IMG/VR virus record: IMGVR_UViG_3300020045_009706
Location: 1-57,878 of that record
From: a virus
Lineage: Duplodnaviria > Caudoviricetes
DNA: 57,878 bases
Reading direction: 5' to 3' (one strand)
The stretch's first letter is position 1. The number at the start of each line of letters is the position of its first letter. The notes under the pieces were generated by a model. It made no database searches. It saw only the letters and a program-made list of their open reading frames with translations, and was not told where the DNA came from. The position numbers and the translations under genes were made by a program. Positions 1 through 57,878 of the stretch are shown one piece after another.

Positions 1-74
1 TTACCATTTTTAATCATAAATATATTGTACGACTATTCCTTTTATTTGTAAATAGTAATATAATTAAAAGAAAA

Positions 75-308
75 ATGTACATTATGAAAAATTGTAGCGA
101 GTGTCCACATCAATTAACTAAGCACCACATTAATCCACGTTCACGTGAATATATGGGAATAAATGGTGTATGCAAAGTACCACGTCTCTTGCATGAATTG
201 TACCATCACTTGTTTGGTAATATGAAACCATTTGAAATAATAGAGTGGCTTAATAAAACCTTTTGGAACGATATGTTTGAGATAACAATAAAGAAAAAAC
301 CACCCTAA
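75..308 (+). CDS. Small HNH-like nuclease-fold protein
   Basis: CxxC followed by HHINPRSR...LHELYHHLF resembles a minimal HNH motif. Confidence 0.45.
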   Translation: MYIMKNCSECPHQLTKHHINPRSREYMGINGVCKVPRLLHELYHHLFGNMKPFEIIEWLNKTFWNDMFEITIKKKPP

Positions 309-321
309 ACAGAGTGGTTTT
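296..321. terminator. Possible bidirectional terminator hairpin
   Basis: AAAACCAC...GTGGTTTT inverted repeat between convergent ORFs 75..308 and 333..584. Confidence 0.4.
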
Positions 322-332
322 CATTTCGCTAT

Positions 333-584
333 CTATTTAATTGTTGGTATAACTTTTATAACACCTAAGAAGTTACCTTTATCAGTTGTAAGTAGATTTT
401 TAATAATAGGGATTAAAAATCCTATAGCTGCCATAATAAATACATTTAATAAATCATGCCAATTCAATTCAAATATATTTCCTATTTCACTAATTCTTAT
501 AAACACAGCAAGCAATCCCCACATAAGACCATAAACTAATGCACTCCAAATATTTGCCCAACTCAATTTTAATATTCCATTCAT
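333..584 (-). CDS. Putative holin (module A)
   Basis: 83 aa, two hydrophobic helices, directly after the endolysin candidate. Confidence 0.55.
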   Translation of the reverse strand: MNGILKLSWANIWSALVYGLMWGLLAVFIRISEIGNIFELNWHDLLNVFIMAAIGFLIPIIKNLLTTDKGNFLGVIKVIPTIK

Positions 585-647
585 AAATTATTTACACCAT
601 AAGGTTATTAATATTAATGTAACTACTATTCCAATATATACCATATA

Positions 648-1622
648 TTACTTTAATAATGCTACTAATGTTTGAGGTCCGACAACCCCATCTCCTACTA
701 ATCCGTGTTCTACTTGAAAAGCTATAACTGCTAATTGCGTTTTTCTACCAAATATTCCATCAACATTTACTTTCAATAAACCTTGTAATTCTTTTACATC
801 ATCACCTCTCATTCCAATTCTGAGTGTTCTTTTAATTATTGTATTTGGAAGTTCTTGCCAATTATTTAATTTATCATTTACATAAGCACAGAATATCATT
901 CTATCATTTACATAATTTTCTGAAATAAATCTTAATCCATTTTCAGTTGAACTATGAAGTCCCCAACTATCTTGTATAAAAAGACCTTTTTTACCATCAA
1001 CCATTCCATAATCAATAGCTGTTACTGAGTGACGAACAATATCTTCTCTATTAGAACTTAATTGTGGTTTTGCGTCCCATTCTATTCTTGGAAATTGGAA
1101 CCATACCATAACAGGTTTTGCAACACCATCTTTTCTTCCATTTTCCATAATTGTCGCAATAGCATCTACACTAAAAGGTAATTGCCAATAATCTTTTATT
1201 CTAAATATCTTTGCTATTTCTTGGTCTGAAACTTTTCTTTTTAATGTAGCAATTTGAGATTCACCCATATTCATTGATGGTATAAGAACCTCTAATGTTA
1301 AACCTACATCTTTTAATAGTTGTAAAGCATTAACACCTATCATTCCAGCACTATCTCTATTGTCTCTAAAATTATATAAATCAGCAGAAAACTCAATAAA
1401 TTTACCTTCTTCAAGAAAGTTTTCAATACCACACATCAAATCACAAGTTTGCATAACACATGTTCCAGAACCATCTTGATTACGAACTGGAAATACTTTT
1501 ATGTCTCTAAAATTTTTTGGTTGCCATACAACTGGTCCAAACATAGCTACATCTTTTACGTAGTCTTTTGCTTTAGCTTCTTCACTTCTTGTATCGGGTA
1601 AACACCCTGTAAATGTTTCCAT
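648..1622 (-). CDS. Putative endolysin: papain-like cysteine peptidase plus C-terminal peptidoglycan-binding domain
   Basis: NQDGSGTC, HSVTAIDY and QDSWG papain-type motifs; LRIGMRGDDVKELQ...DGIFG...DGVVGPQT PG-binding motif. Confidence 0.8.
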   Translation of the reverse strand: METFTGCLPDTRSEEAKAKDYVKDVAMFGPVVWQPKNFRDIKVFPVRNQDGSGTCVMQTCDLMCGIENFLEEGKFIEFSADLYNFRDNRDSAGMIGVNALQLLKDVGLTLEVLIPSMNMGESQIATLKRKVSDQEIAKIFRIKDYWQLPFSVDAIATIMENGRKDGVAKPVMVWFQFPRIEWDAKPQLSSNREDIVRHSVTAIDYGMVDGKKGLFIQDSWGLHSSTENGLRFISENYVNDRMIFCAYVNDKLNNWQELPNTIIKRTLRIGMRGDDVKELQGLLKVNVDGIFGRKTQLAVIAFQVEHGLVGDGVVGPQTLVALLK

Positions 1623-1624
1623 AA

Positions 1625-2023
1625 TTATTTGCGAGGCATACGTTCCTCAATTATTGTTGATAATTTTGACACTTCCAAACCTAAAATATTTGTTGATTCT
1701 ACTAATTTATCTACTTTTTTATCAACTGTATTTGTATGGTTTGCTGCTAATATAAAAGCTTCATCTAATCTTTTACCCATATCACAAAATTTTTGTTGAT
1801 TAACTTCCATATACCATTGAAATTGTTTCTCTAAAACAGCAGCTTTATTTTCTACCTCTTTCTGAGAAATAATAGATGCCTTATCTTTCATATTTTCCTC
1901 TATTTTAATTTGTTCTTTTTCTGAACTAATTTGAGGATTTTTAAAGAAATGATATACAATAAATATAATTCCAATAAAACTTATTGACGACCCTATTAAA
2001 CTTACTATATCTAGTATATCCAT
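1625..2023 (-). CDS. Membrane-anchored coiled-coil protein of lysis cassette A
   Basis: N-terminal TM helix then coiled coil; positional equivalent of 47094..47387. Confidence 0.5.
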   Translation of the reverse strand: MDILDIVSLIGSSISFIGIIFIVYHFFKNPQISSEKEQIKIEENMKDKASIISQKEVENKAAVLEKQFQWYMEVNQQKFCDMGKRLDEAFILAANHTNTVDKKVDKLVESTNILGLEVSKLSTIIEERMPRK

Positions 2024-2031
2024 AATAATTT

Positions 2032-5000
2032 CTATTTACCTAATTTAGGTAGTTTATTTGATAATTTTTTCCATGTTTTACCATTATCTTTTGATACTTC
2101 TAATAATTCAGGTGGTACATTTTTTGTTGTCCAACCTTCATCTATTTTTTTAGTAGTTGTATCAACAAACTCTTGATATTCTTTTCCTAAATTCTTTTTT
2201 GTTGTTCTTAATAGTAAACCAGTACCAGCTGCTTCACCTTTTCCTATTTCTGGACTAAAATAAACACCCATACCAAATTGACCACGGTTTGGTTTTAACC
2301 CACTTTTTATTATACTATCTAAAGCACTAGGAGAAGTTTCATGATACCTATAATCATTTATTTCTGAGGTTTGCCCGGAACGAACACTATTTCCGTTTCC
2401 TCCTCTTCCTCCGTATTTTGCATAATCCTTTTTCTCAATAAGTTGTATTTTTCCATATGATTTTGTTGGCTTATTGCCAGTTAAACTTGTAAATGTCTTC
2501 AATTTCTTAGATAAACTATTGTCCATATCATACACAACAATATCCTTTTTGTAAATGGTAGCACCAGATACACCATTGGCATGTAAGACTTTTAATGCTT
2601 TGTCAGGATTTTTTACGTTTTCAAAAGAATATTTTGTACCATTACCTTTACCTTTTGTAAATAGAATAACAGCATCTTGGTTTGCTTTCTGTGCATTAGT
2701 AACAGCATAAGAAAGCTTATCACTCATCTTTCCTTTAACAACAACAGAGAAGCTTGGCTCAATACTACCTTCCCATGAACCAGCAACTCTTGTAACATTA
2801 TTAATTTTTATATTAAAATCTTTTGCAGTTGATTCTATATTGTTTACAAAACCTTTTGAACGTGTTGTTTCATAATATGGTGCTGTTTCACCTATTGTTT
2901 TTACTGGTTTTCCACGAAATGCAGTTATACCAATTTCACTATTTACACCCTGTCTTTTTGGTGATATAATAGGTTTTATGGAACTCTTACTTGGTGCTTT
3001 AATATTATTATATTTAATATTCCGATTACCTAGACTCTTTGAATAAGCTTCATCTACAGATGATTGTGTTTTACTTGGTAAATTTATAGTTTTACCACTA
3101 ACCATTTGAACTCTTGGAGCACCTTCTTTTGGTGCTGGTAACATTAATCTACCTGATTTTGCTAAATCAACAGCTCCTTGTATTATCTTATTTTTTGGTG
3201 GTGTAACTCCAGCAGCTCCTCCAAGTGCTCTTTTTAACATTGAACCTCTTATTCTACCACCTAATTCACCTCCAACAACAGTACCAACAGCCGAACCCGG
3301 AATACCACCTATCATTGCACCAGCTGCTCCACCAACAATATTACCAGATATTTGAGCAAAGTATTTTCCAAGTTTTCCACCTTTAACCCTTTTACCATCA
3401 AGACGTTTTAGGAAAGCAATATCATCAAGATATTTTCCAATCTCTTTGTTTATATCCTCAATTTTATATGTTTTTCCATTAAGTTCTATTTTAACATTAC
3501 TATTTTTTTCAACTGTTTTTTTATAACCCCTTGCAATAGCTTTTTTGTAAACTTTATTTTCAGCTGGTGTAAGATAATTTATTCCATTTGTTGTACTTAT
3601 TTTAGCATCATGAACAAGAGTAAGTGGTATATTTCCATTTTGGTCTGCTTTTAATCTAAGACCTCTAATTTCCTTTTTAATATTATTTAAAGAATTTATT
3701 AAATCAGCACCTTCTATTTTACTATTTCTAACAGCATCAGCAAGTTCTCTTTCAACAACATTAAGATTTACTTTTTCACCACTTCTTTCAAGATTATTTC
3801 TAACTACATTTTCAGAACCGTCAATAGTTAATGCTTTATATTGTTTAATAGCATTGTTTGTTCTAATCAATCCATTTTCATCTACAGCATCAACTAAAAC
3901 ATCAGTTTGTGCAATTCTACGTCTACTTGCAACACCTTCATCAGCTGAGAAGCCACTTGCTTTTCTCATATTGACATAATTATTATCAATAGCCGCAAGT
4001 TCTTTTTCTCTTGCAGATATTATCTTTTCTGGTGTTTTTGTAAATGTATTTTTGATTGCTTTACCAGTAACATCAAAAGGTTTTGCAACAATATCTTCTG
4101 CAACATTTGCACCTTTTGTTATAGCTTTACTCATTGTTTCTGGAAGAATATTATGTGTAGCAGCAAATTCTGTAATAGCTTTAGAACCCTTAGAAGCAAC
4201 ATCTTTCAATACTTGTGGTGTAATTTTTCCAACAACTTTTCCAGTTGCATTCAATAATGGTTGACCAACAAGACCTAATACTTTAGCACCTCCTGCACCT
4301 AATGCAGCTTGAAATGCTGTCTGTAAACTAAATAGGTAATTACCTTCTTCCATAGAGGCACCAACTCCAAAAGCAGCACCACCAGAAGCAAGTCCCGGCA
4401 TTCCAAAAGCTACTGTTTGAATACCACGTCCAATATCTTTCTTTAAATCAGCAGTATTTTGTGGTATAGGTGCAACAAATCCACCTAGTTTTTCTTTACT
4501 AAATTTATCCATTTCTGCTGTATTATCACCTTTTTTCAATAATTCATATCCAAGTTGAACTGGTCTTGCAAGCATTGTAAGTGGTGCTTTTACTAAACTC
4601 TTTAAAAATCCATCTTTCTTTTCAACTGGTTGTTCTGGTATAATTTCAGATGCTTCTGCTTTAGGTGTTGTTGATTTTAATTTTTGGTAATTAATAGCAA
4701 CCGCTTTTGCATAAGCAGGTGTATCATAATTAACACCATATTTATTAACTCCTCTAACATTTTCTTTATAAGCATCTGGTCTACCTTCACCAGCATTCCA
4801 CATAGAAGCAATTTGTCCAACATTTTTACCTTCATCTTTCCATTTCTTTATTTTTGTATATGCAACCTTATTCTGATTTTGAGGTGTCATTGGTGCATTT
4901 TCATCTCCTAATACTTCTTTTGCATAACCTTTCCATGTTGGTTGTGTAAATTGATAAGCACCAAATTCACCAGATTTTCCTTTAATAGTAAAGTTACCAC

Positions 5001-5067
5001 CACTTTCATGTTGTCTAATTGCTTTAGCTAAGTTTACGGCATCTTGGTCTAATTGTTTTGGTTCCAT
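2032..5067 (-). CDS. Large ejection/internal virion protein: N-terminal lysozyme-like domain, C-terminal ADP-ribosyltransferase-like domain
   Basis: QHESGGN...GAYQF...WNAG at N-terminus; Gly/Ala hydrophobic segments; YHETS...GLKP...GVYFS at C-terminus. Confidence 0.65.
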   Translation of the reverse strand: MEPKQLDQDAVNLAKAIRQHESGGNFTIKGKSGEFGAYQFTQPTWKGYAKEVLGDENAPMTPQNQNKVAYTKIKKWKDEGKNVGQIASMWNAGEGRPDAYKENVRGVNKYGVNYDTPAYAKAVAINYQKLKSTTPKAEASEIIPEQPVEKKDGFLKSLVKAPLTMLARPVQLGYELLKKGDNTAEMDKFSKEKLGGFVAPIPQNTADLKKDIGRGIQTVAFGMPGLASGGAAFGVGASMEEGNYLFSLQTAFQAALGAGGAKVLGLVGQPLLNATGKVVGKITPQVLKDVASKGSKAITEFAATHNILPETMSKAITKGANVAEDIVAKPFDVTGKAIKNTFTKTPEKIISAREKELAAIDNNYVNMRKASGFSADEGVASRRRIAQTDVLVDAVDENGLIRTNNAIKQYKALTIDGSENVVRNNLERSGEKVNLNVVERELADAVRNSKIEGADLINSLNNIKKEIRGLRLKADQNGNIPLTLVHDAKISTTNGINYLTPAENKVYKKAIARGYKKTVEKNSNVKIELNGKTYKIEDINKEIGKYLDDIAFLKRLDGKRVKGGKLGKYFAQISGNIVGGAAGAMIGGIPGSAVGTVVGGELGGRIRGSMLKRALGGAAGVTPPKNKIIQGAVDLAKSGRLMLPAPKEGAPRVQMVSGKTINLPSKTQSSVDEAYSKSLGNRNIKYNNIKAPSKSSIKPIISPKRQGVNSEIGITAFRGKPVKTIGETAPYYETTRSKGFVNNIESTAKDFNIKINNVTRVAGSWEGSIEPSFSVVVKGKMSDKLSYAVTNAQKANQDAVILFTKGKGNGTKYSFENVKNPDKALKVLHANGVSGATIYKKDIVVYDMDNSLSKKLKTFTSLTGNKPTKSYGKIQLIEKKDYAKYGGRGGNGNSVRSGQTSEINDYRYHETSPSALDSIIKSGLKPNRGQFGMGVYFSPEIGKGEAAGTGLLLRTTKKNLGKEYQEFVDTTTKKIDEGWTTKNVPPELLEVSKDNGKTWKKLSNKLPKLGK

Positions 5068-5079
5068 ATAGTTTTTTAA

Positions 5080-6558
5080 TTACCAACTCCATAAATCTTC
5101 AGTCGCACCATCTGAAGAATTTCCATAAGTATTGACAGCTTTTTCCCATCTACCTAAACTTTCATCTATTAATTTCAATTGTTTAACAACATTTTCTGAT
5201 GATTGATTCATACTAAGTGCTCCAAGAGCAGAAGCAAGCCATGCACCTTCTCTATCAGATACTTGACCAAGAGCACCACCAGTTTTAGAAGCTTCTCTCA
5301 TTGCTGTAAGAGATGCTGGAATTAAGTTACCTTTCAAATAATCAAGTTGAGCTTCATAATTTCTAAAATCATCACTTCTTAACATTGCTGGAATTGGTGC
5401 TGCTGCACTTTTACCAAATATACTTGGATTCTTTACTGCAATATCCATCAAACCTTTAACTGCTTGTTTTCCTTGAACTGCAATTTGTGCAAGATAAGGA
5501 GATGTTTCAGGTGTAACTTCAACACCAGAAATTGCTTGAGCTACTGCACCTCTATATTCTTCTGGAATATTTTCTAGTTTTGTTTTACCACTTAATACAG
5601 CATCAGCATAAGCATCAGCTGTTGGGTCTGTACCTTGTTTATAAGTTCCACCAAAATCTTGAACATTACCACTCATTGCAATAACATTTCCTTTTGCATC
5701 ATATCTAACTTGGTCTTTACCCAATGTAAATCCTTCAGCTGCTGTAGTTTTATCTGCTTCTGCTTGTGCAATTTCAGCTTCATAAACTGATTTACCTGCA
5801 CCTATCATTTGATTATATATATCTTTTGATACACCTGCTGTTCTGGCTGCTGCTGATTCTCTTAATGCCAAATCTGCAAGTTCTGAATTACTACGTCTTG
5901 CTGATAAAGCAGCTGATTCTCTTGCTCCTTCAACTGTACCTCCTATTCTATCTAATGTTTCTTCATATAATCTACGAGCTTGTAATTCTTTTGCTTCACT
6001 TTCATTTTGAATACCTGCTAATCTTTCATAATCTTCAGTCATTTTGGTATTTGCTGTTTTAAGTGACTCTGGGTCAAACATTGACTTTAAATAGGTTAAA
6101 TAAGGACTTTCTTGTGTTTTAGGTGGAGCTACGGTCTCCATAGAGGCCCCTCCAAATTGATTGGTTACAGTTTCATTACCTTTAACCACTGGTTTACCAC
6201 CTAGCATATCTGGAGCACCAATACTTTCTCCATATGCTGTTCTGGCACCAGTTACTTTGTCATAAGTATCTTGTACAAATTTTTCTCCAGCTGGTGGCAA
6301 TACGGTTGTTTTCTTTTTCTCAACTGGTGGTTTAATAACCGTTCCACTTGAATTAGTAGCTGATGGATTTGCATATGACATATTTTGACCGGGTTTTGTT
6401 GCATAAGACATATTTGGGGCATATGACATATTTTGAGTTGACGTTATTTTTGGTTTTGAAATACCATAAGAAGTAGAAGCACTTGGTAATGGTAATCCAA
6501 ATTGTTTATTTAGGAAATTATTTATTCCTGATATTGGGTTTTTATTTGTTGGGTACAT
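5080..6558 (-). CDS. Ejection/internal virion protein (module A)
   Basis: Low-complexity N-terminus, coiled coil; shares EGFTLGKDQVRYDA and GxxSDxE motifs with 49040..50908; follows the adaptor gene. Confidence 0.55.
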   Translation of the reverse strand: MYPTNKNPISGINNFLNKQFGLPLPSASTSYGISKPKITSTQNMSYAPNMSYATKPGQNMSYANPSATNSSGTVIKPPVEKKKTTVLPPAGEKFVQDTYDKVTGARTAYGESIGAPDMLGGKPVVKGNETVTNQFGGASMETVAPPKTQESPYLTYLKSMFDPESLKTANTKMTEDYERLAGIQNESEAKELQARRLYEETLDRIGGTVEGARESAALSARRSNSELADLALRESAAARTAGVSKDIYNQMIGAGKSVYEAEIAQAEADKTTAAEGFTLGKDQVRYDAKGNVIAMSGNVQDFGGTYKQGTDPTADAYADAVLSGKTKLENIPEEYRGAVAQAISGVEVTPETSPYLAQIAVQGKQAVKGLMDIAVKNPSIFGKSAAAPIPAMLRSDDFRNYEAQLDYLKGNLIPASLTAMREASKTGGALGQVSDREGAWLASALGALSMNQSSENVVKQLKLIDESLGRWEKAVNTYGNSSDGATEDLWSW

Positions 6559-6576
6559 AAATTTATAATTTTATTA

Positions 6577-7563
6577 TTAAAATCCAGATGCTTGCGACCA
6601 AGGGAAATAATATGGTGCTTGCTGGAAGTTTGAATTGTGTGCAAATGGTGGTATATATGCACCTTCTTCTGTTTCACCTTCATTAGATAACATTTCTAAC
6701 ATTAAACCACCATATTCATTTGAATAACCAGCTTCTTTACCTCCGTCATATTTCATCCAATAAGTTTTTCCTCTTTGTAAGTCATTTTGATTATCCCAAT
6801 AAACAGCTGCTGAACGTTGCACGACTCCAACGTCATATGCTTCTGGTATAACTGAACATTGTCCTATTGTATAAGCTGCTGCACCTGCTGCAATGCTTGT
6901 TCCTTCATATGGTTTAACTAATCCAATTGATGTAGCAGATGTAAAACTTCCAATTTCATACCAAAATCCATCACCACCTTTTGCTGCTGTTGTTGGTGTT
7001 ATCTGAATATATCGTCCAACCATATCTGCTGTCCAAGTAGTACTATCACCAACAATTGCAGTTCCTCCATTTGCAACAGAAACTATTGTTCCAGTTGTAT
7101 AATCGGCAATACTTAAATCTCTTGTCTGGAGTCTACCACGAAGTGTTATTAAATTTCCAGTAGTATCTGGTATAGGAATTATTTTGAAAGTTTTATTTTC
7201 AACATAAGTAAAATAAGGTACAGAACCAGTTCCTAATCTCATTTGTTTAATATTTTTCCATTTAGTTGGGTCAAATATCATTTCTGGTGAATATATAACA
7301 TCAGCTGAGGTTCCTGCTCCACTATAAATATATACATCAATCAATTTTCTAAAACTATTTGGAATTTGATAAGATTCTTGACTTGCAACAGTTGTCATGT
7401 CTTTTGTTGTTTCAAGAAAGCGTAATTTACCACCTTGTAAATTACAAATTGTTCTAATACTATCATTAAGAGCAATATCAATTGCAGTCATTGCATTTGT
7501 GTCACTTGTATTGACATTGCATTGTTTTGCTATATCATTTCTAAATTTTGTGTATGTTCGCAT
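6577..7563 (-). CDS. Head-tail adaptor / tail connector (module A)
   Basis: Clear homolog of 50932..51915 (TICNLQGGKLRFLE, NEGETEEGAYIPPF); podovirus adaptor position. Confidence 0.55.
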   Translation of the reverse strand: MRTYTKFRNDIAKQCNVNTSDTNAMTAIDIALNDSIRTICNLQGGKLRFLETTKDMTTVASQESYQIPNSFRKLIDVYIYSGAGTSADVIYSPEMIFDPTKWKNIKQMRLGTGSVPYFTYVENKTFKIIPIPDTTGNLITLRGRLQTRDLSIADYTTGTIVSVANGGTAIVGDSTTWTADMVGRYIQITPTTAAKGGDGFWYEIGSFTSATSIGLVKPYEGTSIAAGAAAYTIGQCSVIPEAYDVGVVQRSAAVYWDNQNDLQRGKTYWMKYDGGKEAGYSNEYGGLMLEMLSNEGETEEGAYIPPFAHNSNFQQAPYYFPWSQASGF

Positions 7564-7572
7564 ATATTTATT

Positions 7573-9375
7573 TTATGGATTAATTTTAATATCTTCATTA
7601 CTAACTAAAGCAAATCTTTGAAATTCATCATCACCAGTAAAAGTCATACAACATTTTATTTGAATACGAGTATTATTATCACCTATACTCATTTGTTCCC
7701 ATGATTTTATCTGACCTGAAATTTCTGGAAATATTTTTATCCATTTCTGAAATCTTGCTTTTGCTGTTCCATTTGTTACACCTGTTGCAACTGTATCTAT
7801 TGTTACAGTATATGTTCCAGCATTATTAACTATACTTGTAATATGTGCACAAACAGAACCACCTGTTCCTTGTAACACTTCAACCTCTCCTCCTATTGTA
7901 CCATTAAAACCAGCTGCTGTGGGCCCGTATGCTGTTATATTTGTAGTTGTTGTAAAAGTAGTAGTACTTGTCCATGTTATAGTTGCATAAACTGGATTTT
8001 CTTCATTTAATCTATATTTGAATACAATAGTATCTGTTGAAGCAAGAAGGCGTTTATATATTGCCCATAAACGAATCCATTTATCTTCAACTTCTTCTGA
8101 ATTAAACCAAGTTGTAACAAAATATCCTTTTTTCTGAACTGTATTATTTGAATCATCTAATAAAATAGCTGAAGCTGTAGTTGTTGCATCTGTAAAATAT
8201 GTTGCACCACATAGTATTGTACCATTTCTTGTTGCTGAATCTGATGCCCAATTTACATCACTTAAACCGCCAACACGTGATAAACGATTTTGTCCAAAAT
8301 CTGTAATAGTAGCACTTGCAACAGGATTATATGTAAGTGAATATTTATGTGTAAAACCATATTCTGGTGACCATTCCCATATTCCAGATGGAAGATTTTC
8401 TAAAATAGTAGCACCATTATCCTCTAATTCATTATCTATAAGTGCAAGAATTGTACCATTTTTAGTTGGCATTAATCCATTTGGGTGAATAAATCTATTA
8501 TTATCAAGTGAATTAATATTTTTTGGAAGTGTTGATAAATATGGTAAACGTCCAACTTCTTCAAAGTTATAACCAACAAATTTATATAATATACCATTTG
8601 AATCCATTGCATATGGAATATCGTCCATAACTGTTATTGCCATTATTCCTGCAGCATTTTCAATTTTAAATTCTTTTGTAACTTGTGATGAAATACCGTC
8701 CCATTGATATATCTTTGCTGTTGGTAAATTTGTCCTTTGTAATATACCAATCCATATATATTCAGAATTTGAAGTTATACATGTAATAAAGTCAATTAAA
8801 CCTGCACCACCTAAATCTATAGAATAATCACTAGTATCAGAAACAGTCCATGATGTATTTATTGAACAAATATCATTAGATGTATTTGTATAATAAAGTC
8901 TATTAAATTTCTGAAAATAAGTCATCATATGTGGTGTTCCAGTATTTAAAGTATCTCTACTTGTCCAAGTACCACCAGTTGCAGCATCAAGACTTAATAA
9001 AGCATCAGTAGTTGTTGTAACTAATACACTATTAAAGAAAATAATATCTGATTCATCTGGTGTATAATCTGTAGCAGCACCTGTTGAAGCATCTTCTGCA
9101 AATGTTAAATCTGGTGTTGCTCCAGAACTTACAAAAACTCTTGTACCAGCAATAGTAAATATTTTTGATTGAAATCTTACAAAACCAATAGCACAACCTA
9201 AATCTGCATCATCAGCTGATGATGTATTAATTTTAAGTCTAGGTGCTAATTTTATAGTTCCTAAATTACTTTGAAAATCAAGACCCATTGTAGACCATAA
9301 AGAACCCAAATCATCTGAACGATTAGTCTGTAAATAAGTATAATTTTGATTTTTTGGTGGAAAGAAATTTTTCAT
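7573..9375 (-). CDS. Tail nozzle/stabilisation-type protein, probable beta-propeller (module A)
   Basis: 600 aa, beta-rich repeats, adjacent to adaptor; positional equivalent of 51920..53488. Confidence 0.5.
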   Translation of the reverse strand: MKNFFPPKNQNYTYLQTNRSDDLGSLWSTMGLDFQSNLGTIKLAPRLKINTSSADDADLGCAIGFVRFQSKIFTIAGTRVFVSSGATPDLTFAEDASTGAATDYTPDESDIIFFNSVLVTTTTDALLSLDAATGGTWTSRDTLNTGTPHMMTYFQKFNRLYYTNTSNDICSINTSWTVSDTSDYSIDLGGAGLIDFITCITSNSEYIWIGILQRTNLPTAKIYQWDGISSQVTKEFKIENAAGIMAITVMDDIPYAMDSNGILYKFVGYNFEEVGRLPYLSTLPKNINSLDNNRFIHPNGLMPTKNGTILALIDNELEDNGATILENLPSGIWEWSPEYGFTHKYSLTYNPVASATITDFGQNRLSRVGGLSDVNWASDSATRNGTILCGATYFTDATTTASAILLDDSNNTVQKKGYFVTTWFNSEEVEDKWIRLWAIYKRLLASTDTIVFKYRLNEENPVYATITWTSTTTFTTTTNITAYGPTAAGFNGTIGGEVEVLQGTGGSVCAHITSIVNNAGTYTVTIDTVATGVTNGTAKARFQKWIKIFPEISGQIKSWEQMSIGDNNTRIQIKCCMTFTGDDEFQRFALVSNEDIKINP

Positions 9376-9376
9376 A

Positions 9377-9868
9377 TTATGGTTCTAAATAAAAATAAAT
9401 AAATTGACGGCCTACACCAACATCTGTAATATCAACTATACTACCAACATCTCCAGAAACAGTAGTAATTTGAAATGAAGTTCCACTAGGATTTATAACA
9501 TAATAATCAGTTGCACCACTTGTATCAATTGGTGCAGGCGCAGTATTTTCAGTGGTAAACCATATTTGTGTTCCTGCTATAAATACTTTACCTAATACTA
9601 TTAATAAATCATTTGTAATATCAACAGTATATTGTAAGAGTGTATTTCTAAAAACATCAAATTGTTTTTCTGCTTGTTTACCTAAATATCTTGTTATATA
9701 ACTTCCCGGTAAGTCACCTTCTGTTGTAAGTTCTTCTGTTATGTGCATAAAATATCTTTGAAGAATTGCTTGACTTTGTATATCAAATGGAAAAGTAAGT
9801 TGCTGACGAGTTCTTTCTTCTTTCCATTTCTCAAGTGCAGCTATTCTATTTTCTAAATTTTTATCCAT
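9377..9868 (-). CDS. Hypothetical tail protein
   Basis: Tightly packed ORF in tail operon. Confidence 0.45.
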   Translation of the reverse strand: MDKNLENRIAALEKWKEERTRQQLTFPFDIQSQAILQRYFMHITEELTTEGDLPGSYITRYLGKQAEKQFDVFRNTLLQYTVDITNDLLIVLGKVFIAGTQIWFTTENTAPAPIDTSGATDYYVINPSGTSFQITTVSGDVGSIVDITDVGVGRQFIYFYLEP

Positions 9869-9872
9869 AATT

Positions 9873-10991
9873 TTATGCGTTAGTGTTTAATGTTTTAACA
9901 TTGGCTATTGCATTGGTGTTAATTGTTTTAATATTTGCCTTTGCATTTGTATTGTATGTTTTTATATTTGAAGAAGCTTCGTGAACTACAACTAATTTTG
10001 GGTCGTTAGCTGTTCCTTCCCAGTCAACGAGCCAAACTATTATTCTAGTTGTATCTTCATTCCAAATACTTACAGATGGTTCAGTGTTTGATTGGTCTGA
10101 AACAGTCCTAAACCCAAACTTTGATATTCCTGTTTTAGATATTGCTGATAATCCTGAAGCATTCAACGCAAAATCGTTATAAGCAGAAGTGCTAAACGAA
10201 GTAAAAGCTATCCCTGTTGAAAAAGCAGTATTTCCCAATTGGTCAAAATCTGCTGTAGTAATAGTAGTATCAGAAGCTGGAGTAGAAGCTACAGGGACTA
10301 TAGATTGAGTTGGTATATTCGCATTTGTAGTTACAACTTCTCCATATAAAGAAATAGTTGCAGAATCTATTGTATCAGTATCGGGTAAGGCAGAAGTATC
10401 AAAAAGAAAAAACGAACGTGTAATAACTCGCCAAGTATTATCTGGGTCGCCCGTTCTTAGTTGACACGCTATCCCATCAGCTCCGTTAGTTTGTGCCGTT
10501 GTTCCCGTAGAAGCTCCCCTGACATTCGCCCAAGTATCAGCTAAAACCCCAACATCATTAGTCACTAAACCATTAACTGCAGTAGCATTATTAGGATAGA
10601 AAGTGTCTGTAGTATTACCTATTTTCCCTTTTGTAATTTTTCCATCTTCTTTACAAGATACTTTTATTGTATGTTCTAATGTTTGAAGAATAGCTAATTT
10701 AGGATTTTCTATAAAAGTATCTCTATCTTTGTTTTCCCCTCTATCATCTATGAAATTTTCTCTAATACCAGTTCTAGCAAGCAGTGGAGGATTAAATATT
10801 CTAAATCTTTCTATTTCAACAGTGCCATCGCCAAATCCTAAAGACTTACCATCTTTCCAAGCTCTAGCAAATATCTCAATTCCATTTTCAAGTATATTAG
10901 TTTTAACAATTTCAATTTCCAAAGAACCTACTTTATGTTTACCAAGTAGGGTATCTTTTATTCTTGATATTTTATCTAATTTTTCTTTCAT
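9873..10991 (-). CDS. Tail/receptor-binding protein with DNRLRE-like carbohydrate-binding domain
   Basis: RSFFLFDTSALP...IDSATISLY and C-terminal PKLVV; ends in three NIKTxNTNA repeats. Confidence 0.5.
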   Translation of the reverse strand: MKEKLDKISRIKDTLLGKHKVGSLEIEIVKTNILENGIEIFARAWKDGKSLGFGDGTVEIERFRIFNPPLLARTGIRENFIDDRGENKDRDTFIENPKLAILQTLEHTIKVSCKEDGKITKGKIGNTTDTFYPNNATAVNGLVTNDVGVLADTWANVRGASTGTTAQTNGADGIACQLRTGDPDNTWRVITRSFFLFDTSALPDTDTIDSATISLYGEVVTTNANIPTQSIVPVASTPASDTTITTADFDQLGNTAFSTGIAFTSFSTSAYNDFALNASGLSAISKTGISKFGFRTVSDQSNTEPSVSIWNEDTTRIIVWLVDWEGTANDPKLVVVHEASSNIKTYNTNAKANIKTINTNAIANVKTLNTNA

Positions 10992-10992
10992 A

Positions 10993-13900
10993 TTATGCTA
11001 CTGTTGATTGCTGGTCGCTTGATGGCATAAAGAATATTACATCAGCTGAAACAGCAAATCCTACTACTTTAATAATTGCGTCTGCCCCTGTTGGTATTGT
11101 ATTTTGTATAGCACCTAAAGTTTCTCCTGCATAAAGAGTATCTCCTACAGTCCAGTTCCAAGCCGTAAAGAATATCATTGAGCCCGGTAATGCTACTTTC
11201 ATAGTTTGTGTATCGTTTTTAGCTTCCATGGCAATTCCAATTAGTCCTTTACATGTTGCAACTGCATCAGAATCTACTTCAAGCCATTTTCCACCTGAAC
11301 CAAAGAAAACTAAATCACCAGCTGCAGCAGTATAACCTGATTGGAAACTGTCAGTATATGGTCCAGTAACTGTTGCATCACCAGTTGGAAGAGTTAATTT
11401 TATTCCACTACCTGCTGGAAGAATAATACCTGCACCAGCCGCTGTTGTAATTGGCACATTAGAAGTTAGTGTACCTGCTGAGTGTGTAAGTGTTGCATTT
11501 CCTGAATCCCAGTTTATTACACCACCACTTGCTAAGAATAAATCTGAGAAAGCCGTTCCCGCTTGACCAATATAAGCTCCATCATTAGCATCTGGCATAA
11601 GGCCAGTATTTGCTGTGATGGTTGTTCCTACTATTGTTGATGGAGTTGAAGCACCTATTGTTGTACCATCTATTGTTCCACCATTTATATCTGCTGTTGT
11701 TAAGACTGCTGAAGCTGAAGTAAATACTCCGGTTGAAGCATTAAATGTTAAATTAGTATTTGTTTTAATTGGTAGTGAACCAGAAACATCTGTAACAAAA
11801 GCAATAGAACAAGCCGTATCACCAGTTTCTGCTGCCACTGATACTGTTGCTGCATTTCCTGTAATACTTCCAGCAATAGCATTAGTAACTGTCAAATCAA
11901 CAAAGAATCCAGCGGCAATTCTGCTACCAGTAGATGCTAAATTACCAGTCATTGTAAGATTATTTGCACCAAGTGCTAAATCTCCACCAGCTAAAGTAAG
12001 TGTATTTGCACTATGTGTTAGTGTAACATCTGCTGTGTTTGGAGCAGAACTAAATGTAATTACTGCACCATTTCCTAGAAATAGGTCACTCCAACTTATT
12101 GCTGCTGTACCAAGTGCATCGGTATTATCAGTATCTGAAACTAAAGTTGTATTTATTGCGACTGAAGCAAGATTTGAAAGCGCTGTATTTGCTTTTTCAC
12201 TATCAAGTTCTTCAATAGCACCTTGTACTGTAGTTGACGAAATGTTACCTGCTGGTGCAAAAGTAACAGCACCTGCTGAAGTTGAAGTTGTTGCACCACC
12301 AGCAAGAGAAGTTTGAGTTCTTAAATCACTTGATTCTTGGAATTGTCCATCTCCTTTGTATATAAATCTATAGATAAGTTTAACTTCAGCATTTAAGTTT
12401 AATCCAGTTAATACAGGTGCTAGTTCTGCACGAGCTTGGGCTATTGTAGTATATGGGTCTATTGCTTGTGTTGGAACTACATAAATTGGTCTATCTATAT
12501 CAGTTGAAGCATATACCCAATAACATACATACTTAGCGTCGTCAACGCTTTTAAGCGTATAATCGTCAGTATCTAACCAATATGGGTCACCACTTGCACC
12601 AAGATAAGGCAAAGCATAATCTGCAAATGTATAAGTTGTTGCACTTGTTTTGTACCAACCTCTCATAGTTGTTCTTTGCCCTGTTGTAAAAGAGTGGTCT
12701 TCGTCCCAAATAACACCTGTTTCAACTTGAAGTGTTGCATCAGCAGCAGTTGTTGGTGCTGTTAAATCTAAACCACTTTGATAACGTGTTCCAATAGTAC
12801 TGTGTGCCCAAATGTGCATAGGAATATCACGATTATATAAATGAGTTTCTTCTTGAACTGCACCTGTTGCACCATTCCAAAACACTGTAGCTACAAAAAC
12901 ATTAGCATACCAATCCCAAGCATCTGCACTAGCTTTCAAAGTTCCTGAAGCATCATCAAAAGATACATAATAAAGTGTTGGTGTTGCACCAAGCGTTACA
13001 TAATCATCTAAATCACAAGTAATAGCACTTGCTGTAGTATATTTAACACCTTGGAACCAATAAGTATTTGTTCCTGCAGCTAACTGAACTATATGAGTTG
13101 TATTATTCCAAGAAACAATACCATGTGTTTGTATTCCATGATATATTTGTTTTCCATTTAATTGTGTTTGTGCTGAAGAACTTAATCCTTTTACATAAGC
13201 AAGTTCAGTAAGAGATGGATATGTAGCTGTTGCAAGAGTACCTAATGTATTAGTTCCAGACCAATATGCTATTTCATTTGCAGTTCCAGTACCAACTGGT
13301 AAAGTACCAGATGTATCTGGTAATGTTATTGTTCTTACACCAACAGTTGAAGTTCCTGTAATTTTAAATTGATTTGTTCCGGGTGTTGCAGAATCACCAG
13401 CTAACCAAATATATTTCCAAGGTGCAGAAGTTGAACCAAAATCAATTGTTCCAGCAGCATTTGGTATTATTGCACCAGTCATTGGAACTGAACCATCTGC
13501 CATAAAATCACCACTACCTGCACCATCTGTTCCTTTTAATGCTAGTACTTCCCAATAAGCTGTTCCTGATGGATTAGGTGTTTGACCTGTTCCATTTTGT
13601 ATACAAATATAAGAAGTTCCTTGATAAGCAACTGCATCATTTACAACATATGGTGTTCCTGCATTATAAGTACCTTCCCATATCATACCAACTGGACCAG
13701 TTGCACCTGTTGCACCTGTAGCACCTTTATAATTTTTCCATAAACCAGTAAAATCAGAAGCCACTGGTGTTACTATTGCTGTTGTTGTTGTTTTTATTGC
13801 TACATAGTTTAATGCTGGGTCAAAAGTATTTGTAAAGTTAGTTCCTGAATCATCTGAAGCATAAGCTATATAAACATAAGCATTTGCACCATCATCACCT

Positions 13901-14310
13901 GCGGCACCAGTTGGACCTTGAAGCGCATTTACTAATGCCCAAGCACCACCTGATTTGTAAAATACTTCTGCTGTAACTACTGTTGAGAAAGCCCAATCAC
14001 CATCTTGTCCAACTGAATTATCTGGTATTAAAATTGTTGAATAAATAACACTCCCTGCTGGAATTGTAAAATCAAAAACTGCTTCACTTGATGTACCAGA
14101 ATTTGTCACTGTAGCATCTGTCCCCGGTGCTGTAGTTGTTGTTGTTCCAACTTCAATGGTTGCTGATACAGCAATTCCTGATATAGAAAGAATCAACCTA
14201 CCTGTAACTGGGTCAACTCTAAACATTCTTATTTCTTGTGCAGCATTGTCAGTTACCCCAGCAAGTACTGTCACAAAATTTTGGTCTCTTTTTAATATTT
14301 CATCTGCCAT
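10993..14310 (-). CDS. Long tail fibre (module A)
   Basis: 1105 aa, Thr/Gly/Ala-rich; collagen-like GATGATGATGPVG; WEGTYNAGTPY..NDAV CBM-like module. Confidence 0.75.
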   Translation of the reverse strand: MADEILKRDQNFVTVLAGVTDNAAQEIRMFRVDPVTGRLILSISGIAVSATIEVGTTTTTAPGTDATVTNSGTSSEAVFDFTIPAGSVIYSTILIPDNSVGQDGDWAFSTVVTAEVFYKSGGAWALVNALQGPTGAAGDDGANAYVYIAYASDDSGTNFTNTFDPALNYVAIKTTTTAIVTPVASDFTGLWKNYKGATGATGATGPVGMIWEGTYNAGTPYVVNDAVAYQGTSYICIQNGTGQTPNPSGTAYWEVLALKGTDGAGSGDFMADGSVPMTGAIIPNAAGTIDFGSTSAPWKYIWLAGDSATPGTNQFKITGTSTVGVRTITLPDTSGTLPVGTGTANEIAYWSGTNTLGTLATATYPSLTELAYVKGLSSSAQTQLNGKQIYHGIQTHGIVSWNNTTHIVQLAAGTNTYWFQGVKYTTASAITCDLDDYVTLGATPTLYYVSFDDASGTLKASADAWDWYANVFVATVFWNGATGAVQEETHLYNRDIPMHIWAHSTIGTRYQSGLDLTAPTTAADATLQVETGVIWDEDHSFTTGQRTTMRGWYKTSATTYTFADYALPYLGASGDPYWLDTDDYTLKSVDDAKYVCYWVYASTDIDRPIYVVPTQAIDPYTTIAQARAELAPVLTGLNLNAEVKLIYRFIYKGDGQFQESSDLRTQTSLAGGATTSTSAGAVTFAPAGNISSTTVQGAIEELDSEKANTALSNLASVAINTTLVSDTDNTDALGTAAISWSDLFLGNGAVITFSSAPNTADVTLTHSANTLTLAGGDLALGANNLTMTGNLASTGSRIAAGFFVDLTVTNAIAGSITGNAATVSVAAETGDTACSIAFVTDVSGSLPIKTNTNLTFNASTGVFTSASAVLTTADINGGTIDGTTIGASTPSTIVGTTITANTGLMPDANDGAYIGQAGTAFSDLFLASGGVINWDSGNATLTHSAGTLTSNVPITTAAGAGIILPAGSGIKLTLPTGDATVTGPYTDSFQSGYTAAAGDLVFFGSGGKWLEVDSDAVATCKGLIGIAMEAKNDTQTMKVALPGSMIFFTAWNWTVGDTLYAGETLGAIQNTIPTGADAIIKVVGFAVSADVIFFMPSSDQQSTVA

Positions 14311-14321
14311 ATATTTTATAA

Positions 14322-14600
14322 TTAAAATTGTGCTAATAAATAACCATTCTCATCTGTTCTTATTGGAACTAATGTTACACCATCTACACTTGATACACCA
14401 TAAACTGTTGGTCTGAAATTTTGGTCTCTCTTATTCATACTGAGTGCTGTAGCAACAATGCTATCAGCTTCTGCTTTAGCTAATGGATAATTAGTAATAG
14501 GGTCCACACGAAACATTAAAATATCATTTGTTGCAGCTGTTGAAACTCCTGCTCCAACAGTTTTATGATTCTCTTCTCTTTTTAATACTTCGTCTGCCAT
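14322..14600 (-). CDS. Small virion protein with two RD(Q/E)N repeats related to the fibre N-terminus
   Basis: Homolog of 55511..55795 and of the N-termini of both fibres. Confidence 0.6.
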   Translation of the reverse strand: MADEVLKREENHKTVGAGVSTAATNDILMFRVDPITNYPLAKAEADSIVATALSMNKRDQNFRPTVYGVSSVDGVTLVPIRTDENGYLLAQF

Positions 14601-14602
14601 AA

Positions 14603-14887
14603 TTATTTTTCAATTACTACTAATATTGCTGTTGCTGCTTGTTCTATAAATTGAGCTGTTGTTGCTTGTATAATAAAGACCTTTGATGTATTGGCTGGAA
14701 TAAACTCATCAAAAGCATTTGAAGCAGCTGTTGCACCCCATTTCATAAATATACCTTTATCTATTGCTGTAACCTCTATATATTCCGATGCTGTATTAAA
14801 AGTTATAGCTGTTGAGCTACTAATAGTTGCATCATATGTTGCAACTAATGTTGGAGCTTTTGGATTCATAAAAAATTCGTTATTCAT
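14603..14887 (-). CDS. Small virion protein
   Basis: Homolog of 55800..56087 (NPKAPTL, KGIFMKWGATA, FDE). Confidence 0.6.
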   Translation of the reverse strand: MNNEFFMNPKAPTLVATYDATISSSTAITFNTASEYIEVTAIDKGIFMKWGATAASNAFDEFIPANTSKVFIIQATTAQFIEQAATAILVVIEK

Positions 14888-15416
14888 ATTTTTTTTGTTT
14901 GTTTTCTAATAATTGTAATGCGACTTTTATTTGTGCTTGTCTACTTTCAATGTGAGCTTTTTCCTTTTCAATTTCTTCATTTGCTTTTTCAATTGTTTTC
15001 TTATCGTTGGCGATGATGGTTTTATCAATAGCAATTCCCCTTCTAATTTCTTCAAATTCTTTATGCTGTCTTGCGACTTCTTTGTCCCATTTATCGCTTC
15101 TTTCATTGATGTCTGCCAAAAGACCAGTGATTTTATCGTAAGTTTCTGAAACAAAATTAGAAATGTTTGTAATACTCTTGCAAATATTGTGTATTTCTTC
15201 ATAATTTTCATGTGTATTATTTAATAATTCCTTACTTTCATCAAGAACCATTTGAACACGTTCCATTGCTGCTTTTTCTCGTATTGTTAGATAATCATTT
15301 TCTTCTTCTTTTAATTTAAAAATTATATTCTGTGTTTCAGAAATTTTAAGAGTAGTGGCTGCTAGTTCCTTCATTATGTCCATCTTTTCTTTTGTTAATT
15401 CTGTTATTTCTTTCAT
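14880..15416 (-). CDS. Coiled-coil protein
   Basis: Homolog of 56077..56607 (NYEE.H.IC, WDKEV, HIES). Confidence 0.6.
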   Translation of the reverse strand: MKEITELTKEKMDIMKELAATTLKISETQNIIFKLKEEENDYLTIREKAAMERVQMVLDESKELLNNTHENYEEIHNICKSITNISNFVSETYDKITGLLADINERSDKWDKEVARQHKEFEEIRRGIAIDKTIIANDKKTIEKANEEIEKEKAHIESRQAQIKVALQLLENKQKKYE

Positions 15417-15417
15417 A

Positions 15418-15463
15418 AAGTTGTGTCAGGGCTTGCACCTGATGTTGTCTATGCACACAACTT
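15418..15463 (-). promoter_or_regulatory. Conserved structured RNA element directly upstream of the 15416 start codon
   Basis: Two stems with compensatory changes relative to the copy at 56609-56654. Confidence 0.65.
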
Positions 15464-15469
15464 GAGTTG

Positions 15470-16072
15470 TTATGCTAACAACTTTTCTAATGTAGCTTTA
15501 CTTGCACGTCTATCAAACTTAATTCCTTTCTTTTCAAGCTCTTCAATCACTTCTTGCTTGTCTTGAAAAGTTTTAACCTCTGGTTGAGCAACCTTTTCCG
15601 TTGTTTCAACTTTTTTTACCTCATCAACCTTTGGTAACTCAGTTTCTGAACTAAGACCTAGTTTTTCTTCAACTAATTTCCTATATTCTTCAACTTTAGC
15701 CATCAATTTGTCTGTTTCAGACTGTTGAGCAGCTTTTTCTTCAGTATAAAGCTCCTTTATGAAGCTATCTGATAGCTCTTTAAGCTTCTCTGGGCTCCAA
15801 ATTGGAACTCCAGTTGGTACTCCAGCAGTATCAATTGTAGCAGCGGGAGATATGTTTAGTACTCTTTTTGCTAGGTTTTGAGCTAATAAATGACCAACAT
15901 GATAAGGGAGAATCATTGTTTCACCAGCTTCTATGCCCGGTAAACCAGATTTTCCATTAATTGCACGACCATCATACATACAACCCATTTCTGGGGTGAA
16001 ACCAAACGTCGTATGGTTGTGAAAAGAGACAACCTTAAAATCATTTGGATTTGAAATTTGTGAGTTTATCAT
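15470..16072 (-). CDS. Protein with C-terminal HeH/LEM-like motif
   Basis: KQEVIEELEKKGIKFDRRASKATLEKLL; homolog of 56666..57343. Confidence 0.6.
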   Translation of the reverse strand: MINSQISNPNDFKVVSFHNHTTFGFTPEMGCMYDGRAINGKSGLPGIEAGETMILPYHVGHLLAQNLAKRVLNISPAATIDTAGVPTGVPIWSPEKLKELSDSFIKELYTEEKAAQQSETDKLMAKVEEYRKLVEEKLGLSSETELPKVDEVKKVETTEKVAQPEVKTFQDKQEVIEELEKKGIKFDRRASKATLEKLLA

Positions 16073-16097
16073 AAATTTTTTATCCTCCTAATTAATA

Positions 16098-16177
16098 ATC
16101 AAGCTTCGTCCTTCTTGATACAGAAACTAAAATGTTCTGTGTCTGACCCTCTTTTGCAAGAGAGCCAAGACAAAACA
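16098..16177 (-). promoter_or_regulatory. Conserved structured intergenic RNA element
   Basis: Hairpin with AAGGAYGAAG loop and further stems conserved by covariation at 57369-57458. Confidence 0.55.
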
Positions 16178-16876
16178 CTAGCGAACAAAATACCTAACCA
16201 AAGCACCCATATCTGCTGCAGCATTTGCAACGATAGCATAACCAAGGTTTTGGGCATCAAATGCTCCTTCTGTAGTTGCTAATACAACTACTTGTCCAAC
16301 AGTGTCATCACCAGTTGCAAATCCCTTTCCAACTACTAATGTTTCACCTGTTAGAACACGTCCATCTCCATTTGTAAGAATCCAACCATAATCACTAGCA
16401 GCAAATGATACCTGTGTACCTCCTTGTGCCATCTGCACCATTGAGGTAACAGCAGCAGGGTCACATTCTGACATTGTCATGATAGTGACATCAGAATCAG
16501 CTACTGCAAGAGCAGTACTTAGTGCTGTTTCTGGATAGAGTGTCAATGTTGTTGCGTTGTTGGTTTTAATCTTAAATGTTTGACCTTTTCCTGTTCCATC
16601 ATCAATTACTCCGATGCCATCTTCATATGCACCAATAGTAAATGCAGAACCAGAATCGGTAAGATAAACGATTCGTCCTTGGTTATCTGCGGAAGATGAC
16701 CAAGTATCAGCTGAAGCTACTCCGTTTGGTACGGCAATTAAACTTGTAGCAATAGCTGTGTTCGCTTTGATAAACTGCCATTCACGTCCATCGGGAGTCA
16801 TTGCTCTTTCTCCGAGCTTGAACTCACCGCGTCCAGTAATGGTTTGATAAACTGACTGAAATGAAATTTTATTCAT
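16178..16876 (-). CDS. Putative capsid decoration/cement protein
   Basis: Downstream of capsid; DGREWQFIKA and YGWI motifs; homolog at 57459..57878. Confidence 0.55.
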   Translation of the reverse strand: MNKISFQSVYQTITGRGEFKLGERAMTPDGREWQFIKANTAIATSLIAVPNGVASADTWSSSADNQGRIVYLTDSGSAFTIGAYEDGIGVIDDGTGKGQTFKIKTNNATTLTLYPETALSTALAVADSDVTIMTMSECDPAAVTSMVQMAQGGTQVSFAASDYGWILTNGDGRVLTGETLVVGKGFATGDDTVGQVVVLATTEGAFDAQNLGYAIVANAAADMGALVRYFVR

Positions 16877-16947
16877 ATTATTTTTCAGGTTTTGGATTCT
16901 TAATCCGCAACCAGTTTGAGAACATCGTTCTCTTAATTAATAAACTA

Positions 16948-17076
16948 CTAAACTTCTTCTACTACAGCTGCTTCATCAGCAGCTAACTCTTCTTCAACTT
17001 CTGCAGCTTCTTCAGCTATAACCTCTTCAGGTGTAACTTCTTCAGCTGGAGTTTGGATTGGATTTTCGTCACTCAT
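16948..17076 (-). CDS. 42-aa highly acidic peptide (not in ORF track)
   Basis: Manual translation MSDENPIQTPAEEVTPEEVIAEEAAEVEEELAADEAAVVEEV; fills an intergenic gap. Confidence 0.55.
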   Translation of the reverse strand: MSDENPIQTPAEEVTPEEVIAEEAAEVEEELAADEAAVVEEV

Positions 17077-17104
17077 AATATTATTTACTTCAATTAATTA
17101 ATAA

Positions 17105-18100
17105 TTATGCTTCACGAACAATCAACCCTGCATCTGAGTAGTTGTGAGCAATACCAACTGTTGTAGGAATAACCGCAGCTACTTTAGCTGCACCAAATCC
17201 TGATGTTGTGTAAGAACCAGCAAAGATATTGTTTGAAAATACTCCTGTTCCTACTAAACTAACATATCTTGCTGTTGTAGCAGAACTTAATGCTGGAAGC
17301 ACATCAGCAAACGTATTGTTGTTGATAGTAAATCCTAACATTCCTGAACCAGCAAAGATTATGTGAACATCTACTGCTGTTGCAATACCTTGGAAGGTGT
17401 TATTTTCAATAACAACATCTTGTGGTACTGAAACACCTGTACCCTTAAGAATAATGTCTCCAACATTCTTATAGAATACATTGTTTGCAATTCTAACTTG
17501 CCATGAACCTCCATTTGCAGACCACATAATAGCTCCTCCTGTCAAAGCATTTGTTGCTGTTGTACCTTTACAATTCTTGAAATGACAACCAATAATTGTA
17601 GTACCGGAAGAATCTTTTGTAGTTGCACCATCTGAATCAAGCAATATTCCACCACCAGTTGTACCTGCTCCATTGAAACCTAAGTTTGCAATGAGACAGC
17701 CCATTGAACGGATAGTAAGGATAATTTCTGTTGTTGCAACAGCATCACCCTTAATTTGTGGTAAACCACCTTGTGTCAAACCGGAACTTATTCCGATTAA
17801 TTTCAATTGAGGTTTATCATTTGGAATAATAATTGATTCTGCATAACTTTCTGGGTCACTTGAATTTTCATGAATATCCTTTGCTTTGATATAAATGGTA
17901 TCTCCAGCACTTGCTGCATCAACAGCTGCTTGAATAGTTAAGAGTGCATCACTAGGACTTGTTCCAGTATTTGCATCACTACCAGTATCTCCATCAACAA
18001 AGAATACTCCTTCTGAAAATGTACTTACATCACCCAATACTTCTGATGCAAGAATTTTTGCTCCATATTTTAGAGCGGGAACATATTCGTGTAATAACAT
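17105..18100 (-). CDS. Right-handed beta-helix (pectin-lyase-like) virion protein
   Basis: FFVDGDTGSDANTG...LTIQAAVDAASAGDTIYI motif and repeated IxNNxF turns; start taken at MLLHEY. Confidence 0.7.
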   Translation of the reverse strand: MLLHEYVPALKYGAKILASEVLGDVSTFSEGVFFVDGDTGSDANTGTSPSDALLTIQAAVDAASAGDTIYIKAKDIHENSSDPESYAESIIIPNDKPQLKLIGISSGLTQGGLPQIKGDAVATTEIILTIRSMGCLIANLGFNGAGTTGGGILLDSDGATTKDSSGTTIIGCHFKNCKGTTATNALTGGAIMWSANGGSWQVRIANNVFYKNVGDIILKGTGVSVPQDVVIENNTFQGIATAVDVHIIFAGSGMLGFTINNNTFADVLPALSSATTARYVSLVGTGVFSNNIFAGSYTTSGFGAAKVAAVIPTTVGIAHNYSDAGLIVREA

Positions 18101-18169
18101 ATATTTTCTTTGTATTTTTCTCTCTCGGGTCAAGCCCGGTCAAGAGCAAAATATATTAATCTAATAATA

Positions 18170-19231
18170 CTAACTTAATCCGGCCATTGAACCATTCAAA
18201 CGTGGTGCTGTAGCTACGAAGTTTCCTGCGTAGATTAAGTAACCAACTTTTGTCAACTGGTCAACTGGAGCCATCATCTTTCTAAATTGGAATCCACGAG
18301 TTGACTTAACATTACCCGGTACTCCACTTGGAACTGCATCTGAAGTCATTTTGAAGTTAGCTGTCATGATGTTTTCATCTTGATAGTTAAATCCAACGAA
18401 TCCAAATCCCTTTGTGTTAACTAAGAACAATTTACCTGATGGTACTTGTTCATCTTTAGCAATAGGTGTTCCTCTAAATGTCAAATAAACGAAACCTTGT
18501 TCTGCACCAAGACCTGCACCTTTAGCTGCAACTCCACCCCAAGCATTCATTTTTGGATAACCTGAAGTTGAGAAGTTTGCACGTACTGTTGGAGCAAGCA
18601 ATGTCTCATATGTTGACCAGATTGCCTTTGTTGTAAGCATCAAATCTGGAGAATCAACACCGATTGTTACTGCATCATCAGCTGTAGCAAGCTTAGCAAG
18701 AGTCAAAGCACCTGCTGCTGCTAAATAATATCCAGCAAATGTTGTGTAAGTTGCACGAGCAAGACCTCCATATGTAGCATACAATGTAGCATCAGATGCT
18801 GCATTTGCTAATGAGTCCCAATCATTTCCTGTACCATTTCCTGTATAAAGATTTTGAGCCATAAGAGTCATCAAAGACTGTGCTTGTGAATCAAATTCAG
18901 TATCAAGAAGGTTGACAATTTGTTCATCACCCATGTTTGCAGTAGTTTCAGCAATAGCAACAACGACTGGCTTGTTAGCAGCCTTGAGGTTGAAGTTAGC
19001 TTGTACACGCACATTCTGGCGATCTGTATCGAGTTTGTCTGCAATACCCATGTTTCCACCATTTGTGGTGTCCTGGTATTTAATTGCAAACTTGTAAGAA
19101 GTACCCGATGTCCACTCCTTAGGCTTCTGAAGATATGTCATGAGACCAGGAGTACCAGTGGTAACTTGGTCAAAAACTTTCTTCAAGATGTATTCACGAG
19201 TTGTCGTGGTTACGGCTTGGTTAAAAATCAT
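18170..19231 (-). CDS. Major capsid protein
   Basis: 353 aa after scaffold; capsid-like motifs (LYTGNGTG..WDSL, GFVYLTFRGTPIAKDEQVPSG). Confidence 0.8.
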   Translation of the reverse strand: MIFNQAVTTTTREYILKKVFDQVTTGTPGLMTYLQKPKEWTSGTSYKFAIKYQDTTNGGNMGIADKLDTDRQNVRVQANFNLKAANKPVVVAIAETTANMGDEQIVNLLDTEFDSQAQSLMTLMAQNLYTGNGTGNDWDSLANAASDATLYATYGGLARATYTTFAGYYLAAAGALTLAKLATADDAVTIGVDSPDLMLTTKAIWSTYETLLAPTVRANFSTSGYPKMNAWGGVAAKGAGLGAEQGFVYLTFRGTPIAKDEQVPSGKLFLVNTKGFGFVGFNYQDENIMTANFKMTSDAVPSGVPGNVKSTRGFQFRKMMAPVDQLTKVGYLIYAGNFVATAPRLNGSMAGLS

Positions 19232-19234
19232 ATA

Positions 19235-19939
19235 TTATTTCAAACTACGGAGGTAGTCTATTGCCGTACTGAATGCACTCGGATCAGGTCTTGCACCTGT
19301 CGCTCCATGAGTCACACTCACAGGGTCATTTCGTTTCTGAATATTTTGGACAGTTGCAGTCTGAGTCTTTTTAACGATCTCAGCCATATCTTTCATATTC
19401 GCATGAGCAACTTTTAGATCTTGGAATCCATACTTAACAGCATGGGCAAAGAGAGCATTTTCATTCAAGTTAGGATCGGCTGCCTTCAACTCAGTCAGTT
19501 GAGTTGCAACTGCGGTTTCGATAGCTGTTCTGTGTTCTTTTGTTTCCTGCTCTTCACGCTGTAGATCGTTTCGTACCTCTGCTTTCGCAGCTTCGATGAT
19601 CTCAGCGTAAGTCTTTGGTTGCCAGTTCGGGTCTTTATAATACTCCGTAGGCTTATTATCTTCTGGTAATCCAGTTGGTGTTCCTCCTCTTTCAATTTGG
19701 GCTACCTTCTGGGATTTGCGAGTATAGTCAGGAAGAAAGTTCTCTTTCCATTCCTTTGTAAGTGTCGCAGCATCAACCTTTCTACCGTCAGGAAGTTCGT
19801 AAAGTTCTTCCACTGGCACGGATGGTTGCTCCGTTTCTACTTTCTCAGTAGTAGTTACTGGCTCTGTCGGCTCACTTGGTGTTTCTTCAACACTGGGAGT
19901 TACGACTGCGATAGACTCTCCTTCTATTTCGTCTGCCAT
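19235..19939 (-). CDS. Capsid scaffolding protein
   Basis: Acidic N-terminus, DYTRKSQ motif, between portal and capsid. Confidence 0.75.
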   Translation of the reverse strand: MADEIEGESIAVVTPSVEETPSEPTEPVTTTEKVETEQPSVPVEELYELPDGRKVDAATLTKEWKENFLPDYTRKSQKVAQIERGGTPTGLPEDNKPTEYYKDPNWQPKTYAEIIEAAKAEVRNDLQREEQETKEHRTAIETAVATQLTELKAADPNLNENALFAHAVKYGFQDLKVAHANMKDMAEIVKKTQTATVQNIQKRNDPVSVTHGATGARPDPSAFSTAIDYLRSLK

Positions 19940-20050
19940 AATTTTAGGACTGCCCTTTTCTCAACTTGGTCTATTGACTGAAGAGAACTTGCTTGGTCTA
20001 ATTAGGTTGTTAATTTGTGAAAGTTTAACGACATTTCACAAGTCAAATCC

Positions 20051-22108
20051 TTATTTCTTTTTTGTAGGTTCAGATTTATCTGCTTGTTTCTCAGCCATCA
20101 TCTGACCATGCTCCTGACCCGTCTTTTTCAGATCAAATTCCCTATTTTTGTCCTCATGCACAGCCTGCTTTTCAGCAATAATTATTTCGGGATTAGCTTG
20201 AATGCCAATCTTTCCGAGAAGTTGAACTTGAGCATCAGGAGGCAAATCAGCGTAGTTTATAGTGATGGATGGAGGTTTTTCTTCAGTCTGAGGAGGTTGC
20301 AATTTCTGCTGTTCCTCCGCAGTAATACCTACTGAAACAACTGGGTTGATCTTGAACGAAACAGCATTCTTAGCCAATTCCTTTGCATTATCGTAGTTTG
20401 ATATCTCAAGATAATCAGTAAGACCAAGAGCACCTTTTTCAAAGTCATTCTGAGCCTGTTCAAACTTGAATTCATCATCGACGGGAAGAGTCTTTCCTGC
20501 TATGATCTTGACCTTGTTTCCTATCTCAATGTCATCCTGTATGAGTTCAATAACCTCACGATCTCCTTCTTTGTCAACTAATTCTGTTGAGTGATACTCG
20601 GTGTATCGAGTTTTTACCATCTGCATAGACCAGTCAAAACTCTCTTTTGCAATATAGTCTCCAACCTGTACAAATTCATTCAATCGAAGGAATGATTGTT
20701 GGATAAGAGCAAGACGACCTGCTTTAGTTTCTTGACCTTCACGTTCACCTCTAAATGCAGATGAAGCAGCCATGATATTGTCAATTTCATTTCGAGAGTC
20801 CTGCAAGTCTTTGAAGACCATGTCAGGAAGAGGATTACCTGTTTCACGTGTAACACCATCTTTCACATTCTTGCCCCAAATAACACCACGAGTTTCCCAA
20901 CGAATACGTTGAGCATCGGATTTACCCATCGTTCCTGCATCAACTTTGAGGATACCGTTGACCAGTTCACAGTTTTCCGCAATATCCATCTTTCGCTTAT
21001 CAATACCTCTCTGAAGTTCAGCCGATAGAGTAATCATGTCTGTACGACCAATTGGAGAGTTTTCGTTATTAAAAGCAGTGGCAAAGATATATGGCTTGCG
21101 TGGATTATCGAAATAGTTGAAGAAATATGGTTTGTATTTAACAGGAGCTATAGATTCAAGCCCTTCTTGAGGCATATTAGGGTCAGTAGGAGTGTTTACA
21201 GGGTTATCTACAGTTTCTCCTTCTTGAGGCTGAACTACTTGCTGTTGAGCAGTATATGAAGCCCTACGCTGCTCTTGTTCAAGTTTAATACTCTGCAAGA
21301 ATGCTCTGCGTTTTTCTCCTTGCAGAGAACCTTCACCTGTACCAAGTTGTTGCTCTTCTTCCTCAGTAATGAGTATTCCTTCCCAATCCCAATACGGATT
21401 CTTAATAGTGTCAAGGATAATATTGTCGAGTTTGAAGATAACATAGTCACCAATCCACGCTTCCTTGTATTTAACATCAGGATTCTTAATATAAAGATCA
21501 ACATCATCGAGAATCCCGTACTTCTTCATCAATTCCTCCTTTTTCTTTGGGAATCTCTCTATGACAGCACACAAATTGTCTTCAATTTCCTCGATTGCGA
21601 ACTCTGAGTCTTGTTCTTTTGTTGCATACTTGGAAAATCGAACCTTTCGGGGATCAATCGCACGAAAGTCGAAATCATTTATAAGTGGGTTCCAAAATGC
21701 TTTAATTATGATTAAACGCCCAAAATAGAGGTTTCTATACCCCTTTCTCATCGTTTCTTTGAAGTTTAAGTCGATAAATTTACTACGAAGGAAGGATTCT
21801 AGCTTACGAGCAAACTCTGCAGCATCCTCTCCGTCTCTTCCTGGAAGCATATTGATACCTGCAGGGTTAGCAATCAGTGTATTGATGACCGATTCCATGT
21901 TTACAAAGATTCTGTTGTCACGAACAATCCATTTTTGTCGAACATAAGGGAGATTATCAGTCCAATTGGACTCATTTCCATAAATAGCAGTGTTTGTATT
22001 GTAAATCGTCTTGATTTTGTCCCATAGTTCAGACGAAGAAGTCCACCTAGCTTCTACTAGTTTACTTTTTTGATCTTCTTGAAATGTTGTCAGGTCAATT
22101 TTTGCCAT
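20051..22108 (-). CDS. Portal protein
   Basis: 685 aa between TerL and scaffold; NRIFVNMES, FRAIDP, Q-rich C-terminus as in podovirus portals. Confidence 0.8.
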   Translation of the reverse strand: MAKIDLTTFQEDQKSKLVEARWTSSSELWDKIKTIYNTNTAIYGNESNWTDNLPYVRQKWIVRDNRIFVNMESVINTLIANPAGINMLPGRDGEDAAEFARKLESFLRSKFIDLNFKETMRKGYRNLYFGRLIIIKAFWNPLINDFDFRAIDPRKVRFSKYATKEQDSEFAIEEIEDNLCAVIERFPKKKEELMKKYGILDDVDLYIKNPDVKYKEAWIGDYVIFKLDNIILDTIKNPYWDWEGILITEEEEQQLGTGEGSLQGEKRRAFLQSIKLEQEQRRASYTAQQQVVQPQEGETVDNPVNTPTDPNMPQEGLESIAPVKYKPYFFNYFDNPRKPYIFATAFNNENSPIGRTDMITLSAELQRGIDKRKMDIAENCELVNGILKVDAGTMGKSDAQRIRWETRGVIWGKNVKDGVTRETGNPLPDMVFKDLQDSRNEIDNIMAASSAFRGEREGQETKAGRLALIQQSFLRLNEFVQVGDYIAKESFDWSMQMVKTRYTEYHSTELVDKEGDREVIELIQDDIEIGNKVKIIAGKTLPVDDEFKFEQAQNDFEKGALGLTDYLEISNYDNAKELAKNAVSFKINPVVSVGITAEEQQKLQPPQTEEKPPSITINYADLPPDAQVQLLGKIGIQANPEIIIAEKQAVHEDKNREFDLKKTGQEHGQMMAEKQADKSEPTKKK

Positions 22109-22191
22109 TTATATGCAAAAGAGAACACACCCTGTGGGATGTGCTCTCTTGTTTTTGTAAGTTTGAGCGATTGCTATTTAGTTATGCAAGT

Positions 22192-22241
22192 ATTATCCCT
22201 CATATAGGACAATATGTAAAGGAATTGACAAGTGTGGACAA
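22192..22241 (-). promoter_or_regulatory. Putative sigma70 promoter for the portal operon with a DnaA-box-like site
   Basis: TTTACA-17-GATAAT on minus strand; TGTGGACAA at 22233-22241. Confidence 0.4.
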
Positions 22242-22244
22242 GTA

Positions 22245-22478
22245 TTACAACACTTTCTCATTCATATTGTCAAATGGAGTAGATGCAGAGTACAAGAAAT
22301 CATTACGAGCTATTGTCCTTAATGTGCCTTTTGTATCAAAGTGTAATGTGATTGCAGCTCCTCGCTGTTCAAACACTTTTCTATCGAGTAATAGAGAGAA
22401 TAAATGATAATATTCTTGAAATTGAATGAACTTTTTTGCATCTTCAGGTGACAAATATACTATAATTTCATTATCCAT
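22245..22478 (-). CDS. Hypothetical protein
   Basis: ORF overlapping the TerL stop; start taken at MDNEII. Confidence 0.5.
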   Translation of the reverse strand: MDNEIIVYLSPEDAKKFIQFQEYYHLFSLLLDRKVFEQRGAAITLHFDTKGTLRTIARNDFLYSASTPFDNMNEKVL

Positions 22479-24030
22479 TGTTTTCAGAAAATGCTCTACT
22501 AATATCATATATATTATCGGCACCTAGGACAGTTTCGACATCTGCTCTGGTTGCTTCTCCATAGAATACACCTGCTCCTTCTCCAAGCATCGCAAGATGA
22601 CTGTAAAGATCAGCGAATACAAAATGGTCTTCCCCAGTGGTACTAACCCAAATATATCGTTCTATACCCTTATTGTTTACAACCTTTTCACGCCTCAGGG
22701 TTTCATAATGCTTGATATACAGTTGAAATTCCTTATCAGGGACAACACCTATAAGCCACTTGGCATCAACCATGTCCGTAAGATGTTTGTCCAATATGCG
22801 ATCTCTGTGCGAATATACGATTCCCTTACGTTCCCCTTCACCCCACCAAACGATTGTCTGAGGATTCTCGTTGTTCTCCTTAAAGAAGGACATTTGCATC
22901 CAAGGATATTTCTCAACATAGAACTTTGCTGCAGTATTATCAGGCATGGCATCTATAACCCCTGCAGTCGGCTTCCAAAAAGCGATGATATCATCAAGAT
23001 CGCTCCATGCTGTGAATCTACCTATCTTCAGTACCCCTTTTTCTGATCGGATCACGTAATGCTTTATATTTCCTACGTCTACACCAAGATATATCTTTCC
23101 TGTACGAATATCTTTCGGTGTCCATAGATCAGTAATTGTTGTACGTGAAACACTCAAGTCCCCAGGACTATAAGGCTTACCGAGTACAAAGTTGTTGAAA
23201 TATGCAGGATCCCCTTCTGAATCTTCAATGATTTCAGAGGCTTTAATCCAACAACACATCAAGTGAGAGATGTGGTAGCCAGAGATTGAACTGCCTGGGT
23301 TTTGAGCCACCCAACGACCATTTCTTCGCACATCATCATCAATTGGTTTCTTGCAGGCTCGACAGATATAGCATTTCTTTTCTAAGTCTATAGAATCGGG
23401 AAAGATCAGGAAGTGCTCATCTTTACAATGAGGACAAGTAATACACCACTCTTTCTGGTCTGATTTGTTCCATGCTTGATCGAGTTCATCACGTTCAACA
23501 CCTGGGTTTGAGAACAACCAACGCCCCTTGTAAGGACTTGCTTTGGTACGTGACTTATAGGTAGCAATAGTCCCTTGATCTGATCGTGAAAGTTCATCAT
23601 GCACCAACACATCTGCAGATGTGGAGATAGCAGCAGTTTTGGAGATTGTTCCCTTGTAATACAAGAATCGGCTGTTGATTTCCTTGCGTTCAATGCTGTC
23701 TGTGTCCATTCCTTTAAACTCATGACGGTTAGCTTGAAGAAACTTGTTGACCTTTGAAGCCACAAATTCCTTAACGTCATCATCAGTCGGCATCGTGTAG
23801 ATGATATTGAACTTATAGTGCTTGATACCGAACGTAACCTTAACCGTGAATGTAACGGACTTCCCCACCTGAGCACAAGCAGTGACTACAATATTTGGAT
23901 TCCAGTCACAAAGGATATCAATGAGCCATGGGCGATCTTTGAAGTCAAAAGGTTCGCCTTTCTCGTTTACTATTCCTCTCTCGACAATCCATTCGAGAAT
24001 CGAGAGGTATTGCTTGTTTTCATTGTCCAT
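22471..24030 (-). CDS. terL: Terminase large subunit, lambda GpA-like
   Basis: Walker A AQVGKS, Walker B LVHDE, CPHC/CRAC zinc finger, nuclease GVDVG, DHFVFAD. Confidence 0.9.
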   Translation of the reverse strand: MDNENKQYLSILEWIVERGIVNEKGEPFDFKDRPWLIDILCDWNPNIVVTACAQVGKSVTFTVKVTFGIKHYKFNIIYTMPTDDDVKEFVASKVNKFLQANRHEFKGMDTDSIERKEINSRFLYYKGTISKTAAISTSADVLVHDELSRSDQGTIATYKSRTKASPYKGRWLFSNPGVERDELDQAWNKSDQKEWCITCPHCKDEHFLIFPDSIDLEKKCYICRACKKPIDDDVRRNGRWVAQNPGSSISGYHISHLMCCWIKASEIIEDSEGDPAYFNNFVLGKPYSPGDLSVSRTTITDLWTPKDIRTGKIYLGVDVGNIKHYVIRSEKGVLKIGRFTAWSDLDDIIAFWKPTAGVIDAMPDNTAAKFYVEKYPWMQMSFFKENNENPQTIVWWGEGERKGIVYSHRDRILDKHLTDMVDAKWLIGVVPDKEFQLYIKHYETLRREKVVNNKGIERYIWVSTTGEDHFVFADLYSHLAMLGEGAGVFYGEATRADVETVLGADNIYDISRAFSENNG

Positions 24031-24239
24031 TATTTATATCCATGTACCGACTTAGCACTCTCAAAGGCAGATTGCCTATTGATTCGATCATAGAATTCTT
24101 GTGTTACCCAACCCATATGCCGAGCATATTTAAGATGTCTGCGTAGACATATTTCATGTCGCCAATACAGTAAGAATCTATAGAACTTCCATCTTTTCCA
24201 TATATAACTATTGAGGCTTTTCATCGTGTTCTTCGACAA
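24030..24239 (-). CDS. Hypothetical basic protein
   Basis: ORF bridging GroEL and TerL. Confidence 0.35.
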   Translation of the reverse strand: MSKNTMKSLNSYIWKRWKFYRFLLYWRHEICLRRHLKYARHMGWVTQEFYDRINRQSAFESAKSVHGYK

Positions 24240-25794
24240 TTACTGTTTCGATAGATACGAGAGAGATAGCGATTGCAGTAGCAGATTCGAGAGCAAGACG
24301 GACAACCTTGAATGGGTCAATGATACCTGCATCAAACATATTGACGATCTCCTTAGTCTTGAAGTTGAATCCCCACCCTGCATCTACATCACGAATCACA
24401 TCCTTTTCTGTCATTCCTGCATTCTTAAATTGTTGATCGTAAGAAGCTACGAGAGCATTCTTGAACATAGGTTCTGAATGTGAAAGTGCAGCACGTAGTA
24501 ATGCAGTTCCTCCACCTGGCAATATGCCTTCCTGAAGAGCAGCCTGAGTCGAATTGATAGCATTGTCTACCTTGTACTTCTTGGCATTGTAGTCTGTGTC
24601 TGTGTATGCTCCGATACGAACCACTCCAATTCCTCCTGTAAGGCACGCTAGGCGTTCATTAAGCATCGCCTTCTCATATTCACTCGTACTCGCCTCAATT
24701 GCGTTCTCAATGGTCTTTATGCGTGTTTCTAGGTCTGCTGAGGGTTGAGAGCCGATGATGGTGCAATGATCTTTCGTAATGATAACCTTTTCTGCTGATC
24801 CACATAGTTTCACATCAGCATAGTCGAGCATCATGCCTGCTTGCTCAGAGATAACAGTTGCCCCTGTAAGACAAGCCATGTCCTGCAAAAAGTCTTTTGA
24901 CTGAGATGCAGTGTATGGATTTCTGATTGCTCCGATGTCATATGTTCCTGTCTTCGTTGTTTTGGTATTCGGGTCAAAAATAGTAACAGTCTTACTTGAT
25001 TGAATGAGAGATGTAAGCCCTAAGCCATCAATGTCATCAGCAATGAACAATACGCTCTTGTTGCCAGTATTAGCGATAGAGTCCATGAGGGTCTTGATCT
25101 GCGTACCGAGTGAGATCTTTCGATCAACCAACACAATGTAGGGTGCTTCGAGTACAGTTGTCCCTTCTTCAGGATTGTTTATGAAATATTGAGATATAAG
25201 ACCCTTAATGTCGAATCGAGCACCTTTGACAACTTCCTTTGTATAGCCAATTTGAGAGCCTTTCTCTACAGTTACAATACCCTTTACGCCCACTTCCTTG
25301 ATGATCTCCGCCACCAACTTTGCTACTTCAGGATCAAGAGATGAAATGTTGGCAATTCTCTCGATGTCTTCTTCCTTCACATCCTGCTTGATAGCAGACA
25401 GGAGTTTTAATGCCTCTTCGAGACCTGCTGTAAGTCGTTCCCTAACTTCACGGATGCGAGATGAATCTTCTTCAATCTCTTTGAATGCTTCATTGACGAG
25501 AGCTTTAGTAAGTACGGTTGTTGTAGCTGTGCCATCTCCTGCTTCAGCAGAAGTGCGTAAAGCAGCCTTTCGTAGTTTCTGTAGTCCGAGGTTTTCGTAT
25601 TCATCTTTAAAATTCAAATGGTTAAGGATAGTAACACCGTCATCACATTCCACAGGATCGAGTCCTGGAATACTAATCATTGCTGCCATTCCAACAGCAC
25701 CAAGCGTAGGAGCAACGGCTGTTGCAGCACGGTCAATTCCTACCTTAATCTTCTTTCGACCTTCGCTACCAAATGTGATTTCTTTATTTTGCAT
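24208..25794 (-). CDS. groEL: Divergent chaperonin GroEL
   Basis: DGVTI, AGDGT, ERLA.LTGGIGV, EGILPGGG, GIIDP.KVVR.AL motifs. Confidence 0.93.
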   Translation of the reverse strand: MQNKEITFGSEGRKKIKVGIDRAATAVAPTLGAVGMAAMISIPGLDPVECDDGVTILNHLNFKDEYENLGLQKLRKAALRTSAEAGDGTATTTVLTKALVNEAFKEIEEDSSRIREVRERLTAGLEEALKLLSAIKQDVKEEDIERIANISSLDPEVAKLVAEIIKEVGVKGIVTVEKGSQIGYTKEVVKGARFDIKGLISQYFINNPEEGTTVLEAPYIVLVDRKISLGTQIKTLMDSIANTGNKSVLFIADDIDGLGLTSLIQSSKTVTIFDPNTKTTKTGTYDIGAIRNPYTASQSKDFLQDMACLTGATVISEQAGMMLDYADVKLCGSAEKVIITKDHCTIIGSQPSADLETRIKTIENAIEASTSEYEKAMLNERLACLTGGIGVVRIGAYTDTDYNAKKYKVDNAINSTQAALQEGILPGGGTALLRAALSHSEPMFKNALVASYDQQFKNAGMTEKDVIRDVDAGWGFNFKTKEIVNMFDAGIIDPFKVVRLALESATAIAISLVSIETVIVEEHDEKPQ

Positions 25795-26041
25795 TTCTTT
25801 TCTTTATTGCTTGCTTATATAAACTTAGTAATTTGTTGATATCATCAGTCTTCACCAATCCTTCAGACATGGGAGGAAAAGCGATGTATATGTTTGCAAT
25901 AACCGTATTGCTAATCGTAATGCCATCTTTGAGGAAACTAAAGCCTTCAGGTATACCATCTACTTGGATAGGATGCCAACCTTCTTCTTCCGCATACTTT
26001 GCGACTGCAGCCCTTGTGTTTTTATAGGGCATTACACTCAT
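25784..26041 (-). CDS. Hypothetical protein between groES and groEL
   Basis: Overlaps both neighbours. Confidence 0.5.
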   Translation of the reverse strand: MSVMPYKNTRAAVAKYAEEEGWHPIQVDGIPEGFSFLKDGITISNTVIANIYIAFPPMSEGLVKTDDINKLLSLYKQAIKKRNAK

Positions 26042-26307
26042 AAAACTTCAAGAAGATCACGAGTGTTAATGTACTTTAACTCAACGCCATCACGCTCAAT
26101 AAGATGCGTATCGGGAGAGTATTTGGCAAAGATAACGATATCTCCAACCTTAAGAGCCTGATTGCTGAGGTATACAGGATTGTCAGGGAGTTGCTCCACC
26201 TTTCCCTTATAAACTGAGCTATCTTCTACTGCGACTGCTTGAAAGCCCTCTGATACAGGCTCAAGTGCTTTGGAAACGAGAATATAATTGCTTGATAGTG
26301 ATGACAT
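26038..26307 (-). CDS. groES: Co-chaperonin GroES-like
   Basis: LKVGDIVIFAKYS...DG.E...I...DLL; upstream of groEL. Confidence 0.85.
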   Translation of the reverse strand: MSSLSSNYILVSKALEPVSEGFQAVAVEDSSVYKGKVEQLPDNPVYLSNQALKVGDIVIFAKYSPDTHLIERDGVELKYINTRDLLEVL

Positions 26308-26428
26308 TAAAATATATATCTAACTAAATCTATTAAAGGGAAGATTGGGAGGACAAACGACAGCAAGCCCCACCAAAAGCCCCATATTATGAACGTGTAC
26401 ACGATTGCGAATAGGTAGTAAATCTCTT

Positions 26429-26863
26429 TCATTTTCCGTATAGCATGTTAAACCCAGACTGGAAGGGCTGAATAATATCTGCTACGTGATTGCCTCGATC
26501 CAAAGCCAGTCGCTTTGATCTCATCCAAAAGCCATCTCGATTCTTGTCAGTTATGAGACGTATACACCAATGTCCTTCAGCACATTTAGAACGATAGAAT
26601 GCAATGCGTTGTTCAGGATTGTTCCAATCTGTCTCAATCTGTCTTACTGCCCTCCCTTTGAAGTCTTCTCTGCATTCCTGACACCAGAAGTCAGTTACGG
26701 TATAGCGTTTACTATCAAGGAGAACTGCATCACGTTCAGCTCGTTCCTTAGCCTTATCTCGATGATAGGAGCGATCATTTGAGCGTTTCTCTTGCGAGTT
26801 GATGAGGTCTTGAATGTGGTAATGGTCTTCAATTGTTGGATGTGGTGTTTGGTTGAATTTCAT
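26429..26863 (-). CDS. Hypothetical protein with CxxC/CxxxH metal-binding motifs
   Basis: FWCQEC, KCAEGHWC. Confidence 0.55.
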   Translation of the reverse strand: MKFNQTPHPTIEDHYHIQDLINSQEKRSNDRSYHRDKAKERAERDAVLLDSKRYTVTDFWCQECREDFKGRAVRQIETDWNNPEQRIAFYRSKCAEGHWCIRLITDKNRDGFWMRSKRLALDRGNHVADIIQPFQSGFNMLYGK

Positions 26864-26870
26864 AATTCCC

Positions 26871-27164
26871 TAAGTAGTAGAGTCAGTTTCGTCAATTATT
26901 TATTAAGACTTTTTAGGTAATCTGTCGGAAACCTCATGCTCCTCGACCCAGATATAACTATCATTTGGAACCATGCTCCAAATTTCTTGTCTAACGATAC
27001 TCTTCGATGCTGATTCTTGGCTCTTTTCGAGTCCCATTGCCTCTATAAATGTTAAGAGTTTTCCTTCTAGTTTGCTGATTTGTTCCTCGGTTATATAGTA
27101 ACCACCTCTTGCTTCTGTTTGTTTTGCCATGACTTTGCTGAACTACTCTTGACTCTACTACTTA
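26871..27164. repeat. Perfect 15-bp inverted repeat flanking ORF 26903..27130
   Basis: TAAGTAGTAGAGTCA (26871-26885) and TGACTCTACTACTTA (27150-27164). Confidence 0.8.
26903..27130 (-). CDS. Hypothetical protein
   Basis: 75-aa ORF co-oriented with neighbours. Confidence 0.55.
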   Translation of the reverse strand: MAKQTEARGGYYITEEQISKLEGKLLTFIEAMGLEKSQESASKSIVRQEIWSMVPNDSYIWVEEHEVSDRLPKKS

Positions 27165-27281
27165 ACGAACTATGCTTTTATTTTAATGGTTTTAGGTACA
27201 GGTCTTGAACCCTTAGTGTATAAGATATTATTGCCGAACCGATCGTAAAGCCTAGCAAGATTCTTTGATCTGCCTAACAAT

Positions 27282-27530
27282 TCATACGTCTTTGGATGAA
27301 CTGCATACCACTGACTCGACATTGGATGATGTGTGAACATTTTTACATTGAGGGAAACCTGTGTCTAAATACCATGTCTTGTCATTCGGATTGCAGAACT
27401 CACATAGACCTTTGACTTCGCATTCATCACACGCCCTAGAGCTTGATTCCCAAAAGCCTCCATAATTTTTACCAGTTGCGTAGACTCCTTGACAACATTC
27501 ACAGATTCTATGGTTCATTCTGTGCATCAT
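27282..27530 (-). CDS. Cys-rich hypothetical protein
   Basis: Several CxxC motifs; ATGA overlap with upstream ORF. Confidence 0.5.
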   Translation of the reverse strand: MMHRMNHRICECCQGVYATGKNYGGFWESSSRACDECEVKGLCEFCNPNDKTWYLDTGFPQCKNVHTSSNVESVVCSSSKDV

Positions 27531-27760
27531 GATGCGAGATATTCCCTTAAATACTTTTGTAATGCTCGACCTCTTAATGCGTAAACCTCATCAAGATCCT
27601 TTGTAATCAAACCTACAACCCTATTGAGTTCTTGGTCGTAAATTGTGCCATCAGCATAGAGACGATACTTATACGCTGAGAGTTTAGGATTGCCAATAGT
27701 AGAGCGTTGTTTACACGCCAAGCGATTGCTATACCCATTTCGATGTGAAGTAAATAACAT
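27527..27760 (-). CDS. Hypothetical protein
   Basis: Packed operon ORF. Confidence 0.45.
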   Translation of the reverse strand: MLFTSHRNGYSNRLACKQRSTIGNPKLSAYKYRLYADGTIYDQELNRVVGLITKDLDEVYALRGRALQKYLREYLAS

Positions 27761-27763
27761 ATC

Positions 27764-27970
27764 CTATAATCCAAATAAGCCTTTAATTCCTTTCTTTTCT
27801 TTCTCGTAGTCAGCAAATTCATCAGCAGATCCTTCACCAATAAAGACTGCTTTACCATCACCAACATCAGGAAGTTCAGCAACTTCTTCTTTCGTAAGAT
27901 TGATAGCCTTTTCTATATATGCAGGGTCTTTATTTGATAAAGCCCACATTCTCTTAATTCGTTGGAACAT
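27764..27970 (-). CDS. Hypothetical protein
   Basis: Overlaps TerS end. Confidence 0.5.
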   Translation of the reverse strand: MFQRIKRMWALSNKDPAYIEKAINLTKEEVAELPDVGDGKAVFIGEGSADEFADYEKEKKGIKGLFGL

Positions 27971-28547
27971 TTGGTGTATTAAGTAATCGTTGTTTTAAGA
28001 CTTCATTGATTGCATTGACTTGTTCTTGAACAGGAGCTGAGAAGATAAGATTGTAAGTGTTGATGCTTGCTGCTCTCGGTGCTTCAGATTCTTTAAAGAA
28101 ACCTTTGATCTTATAAGCCATTTCAAGAGCACCTTTGACTGCTTGAGCATCCTTGATTGAATAGAAAGCCATTTTGCCTTTATCAGACATGCGGACTGTA
28201 ATAACAGTGATTCCGACACTTTCCACATGTTCCTTGATTTCTTCATCGCTCATTGTCTTGGGAAATACGAAGTAATCAATTCTCTTTTGCTCGAATAATC
28301 CTCTGTGCTGTTTAGCAAGAAATTCATCATCCATAGCCTTATCTATTGCAGATATGATATTAGGCTTTGTCAAGTTTTCACTTGCTATAGATCGAGCAAC
28401 ATTTTCGGGGTCATTGCTTTGAATATCATAGGTTTTTAAGGCTGCCTGTTGTCCATTACCAGTCTTAATATACTCAGCAATGAACTCTTGCTGTTTCTTA
28501 GTAAGTCTAGCCTTCTTTTTCTTTGGTTTTTGGACTGTCTGTTCCAT
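27954..28547 (-). CDS. terS: Terminase small subunit
   Basis: LTKKQQEFIAEYIKTGNGQQAA...ARSIASENLTKPNI. Confidence 0.85.
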   Translation of the reverse strand: MEQTVQKPKKKKARLTKKQQEFIAEYIKTGNGQQAALKTYDIQSNDPENVARSIASENLTKPNIISAIDKAMDDEFLAKQHRGLFEQKRIDYFVFPKTMSDEEIKEHVESVGITVITVRMSDKGKMAFYSIKDAQAVKGALEMAYKIKGFFKESEAPRAASINTYNLIFSAPVQEQVNAINEVLKQRLLNTPNVPTN

Positions 28548-28779
28548 TGTCTATTGGTTGAACGTATGGAGATGGAGTGCCTGTATGTGTTGTTCCTATT
28601 TCTGCTCCTTCTGCTACGTGTTCGTTATCTGTAGGAGGTTGTTCAGGTATGAGTTTAACAATCTCAATTCGTGCTAATACTCCCATCTCAGCACCATGTT
28701 TCTCAAGCACAGCAATCATATCTTGTTCGAGTGCGATAGATTCCTCTTCTGTAAGAGGTCTTGATTTTCGTGGGTCCAT
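28507..28779 (-). CDS. Hypothetical protein
   Basis: Packed operon ORF. Confidence 0.45.
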   Translation of the reverse strand: MDPRKSRPLTEEESIALEQDMIAVLEKHGAEMGVLARIEIVKLIPEQPPTDNEHVAEGAEIGTTHTGTPSPYVQPIDNGTDSPKTKEKEG

Positions 28780-28780
28780 A

Positions 28781-29170
28781 TTATTTAAATTGACTGATTA
28801 TTTCATCAATGATTTCAGCCTCTCCGATCTTAGGAGTGTATTCAGTTTTATCCAAATACTCCTTTATTTTAGGCTGATCTGACAATTCGACCTCTTCCTC
28901 ATCCAATAATTTGATCTCAGGCATCATTTCATCCACGACTTCTCGTTTGAATTGATACTGGGTACCATTTAAGAGATCAGGAGCACCCTTTTTGTTCTTA
29001 AGACAGAACTTTAGATATATCTTTTCACGTTCTGCTATGAAAAGATCAGTTGCTTCTTTTAATTCTTTTGCAAATCGGTCACGGATTCGAGCATCCGCAA
29101 GCCCTAAAACACCTTCTGTGCCTGCCAGAGCAGACGAGAACACTTCTAAAGTAGATTTTTTTAACTTCAT
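28781..29170 (-). CDS. Hypothetical protein
   Basis: Start taken at MKLKK, downstream of the promoter at 29198-29226. Confidence 0.55.
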   Translation of the reverse strand: MKLKKSTLEVFSSALAGTEGVLGLADARIRDRFAKELKEATDLFIAEREKIYLKFCLKNKKGAPDLLNGTQYQFKREVVDEMMPEIKLLDEEEVELSDQPKIKEYLDKTEYTPKIGEAEIIDEIISQFK

Positions 29171-29197
29171 GTGTGATGAATTATTGATAATGAAGGC

Positions 29198-29249
29198 ATT
29201 ATACCACATGTATGGCAAACGCACAAAAAGCCACACCTTGTGTGGATAA
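29198..29249 (-). promoter_or_regulatory. Putative sigma70 promoter plus DnaA box
   Basis: TTGTGC-17-TATAAT with TG extension; TGTGGATAA at 29241-29249. Confidence 0.55.
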
Positions 29250-29256
29250 CTTTGTG

Positions 29257-29372
29257 TAGATGTACCTATAGGAAGACCATCCTATTAAACTGCAGTAAAC
29301 AGGATGGAACCTTTGATTTTATTTAATTCCTAGGTTTGCTATAATATGGGTTTCCTCCTATAGAAACATCTA
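29257..29372. ncRNA. Candidate multibranch structured RNA
   Basis: Nested stems TAGATGT/ACATCTA and CTATAGGA/TCCTATAG enclosing CCATCCT/AGGATGG and AACCT/AGGTT hairpins. Confidence 0.4.
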
Positions 29373-29411
29373 ATATTATTCTATTTTTTCTTGTAGTGGT
29401 ATTTTTATGCA

Positions 29412-29867
29412 CTAATCCTTAGTTTTATTCAGATGATCTGTTACGGCTTTAGCAATCTCTTCCGTAATGCCTGTCTCCCATGATGTCTTGAAGAAATGCT
29501 CCTGTTGTTCAGGCAACATATCGTTATTATCATCCAATATTGCGTAACGAGTCACTTCAGGATGACGATCAAGCCAGTCCTTTATCTCTCTCCCTCTGTG
29601 GATATGCTCCATACTTTCTCTCTCTTCATCTGTATAGGAAAGATTCGGAGTAACATCAAGAAGATCAGCAATTTGCTCCTTAACTTCTTTAATCCCTTCA
29701 GGAGTACACCTCCATGCTGAAGACAAGACGATTTTGCAATCCGTATCTAACTGTATCTTGCCAACCATAAATGCTATATGGGGATCAATCCCTATATAAC
29801 CACGATGTCTTTGAGACGTTGTAGCACAGTTGCAAACTCCATCTATGTCTAAAAAGAGTATTTTCAT
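29412..29867 (-). CDS. HAD-family phosphatase of the Swiss-Army-Knife RNA-repair type
   Basis: FLDIDGV, IVLSSAWR, RGREI..WL, YAILDD. Confidence 0.8.
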   Translation of the reverse strand: MKILFLDIDGVCNCATTSQRHRGYIGIDPHIAFMVGKIQLDTDCKIVLSSAWRCTPEGIKEVKEQIADLLDVTPNLSYTDEERESMEHIHRGREIKDWLDRHPEVTRYAILDDNNDMLPEQQEHFFKTSWETGITEEIAKAVTDHLNKTKD

Positions 29868-29870
29868 ATG

Positions 29871-30095
29871 TTAATATGTTATAGTAATTGGATATATTTT
29901 TACGTGCCTAAACTCTTTGAGAGTTTTTTTGTACTCTTGAGCACGATGCTTTGAATGACCTGACCAATCAGATACAAAGATTGCAGATCCATGATTGTCG
30001 TCAGACATGCTTCTTCCTTCGGGAATGACGAGACATGGTTCATTTAGCTCTGTATTTATGACTGCCCACCCTTTTATTGTTCTTTTCTTTTTCAT
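29871..30095 (-). CDS. Hypothetical protein
   Basis: ATGA-coupled ORF. Confidence 0.45.
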   Translation of the reverse strand: MKKKRTIKGWAVINTELNEPCLVIPEGRSMSDDNHGSAIFVSDWSGHSKHRAQEYKKTLKEFRHVKIYPITITY

Positions 30096-31066
30096 GTTAT
30101 AGATTGATTAGCTGATAAGACTACATTGATAAGAGCATCCAAGGTTCGTTTATCGTATTTTTCAATATAACATCGGTCTGCAAGTTTATTTTTGGAATCT
30201 TTTACTCCACATGGTCTTTCTCCTCTTTCACACTGTAGTCCATGGTCGATAATCTCTTCTTTTCTCATCCCCTCAATTATCGTTCTGATGCGATTTTTCT
30301 CTTCTTGGCGGACTTCTTCTTTTTTTTGTGTTTCTTGTTCAGCGATTTTTTTCAAATGGATTATAGTAGCATCTTTTTTATCTAATTCAACTGAAATAAA
30401 GTTCTTTATTGTACCTATCTCATCTATACCTGATACAGTTTCTTCTCTAAGATTCATTTTTCTCGCTAGTACATAGAATCTATCAATCCATGCCTCTCGT
30501 TCTTCGTTCTCCCAGGATTGAAGGAGGGGTGAAGACGGATGACAACGACAATGAGGCTTTTTACAGAGTTCTACAGCGCAATCTCCTGCGTAACAGTGAG
30601 GGCAACATTGACCTTTTGGGTTTGTACCTTCTTTACAGTCACATTCCTCTCCATTCTCAATCTTTAATTCTCTTTTTAAAGTCGCCTCGATCTGTTCTTT
30701 TCCTTCCTTACTGATCTTGTGAGGGTTTAAGCCTCCAAGGTATTCGCCTTTGAAGTAATAATGAACTTCCTCTAGCTTTTTGTTGTTGACTGGTTGCCAG
30801 ATTTCAATTTCAAGCTCCTCTACATGCTTATCAGAAACTGAGTGAAAATTACCGTTAGGAGGATAGTGTTTTGGACAGGTGAATGTATCAGAACACTTAC
30901 CAAACCCACCTACTTCAATACAATCTATTTTTTCTTCTTGAGCCTCGAATGGTTTTAAACACACAGCACAGATGTATTTAATACCTGTATTTGTTAGATC
31001 AGCACCAATTTTCTTTCCTCCGCAACACTTTGACTTTTCTTCTGTATCTTTAGGGTCTTGTTTCAT
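30092..31066 (-). CDS. Cys-rich mosaic hypothetical protein
   Basis: Several small Cys/His clusters and a coiled coil. Confidence 0.55.
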   Translation of the reverse strand: MKQDPKDTEEKSKCCGGKKIGADLTNTGIKYICAVCLKPFEAQEEKIDCIEVGGFGKCSDTFTCPKHYPPNGNFHSVSDKHVEELEIEIWQPVNNKKLEEVHYYFKGEYLGGLNPHKISKEGKEQIEATLKRELKIENGEECDCKEGTNPKGQCCPHCYAGDCAVELCKKPHCRCHPSSPLLQSWENEEREAWIDRFYVLARKMNLREETVSGIDEIGTIKNFISVELDKKDATIIHLKKIAEQETQKKEEVRQEEKNRIRTIIEGMRKEEIIDHGLQCERGERPCGVKDSKNKLADRCYIEKYDKRTLDALINVVLSANQSIT

Positions 31067-31089
31067 ATGATTATTTTTTACTTAATTTT

Positions 31090-31518
31090 TCACAATGAGG
31101 GCATGGGGGTCTCTGGGATTTTTTCATCTTTTAGTAAGATAGTCACTATACAATTCGTCATCCCTCCTTGTGCCCACGCAAGCAATTCTTCCCTTTTTAT
31201 ACCATACCTACGGCTTATTGTCTTTACGATGTGGAACGATTCATGACTGATAGTGTCAACATCTAAACCATTCGGAGCAATCGTTACTGTATCGTCGAAC
31301 GAAGACCACTCACCCATAGCATTATTGAGATCTCCTATCTTTACATGAACCTTGAAGCCAAGTTTTTGGATCTCGCATGTCTTATCACGAGTATTGGTGA
31401 ATGGTGACATTTGATACTCTTCATATCTATAGCCTCTCAGCCCTGACATAAAGAATCCTAGATTTGCTCCCAATATGCAGCAGAACAGAAAGAACCATTT
31501 AGGATTTCGTGTTTTCAT
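31090..31518 (-). CDS. Membrane-anchored HExxH metallopeptidase-like protein
   Basis: N-terminal TM; TISHESFH motif with downstream EE. Confidence 0.5.
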   Translation of the reverse strand: MKTRNPKWFFLFCCILGANLGFFMSGLRGYRYEEYQMSPFTNTRDKTCEIQKLGFKVHVKIGDLNNAMGEWSSFDDTVTIAPNGLDVDTISHESFHIVKTISRRYGIKREELLAWAQGGMTNCIVTILLKDEKIPETPMPSL

Positions 31519-31523
31519 CTTCC

Positions 31524-31751
31524 TTAATATTTAACACAACTTATACCAACTCCACTGTATAAGAAACAGACAGTTTTTGTATCTTCGTCGATTAACTTGG
31601 TGACACTCTTATAACCAGGTCCTCTTATTGTATCTCCTAAATAAAACTTCGTTTCTGTAGTAAGAGCTGATGATTTTAAAGGTAGACATAGTCCAACACC
31701 TAGGGCTATCAGGACTATAGCGATGACAATACTTAATATAATTCTTTTCAT
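31524..31751 (-). CDS. Small secreted/membrane protein
   Basis: Signal-like N-terminus; VCF...GISCV end. Confidence 0.55.
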   Translation of the reverse strand: MKRIILSIVIAIVLIALGVGLCLPLKSSALTTETKFYLGDTIRGPGYKSVTKLIDEDTKTVCFLYSGVGISCVKY

Positions 31752-31777
31752 AAAGTCTTTTTTAATGCTTTTTTATA

Positions 31778-31877
31778 GTGTTTCCGACAAAACACGTTGT
31801 GCTTCACTTGAATCCACCAACCTTCCCTAAGAGCAACATGGCACTTTGCACAACGCTTACTCTTAGGATTTGATGGA
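31778..31877 (-). ncRNA. Candidate pseudoknotted RNA
   Basis: Two nested stems (G-U pairs only on minus strand) whose loop pairs 8 bp with an outside segment. Confidence 0.5.
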
Positions 31878-31884
31878 GGTTTCA

Positions 31885-32301
31885 TTACTTTCTCAACTGT
31901 TCTAATAGATACTTCTTGTCATTATCACTGAGTTTGTCAGCATATTTCCCAATCAAGGTCTCGTCTTTCTTCTGAAGAATCTCAGCCATGATCTCGTTTT
32001 TATCCTGTTCTTTCTTTGTGATCTCTCCGACATCAGAATCAACAAATTCTCCAAATATATCCATCATGGTAGCCGAAGCATACATACTGAACATAATCTC
32101 TTGAGGATCAATTTCTTCTGTGGTACCTTTCTTTTTCAGGTACTCCGCAAATTCTTTACGAGCGTTTACAAGAGTACTCTCAAATTCATACTCAGATTGT
32201 AGAGCAAGATGATTAAAGTTTCTCCAATTCAAGACAAAAACAAAGAGTTTTGGCTCGATCTGCTTTTTCTTTAAACTGAATAGGAAATTAAAGAGTTTCA
32301 T
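31885..32301 (-). CDS. Hypothetical protein
   Basis: Start taken at MKLFNF, 6 nt after a TGGTATAAT element. Confidence 0.5.
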   Translation of the reverse strand: MKLFNFLFSLKKKQIEPKLFVFVLNWRNFNHLALQSEYEFESTLVNARKEFAEYLKKKGTTEEIDPQEIMFSMYASATMMDIFGEFVDSDVGEITKKEQDKNEIMAEILQKKDETLIGKYADKLSDNDKKYLLEQLRK

Positions 32302-32321
32302 AGATCTATTATACCATTTTG

Positions 32322-33620
32322 TTAGTTCTGATCCCAAACTTTCTGACCTTCTTCACGAACAAGAGCACGGAGAACTGAATCAACACTCGTATCCTTAACA
32401 ACAGCAGGTTCAGCCATGAAATCAATCTGCATTTTTGTAAGCTCAATACTCATCTCTACATGCTTGTCAGCGAGAGTCTCGCCATCTGCAACAGAGAGCA
32501 GGGCACGATTTGCGATCTCTTTGATAACTGCACCTTGAACCTGAGGAGTAATGTGTGCAAGTCGAGCATAGTCAAGACCATCAGCTTTGATAAATTTCTC
32601 ATACATAACAGCAATAGTGTCTTTGTTTGGAAGATCAAAGTTAAGAACAACGTCAATACGACCTGGGCGACGAAATGCCTGATTGATCTTCTCTTTATGG
32701 TTTGTAGTCATAATGAGAGTAAGAGCCTGACCCTTCGTTTGAATACCGTCAATGGTATTTAGAAGGTCATTGATTTCAGTACCACGATCACCAGATGCCA
32801 TTTCATCAATATCTTCGACGAAGACTACACTAGGCTGATAGTGCTTTGCAACTTCAAGAACTTCACTGAGATTTCGATCCTTGCAGTAGATGAATGTCTG
32901 ACCTGCTCCATTAGCAGCACGACCGATCTTAAGAGCTGTTTCCGTCTTTCCAGTACCATAAGGACCTGCAAAAAGGATTCCACGCTTCTCTTTCTTCCCT
33001 GATAGAAGAGGCTTAAGGATGAAGTTATCAAGAACAAGTTGTTCATTTGTATTGAGAATTATCTCATCAGTACCTCGGTTTTCAATGAATGAGAAACCAC
33101 GACCACTTTCCCACATAAGACATTTAGCCTTATAGATACTATTTGTCGAAAGTTCTTTTTCAATAGCATTGAAGAATTCATCAACTCGATCTCCAAATCG
33201 ACGCTTCGCTGTAATCTTGATATATGCCTGAGTAGGGCGACCACCTGCTCCAATCTCAGCAGTTGCTCCATCCCATGAAGCAATCTTAAAATTTCCAACG
33301 AAACAATCCTCATAAGTATTGATATCAGTTTGAATCTTCACTTCCTGTGGAAGTTCCTCACCACCAAAGAAACCTCGTGTACTCTGAGCATTGATCCAAC
33401 CGAATGTCTGCTTTGATACTCGCATTGATGCGACAAGTGCATCATTGTATGACCATCCTTGAAATATCTTTATTTTCTCTACGACCTTCTCCTCTTCTTG
33501 ATGTTGCAATTCAAGTTCTTTAGAAGCCTCAAGTTTTGTCATCTTCTTAGGAATTGTAATTGTATCTGTATCTGTAAACACTGTCTGCACATTTTTGACC
33601 TCTGTATTATTTTTAGCCAT
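32322..33620 (-). CDS. AAA+ ATPase (classical AAA clade)
   Basis: GPYGTGKT, VFVEDID, LLNTIDG, TTN, RRPGRID. Confidence 0.9.
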   Translation of the reverse strand: MAKNNTEVKNVQTVFTDTDTITIPKKMTKLEASKELELQHQEEEKVVEKIKIFQGWSYNDALVASMRVSKQTFGWINAQSTRGFFGGEELPQEVKIQTDINTYEDCFVGNFKIASWDGATAEIGAGGRPTQAYIKITAKRRFGDRVDEFFNAIEKELSTNSIYKAKCLMWESGRGFSFIENRGTDEIILNTNEQLVLDNFILKPLLSGKKEKRGILFAGPYGTGKTETALKIGRAANGAGQTFIYCKDRNLSEVLEVAKHYQPSVVFVEDIDEMASGDRGTEINDLLNTIDGIQTKGQALTLIMTTNHKEKINQAFRRPGRIDVVLNFDLPNKDTIAVMYEKFIKADGLDYARLAHITPQVQGAVIKEIANRALLSVADGETLADKHVEMSIELTKMQIDFMAEPAVVKDTSVDSVLRALVREEGQKVWDQN

Positions 33621-33633
33621 TTAATTATATTGT

Positions 33634-33984
33634 TTAATTTTTAATTTGTTCTTTTTTCTCTTCACCATGAACCACACATTCAGGATCTCCGCAATCTTCA
33701 AGGTTTTCACCCTTAGCCATTTTGCGTACTACTTCAGCAAGAGCTTCCTTTAGTTCAGGAGGGAGTTCTTTACCTTCCAATTTCATCGCTATGATCTTTT
33801 TCTGAACATAGATTGTAGTGAGAACCATGAGTAACCACTCAAGAGCAAACCACGCACAAGCAATGCCTGCTGCAGTCCTTAATCCTGTATGACCATCTGC
33901 TTGATATGCGATGAGGAACAAGATTGAAGCAAGAACTATCGCCTTGAATTTATTTGATGTTTTTATCATTTTTGTATTCTTCAA
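33634..33984 (-). CDS. Two-TM membrane protein
   Basis: Two hydrophobic helices; C-terminal CxxxxCxxH. Confidence 0.55.
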   Translation of the reverse strand: MKNTKMIKTSNKFKAIVLASILFLIAYQADGHTGLRTAAGIACAWFALEWLLMVLTTIYVQKKIIAMKLEGKELPPELKEALAEVVRKMAKGENLEDCGDPECVVHGEEKKEQIKN

Positions 33985-34438
33985 TTAACGTTTGTAAATC
34001 TTCAAAAGGTTTCCAACCAGTCGCAATCGAATAAGCATCGTGAGGACTGTCCTTTTTTACATGACAAGGATGACAGAGCAATTGTAGATTATCGTAGTGA
34101 TTGCTTCCTCCTTCAGAACGCTTCTTAATGTGATCTATTTCCAAATCGGAAAGAGAAAACCTGTTTTTGCACCATTGACATATTCTTCCGTGTTGTAAAG
34201 CGAGATTTCTTTTTATAGTCTTTCGACTTGTAAGATAGCCTGAGCCATATTTCTGGCGATCTTTCTTGCTTTTCTCTCGTTGCTTTTTTACTCGTCTGAA
34301 TTCCTTGTCAAAGTAATAACGGATTCCGTATTTCTTTGCACGAGGTGTCATTTCTCTGATGTCTTTAATCTTCCTTTTTACCCCCCACCGAATGATTCTT
34401 ATTATCGTCTTCACTCTCCAAAGCAGTATCTTTATCAT
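33950..34438 (-). CDS. HNH endonuclease
   Basis: CQWC...DHIKKRSEGGSNHYDNLQLLCHPCH. Confidence 0.9.
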   Translation of the reverse strand: MIKILLWRVKTIIRIIRWGVKRKIKDIREMTPRAKKYGIRYYFDKEFRRVKKQREKSKKDRQKYGSGYLTSRKTIKRNLALQHGRICQWCKNRFSLSDLEIDHIKKRSEGGSNHYDNLQLLCHPCHVKKDSPHDAYSIATGWKPFEDLQTLIEEYKNDKNIK

Positions 34439-34709
34439 AGATGTCTATCAACTCAAAGTCCTTAGAACTTCGGAAGTAAATATCGAATTTGCTGAATGAT
34501 TCAAGGGTTCGTATTGCATATGCAGTCGCCAGAGCACTCTCATAGCCTCTGCAAAAGTATTCCCTATCTAACATAGAGCAGAGATTCTCATCCCATACTT
34601 GTACACGATAGTCACCGAATAGCATTTCTTCAATTTCAATATGTTGACGTTCTTCCATATTATTACTCTTTTTTTGCAGTCCCTCCTTTTCCATCAGTAA
34701 GAGAGACAC
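34365..34709 (-). CDS. Hypothetical protein (true start likely MEERQ)
   Basis: Packed operon ORF. Confidence 0.4.
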   Translation of the reverse strand: MSLLLMEKEGLQKKSNNMEERQHIEIEEMLFGDYRVQVWDENLCSMLDREYFCRGYESALATAYAIRTLESFSKFDIYFRSSKDFELIDIYDKDTALESEDDNKNHSVGGKKED

Positions 34710-34971
34710 CTGTCATTTGAGCCATCAGAACCATGCTTGCTACTCCTGGGCGATCTTCTTCAATGCTTTCACAAAGAGTCATGAGTGCTTTAACACCAGA
34801 GAATTCACATATCTTCAAAACTCCTTCTGTGTGAGTCTCGTCTTGAGTAAGTGCAAAGATGAAACCGTTGCCATTCTTCTTCATCATCTTTTTGATTTTT
34901 TCAAACTGTGCTTCAAGATTCTTATCCCAAATCTGTTTCTTTTTTTCTACTTTTTTTGTTGTTTTTGCCAT
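34663..34971 (-). CDS. Hypothetical protein
   Basis: Packed operon ORF. Confidence 0.5.
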   Translation of the reverse strand: MAKTTKKVEKKKQIWDKNLEAQFEKIKKMMKKNGNGFIFALTQDETHTEGVLKICEFSGVKALMTLCESIEEDRPGVASMVLMAQMTGVSLTDGKGGTAKKE

Positions 34972-34972
34972 G

Positions 34973-35305
34973 TTATATAAGTTTTAATTGACCCTTATCA
35001 GACACATCCCAATGTTTGATCGGAATATAGAAGGTTTTTCCTCCTGAAAAATTCCGTTCAAATCCATTGGTTCGTGCTGACTCAGTCGTTATCCGATAAT
35101 CTTTTTCTTCATCTTTGTAATGAATATCAGGAATGTCATTGTCTTCCAAATATTTCAGTACATCGGGATGTATGCTCCAAGCATCAAATATCTTCATGCG
35201 ATCCTTAGCGGTTACTCTTCGACAGAATTTTCTGTCTTTTAAGAAACCATGAGGTTTCATACCCTTAGGAGTTTCTACAAAGAAATTTTGATCCTTGAAT
35301 ATCAT
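34973..35305 (-). CDS. Hypothetical protein
   Basis: Packed operon ORF. Confidence 0.55.
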   Translation of the reverse strand: MIFKDQNFFVETPKGMKPHGFLKDRKFCRRVTAKDRMKIFDAWSIHPDVLKYLEDNDIPDIHYKDEEKDYRITTESARTNGFERNFSGGKTFYIPIKHWDVSDKGQLKLI

Positions 35306-35306
35306 A

Positions 35307-35762
35307 CTATTTTACAATTTCTACTTCACTTCCTTCCTGTTCGTAATAGTATTCCTTCAACTCACCAAGAGTCATTTTCACAATTTCAGGAACAGAAAGG
35401 TCTTCCTCAAGAGCGATATGAATACTTCCATCATCTTCTAAACATTTGACGACATATGCATTCTCTTCATTTTCAGTATCCCAATGAACTGCAACAACAG
35501 AAGATCTCTGAGATTCATTCTGATTGTAAACCTTGTCACCGATCTTGAATTTTGCCTTTTTAGGTTTCATTACTTTTTCTATATTAGGCTTACTTGATAT
35601 TTTTTTAAAATGTTTCGCCTCGACCTCGAAACCATTTATTGTTATTTCCTTCCCCTTGACACGATCTACAACTGCTTCATAACCTTCCACGGTTGTTCCA
35701 TAAACTTTTGAAGCACTTTTTAGACCAATGACCCTATCTCCAACTTTGAATTTTTTAGCCAT
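35307..35762 (-). CDS. Protein with two SH3/KOW-like repeats
   Basis: KFKVGDRV and KFKIGDKV. Confidence 0.5.
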   Translation of the reverse strand: MAKKFKVGDRVIGLKSASKVYGTTVEGYEAVVDRVKGKEITINGFEVEAKHFKKISSKPNIEKVMKPKKAKFKIGDKVYNQNESQRSSVVAVHWDTENEENAYVVKCLEDDGSIHIALEEDLSVPEIVKMTLGELKEYYYEQEGSEVEIVK

Positions 35763-35780
35763 ATATTATTGAGAGAGCCT

Positions 35781-35939
35781 TTACTGATTAACAGGCTCTA
35801 TTATTACATTCTGTGTTGGAATTTCTACAGGAGCAGATGGTTTTGGATGATTGTAAGAGTACACACAATATCCTATGAATACTGCCACAATGAGAGTAAA
35901 AACCAATTCTCCTTTACTAACACGTTCTTTTTTAAGCAT
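35781..35939 (-). CDS. 52-aa single-TM protein (not in ORF track)
   Basis: Manual translation MLKKERVSKGELVFTLIVAVFIGYCVYSY...EPVNQ. Confidence 0.45.
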   Translation of the reverse strand: MLKKERVSKGELVFTLIVAVFIGYCVYSYNHPKPSAPVEIPTQNVIIEPVNQ

Positions 35940-35949
35940 ATGATTTATT

Positions 35950-36780
35950 TTATAGTTCTTCTAGTAATAGCATCTCTTCATCCCACGCTCCAAGAATCTG
36001 CCAAACATGACCGAATGGAGATTGAGCAAGAAGAATTGGATCTCTCCGCTTCTCTGTCTTCTCAAAATCCTTTTTGTTAGCAATGATATAGAATACAGGT
36101 TTCTTACCAGAAAGTTTCTTGGTATTGTCTGTATATCTCTTCATTGCATCTACAGCCTCTTTAGGCATATCTGCGAGGAATTGTGATACTTCTCCGACCT
36201 TGAGATAATCATGGTTTTTAACCAACTCATTGACTTTAGTAGTCGTCGTATAAGGGAACTCTTCATAGAAGTCCTTAAAATCAGGGTATTTCTTTCTGTT
36301 CTCAAATCGACTTACGATACTGCCAATCTCAATTGTTCCACGATCCATGTCGAACTCCTGTGTTTTAATCATCCCCAACTTTTCCTTAAATGTCGTAAGT
36401 TGTTCATCAACATACTTTTCATCAACATTCAAAACGAATGAATCATCGTTAAGAAGTTTGAGATTGTATACTTCCTTAGGAGTCTTTTCAGGTGCAGCAG
36501 GTACAGGAGGGATAGGGTTTTTAGCAGGTCTGCCTCTCTTTTTAGCACTTGATTCTGTCAGAGTATTCGATGCAGTTCGGAAGTTCATAGAACTTTCTAC
36601 CAATTCTCCCCATAATGCAGTTGACCTACCACGATTCAGACCTGTATCCTTATAGAAGTCAATGAGAAACTCAGATTCCTTCAAACGATCAATCCCATTG
36701 TTGTATAGACCAACAGATTTTGGGTTTGAACCATTTTTTGTAAGCTCAAAGAGATCCTTGCCAAATAGTTTTAGTTTCAT
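35950..36780 (-). CDS. Hypothetical protein
   Basis: 276-aa ORF ending DPILLAQSPFGHVWQILGAWDEE. Confidence 0.6.
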   Translation of the reverse strand: MKLKLFGKDLFELTKNGSNPKSVGLYNNGIDRLKESEFLIDFYKDTGLNRGRSTALWGELVESSMNFRTASNTLTESSAKKRGRPAKNPIPPVPAAPEKTPKEVYNLKLLNDDSFVLNVDEKYVDEQLTTFKEKLGMIKTQEFDMDRGTIEIGSIVSRFENRKKYPDFKDFYEEFPYTTTTKVNELVKNHDYLKVGEVSQFLADMPKEAVDAMKRYTDNTKKLSGKKPVFYIIANKKDFEKTEKRRDPILLAQSPFGHVWQILGAWDEEMLLLEEL

Positions 36781-37004
36781 TTGAATTTTCCAATGATTGA
36801 TTCTACTAATTCGTCTTCAAGTTTTTCTTTCTTGATGACCGCCTGCTCAGTAATGACCTTGATACTTTCAGCAGTCGTTTCGTCTATGTCCTTCGCCTGT
36901 TCGTCGTAGGAAGACTGAGCATTCTCAATCTTCCCTTCAACGATGCTAATGACACGTTTTCGGATGTTCCTGTTTTTGAACATATTAGTTCTTAAGATTA
37001 ACAA
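36777..37004 (-). CDS. Hypothetical coiled-coil protein
   Basis: ATGA-coupled to next ORF. Confidence 0.45.
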   Translation of the reverse strand: MLILRTNMFKNRNIRKRVISIVEGKIENAQSSYDEQAKDIDETTAESIKVITEQAVIKKEKLEDELVESIIGKFK

Positions 37005-37830
37005 ACGGAACTGTTGATCCTGGAATCATCTGTGAAGGGAGATGACCATCCCACTTTTCAATCGCTTTCAATTGAACGAAGTCAGAACCTCCTTGTGCTG
37101 CGAGAGATTGAGCTTGTATACGCTGTGCTTCAGCAACACCCTGAGCTGTAACAACCGCTTGTTCTTTTTCATATTTAACCTGTTCAAGTTTGTTTTTAGC
37201 TGCTTCAGCATTTTGAGTAGCTGTCACCTTTGCTTCAATAGCCTTACTAAACTCTGCACTGAACTCAAAATTTGTAACAGAGAAATTTTGAAGGATAGCA
37301 CTCTTTTCAGTAAAAATTTCAGCAAGACGAGTTGTTACCTTATCACTGTACTCCGCACGCTTCGTAACGAGTTCTTCAGCCGTAAATTCAGCCGATGTAG
37401 ACTTAACAATTTCACGAACTTTTGGCTCAAGTACGGTTAATTCATAACCTTCCACTGATTTGTATTGAGAGAAAATATCAACCACCTTTGTAGGATCAAC
37501 ATTATATGTCACAACGACACCAATTTTAACATCCTGAAGGTCTTTAGATGCACCAAAGAGCTGAGATGTGTCAACTGAATCACCTTCAGTTCCATTCTTA
37601 TCGTAATTGATTGTACGAGTCTTAACATCCATGCGATGTACTGATTCCATAAAAGGAACTTTTACATAGAATCCTGGCTGTACTGTACCGACAACCTTTC
37701 CCATGCGGTCTCTGACTCCGATCGAACCTGCACTGATTGTTCCGAATGAACTGAACAAAACGATAAGGACAAACAGAGCGACTGCTGCTTTCTTCACTAA
37801 ATTATAAACACCACTATTTTCTCTTTCCAT
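36985..37830 (-). CDS. SPFH/prohibitin (band 7) family protein
   Basis: N-terminal TM, PGFYVKVPF, SKDLQ, AIEAKV.A.Q.A, IEKWDG.LP. Confidence 0.9.
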   Translation of the reverse strand: MERENSGVYNLVKKAAVALFVLIVLFSSFGTISAGSIGVRDRMGKVVGTVQPGFYVKVPFMESVHRMDVKTRTINYDKNGTEGDSVDTSQLFGASKDLQDVKIGVVVTYNVDPTKVVDIFSQYKSVEGYELTVLEPKVREIVKSTSAEFTAEELVTKRAEYSDKVTTRLAEIFTEKSAILQNFSVTNFEFSAEFSKAIEAKVTATQNAEAAKNKLEQVKYEKEQAVVTAQGVAEAQRIQAQSLAAQGGSDFVQLKAIEKWDGHLPSQMIPGSTVPFVNLKN

Positions 37831-37908
37831 GTTTTTTACTAAAAATTATTTTTATAAGATATAACGCGACTAACGCTATAGTTAGAAACACTGCGAACCT
37901 GATTGCTA

Positions 37909-38130
37909 TCATGACTTTTCTTCTTTTATTTGATTTTGTAGTAACAATTCGAGAGTCTTCTTAATCTCTTCCTCCCCCATGTTCGAGCAGGCTGAGATAA
38001 TCTGTGCTCTCTTACTTAGATCGTTGGCGACTACAACGATCAATGTTCCATTACTTCGGACTGTCGTTACTTGCTCAGTCTGAATTTCGATTTTACTGTG
38101 GTTCATTTGCAACTTCTTGTTTTGATTCAA
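37909..38130 (-). CDS. Hypothetical protein
   Basis: Packed ORF. Confidence 0.4.
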   Translation of the reverse strand: MNQNKKLQMNHSKIEIQTEQVTTVRSNGTLIVVVANDLSKRAQIISACSNMGEEEIKKTLELLLQNQIKEEKS

Positions 38131-38332
38131 GACATTCTTTCAAGAATTTTGCCAAACTCTCTGTTTCATTTGGGTCAGGGATAGCTTCCTTGCTTGCAGT
38201 CGTGCAGGTATAATATTTTGTTTCTTGAACTCGGTCTTCTTCTCGAACGTCTTTTCCTTCCTTATAGACAAGAAAAAATAAAACGATTGAACAGATCCCT
38301 ATCACTAGCCATTTAACTATATTTTGATTCAT
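38093..38332 (-). CDS. Small single-TM protein
   Basis: N-terminal hydrophobic helix. Confidence 0.5.
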   Translation of the reverse strand: MNQNIVKWLVIGICSIVLFFLVYKEGKDVREEDRVQETKYYTCTTASKEAIPDPNETESLAKFLKECLESKQEVANEPQ

Positions 38333-38337
38333 ACAAG

Positions 38338-38868
38338 TTATTTTAATATTTTTAATTCGACCAAGTAATCAATGTAATTGTCAGCACCTCGATACGGATG
38401 CACGGTATCTCGCCAATGCTTGTACTTTTCGGGATCAAGAGCCTCAAGAGGAGGAGCGTAATTCTCTATGACATAATCTGTAACACGCTCTAGGAAGCCC
38501 TGATTTAGCCGATTCTTGGTGCTTTTAGCGATTCTGTGGGTCTTACCCCTAAAGTTGATTATCTCTCCGTTAAACTCCAATTTGAGCCATTCACGCACCC
38601 TTTCTCGATCTCTACTACTGTGATGATCCATTCCTTCTTGATAGAAGGCTATGAGAGGGCATATAGCACCCTCAAAGTATCCTCGTTGTTTGGAACTTTC
38701 AGGAAACAAAGGCTTGAGTTCAAATGGCATTGTTGGATTCTCCTTAATGAACTTCTTAAGGTGCATCTTTGTATATGATCCGAACTCTAATCCTCCGTCT
38801 GGTCTGAATCTTCCCATAAATTTGGGAGGTGTTTCCTTATCTTCAGTTTTAGAAGATTTCAACTTCAT
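38338..38868 (-). CDS. NinB-like recombination accessory protein
   Basis: SKQRGYF...EWLKLEF...KST..L...F pattern; next to SSB and exonuclease. Confidence 0.4.
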   Translation of the reverse strand: MKLKSSKTEDKETPPKFMGRFRPDGGLEFGSYTKMHLKKFIKENPTMPFELKPLFPESSKQRGYFEGAICPLIAFYQEGMDHHSSRDRERVREWLKLEFNGEIINFRGKTHRIAKSTKNRLNQGFLERVTDYVIENYAPPLEALDPEKYKHWRDTVHPYRGADNYIDYLVELKILK

Positions 38869-38870
38869 AC

Positions 38871-39335
38871 TTAAAATGGTATTTCTTCAGCATCTATCTT
38901 TTCATCAGGATATTCAATTGTGTCTATATCATCGTCTGCAGGCTTTTGAGCACCTTCTTTGACAAGTTCTCCGTATTCATCAAGACTCCATCCTTCAGTG
39001 ACGAGATATGCAACAATTGATTTTTTGCCACCTATGAGTTTCTTTTGAAGAATCACCTTCACTTCTTTTCCAATCCATTTCGATGTGTCACCTCCAAATT
39101 CAGTGACGAGAACATTTATCGTTGCCTGATTAAATCCCATTTTCTTATCTCCATTGCGAGTCTTAATCTTGAAATTAACCTGCTTACCCCAATTACCCTC
39201 TTCTTCAACTCCTCCATCGAGAATCGGGACAATATCTCCATCTTTCAAATCAGCCTGATACTCAACCTTGTCATATACATAAGGTGCTTTTCGTGCGAAT
39301 GGGACACCTGATGTTTTTTTAAAATTTAATTGCAT
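38871..39335 (-). CDS. Putative single-stranded DNA-binding protein
   Basis: OB-fold-like core; acidic tail ending EEIPF. Confidence 0.6.
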   Translation of the reverse strand: MQLNFKKTSGVPFARKAPYVYDKVEYQADLKDGDIVPILDGGVEEEGNWGKQVNFKIKTRNGDKKMGFNQATINVLVTEFGGDTSKWIGKEVKVILQKKLIGGKKSIVAYLVTEGWSLDEYGELVKEGAQKPADDDIDTIEYPDEKIDAEEIPF

Positions 39336-39336
39336 A

Positions 39337-39951
39337 TTATAGTTTGATTATTGTTGCTAATTTATCTTCGACAGATTTTAGGAATTCATTTTGTTGCTCT
39401 TCAGCCTTTTCAATATCCGCTTCGAGTTGTTCTCGTGTAACTTCAATGATGTGGATCGGATGAACCGTAATATCAGGATTGTATCCAACAAAGTATCTTT
39501 TAAACAATGTCGGATTCACGATGAATGCTTGAACGAGTTGCCAGTAGTATTCATCAGGAACTTTGTTTGTGAGCCACATCTTTACATAGTTCTTTCCTCC
39601 TGGACATTTCACTTCAACATCCTCATCTCCCTTTCCTACAATCAATCCATCAGGGGAATACCCGACTTGAGAATTTTCATCATTCTCACAGAATCCAGTA
39701 CGCTCCACTTGCTTGTTCATTTCAAGCTCAAACATTGAGAGAGCTTCAGGTTCGAGTCGAGTTCCTCGATCCATAGGATTTTCACCATCATCAATTCCGA
39801 CAGTAAGACGTTCAGCAATGATTTCATAGAATGCTCCCTCTCTAGCTTTTGGAGTACCCATAATGTCTTTCAAGGTTGTACCAGTTATCTTGCCTTTGCG
39901 GAGATGATGCCACGCATCAGTTCCTTGTTCTATATTATCGTGTCGTATCAT
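39337..39951 (-). CDS. YqaJ/lambda-exonuclease-like nuclease
   Basis: EQGTDAW...RKGKITGT, GTRLEPEA, SPDGL, EVKCP, YYWQ. Confidence 0.92.
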   Translation of the reverse strand: MIRHDNIEQGTDAWHHLRKGKITGTTLKDIMGTPKAREGAFYEIIAERLTVGIDDGENPMDRGTRLEPEALSMFELEMNKQVERTGFCENDENSQVGYSPDGLIVGKGDEDVEVKCPGGKNYVKMWLTNKVPDEYYWQLVQAFIVNPTLFKRYFVGYNPDITVHPIHIIEVTREQLEADIEKAEEQQNEFLKSVEDKLATIIKL

Positions 39952-40429
39952 CTTGTTTCAAAAATCCATCTCTTAATGCTTGTGCGACCTTTATGATGTC
40001 CCCATCATGACGCTCATCGGCTGAAAGCAATCTCCATGTATTCTGTAGTTCTTCAAGACTCTTTGCATCTTCGAGTTTCTTGATGCTCTCTTTCGGTTCA
40101 TAGTTTGTTCCGATCTGAGCAATAACATTTGCGTAATATGTCTTATGCTCTTCAAGAAGCCACTCACGCCAGAAAACAAAACGCTCTTGGAAACTTGGTG
40201 GTTTTTTCTTACCTGCTTTTACTTTAGTAGTTTTAGGAAGTTTCTCTCCCTTGGTTCTCTTCTTAGCAGTTGTAGTTTCAAGAGTTGCCATATGCAGACT
40301 CTCTTTCCACAACTGATCGGCTTCGAGTTTTACCATTTCTAGGGCTGAATTCGTTGCATTAAAGAATGCAATTGATAGACCTTTACGGTACTGTGCATCT
40401 TTTATGATTTTGTCTTGTTCAGCAGCCAT
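39935..40429 (-). CDS. Hypothetical protein, possible recombination partner
   Basis: Directly upstream of the exonuclease. Confidence 0.5.
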   Translation of the reverse strand: MAAEQDKIIKDAQYRKGLSIAFFNATNSALEMVKLEADQLWKESLHMATLETTTAKKRTKGEKLPKTTKVKAGKKKPPSFQERFVFWREWLLEEHKTYYANVIAQIGTNYEPKESIKKLEDAKSLEELQNTWRLLSADERHDGDIIKVAQALRDGFLKQDDTTR

Positions 40430-40430
40430 A

Positions 40431-40643
40431 TTATTTATTTAATTCTTCTGCGAGGGCTTTATAATCAATCCCCCTCAATCCCTGAGGACTTCGTGGTCGC
40501 TCAATTTTTGCACCGAACTTTCTCAATTTTGAGATAAGGTTCATGAGAGTATGTCGGTTCATTTTGTATTTCTTACAAATAGATCCTACTGTTTCTCCTT
40601 TTCGATACATCGTTACTATGCCTTTTATTTTTATTGTAGTCAT
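40431..40643 (-). CDS. Small HTH DNA-binding protein
   Basis: MYRKGETVGSICKKYKMNRHTL...LRKFG. Confidence 0.55.
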   Translation of the reverse strand: MTTIKIKGIVTMYRKGETVGSICKKYKMNRHTLMNLISKLRKFGAKIERPRSPQGLRGIDYKALAEELNK

Positions 40644-40764
40644 TTAAAATAAAATTATTGATAATGGGGAGTGAGGGAGGCTGACTATCTTTACGAGTAG
40701 ACCAGGTTAAGCCAGTCAGTCGTCTTCCAATCAGCCCCATGTATTTCTCAACTCCTATACCTAA

Positions 40765-40813
40765 AGTATACCGCCATACTGCCATACCTGTCAAACCACT
40801 AAGATGTGGATAA
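40765..40813 (-). promoter_or_regulatory. sigma70 promoter with GCCATAC direct-repeat operator and DnaA box
   Basis: TTGACA-18-TATACT; GCCATACTGCCATACC at 40773-40788; TGTGGATAA at 40805-40813. Confidence 0.75.
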
Positions 40814-40945
40814 CTTTTCTTCGTTTATCTTTTCAATTCCTGCACGAATTACCCCACTTTCTGATCCGTATTTTTTCTTATTTTTCTTGACAATCTTGTC
40901 ATGAGTTTCTGATACTCTGTAAGTTCTTTTGATGAGTTTTTTCAT
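40799..40945 (-). CDS. 48-aa ribbon-helix-helix (Arc/CopG-like) protein (not in ORF track)
   Basis: Manual translation MKKLIKRTYRVSETHDKIVKKNKKKYGSESGVIRAGIEKINEEKLSTS: strand, helix, GSxS turn, VIRxxI. Confidence 0.6.
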   Translation of the reverse strand: MKKLIKRTYRVSETHDKIVKKNKKKYGSESGVIRAGIEKINEEKLSTS

Positions 40946-40963
40946 AGATTGATTTGTATATTG

Positions 40964-42421
40964 TTATATAGTTATTCTAGCATATCTGTCAGCATTGATA
41001 GTATCAAGCATGACTTCCATTGGAGTCTTGTTTTCTACAACAAATCTGAATATCACAGGAGAGAAGCCAGATACCATTGTTACTCCTCGTTCATCTTCAT
41101 GAACTGGAAGATTCTTTCCTGAGGCATTTACATTCCAAAAGACAACAGTTGGCAATTTGTATCCTGCTTGCTCATACTTTCTTTTAATGACTTCATAATT
41201 TGTTTGACCAGAAACACAGGAATCGAACTCCATATCAGATATGATATAAATCGTTTCTGGCATTTCATCTTCAGGAGTTGAATTTACGACTGCGGTATGT
41301 AACACGAGATCAAAGACAGCCTGAAGATTTGTGTTCATCTCCCATTCTGATCGTTCGATGCTCATCATCTTTTGAGCAAGATTTGAACCCTGAATTTTTT
41401 GAAGTTTTGGACTTCCTGAGAATGTGAGAAAGTAATCTTGAAATTGTCCCTTATTTCGTTCTGCAAAGTACAATGCAAGTGAAACAGACACAGCCATTGG
41501 TTGACCACTCATAGATCCCGATACATCGGCTACAACGAGAGCACTCTTGCCTTGTGTGTAATCAGGGAGCTGATTCCATAAAGCCTCAAGTGTTTTGGAA
41601 TAGTCTTTTTGGACTGATTCATAGATTTGATGAGGATATAGAGTAGAAGCATTGATCTTAACCTCTCCTTTTTCTGCCTTCTCAATAAATTTTGAATATC
41701 GAGCCTCATCATGCTTTTTGAAAGCATTACGGTAAATACGAGAAGCCTGAGACGGAACGGCTGAATAATTGATATCTCCCCATTCCTTTGCAGACATTTG
41801 AGATTCGACAAGTACAATCTTCTTTCTGATATCACGAAGGATCGTACGGTAGGTCTTGTCTGAGTACGCAAGTTTCTGAGCAAAGAATTTTGCTTTTGCT
41901 TTCGTCTTTGCAGAAGAAGCATTGATTGTCGGCAGCCACTTTGCAAGAAGAGAAGGTTTTTCACTCTTGATGTCGTCTTTCAACTGTTTTCCAATGGTAT
42001 CGAAACAGACCTCATTGTCGAAAAAGAGGTCATCCCATCGCCCATATTCAGCAACATGAACAACAATCTTTTCAAAGATTTGTGGGTAGTCAGTGCCGAG
42101 CCATTCCAAACAGGTTCGGAATAAATCACGTTCTCCTTGTCCTCCTCGGACATCACGGAGATAGAATAAAATTTTGATTGCAAGCAGGTTATCTTCTGAA
42201 AATGCTTTCTTAAAAAGATCGAGTGCCTGTGTAGGACTCTTTCTCATTGCTCCTGCTTGAGCGTAAAAATCAAGGAGAGCAGAAGTTGAACGAGTGAAGG
42301 TTACTGCACCATTCGCTGTTTCTCCTTTTGAACTCTCTTTGAACATAGCACCAAGAAGGCTACTCTTTTTTGAAGTCACTTTTGGTGCTGTTGGGAACGA
42401 AATATTTTTTAGATGTTTCAT
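40964..42421 (-). CDS. DUF2828-family protein: helical TROVE-like N-terminus plus vWA domain
   Basis: RDVRGGQGER, YGRWDDL, LAKWLP, LYPH, MIDAS DVSGSM, NTNLQAVF, ISDMEFD, VFWNV, VSGFSP. Confidence 0.85.
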   Translation of the reverse strand: MKHLKNISFPTAPKVTSKKSSLLGAMFKESSKGETANGAVTFTRSTSALLDFYAQAGAMRKSPTQALDLFKKAFSEDNLLAIKILFYLRDVRGGQGERDLFRTCLEWLGTDYPQIFEKIVVHVAEYGRWDDLFFDNEVCFDTIGKQLKDDIKSEKPSLLAKWLPTINASSAKTKAKAKFFAQKLAYSDKTYRTILRDIRKKIVLVESQMSAKEWGDINYSAVPSQASRIYRNAFKKHDEARYSKFIEKAEKGEVKINASTLYPHQIYESVQKDYSKTLEALWNQLPDYTQGKSALVVADVSGSMSGQPMAVSVSLALYFAERNKGQFQDYFLTFSGSPKLQKIQGSNLAQKMMSIERSEWEMNTNLQAVFDLVLHTAVVNSTPEDEMPETIYIISDMEFDSCVSGQTNYEVIKRKYEQAGYKLPTVVFWNVNASGKNLPVHEDERGVTMVSGFSPVIFRFVVENKTPMEVMLDTINADRYARITI

Positions 42422-42427
42422 ATTTTG

Positions 42428-42484
42428 ACAAGACTCACAAGATATATGGAGCCATCACTGGCGATTTATTTGCTGTTGGAGTCT
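42428..42484 (-). ncRNA. ACAGCAA-stem unit 1: tRNA acceptor minihelix cargo
   Basis: AGACTC-CA-ACAGCAA...GCCA-GTGA-TGGC-TCCA...GAGTCT-TGT. Confidence 0.75.
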
Positions 42485-42506
42485 AAATGATTATTTATAA
42501 TTTATA

Positions 42507-42615
42507 ACAAGACTGTTTTATAATTTAGAGTCTTGCGACTTGTAGGATTTGAACCCACATAATTCTTGTTGAAGAAGAATGTTTTAACCATTTAAGGATT
42601 TGCTGTACCAGTCTT
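42507..42615 (-). ncRNA. ACAGCAA-stem unit 2: permuted tRNA-like cargo with UCA anticodon
   Basis: AAGACTG/CAGTCTT stem; TTCTT-CTTCAAC-AAGAA; T arm GTGGG-TTCAAAT-CCTAC; AGTC-GCAA-GACT. Confidence 0.75.
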
Positions 42616-42635
42616 AGTGTAAGCATATTTATTTA

Positions 42636-42750
42636 ACAAGATGCGTTTAAGTGCTCTACCGACTGAGCTACCCTGGCATTGAGCCAGGGGTTGGACTCGA
42701 ACCAACGACCACTCCTTTACAAGAGGAATTGGGATTGCTGTTAGCATCTT
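42636..42750 (-). ncRNA. ACAGCAA-stem unit 3: circularly permuted tRNA-Thr(UGU)
   Basis: AAGATGC/GCATCTT stem enclosing anticodon arm, T arm, loop-closed acceptor stem, then D arm. Confidence 0.85.
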
Positions 42751-42766
42751 TATATTTTAAATGAGG

Positions 42767-42827
42767 ACAAGACACATTTAATGTTTCAATTTAACAGATT
42801 GATATTTAAGATTGCTGTTAGTGTCTT
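42767..42827 (-). ncRNA. ACAGCAA-stem unit 4: isolated Asn (GUU) anticodon stem-loop
   Basis: AAGACAC/GTGTCTT stem; TCAAT-CTGTTAA-ATTGA. Confidence 0.75.
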
Positions 42828-42833
42828 AAGTCA

Positions 42834-42871
42834 AGTATATGCCAGACCGCCAGACTAGTCAATGTGGATAA
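42834..42871 (-). promoter_or_regulatory. sigma70 promoter for the ncRNA array/DUF2828 operon
   Basis: TTGACT-17-TATACT; predicted start near 42827, the first base of unit 4; GCCAGAC twice in the spacer; TGTGGATAA at 42863-42871. Confidence 0.8.
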
Positions 42872-42872
42872 C

Positions 42873-43208
42873 TTAGAACTGCTCAACCTGCGTTTCTGCA
42901 ATATCAAACTGTTCAGACAGTTTCTCAAGATCAACCGCACTCTTCTTTTTTGCGTATTCTCTTCGAGCTTGCCATTTATACATCTGCTGTAACCTGTCTC
43001 TACATATTTCATAAGTTGAAAGAATAACAGCCCCATTTTCATTTAGAGCACCCTCATCTGCAAGCCAGCGATCTTCATCTGCACGAGTACAAGCTCCATT
43101 GTATTTCAACTTCAAAAGAGTATACAACTCAAGATTCTCTTCTTTGGTATATATTTTTTTCTCTGATTCTTCCTTTTTGGGAAGCTCATCTTTTTTTATT
43201 TTAGGCAT
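42873..43208 (-). CDS. Hypothetical protein
   Basis: Packed ORF. Confidence 0.5.
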   Translation of the reverse strand: MPKIKKDELPKKEESEKKIYTKEENLELYTLLKLKYNGACTRADEDRWLADEGALNENGAVILSTYEICRDRLQQMYKWQARREYAKKKSAVDLEKLSEQFDIAETQVEQF

Positions 43209-43404
43209 CTGTTTCTTCTTCGTTTAATTCAATAATGACAGGATTTTTTGTATAAACTTTTGTAACAGTAATTTCTACGAGATATGAATGATCTTTGTTC
43301 ATATGATTCTTAGGATATTCAATATCATCAGACACATAATTTAGATATGCCATGTTACCCTCTTTCATCAACCCATAAAATTTTGTACCTTTAATTTTTG
43401 CCAT
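43201..43404 (-). CDS. Hypothetical protein
   Basis: Packed ORF. Confidence 0.45.
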   Translation of the reverse strand: MAKIKGTKFYGLMKEGNMAYLNYVSDDIEYPKNHMNKDHSYLVEITVTKVYTKNPVIIELNEEETDA

Positions 43405-43705
43405 CGTTTTTCTTAAGTATAGGAATAATATCTTCTATATCATTTGACGACCTAAAAATGATCCTATTGTCTCCTCCTCGTAATTTAAGACACCAATCCT
43501 TGAAAGACATTCCATCAGGACAACGTGCTTTGATCCACTCTTCCTCGTGATACTTTTTTGCATCAGCTTCAAGAGAAGGAGCACATTTAGGACAGACCCC
43601 CTTCGAGCCGAACAGGATTCCTCCTGATTCATCACTGTTAGTGTAGTCTTCTCCGCATGTGTCGCAGATGACAGTATCTCCTATATCGAATATTTCTTCT
43701 TTCAT
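43391..43705 (-). CDS. Zn-ribbon-like hypothetical protein
   Basis: CDTC and CPKC. Confidence 0.55.
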   Translation of the reverse strand: MKEEIFDIGDTVICDTCGEDYTNSDESGGILFGSKGVCPKCAPSLEADAKKYHEEEWIKARCPDGMSFKDWCLKLRGGDNRIIFRSSNDIEDIIPILKKNDGKN

Positions 43706-43944
43706 ATAATTTTCTTTCTCTTTGAATCTCTTTTAATATCTTGGCAGCTCCATTTCTGTTTTATGGTGCTAATATGATGAGGATAAAAATCCTTATTAAG
43801 AACTTCCCATTTTCTATCTGGCTCTTCACTTGTCTTAAGTGTAATCCAATCCCCTACCTTAAACTCCTTTTCATTTGACAACCATGTAACCATGATTGCA
43901 TTATCGCTCCTGAGAACACATTGATACATCAATTTTTCTTTCAT
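43702..43944 (-). CDS. Hypothetical protein
   Basis: ATGA-coupled ORF. Confidence 0.5.
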   Translation of the reverse strand: MKEKLMYQCVLRSDNAIMVTWLSNEKEFKVGDWITLKTSEEPDRKWEVLNKDFYPHHISTIKQKWSCQDIKRDSKRKKII

Positions 43945-43945
43945 A

Positions 43946-44500
43946 TTACTTTAAAAGATTAAAGATAAATTCGATCGTCTCATCACTTTGATCGGAGAGG
44001 GAGTCTTTGAGGAGGTTCCAACCAACAGGCACATTTTCCTTGTTTGTAAGCATCGCAAATCCTCCTTTATGAGAGTATGCTTTAAAGCCTGCAAAACCAT
44101 TCAAACCATCAGAAAAAGGGAAGACCCAAGTAAACCAATTTTCTTTCCTCCAATTTTTTTTATTATCCCCTATCGCCAACAGCACATCTGCCAAACGGAT
44201 TTCTCTACCGATGATTTCAAAACGGCTCATATCTATATCTTTTGTTTTACTAGTACATCCTCGGACTAATAAAGAAGCACTCATATCACCAGTAACTGGT
44301 AAAATTGACCACCAAATAGAATCTCCTAAACAATCTTTGCCGTGATGACCATACACCTTATTCTCTGCAAGATATATAAAGTGCATTTTTTCAGTATTAT
44401 TTTTATCTATAATTTCGCACCCAAATACTAAATCCTTAATAGACGGATTCGCTTTGATGCAGGCTTGGCGGATGTATTCGATTTTATCTTGTGTGGTCAT
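43946..44500 (-). CDS. Hypothetical phage protein
   Basis: IIGREIRLADVLLAI and WNLLKDSLSDQS. Confidence 0.55.
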   Translation of the reverse strand: MTTQDKIEYIRQACIKANPSIKDLVFGCEIIDKNNTEKMHFIYLAENKVYGHHGKDCLGDSIWWSILPVTGDMSASLLVRGCTSKTKDIDMSRFEIIGREIRLADVLLAIGDNKKNWRKENWFTWVFPFSDGLNGFAGFKAYSHKGGFAMLTNKENVPVGWNLLKDSLSDQSDETIEFIFNLLK

Positions 44501-44501
44501 A

Positions 44502-45179
44502 TTATTTAGTTAAGATCTTGAGTAGTGTTTCAAGAGTGTAGACATCAGGATACTCTTTCTTCACATAATCAAGGGCTTTCATAATCTGAGCATCTGAGAA
44601 GTCTTTGAGTTGAATAGCAGGGCGGAGATGTCTCTTTAAGGCTTGGCTATATTGTGCTTTGTTTTGGAGGTCGGGCTTCCGATGCTCTAAATATAGGGCA
44701 ATAATATTCATCTCTCTCCGAGGGTTGTCTTCGAGCTTTTGTATTTCCTCTTTTAGAGAGAATGGCTTGTCGCTTACAGCGACAATATCTTTCTCTTCCT
44801 TCTTTACATTCTTGTTTGTGTCCGTTTGCTGTCCGTTTGCTGTCCGTTTGCTGTCCGAGGTTTGATAATCTTTCCAGTGTAGTATTGTAATAACACGGTA
44901 TTTTGTATTCTTTTCTTGTCCGATTTGTCCCTCTTTCTCCAACGCTTCGAGAATTCGCTCAATTGTCGTTTCTGGTATCCCTGTATCCTTAGATAATTGC
45001 TTCCTTCCAGTAACCAATTGCCCTTCTTTTATCATAATAATGTTGCCGTTTGTCATATATTCTTTTGATTTATGATTAGCTGATAGTAATAGATGAATCC
45101 ACAAGTGAACGTATGCAGATTTGGAATAGTATCCCTTCTGCTTCAATTTTCTGTGAATCTTGATCCATCCGTTGTCCAT
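44502..45179 (-). CDS. Phage replication initiator (replisome organiser-like)
   Basis: GWIKIHRK...WIHLLLSANH...GQLVTGR winged-helix N-terminus; internal iteron-like repeats. Confidence 0.75.
   Translation of the reverse strand: MDNGWIKIHRKLKQKGYYSKSAYVHLWIHLLLSANHKSKEYMTNGNIIMIKEGQLVTGRKQLSKDTGIPETTIERILEALEKEGQIGQEKNTKYRVITILHWKDYQTSDSKRTANGQQTDTNKNVKKEEKDIVAVSDKPFSLKEEIQKLEDNPRREMNIIALYLEHRKPDLQNKAQYSQALKRHLRPAIQLKDFSDAQIMKALDYVKKEYPDVYTLETLLKILTK
44819..44857. repeat. 11-bp tandem repeat (3.5 copies), candidate origin iterons
   Basis: TGTCCGTTTGC x3 + TGTCCG within the initiator linker. Confidence 0.8.
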
Positions 45180-45186
45180 GTTTCAT

Positions 45187-45215
45187 ATCATACCATAGCC
45201 ATACTGCCATACCAA
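45187..45215 (-). promoter_or_regulatory. Promoter of replication gene with GCCATAC operator; probably leaderless mRNA
   Basis: TTGGTA-17-TATGAT, 7 nt before the ATG at 45179; GCCATACTGCCATACC at 45198-45213. Confidence 0.6.
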
Positions 45216-45240
45216 GAGGAATACCTGTGTATAACTCGAA

Positions 45241-45267
45241 AACACAAAAGCCCCCTTTCGGGGACTT
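45241..45267 (-). terminator. Intrinsic terminator
   Basis: AAGTCCCC-GAAA-GGGGGCTT then TTGTGTT on minus strand. Confidence 0.65.
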
Positions 45268-45330
45268 CTGCTTAATAAATTTCAATTTATAGGCTCACGA
45301 ATCAATAGTCGTTATTGCCATACCTTTACC

Positions 45331-45762
45331 CTAACATAGACCTTCTAAGTAGTCAACTATCTTTTCCTCATCACCCTGTGTATAAAGTTCGATCATGCGT
45401 TCATAAAAGATGATGTCCGCTTTGATTGATTTGTTTTTCATCTGTCGCAATTTATCCACGTATTTTTTTCCGTAACGATCAATCATGGCGAATGTGTAAT
45501 TTATCTTTACTCTCTCCTGTTGAACTTTCATATTGCATCCTCCTGATTGACCGTGCATGTTGTGAGGATGATACCTCAAGAGTGCTCCGCAAGATCCACT
45601 CGGTTCAAAATGTCCTGCTTGAAATTGCTGTCCTTGTGCAGGAGTACCACAATCAAAACAGTATCCTCCAATGTAATCTTTGTTGTTGCTATCTCTTTTT
45701 CTTATGTAGGTATGAGAAAGAGTTTCAAGTTCTTTCTTTGCTCTCTTCACTCTGTTCTCCAT
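45331..45762 (-). CDS. ninG: NinG/Rap-like endonuclease
   Basis: YIRKRD...CFDCG...AGHF...LRY..HNMHGQ..GCN; start uncertain. Confidence 0.8.
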   Translation of the reverse strand: MENRVKRAKKELETLSHTYIRKRDSNNKDYIGGYCFDCGTPAQGQQFQAGHFEPSGSCGALLRYHPHNMHGQSGGCNMKVQQERVKINYTFAMIDRYGKKYVDKLRQMKNKSIKADIIFYERMIELYTQGDEEKIVDYLEGLC

Positions 45763-45997
45763 CAAATCCTTTTTCTTTTTCATCTGCACACTCGCACAGA
45801 ATCGAACTGTGTCTAAAGCGTTTGGAGTGCTTTTGATCTCCAAGATCACGAATGTATTTAGGTTGCCAATATCCACCGTAATATTTACGACGTACATGAG
45901 CACGATGTCCTTGATTGTGTCTTTTATAATTCATTACATCGTGGTTGAACATTGTTGGCTGCCTAGTCCCTGATGAGGGGAGGGCTATTATTTTCAT
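45725..45997 (-). CDS. Hypothetical protein
   Basis: ORF between tRNA cluster and ninG. Confidence 0.3.
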   Translation of the reverse strand: MKIIALPSSGTRQPTMFNHDVMNYKRHNQGHRAHVRRKYYGGYWQPKYIRDLGDQKHSKRFRHSSILCECADEKEKGFDGEQSEESKERT

Positions 45998-46010
45998 TCA
46001 ACCGCCATTG

Positions 46011-46081
46011 CTGATCCACTTGGACTCGAACCAAAATTCTTCGGTTAACAACCGAGCGTTCTACCTTTGAACTATAGATCA
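46011..46081 (-). tRNA. tRNA-Asn (GTT), CCA not encoded
   Basis: TGATCTA/TGGATCA acceptor, GTTC/GAAC D arm, TTGTTAA loop, TTCGAGT T loop, G discriminator. Confidence 0.85.
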
Positions 46082-46159
46082 ATATCTGGGCGTAATATGA
46101 ATAGTGTTCATGCGGAGGCTTGCAACAACCTCATTCTAAGAGCATATTCGTTTCCAGTG

Positions 46160-46230
46160 CTGAGAAGGTAGGAATCGAACCCACATTCAGCGATCCAAAG
46201 TCGCCTGTACTTCCATTATACGACTTCTCA
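46160..46230 (-). tRNA. tRNA-Gln (TTG), CCA not encoded
   Basis: TGAGAAG/CTTCTCA acceptor, GGCGA-CTTTGGA-TCGCT, GTGGG-TTCGATT-CCTAC, G discriminator. Confidence 0.9.
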
Positions 46231-46308
46231 ATAAGAGGGCTTACTCATGGAAGGTCGAGAAACCACTACAAGCCCTCTTGCCTTGTCTGAAAAGACTAAG
46301 GTATTCCT

Positions 46309-46337
46309 ATTATACAACAAACCGTTTTGTATGGCTA
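46309..46337 (-). promoter_or_regulatory. Putative promoter of tRNA cluster
   Basis: TAGCCA-17-TATAAT; one GCCATAC half-site overlaps the -35. Confidence 0.45.
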
Positions 46338-46520
46338 GATGATTTTTGCTGTATTTTGCACACGTAGCAAGAAGTCCAAAATTGATTTTACTATAGCAAT
46401 ATAACCCACATCTTGAAGTGTAGGGTTGTTAGTAATTAAAGCTGTGACAATACCAATTGCTGCTTGAAGAATCGCCAGTTGAACTGTCCTAGACTTATAC
46501 CATTTCTTTGTTTCTTCCAT
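46335..46520 (-). CDS. Putative holin (module B)
   Basis: KKWYKSRT then two TM helices; follows amidase. Confidence 0.65.
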   Translation of the reverse strand: MEETKKWYKSRTVQLAILQAAIGIVTALITNNPTLQDVGYIAIVKSILDFLLRVQNTAKII

Positions 46521-46521
46521 T

Positions 46522-47088
46522 TTATTTTAATGTCTTTATGAATTCTAATACTCGACCAACTTTGCTCTTCGGACAATCAATTTTGACGATAGGATCAGGA
46601 TCAACACAGGCTCTCCGTACCAATTCATCAATAATGGATTTGTTTGTTGAAGGACAATTTGGTTTTGTTGCTTTGATTTGATAATGTCCAATAATGTGAT
46701 CTCGATCAATTGGAATGTTGTGCATCAAAGCTATACTTCTTATAAGAGAAGCTGAGGCACTCAGTTGAGACTCAGGTGCCTTACTCAAATCATGACCTTC
46801 GTGTTCTATCGAAATCGTATATAGATTTGGATTGATGCCTGGTTTATACAATTTGAAAGATGGTGATGAAACTTGTCCATTTGTCCACGCTGTATCTTCG
46901 TCATTTACATATTGATGAATTTCTCCTGTAAGACCGACTCCATAATGGGATGAGACTTGTGAATCAGAGTTTGCAAACCAAGAATCTGTCCCCTTGAGAG
47001 TTCCATCCATAACATGAATAACGATAATCTCAGGCTTCATACTTTTTCGACCGACTGCAAAATTTGGTGTCCATTTTTTTATAATCAT
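46522..47088 (-). CDS. N-acetylmuramoyl-L-alanine amidase endolysin (Amidase_2 type)
   Basis: IVIH, SSHYGV, AW, SIEHEG, IIGH, CP. Confidence 0.9.
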   Translation of the reverse strand: MIIKKWTPNFAVGRKSMKPEIIVIHVMDGTLKGTDSWFANSDSQVSSHYGVGLTGEIHQYVNDEDTAWTNGQVSSPSFKLYKPGINPNLYTISIEHEGHDLSKAPESQLSASASLIRSIALMHNIPIDRDHIIGHYQIKATKPNCPSTNKSIIDELVRRACVDPDPIVKIDCPKSKVGRVLEFIKTLK

Positions 47089-47093
47089 AATTT

Positions 47094-47387
47094 TTATTTC
47101 CTTCCTATAAGTGTGATAATCTGCCTTTGAAGATCAATTATTTGTTTCTGCTGATCGACTTGTTGTTCCTTTATGTCTTTAATGTTTTGCGTAAGATCTT
47201 GAATGTGAGCCTCATGATTTGAATTTATATTGGTTATATCAGCTTTAATCAATGCAAGGTCTTGAACGGCTCCGAAGAATGGTTTGACGATACTAAAGAT
47301 GAATATGAGGATACCTACTATATATTTAACCTCATCTGTAAGAACATTCTTGACAAAGTCTTTCTTTGCCACCTTGCTCTCAGCCAT
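47094..47387 (-). CDS. Membrane-anchored coiled-coil protein of lysis cassette B
   Basis: TM helix then coiled coil. Confidence 0.5.
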   Translation of the reverse strand: MAESKVAKKDFVKNVLTDEVKYIVGILIFIFSIVKPFFGAVQDLALIKADITNINSNHEAHIQDLTQNIKDIKEQQVDQQKQIIDLQRQIITLIGRK

Positions 47388-47388
47388 C

Positions 47389-49047
47389 TTATTTTTTTCT
47401 TAACTTGTCTAATAATGTTGCAGGCTTTTGGTTCAAAAACTGATCCAAAAGTTCGTAGATAGTGTTTTCGGGAATGTCTTTTTCACTCAATTTCTTTAGA
47501 AGTTTGAGATTTCCTTCAAGAGCTTTTTCAATATCTCCATAGTTCATTTGAAAGTTTCCTGCATTCCTATTTGTAAACACACCCTCCAAAAGTCCACGGA
47601 GAGAATGCCCTGATAAGAAGTCGAGACCTTTTCCAAGTTTACGAGATACCTTTTCAAAAAGTCCTCTCTCCTTCAATTTTTGTTTGAATGAATTAACCTT
47701 CTTTTCAAGATCTTCTGTAAGGTCACGTACACGAATAACATCAGTAATTTTCGCATCTATCTCTTCAGAAGATTTATTGCCGAATATTTGTCTAAGTGTT
47801 GTCTTTACACCCTTGCGAGTGTTCTCAGCAGATTGCTTTGTAAGACCCGAAGCAAGTTCTCCATTCGCATTGAAGCCACTGAGTTCCCTTCCATGTCTAC
47901 GAGCAATAGCGTTTATTTCCTTTACAGACAAACCTTCTTTTGAAGCCTTTTCTCTTAGTTTCTTAATTTCAAATTGTCCAACTTGATTATTGGTTTTTGC
48001 ATAGAAATCCTCAAGCTGATCGAGAGCATCTTCAACATAGTTATGTTTTAATTTAGCATCGCCAACAGCCAGAGTTCCTTTGAGATCTTTCAATTTGGTT
48101 TTACGAAAATCAGTTTCAAGAGTGACATCCTGAAGTTGAGTCAGATCATCTACTGTCTTCGTCAACTTCCTATTCAAATCCTTATAGTTTTTTACACCAT
48201 TCATATCAATTCCAGTCAATACTTTCTGACCCACAGCAAGATCCTCAGGCGTACCTTGGAGAATATTACCTGTTAAATTGGAAGCCTTCTTCTCGGTCGC
48301 CCCTACACTTCTATTGATTGCTGTATTCGATTTCTTTGCAAACAAACCTCCAACACCACCAACGCCTCCTCCTAAAACACCTCCTGTAAGACCTCCTGCT
48401 ACTGCTCCCTTGATTGTTCCACCGACATCTTCTCCTTCTTGCAATGCGTTTGTAGCACCTCCAATAGAGCCATAGGTTGCTCCTACTTGTGCTCCTGATT
48501 TGATCTTATCGAGCAATGAGAGTTCTTTTGAGGCAACGGTACGTGCCCCACTGCCTAAAGCACCCCCTGAGAGGGCTTCAAGAGCTGTTCCGCCTGCTTC
48601 TCCGAGTACCTGTCCTGTAGTCTTATTGATAACATCGCCAGTAAAATTCTCAAGTTTAGGCTCTGCTTTTGTATGACTTGCAAGAGCTTCTTCAAGACGA
48701 GAAGTATCTTCACCCCTACTCTTCTTTGTTCTGATAGTATTCATCAGATTGTTTTTAACATCTGTATAGTCCTTCAGTACAGAAGCATATTGCTCTGCAT
48801 TCTTAGGTGCTGCAAGAGCTGCACCTGCTGTGTTACCGAATTTTTGGGTACTTCCAGTAAATAAATTACCGAGAAAACCACCCTTCACTTCAGACTCAGG
48901 TTTTACTTCAGGCGTTGTCGGTGAAGAGACCTGATATTTTTTTCTCAATTCATCAGTTGTAAATTTTCCTCCTGTTGAAGGAGTAGTAGAACCTTGACCG
49001 TACTTTTGTGTAAGTTGTTCTGTTGTTAATTTTTCCATATTAGCCAA
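47389..49047 (-). CDS. Ejection/internal virion protein (module B)
   Basis: Gly-rich hydrophobic stretch; positional equivalent of 2032..5067. Confidence 0.5.
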   Translation of the reverse strand: MANMEKLTTEQLTQKYGQGSTTPSTGGKFTTDELRKKYQVSSPTTPEVKPESEVKGGFLGNLFTGSTQKFGNTAGAALAAPKNAEQYASVLKDYTDVKNNLMNTIRTKKSRGEDTSRLEEALASHTKAEPKLENFTGDVINKTTGQVLGEAGGTALEALSGGALGSGARTVASKELSLLDKIKSGAQVGATYGSIGGATNALQEGEDVGGTIKGAVAGGLTGGVLGGGVGGVGGLFAKKSNTAINRSVGATEKKASNLTGNILQGTPEDLAVGQKVLTGIDMNGVKNYKDLNRKLTKTVDDLTQLQDVTLETDFRKTKLKDLKGTLAVGDAKLKHNYVEDALDQLEDFYAKTNNQVGQFEIKKLREKASKEGLSVKEINAIARRHGRELSGFNANGELASGLTKQSAENTRKGVKTTLRQIFGNKSSEEIDAKITDVIRVRDLTEDLEKKVNSFKQKLKERGLFEKVSRKLGKGLDFLSGHSLRGLLEGVFTNRNAGNFQMNYGDIEKALEGNLKLLKKLSEKDIPENTIYELLDQFLNQKPATLLDKLRKK

Positions 49048-50908
49048 TTTTAGTGCTACTCTCCTTCAGAGCAACAGCCTTTGTAAGATTTGTAATGTCT
49101 ATATTTTTAAGCAAAGTTGCAGGAGAAGCACCAGTTGCAGTAATAATATCTTGAATATATTTTGCCGTATCATTTTCACTTGGAGGAGCATACTTGCTTA
49201 TGAATTGAGCAAGTGTAAGTCCTCTTGATGCATCAAGAGCAATTTGGTCATGTAGTGCTTGAATCCCTGCTTCTGGTGTTTTAAACTTTGCGAATCCACC
49301 CTCCCCTTGCGTCGCTCCTGCTTGACCTGCATATCGCAAATTCCCAGGATTATTGTTTACCTTAGCGAGACGAGAACTTGATGGAATGGAAACTGTCGTA
49401 TTCCCAACGGAGTTAAAAGACTGGTTAGTCGGCTGCCAATATCCATTTTTATACTCATACTCTGTTCGATCAGGTGCTTTCCATACATCTCCATCAGTAG
49501 GAGTTGTAGGGATCGGAGAATTTCCTGTGAGCTTATCCTTCAACTTCTGAAGTTCATTTTTAAAATCTGCATCTGACAAGTTTCGACCAAGAGCACTTGA
49601 TGCTTCTCCAAGTACCTTAAATTCAAAGTCAGAGATTGCACCTGAACCTTTCAATTGTTGACGATTTTCAAGTTTCAAAATTCCCTGCAATTGATTATAG
49701 TAATTCTTTGCAAGTGCTGATTGACCAGACAATCCCCCTGTAAATTGATCCAGTGCTCCTGAAATTCCTGATAGTTTTGGATTTGCTAGAAGCGTATCAA
49801 GAATGCTCAAGACATTTTTACTTGAGTCTGAAAGTTGGTTTGACTTTGCAGTAAGACCTTGTGTAACTGCATCCTTATATTGATCTGGGACATCTCCAAT
49901 TTTGTATGTATTATTTTTAATTGCTTTGATGTACGAATCAATTGTCGGATTTGCACCTTCAACATATGCTCCCGAAGGAGTACCTGTACTACTTCCTCCA
50001 CCTGCAACAACTTTTCCTTCAGCATCATATCGAACCTGATCTTTACCGAGAGTGAATCCTTCTGCAGGTTTTGATGTAATTGCCTTGTATGATCCATCAG
50101 GCTGTTTCTGATAAAGCATCCCATTAACTTCAATCGGCTTATCTTCTTCAAGAAGAGCACCTCGGAATTCAACATTTGCCTTTTCAGCATCTGTAATGGC
50201 TTTATTTTCATCTTGAGCAATACCAATTTCATTCTGTAGTCGCAATGCCTCAGGTTGTGTCTGTCTAAGTAATTTTTCCTGCTCTCCTCTCACCAGAGCT
50301 AATGGGATACCCCTTCCTTGACCTTCTTTAGCTGCAATGCTCTTAGTTTGATTTGCAACATAGTCATTGTAAGCAGTTTTTGCTGCTGATACATTTTTTG
50401 TATTCTTAAGTGAGTCAATATAACTAGTATATGCACTCGTGTAGTTATCCTTAGATGAAGGAGTTGTCGTTGCAGGAGGAGTAGATCCACCTGACGTTGA
50501 TGTACTACCACCAGTAGGAGGAGTGGTGCCTGAAGTTTGATCTTGTGGAACAAAACTCATAGCTGCTTTCGTTTTGTCTCCTAAAATTCCATCAACAACC
50601 AGAGGAGTATATCCTGCAACTCCTTGATTTTTAGAATTCAAATCAGATTGCAATTTCTTTACAACTTCAAAAGAAGATGATGGAGCTGTGGTCTTTGTAG
50701 GAACTGAAGATGTTGCTGAAGGACTCGCAGGACTTGACGTAGGTCTTGTAGCGGTACTGTCTTTTGCATAAGACATATTCGGTGAGCTTGATTTTGTAGG
50801 AACGGGAGCAGGAGTTGACCCTGGCAAGAAATACGAAGGAAGAGAGTTCCCTTTCGGCTTGTAGCCAGAAGTATTTGTTTTTAAGAGATTGTTGATAAAA
50901 TTTTCCAT
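49040..50908 (-). CDS. Ejection protein with C-terminal lysozyme-like domain (module B)
   Basis: Homolog of 5080..6558 plus NNNPGNLR...FAKF.TPEAG...YAPPSENDT..Y. Confidence 0.65.
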   Translation of the reverse strand: MENFINNLLKTNTSGYKPKGNSLPSYFLPGSTPAPVPTKSSSPNMSYAKDSTATRPTSSPASPSATSSVPTKTTAPSSSFEVVKKLQSDLNSKNQGVAGYTPLVVDGILGDKTKAAMSFVPQDQTSGTTPPTGGSTSTSGGSTPPATTTPSSKDNYTSAYTSYIDSLKNTKNVSAAKTAYNDYVANQTKSIAAKEGQGRGIPLALVRGEQEKLLRQTQPEALRLQNEIGIAQDENKAITDAEKANVEFRGALLEEDKPIEVNGMLYQKQPDGSYKAITSKPAEGFTLGKDQVRYDAEGKVVAGGGSSTGTPSGAYVEGANPTIDSYIKAIKNNTYKIGDVPDQYKDAVTQGLTAKSNQLSDSSKNVLSILDTLLANPKLSGISGALDQFTGGLSGQSALAKNYYNQLQGILKLENRQQLKGSGAISDFEFKVLGEASSALGRNLSDADFKNELQKLKDKLTGNSPIPTTPTDGDVWKAPDRTEYEYKNGYWQPTNQSFNSVGNTTVSIPSSSRLAKVNNNPGNLRYAGQAGATQGEGGFAKFKTPEAGIQALHDQIALDASRGLTLAQFISKYAPPSENDTAKYIQDIITATGASPATLLKNIDITNLTKAVALKESSTKIG

Positions 50909-50931
50909 ATATATTGCAGATTACTAATAAT

Positions 50932-51915
50932 TTAATTGAATCCTGATGCGAGCTGATAAGGGAAATAGTACGGAGCTTGCATAATTGTTGTTGACTCTGA
51001 TCCAAAGGGAGGAATATACGCTCCTTCTTCTGTTTCTCCTTCATTATCAAGCATCTGTTGTATGAGACCTCCATAATCATCCCTGTATCCTGCTTCCATT
51101 CCACCGTCATACATCATCCAGTATGTCTTTGCTTGAGCGAGATCTTTCTGTTTTTGCCAATAAAGAGCAGCAGATCGGTAAATAATAGCAGGTTGATATG
51201 CACTTGGAACAATCGGAACTTGTCCAATTACACATGCAGCCGTTCCTGCTACAATGCTTGTTCCTTCATATGGCTTAGTTAGTGTAACCTGAGTTGCTGA
51301 TGTATATGAACCAATTTCATAAAACATCCCGTCTCCTCCGTTAGCTGCCGTCGTTTCCGTTATTTGTATGTACCTTCCGACCATATCCAATGTCATTCCT
51401 CCACTCATTACAAGTGCTGTACCTCCATTTGCAATACTCGTTACAGTTAGATTTGTAACATCAGCGATAGTCAGAGGTTTTAACTGAAGTCTTCCTCTTA
51501 AAGTTATCAAAATTCCTGAGGTAGATGGGATCGGCTGTACTTTAAAAGAAGTATTTTCAACATATATATAATATGGAACATCTCCAGTACCCAAACGGTA
51601 TTGAAGAATACGCTTCCATTTTGTAGGGTCAAAAACCATTTCTGGTGCATAAATTGTGTCAGAAGAAACTCCTGATCCACTGTAGAAATACAAATCAATC
51701 AATTTTCGATATTTGTTTGGTATCTGGTACGTCTGTTGATTGGCTACTGTATACATATCTGAAGTAGACTCCAAGAAGCGGAGTTTCCCACCCTGAAGAT
51801 TGCAGATCGTATTGATGGAGTCATTGATAAATTCATCACCAAGTGTCAAAGCACCAGTTGAGGTATCTTTTGTTATGTTTCCGTAAAGGTTTCTTAATTG
51901 TGTAAATGTCTTCAT
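50932..51915 (-). CDS. Head-tail adaptor / tail connector (module B)
   Basis: Homolog of 6577..7563. Confidence 0.55.
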   Translation of the reverse strand: MKTFTQLRNLYGNITKDTSTGALTLGDEFINDSINTICNLQGGKLRFLESTSDMYTVANQQTYQIPNKYRKLIDLYFYSGSGVSSDTIYAPEMVFDPTKWKRILQYRLGTGDVPYYIYVENTSFKVQPIPSTSGILITLRGRLQLKPLTIADVTNLTVTSIANGGTALVMSGGMTLDMVGRYIQITETTAANGGDGMFYEIGSYTSATQVTLTKPYEGTSIVAGTAACVIGQVPIVPSAYQPAIIYRSAALYWQKQKDLAQAKTYWMMYDGGMEAGYRDDYGGLIQQMLDNEGETEEGAYIPPFGSESTTIMQAPYYFPYQLASGFN

Positions 51916-51919
51916 GATT

Positions 51920-53488
51920 TTAAATTGTTATCTCACTAAATTCGACTATGATTGATTCGATCAATGGGCATTTTGTATTGATGATTCCTGGTATCCACAA
52001 GACCTCAAAACTAAGGCTCGTAAAATCTCCAAGTGGAGAATTATCATCATTCAGGTATCTTATTTCCTGTTCTCCTACAACTGCAACAGAGTTTATGATC
52101 GTAGCGGATGTCGCCTTGTCTTTGATTGAAGCTATGGTTATTTGACTTCCTGTAGCATCTGTTGTGGCTTCCATAAATTTGAATGTGACACTCTCTATTC
52201 TCCCCTTCATGCGTTCATTGGTAAAAGGGTACGCAACATCTGTATTGAGAGTCGCACCAGAAGCAAATGTGCCTACACGTGCAAATACCAATCCAACACC
52301 AGTGCCTGTGCCAGAGCTGAAAATTACATTTAAAGTAGAACTGAATATCTTACACATTCCACTACTATTGTTCGGTCCACCAAAAGGACTATTTAATATA
52401 TAATTTTCAGTTTTTGGAATTTTTGCGTAGGTGTATACCTTTCCTCCTGAATTCCAAATAATATCGTCATTGATAATATCGACACCACCTCGACACGGAG
52501 TAGAACCAGACTGATATGAAGTCAACACACTAAATTGTGCCCCATTCAACACTTGTACTTTGTTCAAATTAGGCTCAGATATTCCCTGTCTTCCTTGGGT
52601 AAATGCAGCAAGCGTTCCTCGCCAGTTGACCAATTCGCTTATGTAGTTGTCATTGAGATTGTAAATGTATGTCGGATCAAGAGAGAGATAATCCCATGTA
52701 TAGACCTTGGCTTGTCCAAGATTGAATGTAGATCCTGTTTGAGAACTCGTATAATATGCACCAATTCCCAACTTGAAATCATTTGTTTTTGCAAAACAAG
52801 TTATAGTCCACCCTTGAGGAAGAGTGAGGACTGCAGGGTAAAATGTACCATCTGCTCCTGTAGAGCCGTCAAAGGCATGGACGAAGTTTCTGTCTCCGAT
52901 ATAGAGAATGTCATCATCACCGACTATCATAGGATGAGGAGCATCTTTTCCACCTGTAAGATACGGTGAAGCAAGTGGAGAAGCAGGAACACTAGACATG
53001 AAGTCGTCATCGAAAGAATCTGATCCATAGTTGTATATCCCTACATTCCAGTCAGTACCATCTCTAAATGAGAAGAAGGCTAACAATGTGGATGTGGAAG
53101 AAATATTTGCATAATAATTTACAATGTCACTTCCCACATATGTAGCATGACCATCACTTATCGTATGTGGGAATGGTGATGTTGTGCTGACTACGACAGT
53201 TCCTGATAGAGTTCCCAGTTTCTGTACTTTCCCATCTGCTGTAATACAATAGGCATTTGCTCCATTTACTACACCATTTAGAATGGTTCCTGTGACGCTA
53301 GATTGATTGGTTGCATCTACAGGATCGAATCCTGGTCCGATATATCCAAATGCTCTAAATGGGTCGATTCTTTGAGCACCTGCTACCACATGACCTTTTT
53401 TGTTGTAAACAGTAGCCGAAGTCTGGTCAAAGCCTCCGAGCCAATCTTCTGCACTCCATATTATTTTGTTTTTTTGTATTGTTGACAT
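51920..53488 (-). CDS. Tail nozzle/stabilisation-type protein (module B)
   Basis: Beta-rich; PHPM/PHMM and AKVYTWD/AKIYQWD echo 7573..9375. Confidence 0.5.
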   Translation of the reverse strand: MSTIQKNKIIWSAEDWLGGFDQTSATVYNKKGHVVAGAQRIDPFRAFGYIGPGFDPVDATNQSSVTGTILNGVVNGANAYCITADGKVQKLGTLSGTVVVSTTSPFPHTISDGHATYVGSDIVNYYANISSTSTLLAFFSFRDGTDWNVGIYNYGSDSFDDDFMSSVPASPLASPYLTGGKDAPHPMIVGDDDILYIGDRNFVHAFDGSTGADGTFYPAVLTLPQGWTITCFAKTNDFKLGIGAYYTSSQTGSTFNLGQAKVYTWDYLSLDPTYIYNLNDNYISELVNWRGTLAAFTQGRQGISEPNLNKVQVLNGAQFSVLTSYQSGSTPCRGGVDIINDDIIWNSGGKVYTYAKIPKTENYILNSPFGGPNNSSGMCKIFSSTLNVIFSSGTGTGVGLVFARVGTFASGATLNTDVAYPFTNERMKGRIESVTFKFMEATTDATGSQITIASIKDKATSATIINSVAVVGEQEIRYLNDDNSPLGDFTSLSFEVLWIPGIINTKCPLIESIIVEFSEITI

Positions 53489-53491
53489 ATT

Positions 53492-53938
53492 TTATTTATA
53501 TTCTCCTCTACCAAGAAATTTGAAATATAAAGTGACTTGCACATCCTTTAAATCAGTCAGAACCCCCGTACTTTTTAATGCCAGTCGTTCATTTTCTTTC
53601 AATTGTCGAGCATTGCTTAATTTCATCCCTTCTTTATTTACAACCGTATTTGCAGTTGATTTTAAACTGAACGTGGTTGCGAGAACTGAAATCCCTGCTC
53701 CTTTTGCAGTTGTTCCAACAAGTTTTTCAACATCTAGTGTTACAGCTCCTGCATTTGTGGCAGCAGTACCATGAACTTCAGCTACTCTCATAATTTCACA
53801 AGGATATCGAGCTATAAAAAACATGCCGTAATTGGCTGCAGTCTGAGGCTGAATATCTACAAGATTGACAGTTACATAGAAACCATCTTTTTCTTGTATT
53901 GTGTCGTTATATACTTCTTGTTCAGGTGTGTAATCCAT
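53492..53938 (-). CDS. Small tail protein
   Basis: Between fibre and nozzle. Confidence 0.5.
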   Translation of the reverse strand: MDYTPEQEVYNDTIQEKDGFYVTVNLVDIQPQTAANYGMFFIARYPCEIMRVAEVHGTAATNAGAVTLDVEKLVGTTAKGAGISVLATTFSLKSTANTVVNKEGMKLSNARQLKENERLALKSTGVLTDLKDVQVTLYFKFLGRGEYK

Positions 53939-53941
53939 AAA

Positions 53942-55504
53942 TTAAAAGTTATTTCCATATACATACAATTTTGTACCGATTGACATTTCCTTACCACTAG
54001 TTGTAGAAAAAGCAATAGCTGTCACATCCGTTGTACTTACATAATCTCCAACGAACTCACATCGAGAGTTACCGCTAGCTGCAGATGTGAAAGCTGTTAC
54101 TGTGCTTCCAATCACGCTCTTATTTACACCTGATAGATTCTGAATAATTCCTTCTATGATAATCATATTTTTCAAGTTAGGACCTGAAACATATGCACGT
54201 ATATTATTTCGAGATGTACCAGCATTATCTGCTGCTCCATTTGTTGAAGAACGGTCAGCATAAATAGCAGAAGTATCGCCATTTATCGTTAAACGTATAT
54301 CATCGTCAGCAGCAATACTTGGAATCATAAGAATAAATTTAATTATTTCTTTTGTTGTGAATGTACCAGAAGAGATGGTAATATTTGAACTCCCTGTAAT
54401 CGAAGTCGATGCAAGTTGAGTAAAAACTCCACCTGATGCCGGCACAGCAAATGTTCCATCTCCTCGAAGAAACGTTGTCGTATTGTTTGGTGGCGTTGGT
54501 ACTCCTCCACCAACCGTTGAAGTCATAGTTGCGACGCTTCCCGTAGCGATAGGTGTAGAGAAAGTTTGAACTCCTGTAAATGTCTGAGCTGCATCAGTTC
54601 GAGCAATTGTTGCCGAAGTTGTTGGGAAAGTCATTACTGTGGAGTCCGTGCCTGCAAGTGTAATCGTATTTGAGACTGTAAGTGTCTTAGATGCAGCAAT
54701 AGCAAGAACAAAGGCATCTCCACCTGCAAGAGTCCCACTATTTGAGACAGTGAGAGTTTTTCCATCTGTTCCTGCTAAAGTGAGTGTACTATTTGCCGTC
54801 AATGTTTTTGCTGCTGCAATCGTTAGAACTCCACTGCCTGCAGTCCAAGTGTTTCCGTTATATGTTTTATTTGTGAGCGACTGTGTGCCATCAATCGTGA
54901 CCACAGAAGTTGATGTGTTTGTTGGAGTTGTAATTTTAAGTGTTCCTGTACCAAGAGTAAGGATACCTGAAGTATGAGCGAGCACAACATTGCTTGATGC
55001 CCAGTTCATTACAAATCCGCTATCCATCAAAAGGCTTGTAAGGAGACTAGGTGAAGTCTGCATTACGACCACTGTTCCTGTTCCTGTAAGAGTATATTCT
55101 CCCAAAATTCCTGCATTATTGTACAAGATTCGAGTGGTAGTACCATTTGTTATTGTAGTAGTTCCTACAATCAATCCTGAGTTTACAGTGGCATATTCTA
55201 CGGCTGTCTCTCCTGCATTTACACGAAGGAATTTTAGAGAATTACCTGCCAGTGTTGCAATCGGCTGTAAAGGTGTTGACAACGCAACTGTTCCTGTTGT
55301 AGTAATAGGATTAGGAGTAAGCTCTATTCCTACTCCTTGTGAAATAGAGGTGACAGTTCCTGCTCCAATTCCTGTTGCTGAAATAAGAAGTCGCTTTGTT
55401 ATAGGATCAACACGCAACATACGAATTTCCATAGCAGCATCATCTGTGACTGCTCCGAGAACTACTATGTGATTTTGATCTCTTTGTAATATTTCGTCTG
55501 CCAT
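53942..55504 (-). CDS. Tail fibre (module B)
   Basis: Shared fibre N-terminus; QSLTNKT and KTLT repeats; C-terminal YVYG. Confidence 0.75.
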   Translation of the reverse strand: MADEILQRDQNHIVVLGAVTDDAAMEIRMLRVDPITKRLLISATGIGAGTVTSISQGVGIELTPNPITTTGTVALSTPLQPIATLAGNSLKFLRVNAGETAVEYATVNSGLIVGTTTITNGTTTRILYNNAGILGEYTLTGTGTVVVMQTSPSLLTSLLMDSGFVMNWASSNVVLAHTSGILTLGTGTLKITTPTNTSTSVVTIDGTQSLTNKTYNGNTWTAGSGVLTIAAAKTLTANSTLTLAGTDGKTLTVSNSGTLAGGDAFVLAIAASKTLTVSNTITLAGTDSTVMTFPTTSATIARTDAAQTFTGVQTFSTPIATGSVATMTSTVGGGVPTPPNNTTTFLRGDGTFAVPASGGVFTQLASTSITGSSNITISSGTFTTKEIIKFILMIPSIAADDDIRLTINGDTSAIYADRSSTNGAADNAGTSRNNIRAYVSGPNLKNMIIIEGIIQNLSGVNKSVIGSTVTAFTSAASGNSRCEFVGDYVSTTDVTAIAFSTTSGKEMSIGTKLYVYGNNF

Positions 55505-55510
55505 ATTTTT

Positions 55511-55795
55511 TTAAATTACTAGTAAGTCGCACAAGATATTTCCATCTGCATCAGTAAGAATTTCTTGTAGACATTGGTTGTCTTCATCCCATCCCATGCA
55601 GACTGTTCGATGATTCTGATCTCTTTTTGCTATCTGTTGAGCATTCCCACTTGAACTTGATGTCTCTGAGATGCCAGCGAGAAGATAATCTGTAGCAGGA
55701 TCAACTCGAAGCATTAAAACATTAGAAGTGTTATCAGGGTCAACTCCTGCTCCAATTGTTGCGTGATTTTCGTCTCGTTTGATGATCTCTGCCAT
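55511..55795 (-). CDS. Small virion protein with two RD(Q/E)N repeats
   Basis: Homolog of 14322..14600. Confidence 0.6.
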   Translation of the reverse strand: MAEIIKRDENHATIGAGVDPDNTSNVLMLRVDPATDYLLAGISETSSSSGNAQQIAKRDQNHRTVCMGWDEDNQCLQEILTDADGNILCDLLVI

Positions 55796-55799
55796 AAAA

Positions 55800-56087
55800 T
55801 TATTTTTGAATTACTACTAAGTGTGCTGTTGCTGCCTCTTCAATAAATTCGACGGTTGTTATTCCTGTTGGAATGACATATATATTGCTTTTGTCAGGAG
55901 AGATGTACTCATCAAAAGATGAAGATGAAGCGGTAGCTCCCCATTTCATAAAGATCCCCTTAAGGGTAGCACTCACAATGATGATGCTTGCTCCTGAAAC
56001 AATTGATACAGAGGTTGAGGTGTCAACGCTTGCATCATATACTGCAGCAAGTGTGGGAGCTTTTGGGTTTGTAAAGTTATTTTCCAT
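55800..56087 (-). CDS. Small virion protein
   Basis: Homolog of 14603..14887. Confidence 0.6.
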   Translation of the reverse strand: MENNFTNPKAPTLAAVYDASVDTSTSVSIVSGASIIIVSATLKGIFMKWGATASSSSFDEYISPDKSNIYVIPTGITTVEFIEEAATAHLVVIQK

Positions 56088-56607
56088 TTTGTTTTTTTTC
56101 TAATATTTTTAATGCCGACCTTATCGAGGCTCTTTGGCTTTCAATGTGTTCATTTTCCTCTTCAATTCTCTTAAAAATTTGGGCAATTGTCTTTTTGTCG
56201 TTTTCAATTTGAGTTTGTTGGACTTTGAGTGCCCGTGCCATGCTTTCAAACTCTTGTTTTTGACGTAAAACTTCTTTATCCCATTCATTACTCCGCAAAC
56301 TAAATTCTGCAAGCAAATCTTGGAATTTTTTATGCCCTTCCGTAAGAAATTCAGTGAAACTTGAAACCATTTGGCAAATTTTGTGTACTTCTTCATAATT
56401 GGTTTGTGTTTGTTCTAATATCCCTTTACTTTCTTCAAGAATGAGACTGATTTTTTCTATAGCTTTCTTCTCTCTATCTTCAAGGTAGACGGTTTCATCC
56501 TCTTGAAGTCGAAAAAGAGTATTTTTTGCCTCACTAATTTTCATATTAGTGTCTGCAATCTCTTTCAGAGTGTCCATCTTCAGTTTCTCTACTTCTTGTA
56601 TGTTCAT
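56077..56607 (-). CDS. Coiled-coil protein
   Basis: Homolog of 14880..15416; start MNIQE by alignment. Confidence 0.6.
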   Translation of the reverse strand: MNIQEVEKLKMDTLKEIADTNMKISEAKNTLFRLQEDETVYLEDREKKAIEKISLILEESKGILEQTQTNYEEVHKICQMVSSFTEFLTEGHKKFQDLLAEFSLRSNEWDKEVLRQKQEFESMARALKVQQTQIENDKKTIAQIFKRIEEENEHIESQRASIRSALKILEKKQNGK

Positions 56608-56608
56608 A

Positions 56609-56654
56609 AAGTCGTGTCGAGGCTTGCACTCGATGTTGTCTGTACACACGACTT
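56609..56654 (-). promoter_or_regulatory. Conserved structured RNA element (copy B)
   Basis: Covaries with 15418-15463. Confidence 0.65.
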
Positions 56655-56665
56655 GATTTAAGCCG

Positions 56666-57343
56666 TTATACTAACAACTTCTCTAAATCTGCTTTCGTTG
56701 ATCGAGTGTTGAATTTAACACCCCTTTTCGTCAACTCATCTATAACTTCTTTCTTGTCTAAATACTCTTTTGGGTTTGTAACAACTTCAGGTTTTGCTTC
56801 CGCAGCAACATTCGTATCTTCAGGTGCAACATTGCCATTAGGAGCAACAATACTCTCCGTTGGCGTAGCCACTGATTCAACTACAGGAGCTGTTGGGACA
56901 TCCTTAGATTGTGAAGCAAGGCTTTCTTTCATAAATCGTTCAAGTTCAGCGACTTTTGCCATGAGTCTGTCTGTTTCACTCATTGCAATTGGTTTGTCTT
57001 CTGAATACTCTTCCGTGATGTATGTATTCGCTAATTCTTGTAATTTGGTCGCATTCCATACTGGTACCCCAGTCGGAATACCTGCAGCATCAACAGTCGC
57101 AGCAGGAGAAGTGTTATATACACGCTTCGCCAAATTTACTGCCAATCTGTGACCGACATGGTAAGGAAGCAATTTGCTTTCGCCTGCTTCTATGCCATTA
57201 CCGCTTACTCCATTGATCGCTCGACCGTCAAACATACACCCCATTTCGGCAGTGAAACCAAATTCTGTAGAGTTGTGAAAAGTGACAACCTTAAGATCAT
57301 TTGGATTTGAAACTATTGGATTATTTAATGGATTTCCATTCAT
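56666..57343 (-). CDS. Protein with C-terminal HeH/LEM-like motif
   Basis: Homolog of 15470..16072. Confidence 0.6.
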   Translation of the reverse strand: MNGNPLNNPIVSNPNDLKVVTFHNSTEFGFTAEMGCMFDGRAINGVSGNGIEAGESKLLPYHVGHRLAVNLAKRVYNTSPAATVDAAGIPTGVPVWNATKLQELANTYITEEYSEDKPIAMSETDRLMAKVAELERFMKESLASQSKDVPTAPVVESVATPTESIVAPNGNVAPEDTNVAAEAKPEVVTNPKEYLDKKEVIDELTKRGVKFNTRSTKADLEKLLV

Positions 57344-57368
57344 AGTTTTTAATCTACCTTACTTTTAA

Positions 57369-57458
57369 TTTGAGGCTTCATCCTTCCTCAAACAGAACTT
57401 TCCCCATCGCTGAGTGTTCTGTATCCCACCTCCCCAATGGAGAGGAAGGGACAAAACA
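57369..57458 (-). promoter_or_regulatory. Conserved structured intergenic RNA element (copy B)
   Basis: Covaries with 16098-16177. Confidence 0.55.
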
Positions 57459-57878
57459 TTAACGAACGAAGTATCGAACAAGAGTACCTTGGTCTGCTCC
57501 TGCGTTAGCAACGATACAGTAACCGAGATTCTGCTCATCAAATGCTCCCTTTGCGGTAACACCTTTAATGACCTGCCCTGCAGTGTCATCCCCAGAAGTG
57601 AATCCTTTACCCACAACAAGCACTTCACCTGCTACGGCACGACCATCACCTTCTGTAAGAATCCAACCATAATCTCCTGAACTTGCAGCACATTGGAATG
57701 CACCTTGATCCACTTGAACGGTTGAAGTAACAGCCGCAATAATCACATCAGACTTCACAATAAAGGTCAGATCAGAATGTGATACGGATGGACTGGTAAC
57801 CAGCGCGGATTCTGGGTAAAGAGCGATTGTTGTAGCACTATTGTTGCGTATTTAAAAGCTCTGTCGAACACTTGTACC
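57459..57878 (-). CDS. Decoration protein homolog, 5' truncated by the window end
   Basis: Aligns with 16178..16876 up to the last base; one in-frame TAA at 57852-57854. Confidence 0.7.

Follow-up and report, generated by a model that had tools for sequence, protein, structure and literature searches.

The question raised by this locus was what a complete tRNA-like domain, with its parts in circularly permuted order and enclosed within a carrier stem, could be doing in a viral genome. The window analysed was the whole 57,878-nt stretch of viral DNA, and the element lies on its minus strand. A reading made from the sequence alone (the sequence-only reading) had described a circularly permuted tRNA-Thr(UGU) with its anticodon arm retained, and had offered two alternatives, a non-chargeable full mimic or a precursor matured by cutting of the acceptor loop. 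The analysis reported here indicates that the element, termed module 2, is Y-RNA-like and probably a non-decoding full tRNA mimic.

Sequence anatomy and fold of module 2

With its basal stem included, module 2 spans 42637-42751 (minus strand), one base off the 42636-42750 given previously; all of the listed parts, from the anticodon arm through the D arm, were present base for base on the minus strand. The 5' strand of the basal (carrier) stem, AAGAUGC (42744-42750), pairs with 42638-42644, and the 3' strand, GCAUCUU together with a conserved G, is located at 42637-42644. Beside this 7-bp terminal stem is a large asymmetric internal loop having 15 nt on its 5' side (42743-42729) and 4-8 nt on its 3' side. 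The conserved motif UAACAGCAA (42735-42743) lies on the 5' side of the loop and is the predicted contact site for a Ro60-like protein.

Within the basal stem, read 5' to 3', are the anticodon stem-loop UUCCU-CUUGUAA-AGGAG (42728-42712) with anticodon U34 G35 U36 at 42721-42719, the variable loop UGGUC (positions 44-48; 42707-42711) with C48 placed for pairing with G15, the T arm GUUGG-UUCGAGU-CCAAC (42690-42706), and a closed 7-bp acceptor stem (42671-42689). In the latter the 3' strand CCCUGGC (42689-42683) precedes a 5-nt linker, UCAAU (42682-42678), and the 5' strand GCCAGGG (42677-42671); CCA is not encoded. These are followed by U8 A9 (42670-42669) and the D arm GCUC-AGUCGGUA-GAGC (42668-42653), which together occupy 42653-42670, and by a distal strand, A26 C27 U28 U29 (42649-42652, A26 at 42652), which can pair with U44 G43 A42 (and G41) as a closing stem of the YrlA type. 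Positions 27-28 thus occur twice, as one local and one distal copy. The conserved tRNA nucleotides U8, A14, G15-C48, G18 G19, U33, A37, U54 U55 C56 and A58 were all read in the element.

In the minimum free energy fold of 42630-42760 all four hairpins formed within the basal stem (z = -4.58), and none of 200 shuffled sequences folded as well. The 28-nt segment separating the motif from the T stem was dinucleotide-shuffled 20,000 times, and a hairpin in tRNA register (stem of at least 5 bp, loop of 7 nt, U33, purine at position 37) appeared in 62 of the shuffles; among 20,000 random sequences matched in composition it appeared in 39. A 51-aa ATG ORF (42592-42747, minus) overlaps the module.

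The permuted tRNA order and the acceptor stem closed by UCAAU leave no contiguous 5'-to-3' order with free acceptor ends. As expected from the permuted order, neither ARAGORN nor the Rfam tRNA model (RF00005) called module 2 in the unpermuted window. When the halves were rejoined, as had been proposed with the sequence-only reading, ARAGORN called tRNA-Thr(tgt), i.e. tRNA-Thr(UGU). The call was repeated with CCA-less flanks and with either junction (26|27' or 28|29'), a cloverleaf of canonical arm sizes being obtained only after rejoining. A tRNA was likewise called in all 18 rejoined relatives.

Module array and neighbouring gene

Module 2 is the second of four consecutive modules at 42429-42828 (minus), each built of a 7-8 bp basal stem and the UAACAGCAA motif, which was found in all four (in module 4 as AACAGCAA). 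Module 1 (42768-42828, minus) has the basal stem AAGACAC/GUGUCUU, UAACAGCAA and a plain apical hairpin with no tRNA-like part. Module 3 (42508-42615, minus) has the basal stem and motif as in module 2, enclosing a D-like arm, an anticodon arm whose loop reads CUUCAAC and a T arm, all in the usual order, together with a 4-bp hairpin capped by GCAA; against the Rfam tRNA model it scored 28.1 bits over model positions 10-63 (gathering score 29). In module 4 (42429-42485, minus) a small hairpin tops the basal stem AGACUC/GAGUCU, and the motif reads AACAGCAA. A sigma-70-like promoter match, TTGACT-17-TATACT, closely precedes module 1 at 42834-42862 (minus); it is a match to the consensus alone, with 10 of 12 hexamer positions in agreement.

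The start codon of a gene for a 485-aa protein (40964-42421, minus) lies 7 nt past module 4, with no terminator-like site reported in between. In the protein, a region of alpha-helical repeats precedes an alpha/beta domain of the von Willebrand factor A (vWA)-like type; the sequence matched Pfam DUF2828 and DUF7788 as well as phrog_850 ("RNA-binding protein", E 4e-146). Pfam TROVE was not matched, and a sequence search of the Protein Data Bank (PDB) returned only an irrelevant PadR match at E 0.5. An AlphaFold2 model (pLDDT 85.7) was submitted to Foldseek, and the top matches were Ro60 structures (1yvr, 2nvo, 9l5y, 2i91, 9nep and 9kop; E 7e-8 to 1e-6, TM 0.5-0.6), with structures of phage phiLo Ro60 among them; the match spanned the whole 485-aa protein. 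The neighbour of the array is therefore predicted to be a Ro60-like protein, the link being at the level of the predicted fold.

All four basal-stem modules of the 57.9-kb genome sit together before this gene. Among 74 loci with basal-stem modules, 31 held a Ro60-like gene, compared with 3 of 44 pattern-matching loci lacking such a stem. Where a locus held the gene, every module (40/40) was on its strand, 21 upstream and 19 downstream. DUF2828-type Ro60-like proteins numbered at least 7,919 in one search, with 702 phage records.

Covariation and anticodons among relatives

Twenty distinct modules of the same subgroup were collected, and 18 related viral modules were aligned (alignment A2); L138 and L148 were left out, no exact basal-stem complement being found for either. 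The D-arm region of L146 was probably misaligned by MAFFT. The search patterns fixed ACAGCAA, so that invariance of the motif in A2 is by construction, and they also fixed UGGUY in the variable loop and A42, G43 and U44.

Every helix covaried. Between 98 and 99% of the cells of A2 were paired, against 73-75% in shuffles, none of 500 shuffles reaching the observed values, and 21 pairs were changed on both sides. When the structure was slid by 1-3 columns, 33-44% of cells were paired. Compensatory changes were found in 7/7 pairs of the basal stem, 7/7 of the acceptor stem, 3/5 of the T stem and 3/3 of the upper anticodon stem; the T arm was paired in 100% of cells, and the D stem also covaried in the 18 modules. 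For the top 3 bp of the anticodon stem, both sides were changed in 6, 10 and 10 of the 18 sequences. Anatomy, fold and covariation in relatives thus bear out the earlier description of a complete circularly permuted tRNA-like domain inside a carrier stem.

The base of the anticodon stem behaved differently from its top. The distal pairs 26-44, 27-43 and 28-42 were formed in all 18 sequences and never varied, and the two lowest local pairs failed in 3/18 and 2/18 sequences with no compensatory change. Covariation does not separate a 5-bp local stem from a composite one, the distal pairs being invariant and A42, G43 and U44 fixed by the search pattern. The stem is most likely composite: two to three distal pairs (26-44, 27-43, 28-42) would come from the strand leaving the D arm, the three local pairs (29'-41, 30-40, 31-39) would cap the 7-nt loop, and a three-way junction would result, its third arm being the basal stem, which would emerge on the 5' side of the anticodon stem. 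The sequence-only reading had placed the break in the tRNA at the junction of the D arm and anticodon arm (26/27). Given that the distal pairs are formed throughout and the lowest local pairs fail uncompensated, that position stands as one of two, a break at 28/29 inside the anticodon stem being equally likely.

A 7-nt loop with U33, A37 and A38 was found in 20/20 distinct modules, under a search pattern that did not specify the hairpin. The anticodons of the 20 modules were GUC, GUU, UGA, GAU, UAA, UAU, UCU, UGU and UUU, and a contig of a metagenome-assembled genome (MAG) carried UAC, giving ten different anticodons on the same scaffold. Anticodon positions 34 and 36 were biased as in real tRNAs, with U or G at 34 in 33 of 36 modules and U36 in 28 of 36. 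The constancy of the U33/A37/A38 frame while the anticodon changes indicates purifying selection on the hairpin. The wider set contained 73 distinct open modules, of which 22 were unparsed for acceptor and D arm and 10 had a segment too short for an anticodon arm. In 9 of the 41 parsed modules the stem was fully distal (5 bp) and the anticodon hairpin lost.

The chimera of tRNA-like domain and protein-binding-type stem occurs in at least two circular permutations. In one, as in module 2, the basal stem is open and the acceptor closed; the other leaves the tRNA ends open and has a capped protein-binding stem within the anticodon stem. BLAST searches of GenBank phages with module 2 and relative L142 gave CcrColossus and CcrPW and no further true relatives. 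Remaining matches were junctions of ordinary tandem tRNA genes and were set aside, as were those in Listeria and Hujiaoplasma phages (L159, L160), where neither a basal stem nor the motif was found by the matched tRNA genes. A scan of contigs from prokaryote genomes gave 17 stretches, of which only L166 and L174 proved on reading to be real modules. The modules are unannotated in the records of Bacillus phage PJN02 and CcrColossus.

Comparison with known Y RNAs and permuted tRNAs

Y RNAs with a tRNA-like domain have been reported beside Ro60 in bacteria and phages (Chen et al. 2014, PMC4201824). Module 2 resembles the YrlA class of these in being encoded beside a Ro60-type gene (here assigned at the fold level), in the pairing of its 5' and 3' ends to give a basal stem whose 5' strand bears a conserved motif, and in the order of its apical parts (variable loop, T arm, closed acceptor-like hairpin, D arm, then the closing stem). 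Its apical domain matched the Rfam YrlA model (RF02553) with 39.8 bits (E 7e-7), below the gathering score of 69; model positions 23-87 were aligned to the T arm, the acceptor hairpin, the D arm and the closing stem (GAGU with ACUU). Relative L006 scored 49.2 bits against the same model.

There are also differences. The motif to which Ro60 binds in YrlA, GNCGAAN0-1G as given in the portion of PMC4201824 available, is absent, UAACAGCAA being at the equivalent place, and the neighbouring protein is of Pfam DUF2828/DUF7788 rather than TROVE. YrlA, in the available text of bioRxiv 10.1101/312249, "lacks the anticodon loop", its Ro60-binding stem running on from the anticodon stem, whereas in module 2 a covarying stem carries the canonical 7-nt loop CUUGUAA. 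Retention of the anticodon stem-loop, in contrast to canonical YrlA, is thus upheld against both that text and the Rfam consensus. YrlA of Mycobacterium smegmatis is cleaved by RNase P in vivo and in vitro and carries a CCA tail (PMC4201824). What it has in common with module 2 is the 7-bp acceptor stem, to which its authors tie the RNase P cleavage, the loop in module 2 being UCAAU, and no anticodon loop is described for it in the portion of the paper concerned.

The nearest relative from a cultured phage is the Y-like RNA of Caulobacter phage CcrColossus (JX100810), upstream of TROVE-like gp139, with 83% identity by BLAST from T arm to D arm; its module occupies about 108,855-108,934 of that record, and the available part of PMC12135203 credits CcrColossus with both Ro60 and a Y RNA. 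Before its T arm it reads UUCGA-CUGUUAA-UCGAG-AGGUC, an anticodon-type hairpin (GUU), and G-C-U follows the D stem. It differs from module 2 in a G+C-rich basal stem, another motif and a longer acceptor hairpin, and the anticodon-type hairpin is unannotated in the record. Yrn1 of Deinococcus radiodurans has been modelled with a potential "anticodon arm" on a 5-bp stem (PMC4201824), but as presented there it has a 6-nt loop, no variable arm, no clear D arm and another orientation of the arms relative to the ends. Thermus phage phiLo Ro60 binds two upstream Y-like RNAs, Yrl1 and Yrl2. Their description in the consulted text of PMC12135203 is in terms of a CGAA motif and a stem-bulge-stem shape and does not present them as tRNA mimics. 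Together with gp130 of Escherichia coli phage Bas63, phiLo provides phage Ro60-like proteins with adjoining Y-like RNAs or tRNA-like genes. The Bas63 protein was reported to counter the ppl defence system, and its authors, in the text available, go no further than suggesting that there may be Y RNAs among the annotated tRNAs (PMC11482910).

A literature search (YrlA from 2017; permuted tRNA together with phage) returned no anticodon-bearing phage Y RNA by title or abstract, and the papers retrieved for DUF2828 were unrelated. An anticodon arm on a phage Y-like RNA seems to be undescribed, as judged from main texts. A preprint on three families of tRNA mimics concerns, in the part available, other RNAs.

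Permuted tRNA genes occur in the red alga Cyanidioschyzon merolae and in some archaea, and two-piece tmRNA is made from permuted ssrA genes. Maturation of permuted tRNAs involves a splicing endonuclease, a bulge-helix-bulge motif and passage through a circular intermediate, tmRNA matures by loop excision, and the products are charged. Module 2 is like both in that a single transcript has the 3' part ahead of the 5' part, with a loop joining the acceptor strands. Unlike permuted tRNAs, the termini of module 2 form a 7-bp stem by an internal loop, with no bulge-helix-bulge as that motif is usually defined; its ends make a protein-binding-type stem that is also seen without a tRNA part, and its relatives carry anticodons mismatched to their bodies.

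Proposed explanation and alternatives

Taken together, these results make it probable that module 2 is a Y-RNA-like module of a phage array, a permuted full tRNA mimic whose basal stem docks the Ro60-like protein. The array of Y-RNA-like non-coding RNAs would be co-transcribed directly upstream of the Ro60-like gene. The 7-bp basal stem and UAACAGCAA would form the docking site for the ring protein, and the apical domain would be the complete mimic, with anticodon stem-loop, variable loop, T arm, closed acceptor and D arm. Action would be of the YrlA type: the basal stem would bind the Ro60-like protein, and the tRNA-shaped domain would recruit or occupy tRNA-recognising proteins, possible cellular partners including factors that read an anticodon loop. 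The acceptor loop might be nicked by RNase P.

The first alternative is that module 2 is a permuted tRNA gene for a working tRNA-Thr(UGU), which we regard as unlikely. RNase P and 3' trimming would open the acceptor loop and CCA would be added, and the product would be either a split tRNA held together by the acceptor and basal stems or one from which the basal stem was excised and 28 ligated to 29'. The ARAGORN call with either junction is in keeping with this, and joining of 28 to 29' gives a perfect 5-bp anticodon stem. Identity elements for ThrRS are G1-C72, C2-G71, G35 and U36, all of which are present in module 2; with the 7-bp acceptor stem, the 5-nt loop and the bias at positions 34 and 36, they also fit processing, threonylation and decoding. 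There is a precedent in the 7-bp acceptor stem of M. smegmatis YrlA, which is cut and receives CCA in vivo (PMC4201824, available portion). N73-CCA was encoded at the start of the acceptor loop in 9 of 41 parsed family members (0.57 expected), but module 2 itself has UCAAU in that place and no CCA. The acceptor stems of relatives are 6-9 bp long and closed by loops of 3-6 nt, including tight tetraloops such as UUCG, GUAA and GAAA, and the other UGU modules (L155, L043, L081 and L091) lack G1-C72/C2-G71. Several anticodons are unfit for the body that carries them: Ser(UGA) or Leu(UAA) is found on a 5-nt variable loop with no long variable arm in 3/18 relatives, and Arg(UCU) with U20 in place of A20 in 5/18, from which it follows that the anticodon is not matched to charging identity. 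Modules 1 and 4, which have stem and motif without a tRNA part, further argue for the stem as a functional unit and not an intron-like spacer, and the bulge-helix-bulge motif is absent.

A gene for the ligase RtcB adjoins the array in L005, a point in favour of the permuted tRNA gene; of the 156 sources searched, just 3 have an RtcB-like gene near the modules, and it is absent from this genome. An RNA-repair context was dropped as a general feature. On this evidence a decoding tRNA-Thr role for module 2 is improbable. Of the earlier description as a normal tRNA-Thr, the sequence features G1-C72 and C2-G71 remain, and the threonine identity is weakened by the ten anticodons on one scaffold. Between its two alternatives the non-chargeable mimic is favoured, with M. 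smegmatis YrlA as the precedent for cutting of an acceptor loop (PMC4201824, as far as available).

Quite unlikely is the second alternative, that the element is an evolutionary relic in which a Y-RNA-like stem has captured, between its two strands, the remains of a tandem tRNA duplication, the anticodon hairpin being a functionless passenger. Tandem phage tRNA genes do give the same order of parts, and BLAST matches ran across "tRNA-Arg / tRNA-Thr" and "tRNA-Arg / tRNA-Val" junctions at 75-80% identity. The anticodon arm of the UCU modules was 94.6% identical over 36 nt to a cyanophage tRNA-Arg, and both the N73-CCA sequences in acceptor loops and the double occurrence of positions 27-28 could be remnants of such an event. 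Against this stand the compensatory changes in 3/3 upper hairpin pairs across 18 relatives and the invariant U33/A37/A38 frame in 20/20 modules despite a changing anticodon, and the loss of the hairpin in 9/41 parsed modules indicates that it can be lost where it is not needed. The third alternative, chance resemblance or a protein-coding or other non-RNA feature as the 51-aa ORF across module 2 might suggest, is very improbable in view of the shuffling result (62/20,000), the fold z of -4.58, helix covariation far above shuffled and slid controls, and the tRNA calls in 18/18 rejoined relatives.

Possible function and significance

Within the reading of module 2 as a Y-RNA-like mimic, a further and rather doubtful proposal is that the anticodon modules are interchangeable anticodon-loop baits on a phage Ro60-like particle, each displaying the anticodon stem-loop of a tRNA attacked by host defence nucleases. 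Anticodon nucleases act on Lys-UUU, Thr, Asn and Arg tRNAs. A bait would soak up the nuclease, or would report damaged tRNA-like RNA or route it to decay or repair. The proposal draws on the fixed U33/A37/A38, on U36 in 28/36 and U or G at 34 in 33/36 modules, and on an anticodon that changes on a constant scaffold; it draws also on the phage Ro60-like protein reported, in the available part of PMC11482910, to counter a defence system. In a bolder form of the proposal, some modules including module 2 may be nicked by RNase P, CCA-tailed and charged as two-piece tRNAs.

Mimicry of tRNA by Y RNAs has been described before, and the YrlA RNAs described are without an anticodon loop. Module 2 and its relatives constitute a large, mostly viral group of Y-like RNAs in which a full anticodon stem-loop is kept under selection while the anticodon varies. 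Such elements are missed by annotation pipelines. They offer experimental handles on the tRNA-reading proteins that are engaged, on the conflict between phage and host over tRNA, and on the origin of permuted RNAs from tandem tRNA genes.

Organization of the array and anatomy of module 2

The window, a complete virus record of 57,878 bases (37.5% G+C), holds an array of four consecutive modules (1-4) on the minus strand at 42828-42429. In each of them the 5' strand of a 6-8-bp basal stem leads into (U/A)ACAGCAA; no further unit of basal stem plus motif was found elsewhere in the 57,878-base genome. Modules 1 and 4, like many modules in relatives, are plain, consisting of stem and motif without any tRNA part. 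A promoter-like sequence match, TTGACT-17-TATACT, lies at 42862-42834 (minus), and the interval from the array to the following gene had no reported terminator-like site. The ACAGCAA word also occurs, without a basal stem, in an 11-nt unit, ACGGACAGCAA, present in three tandem copies at 44832-44860 (minus) within an ORF for a DnaD-like helicase loader (44502-45179). At 45786-45855 (minus) ARAGORN called a tRNA-Trp(CCA), which has no counterpart among the Rfam tRNA hits that reach the gathering score.

Module 2, as read from the sequence, occupies 42751-42637 (minus). Its 5' side consists of the stem strand AAGAUGC, the motif UAACAGCAA, the linker UCCCAA, the hairpin UUCCU-CUUGUAA-AGGAG and UGGUC. 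The hairpins GUUGG-UUCGAGU-CCAAC and CCCUGGC-UCAAU-GCCAGGG follow, then UA and, on the 3' side, the hairpin GCUC-AGUCGGUA-GAGC, A-CUU-AAAC and the closing strand GCAUCUU-G. Every part listed by the sequence-only reading, which had described a complete circularly permuted tRNA-Thr(UGU) inside the basal stem, was matched exactly on this strand. The minimum-free-energy fold of 42630-42760 (-41.7 kcal/mol; z = -4.58, equalled by 0 of 200 shuffles) contains the four hairpins inside the outer stem. No tRNA was called by ARAGORN or the Rfam tRNA model in place, in the unpermuted order. When the halves were reordered, as that reading had proposed, ARAGORN called tRNA-Thr(tgt) on the script-rejoined sequence, and again with CCA-free flanks and either junction. 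All 18 rejoined relatives were also called tRNAs by ARAGORN, and mimicry at the level of the cloverleaf is therefore complete. By chance, 62 of 20,000 dinucleotide shuffles and 39 of 20,000 composition-matched random sequences produced a hairpin with a stem of 5 bp or more, a 7-nt loop, U33, a purine at 37 and the correct register before the T stem.

Comparison with YrlA

At relaxed thresholds the best Rfam match in the region was YrlA (39.8 bits, E 7e-7; gathering score 69), aligned over model positions 23-87 of 114. The shared portion spans the variable loop, the T arm, the closed acceptor-like hairpin, the D arm and a 4-bp closing stem (GAGU/ACUU), whereas the Ro60-binding part of the YrlA model falls outside the alignment. 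The published Ro60-binding motif, GNCGAAN0-1G (PMC4201824), is absent from module 2, which has UAACAGCAA at the equivalent place. The Rfam consensus of YrlA passes from the Ro60-binding stem to the T arm without a hairpin, but module 2 has one there. YrlA is described as an RNA that "lacks the anticodon loop" (10.1101/312249), and the contrast already drawn by the sequence-only reading, that the anticodon arm is kept in module 2 but not in YrlA, agrees with both sources.

Covariation and the anticodon stem

An unbiased scan, with a pattern limited to the motif, A42 G43, the variable loop and some of the T stem, returned 25 viral loci, with 20 distinct modules among them. Each of the 20 had a 7-nt loop with U33, A37 and A38, and their anticodons were UCU (5), GAU (4), UGA (2), UAU (2), UGU (2, window included), UUU (2), GUC, GUU and UAA. 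The same pattern found 17 stretches in 185,579 prokaryote genomes, of which only those in L166 and L174, both contigs of metagenome-assembled genomes (MAGs), were real modules by reading (L numbers denote related loci fetched for comparison).

Eighteen of the 20 modules were aligned (alignment A2), those of L138 and L148 having been dropped by the script. With a 5-bp local anticodon stem, 98.0% of A2 cells were paired versus 73.0% in shuffles, and 21 of 28 pairs had changed on both sides. The observed values were reached by 0 of 500 shuffles, and sliding the partners by 1-3 columns gave 36-44% paired. Compensatory changes were seen in 7/7 pairs of the basal stem, 7/7 of the acceptor, 3/5 of the T stem and 1/4 of the D stem. 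The upper three anticodon-stem pairs had both-side changes in 6, 10 and 10 sequences, and the upper hairpin with its loop is regarded as established. The lower local pairs, 27'-43 and 28'-42, showed no compensatory change and were unpaired in 3 and 2 of the 18 sequences, respectively. Alternatively, A26 C27 U28 of the strand after the D stem would pair with U44 G43 A42; these distal pairs form in 18/18 sequences and none vary, positions 42-44 being fixed by the search pattern and the partner ACU free. A composite anticodon stem, with two to three distal and three local pairs at a three-way junction, is regarded as the better-supported model, although unproven. It would also suit members in which no local extension is possible (L091, L038, L083 and L056). 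A break inside the anticodon stem, at 28/29, is as probable as one at the D-arm/anticodon junction (26/27), where it was first read.

Relatives and their layouts

A broad IMG/VR scan, its pattern being ACAGCAA with a T-loop after it, yielded at least 118 loci. Among the matches listed, together with the window and earlier loci, there were 151 pattern hits, and the script scored the basal stem of these listed hits as open in 82, capped in 16 and absent in 53. After duplicate removal 73 distinct open modules remained among the matches listed, of which 41 parsed as full tRNA-like domains, 22 were unparsed and 10 had a segment too short for an anticodon arm. Within the 41 parsed modules from these matches, an anticodon-type hairpin whose local and distal pairs jointly fill a 5-bp stem was found in 21, and a fully distal 5-bp stem without a loop, the classical YrlA layout, in nine. 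The exit point of the basal stem on the anticodon stem therefore differs between family members, anywhere from 0 to 5 pairs.

Open-acceptor elements, in normal order, carry in the anticodon stem a 49-71-nt insert that contains a capped basal stem with ACAGCAA. They align end to end with the Rfam tRNA model (47.6-51.1 bits) at L005 2237-2346 and at L008/L011 2105-2222 and 2229-2363; another, at about 2306-2418 of L002, was identified by reading of the sequence alone. This layout is a circular permutation of that in the window. Module 3 (42508-42615, minus), with the same basal stem and the motif UACAGCAA, is a second kind of permutation, broken near positions 7/10, and the third layout overall. 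Its tRNA-like body is in normal order, with a D-like arm, a 6-bp anticodon arm (loop CUUCAAC, anticodon UCA), a T arm and the 4-bp hairpin AGUC-GCAA-GACU in the place of the acceptor stem; it scored 28.1 bits against the Rfam tRNA model over positions 10-63 (gathering score 29).

Other RNA-related features were seen in the fetched loci. An 80-nt tmRNA-like element at L008/L011 1937-2016 scored 47.0 bits against Rfam tmRNA, equal to the gathering score, with 13 nt replacing the 306-nt body. One kilobase upstream, at 833-905, lies a tRNA with anticodon UCA (ARAGORN "SeC"; Rfam tRNA 62.8 bits). In L005 a 702-aa RtcB ligase gene (10-2118; Pfam E 1e-108, two stretches) ends about 100 nt before the array and Ro60-like gene; RtcB-like genes were present in 3 of 156 sources and not in the window. 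Bacillus phage vB_BsuS_PJN02 (OM634653; L157) has an unannotated 1.5-kb stretch upstream of a DUF2828 gene (locus 443-2021). By reading, this stretch includes a number of tRNA-like genes and four or more basal-stem modules, among them a YrlA-like one whose motif is the variant ACAGCU.

The Ro60-like neighbor

The Ro60-like gene (40964-42421, minus) starts 7 nt past module 4 and encodes 485 aa. The protein matches Pfam DUF2828 and DUF7788 and phrog_850 ("RNA-binding protein") and is homologous to mycobacteriophage proteins annotated "Ro-like RNA binding protein"; 702 phage records match, and at least 7,919 relatives were found in a large protein collection. A sequence search of the Protein Data Bank (PDB) gave no sequence-level match. 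With an AlphaFold2 model (pLDDT 85.7, pTM 0.84), the top twelve Foldseek matches were Ro60 structures (E 7e-8 to 9e-5, TM up to 0.60), from frog (1yvr/2i91/1yvp), Deinococcus (2nvo), human (9nep/9nen) and Thermus phage phiLo (9l5y/9kop), followed by von Willebrand A domains.

Arrays of the same kind lie upstream in loci encoding close Ro60-like homologues (61-71% identity). Among the matches listed, a Ro60-like gene was within the fetched locus in 31 of 74 basal-stem loci versus 3 of 44 stemless pattern loci, and where the gene was present, all 40 modules from these matches were on its strand (21 upstream, 19 downstream). The Ro60 of phage phiLo binds two upstream Y-like RNAs and complexes with host PNPase (PMC12135203). 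By analogy with Y RNAs, the Ro60-like protein of the window would bind the modules.

Does module 2 yield a working tRNA-Thr?

The acceptor stem of module 2 has 7 bp and a 5-nt loop, and G1-C72 and C2-G71, both claimed by the sequence-only reading, were read in the sequence together with G35 and U36. These constitute the Thr identity set. The YrlA of M. smegmatis, also with a 7-bp acceptor stem, offers a precedent, being cleaved by RNase P and receiving CCA in vivo (PMC4201824). Among the matches listed, 9 of 41 parsed modules have N73-CCA directly after the 7-bp acceptor 3' strand, within the acceptor loop (about 0.57 expected; examples in L056, L064, L083, L088, L121, L042, L103 and L073), and two more of these 41 have CCA without N73. 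The N73-CCA may be left over from a tRNA 3' end, or it may indicate that some family members undergo RNase P/CCA-type processing. CCA is, however, not encoded in module 2. Within the close subgroup, two modules combine this scaffold with Ser(UGA) and one with Leu(UAA), all three having a 5-nt variable loop; five more have it with Arg(UCU), and their position 20 is U instead of A. In bacteria, Ser or Leu on a 5-nt variable loop, and Arg without A20, block cognate charging. Acceptor stems in this subgroup vary from 6 to 9 bp and are closed by loops such as UUCG, GUAA, GAAA or triloops, and G1-C72/C2-G71 are not kept in the other UGU modules.

Anticodon spectrum

Thirty-six distinct complete modules formed the union set (window plus loci among the matches listed); 21 of these had been selected for U33 and a purine at 37, a requirement that did not apply to the 20 from the unbiased scan. 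In this listed set position 34 was mostly U (21) or G (12), with A in two modules and C in one; position 35 was near uniform, and position 36 was U in 28/36; A stood at position 37 in 35/36 and at 38 in 35/36. The commonest anticodons among the 36 were GAU, UGU, UCU, UUU, UAU and GUU. The Ro60-like protein gp130 of phage Bas63 is reported to act against the ppl defence system (PMC11482910). This report and the bias to NNU anticodons with A37 A38 motivate the hypothesis that anticodon-bearing modules act as baits.

Likely origin and relation to known Y RNAs

Four observations would fit an origin in which a tRNA gene was duplicated in tandem and both outer ends were then lost: BLAST matches span the junctions between phage tRNA genes in tandem, the anticodon arm of the UCU modules shares 94.6% identity with cyanophage tRNA-Arg over 36 nt, N73-CCA relics occur in acceptor loops, and positions 27-28 are present in duplicate within module 2.

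In Caulobacter phage CcrColossus (JX100810; L158), which is among the phages named as having Ro60 and Y RNA (PMC12135203), the TROVE-like gp139 is preceded by an unannotated array of Y-like modules rich in G+C (locus about 2230-2930). In one of these modules the T arm is preceded by the hairpin UUCGA-CUGUUAA-UCGAG (GUU), so an anticodon-type hairpin exists in a published genome. Neither the main texts consulted nor the literature searches yielded a description of this feature. Y RNAs with tRNA-like domains adjoining Ro60 are known in bacteria and phages (PMC4201824). On these grounds module 2 is classed, from its sequence, as a putative Y-RNA-like complete tRNA mimic, which has a distinct predicted docking motif and, as its predicted partner, a Ro60-like protein of the DUF2828 type.
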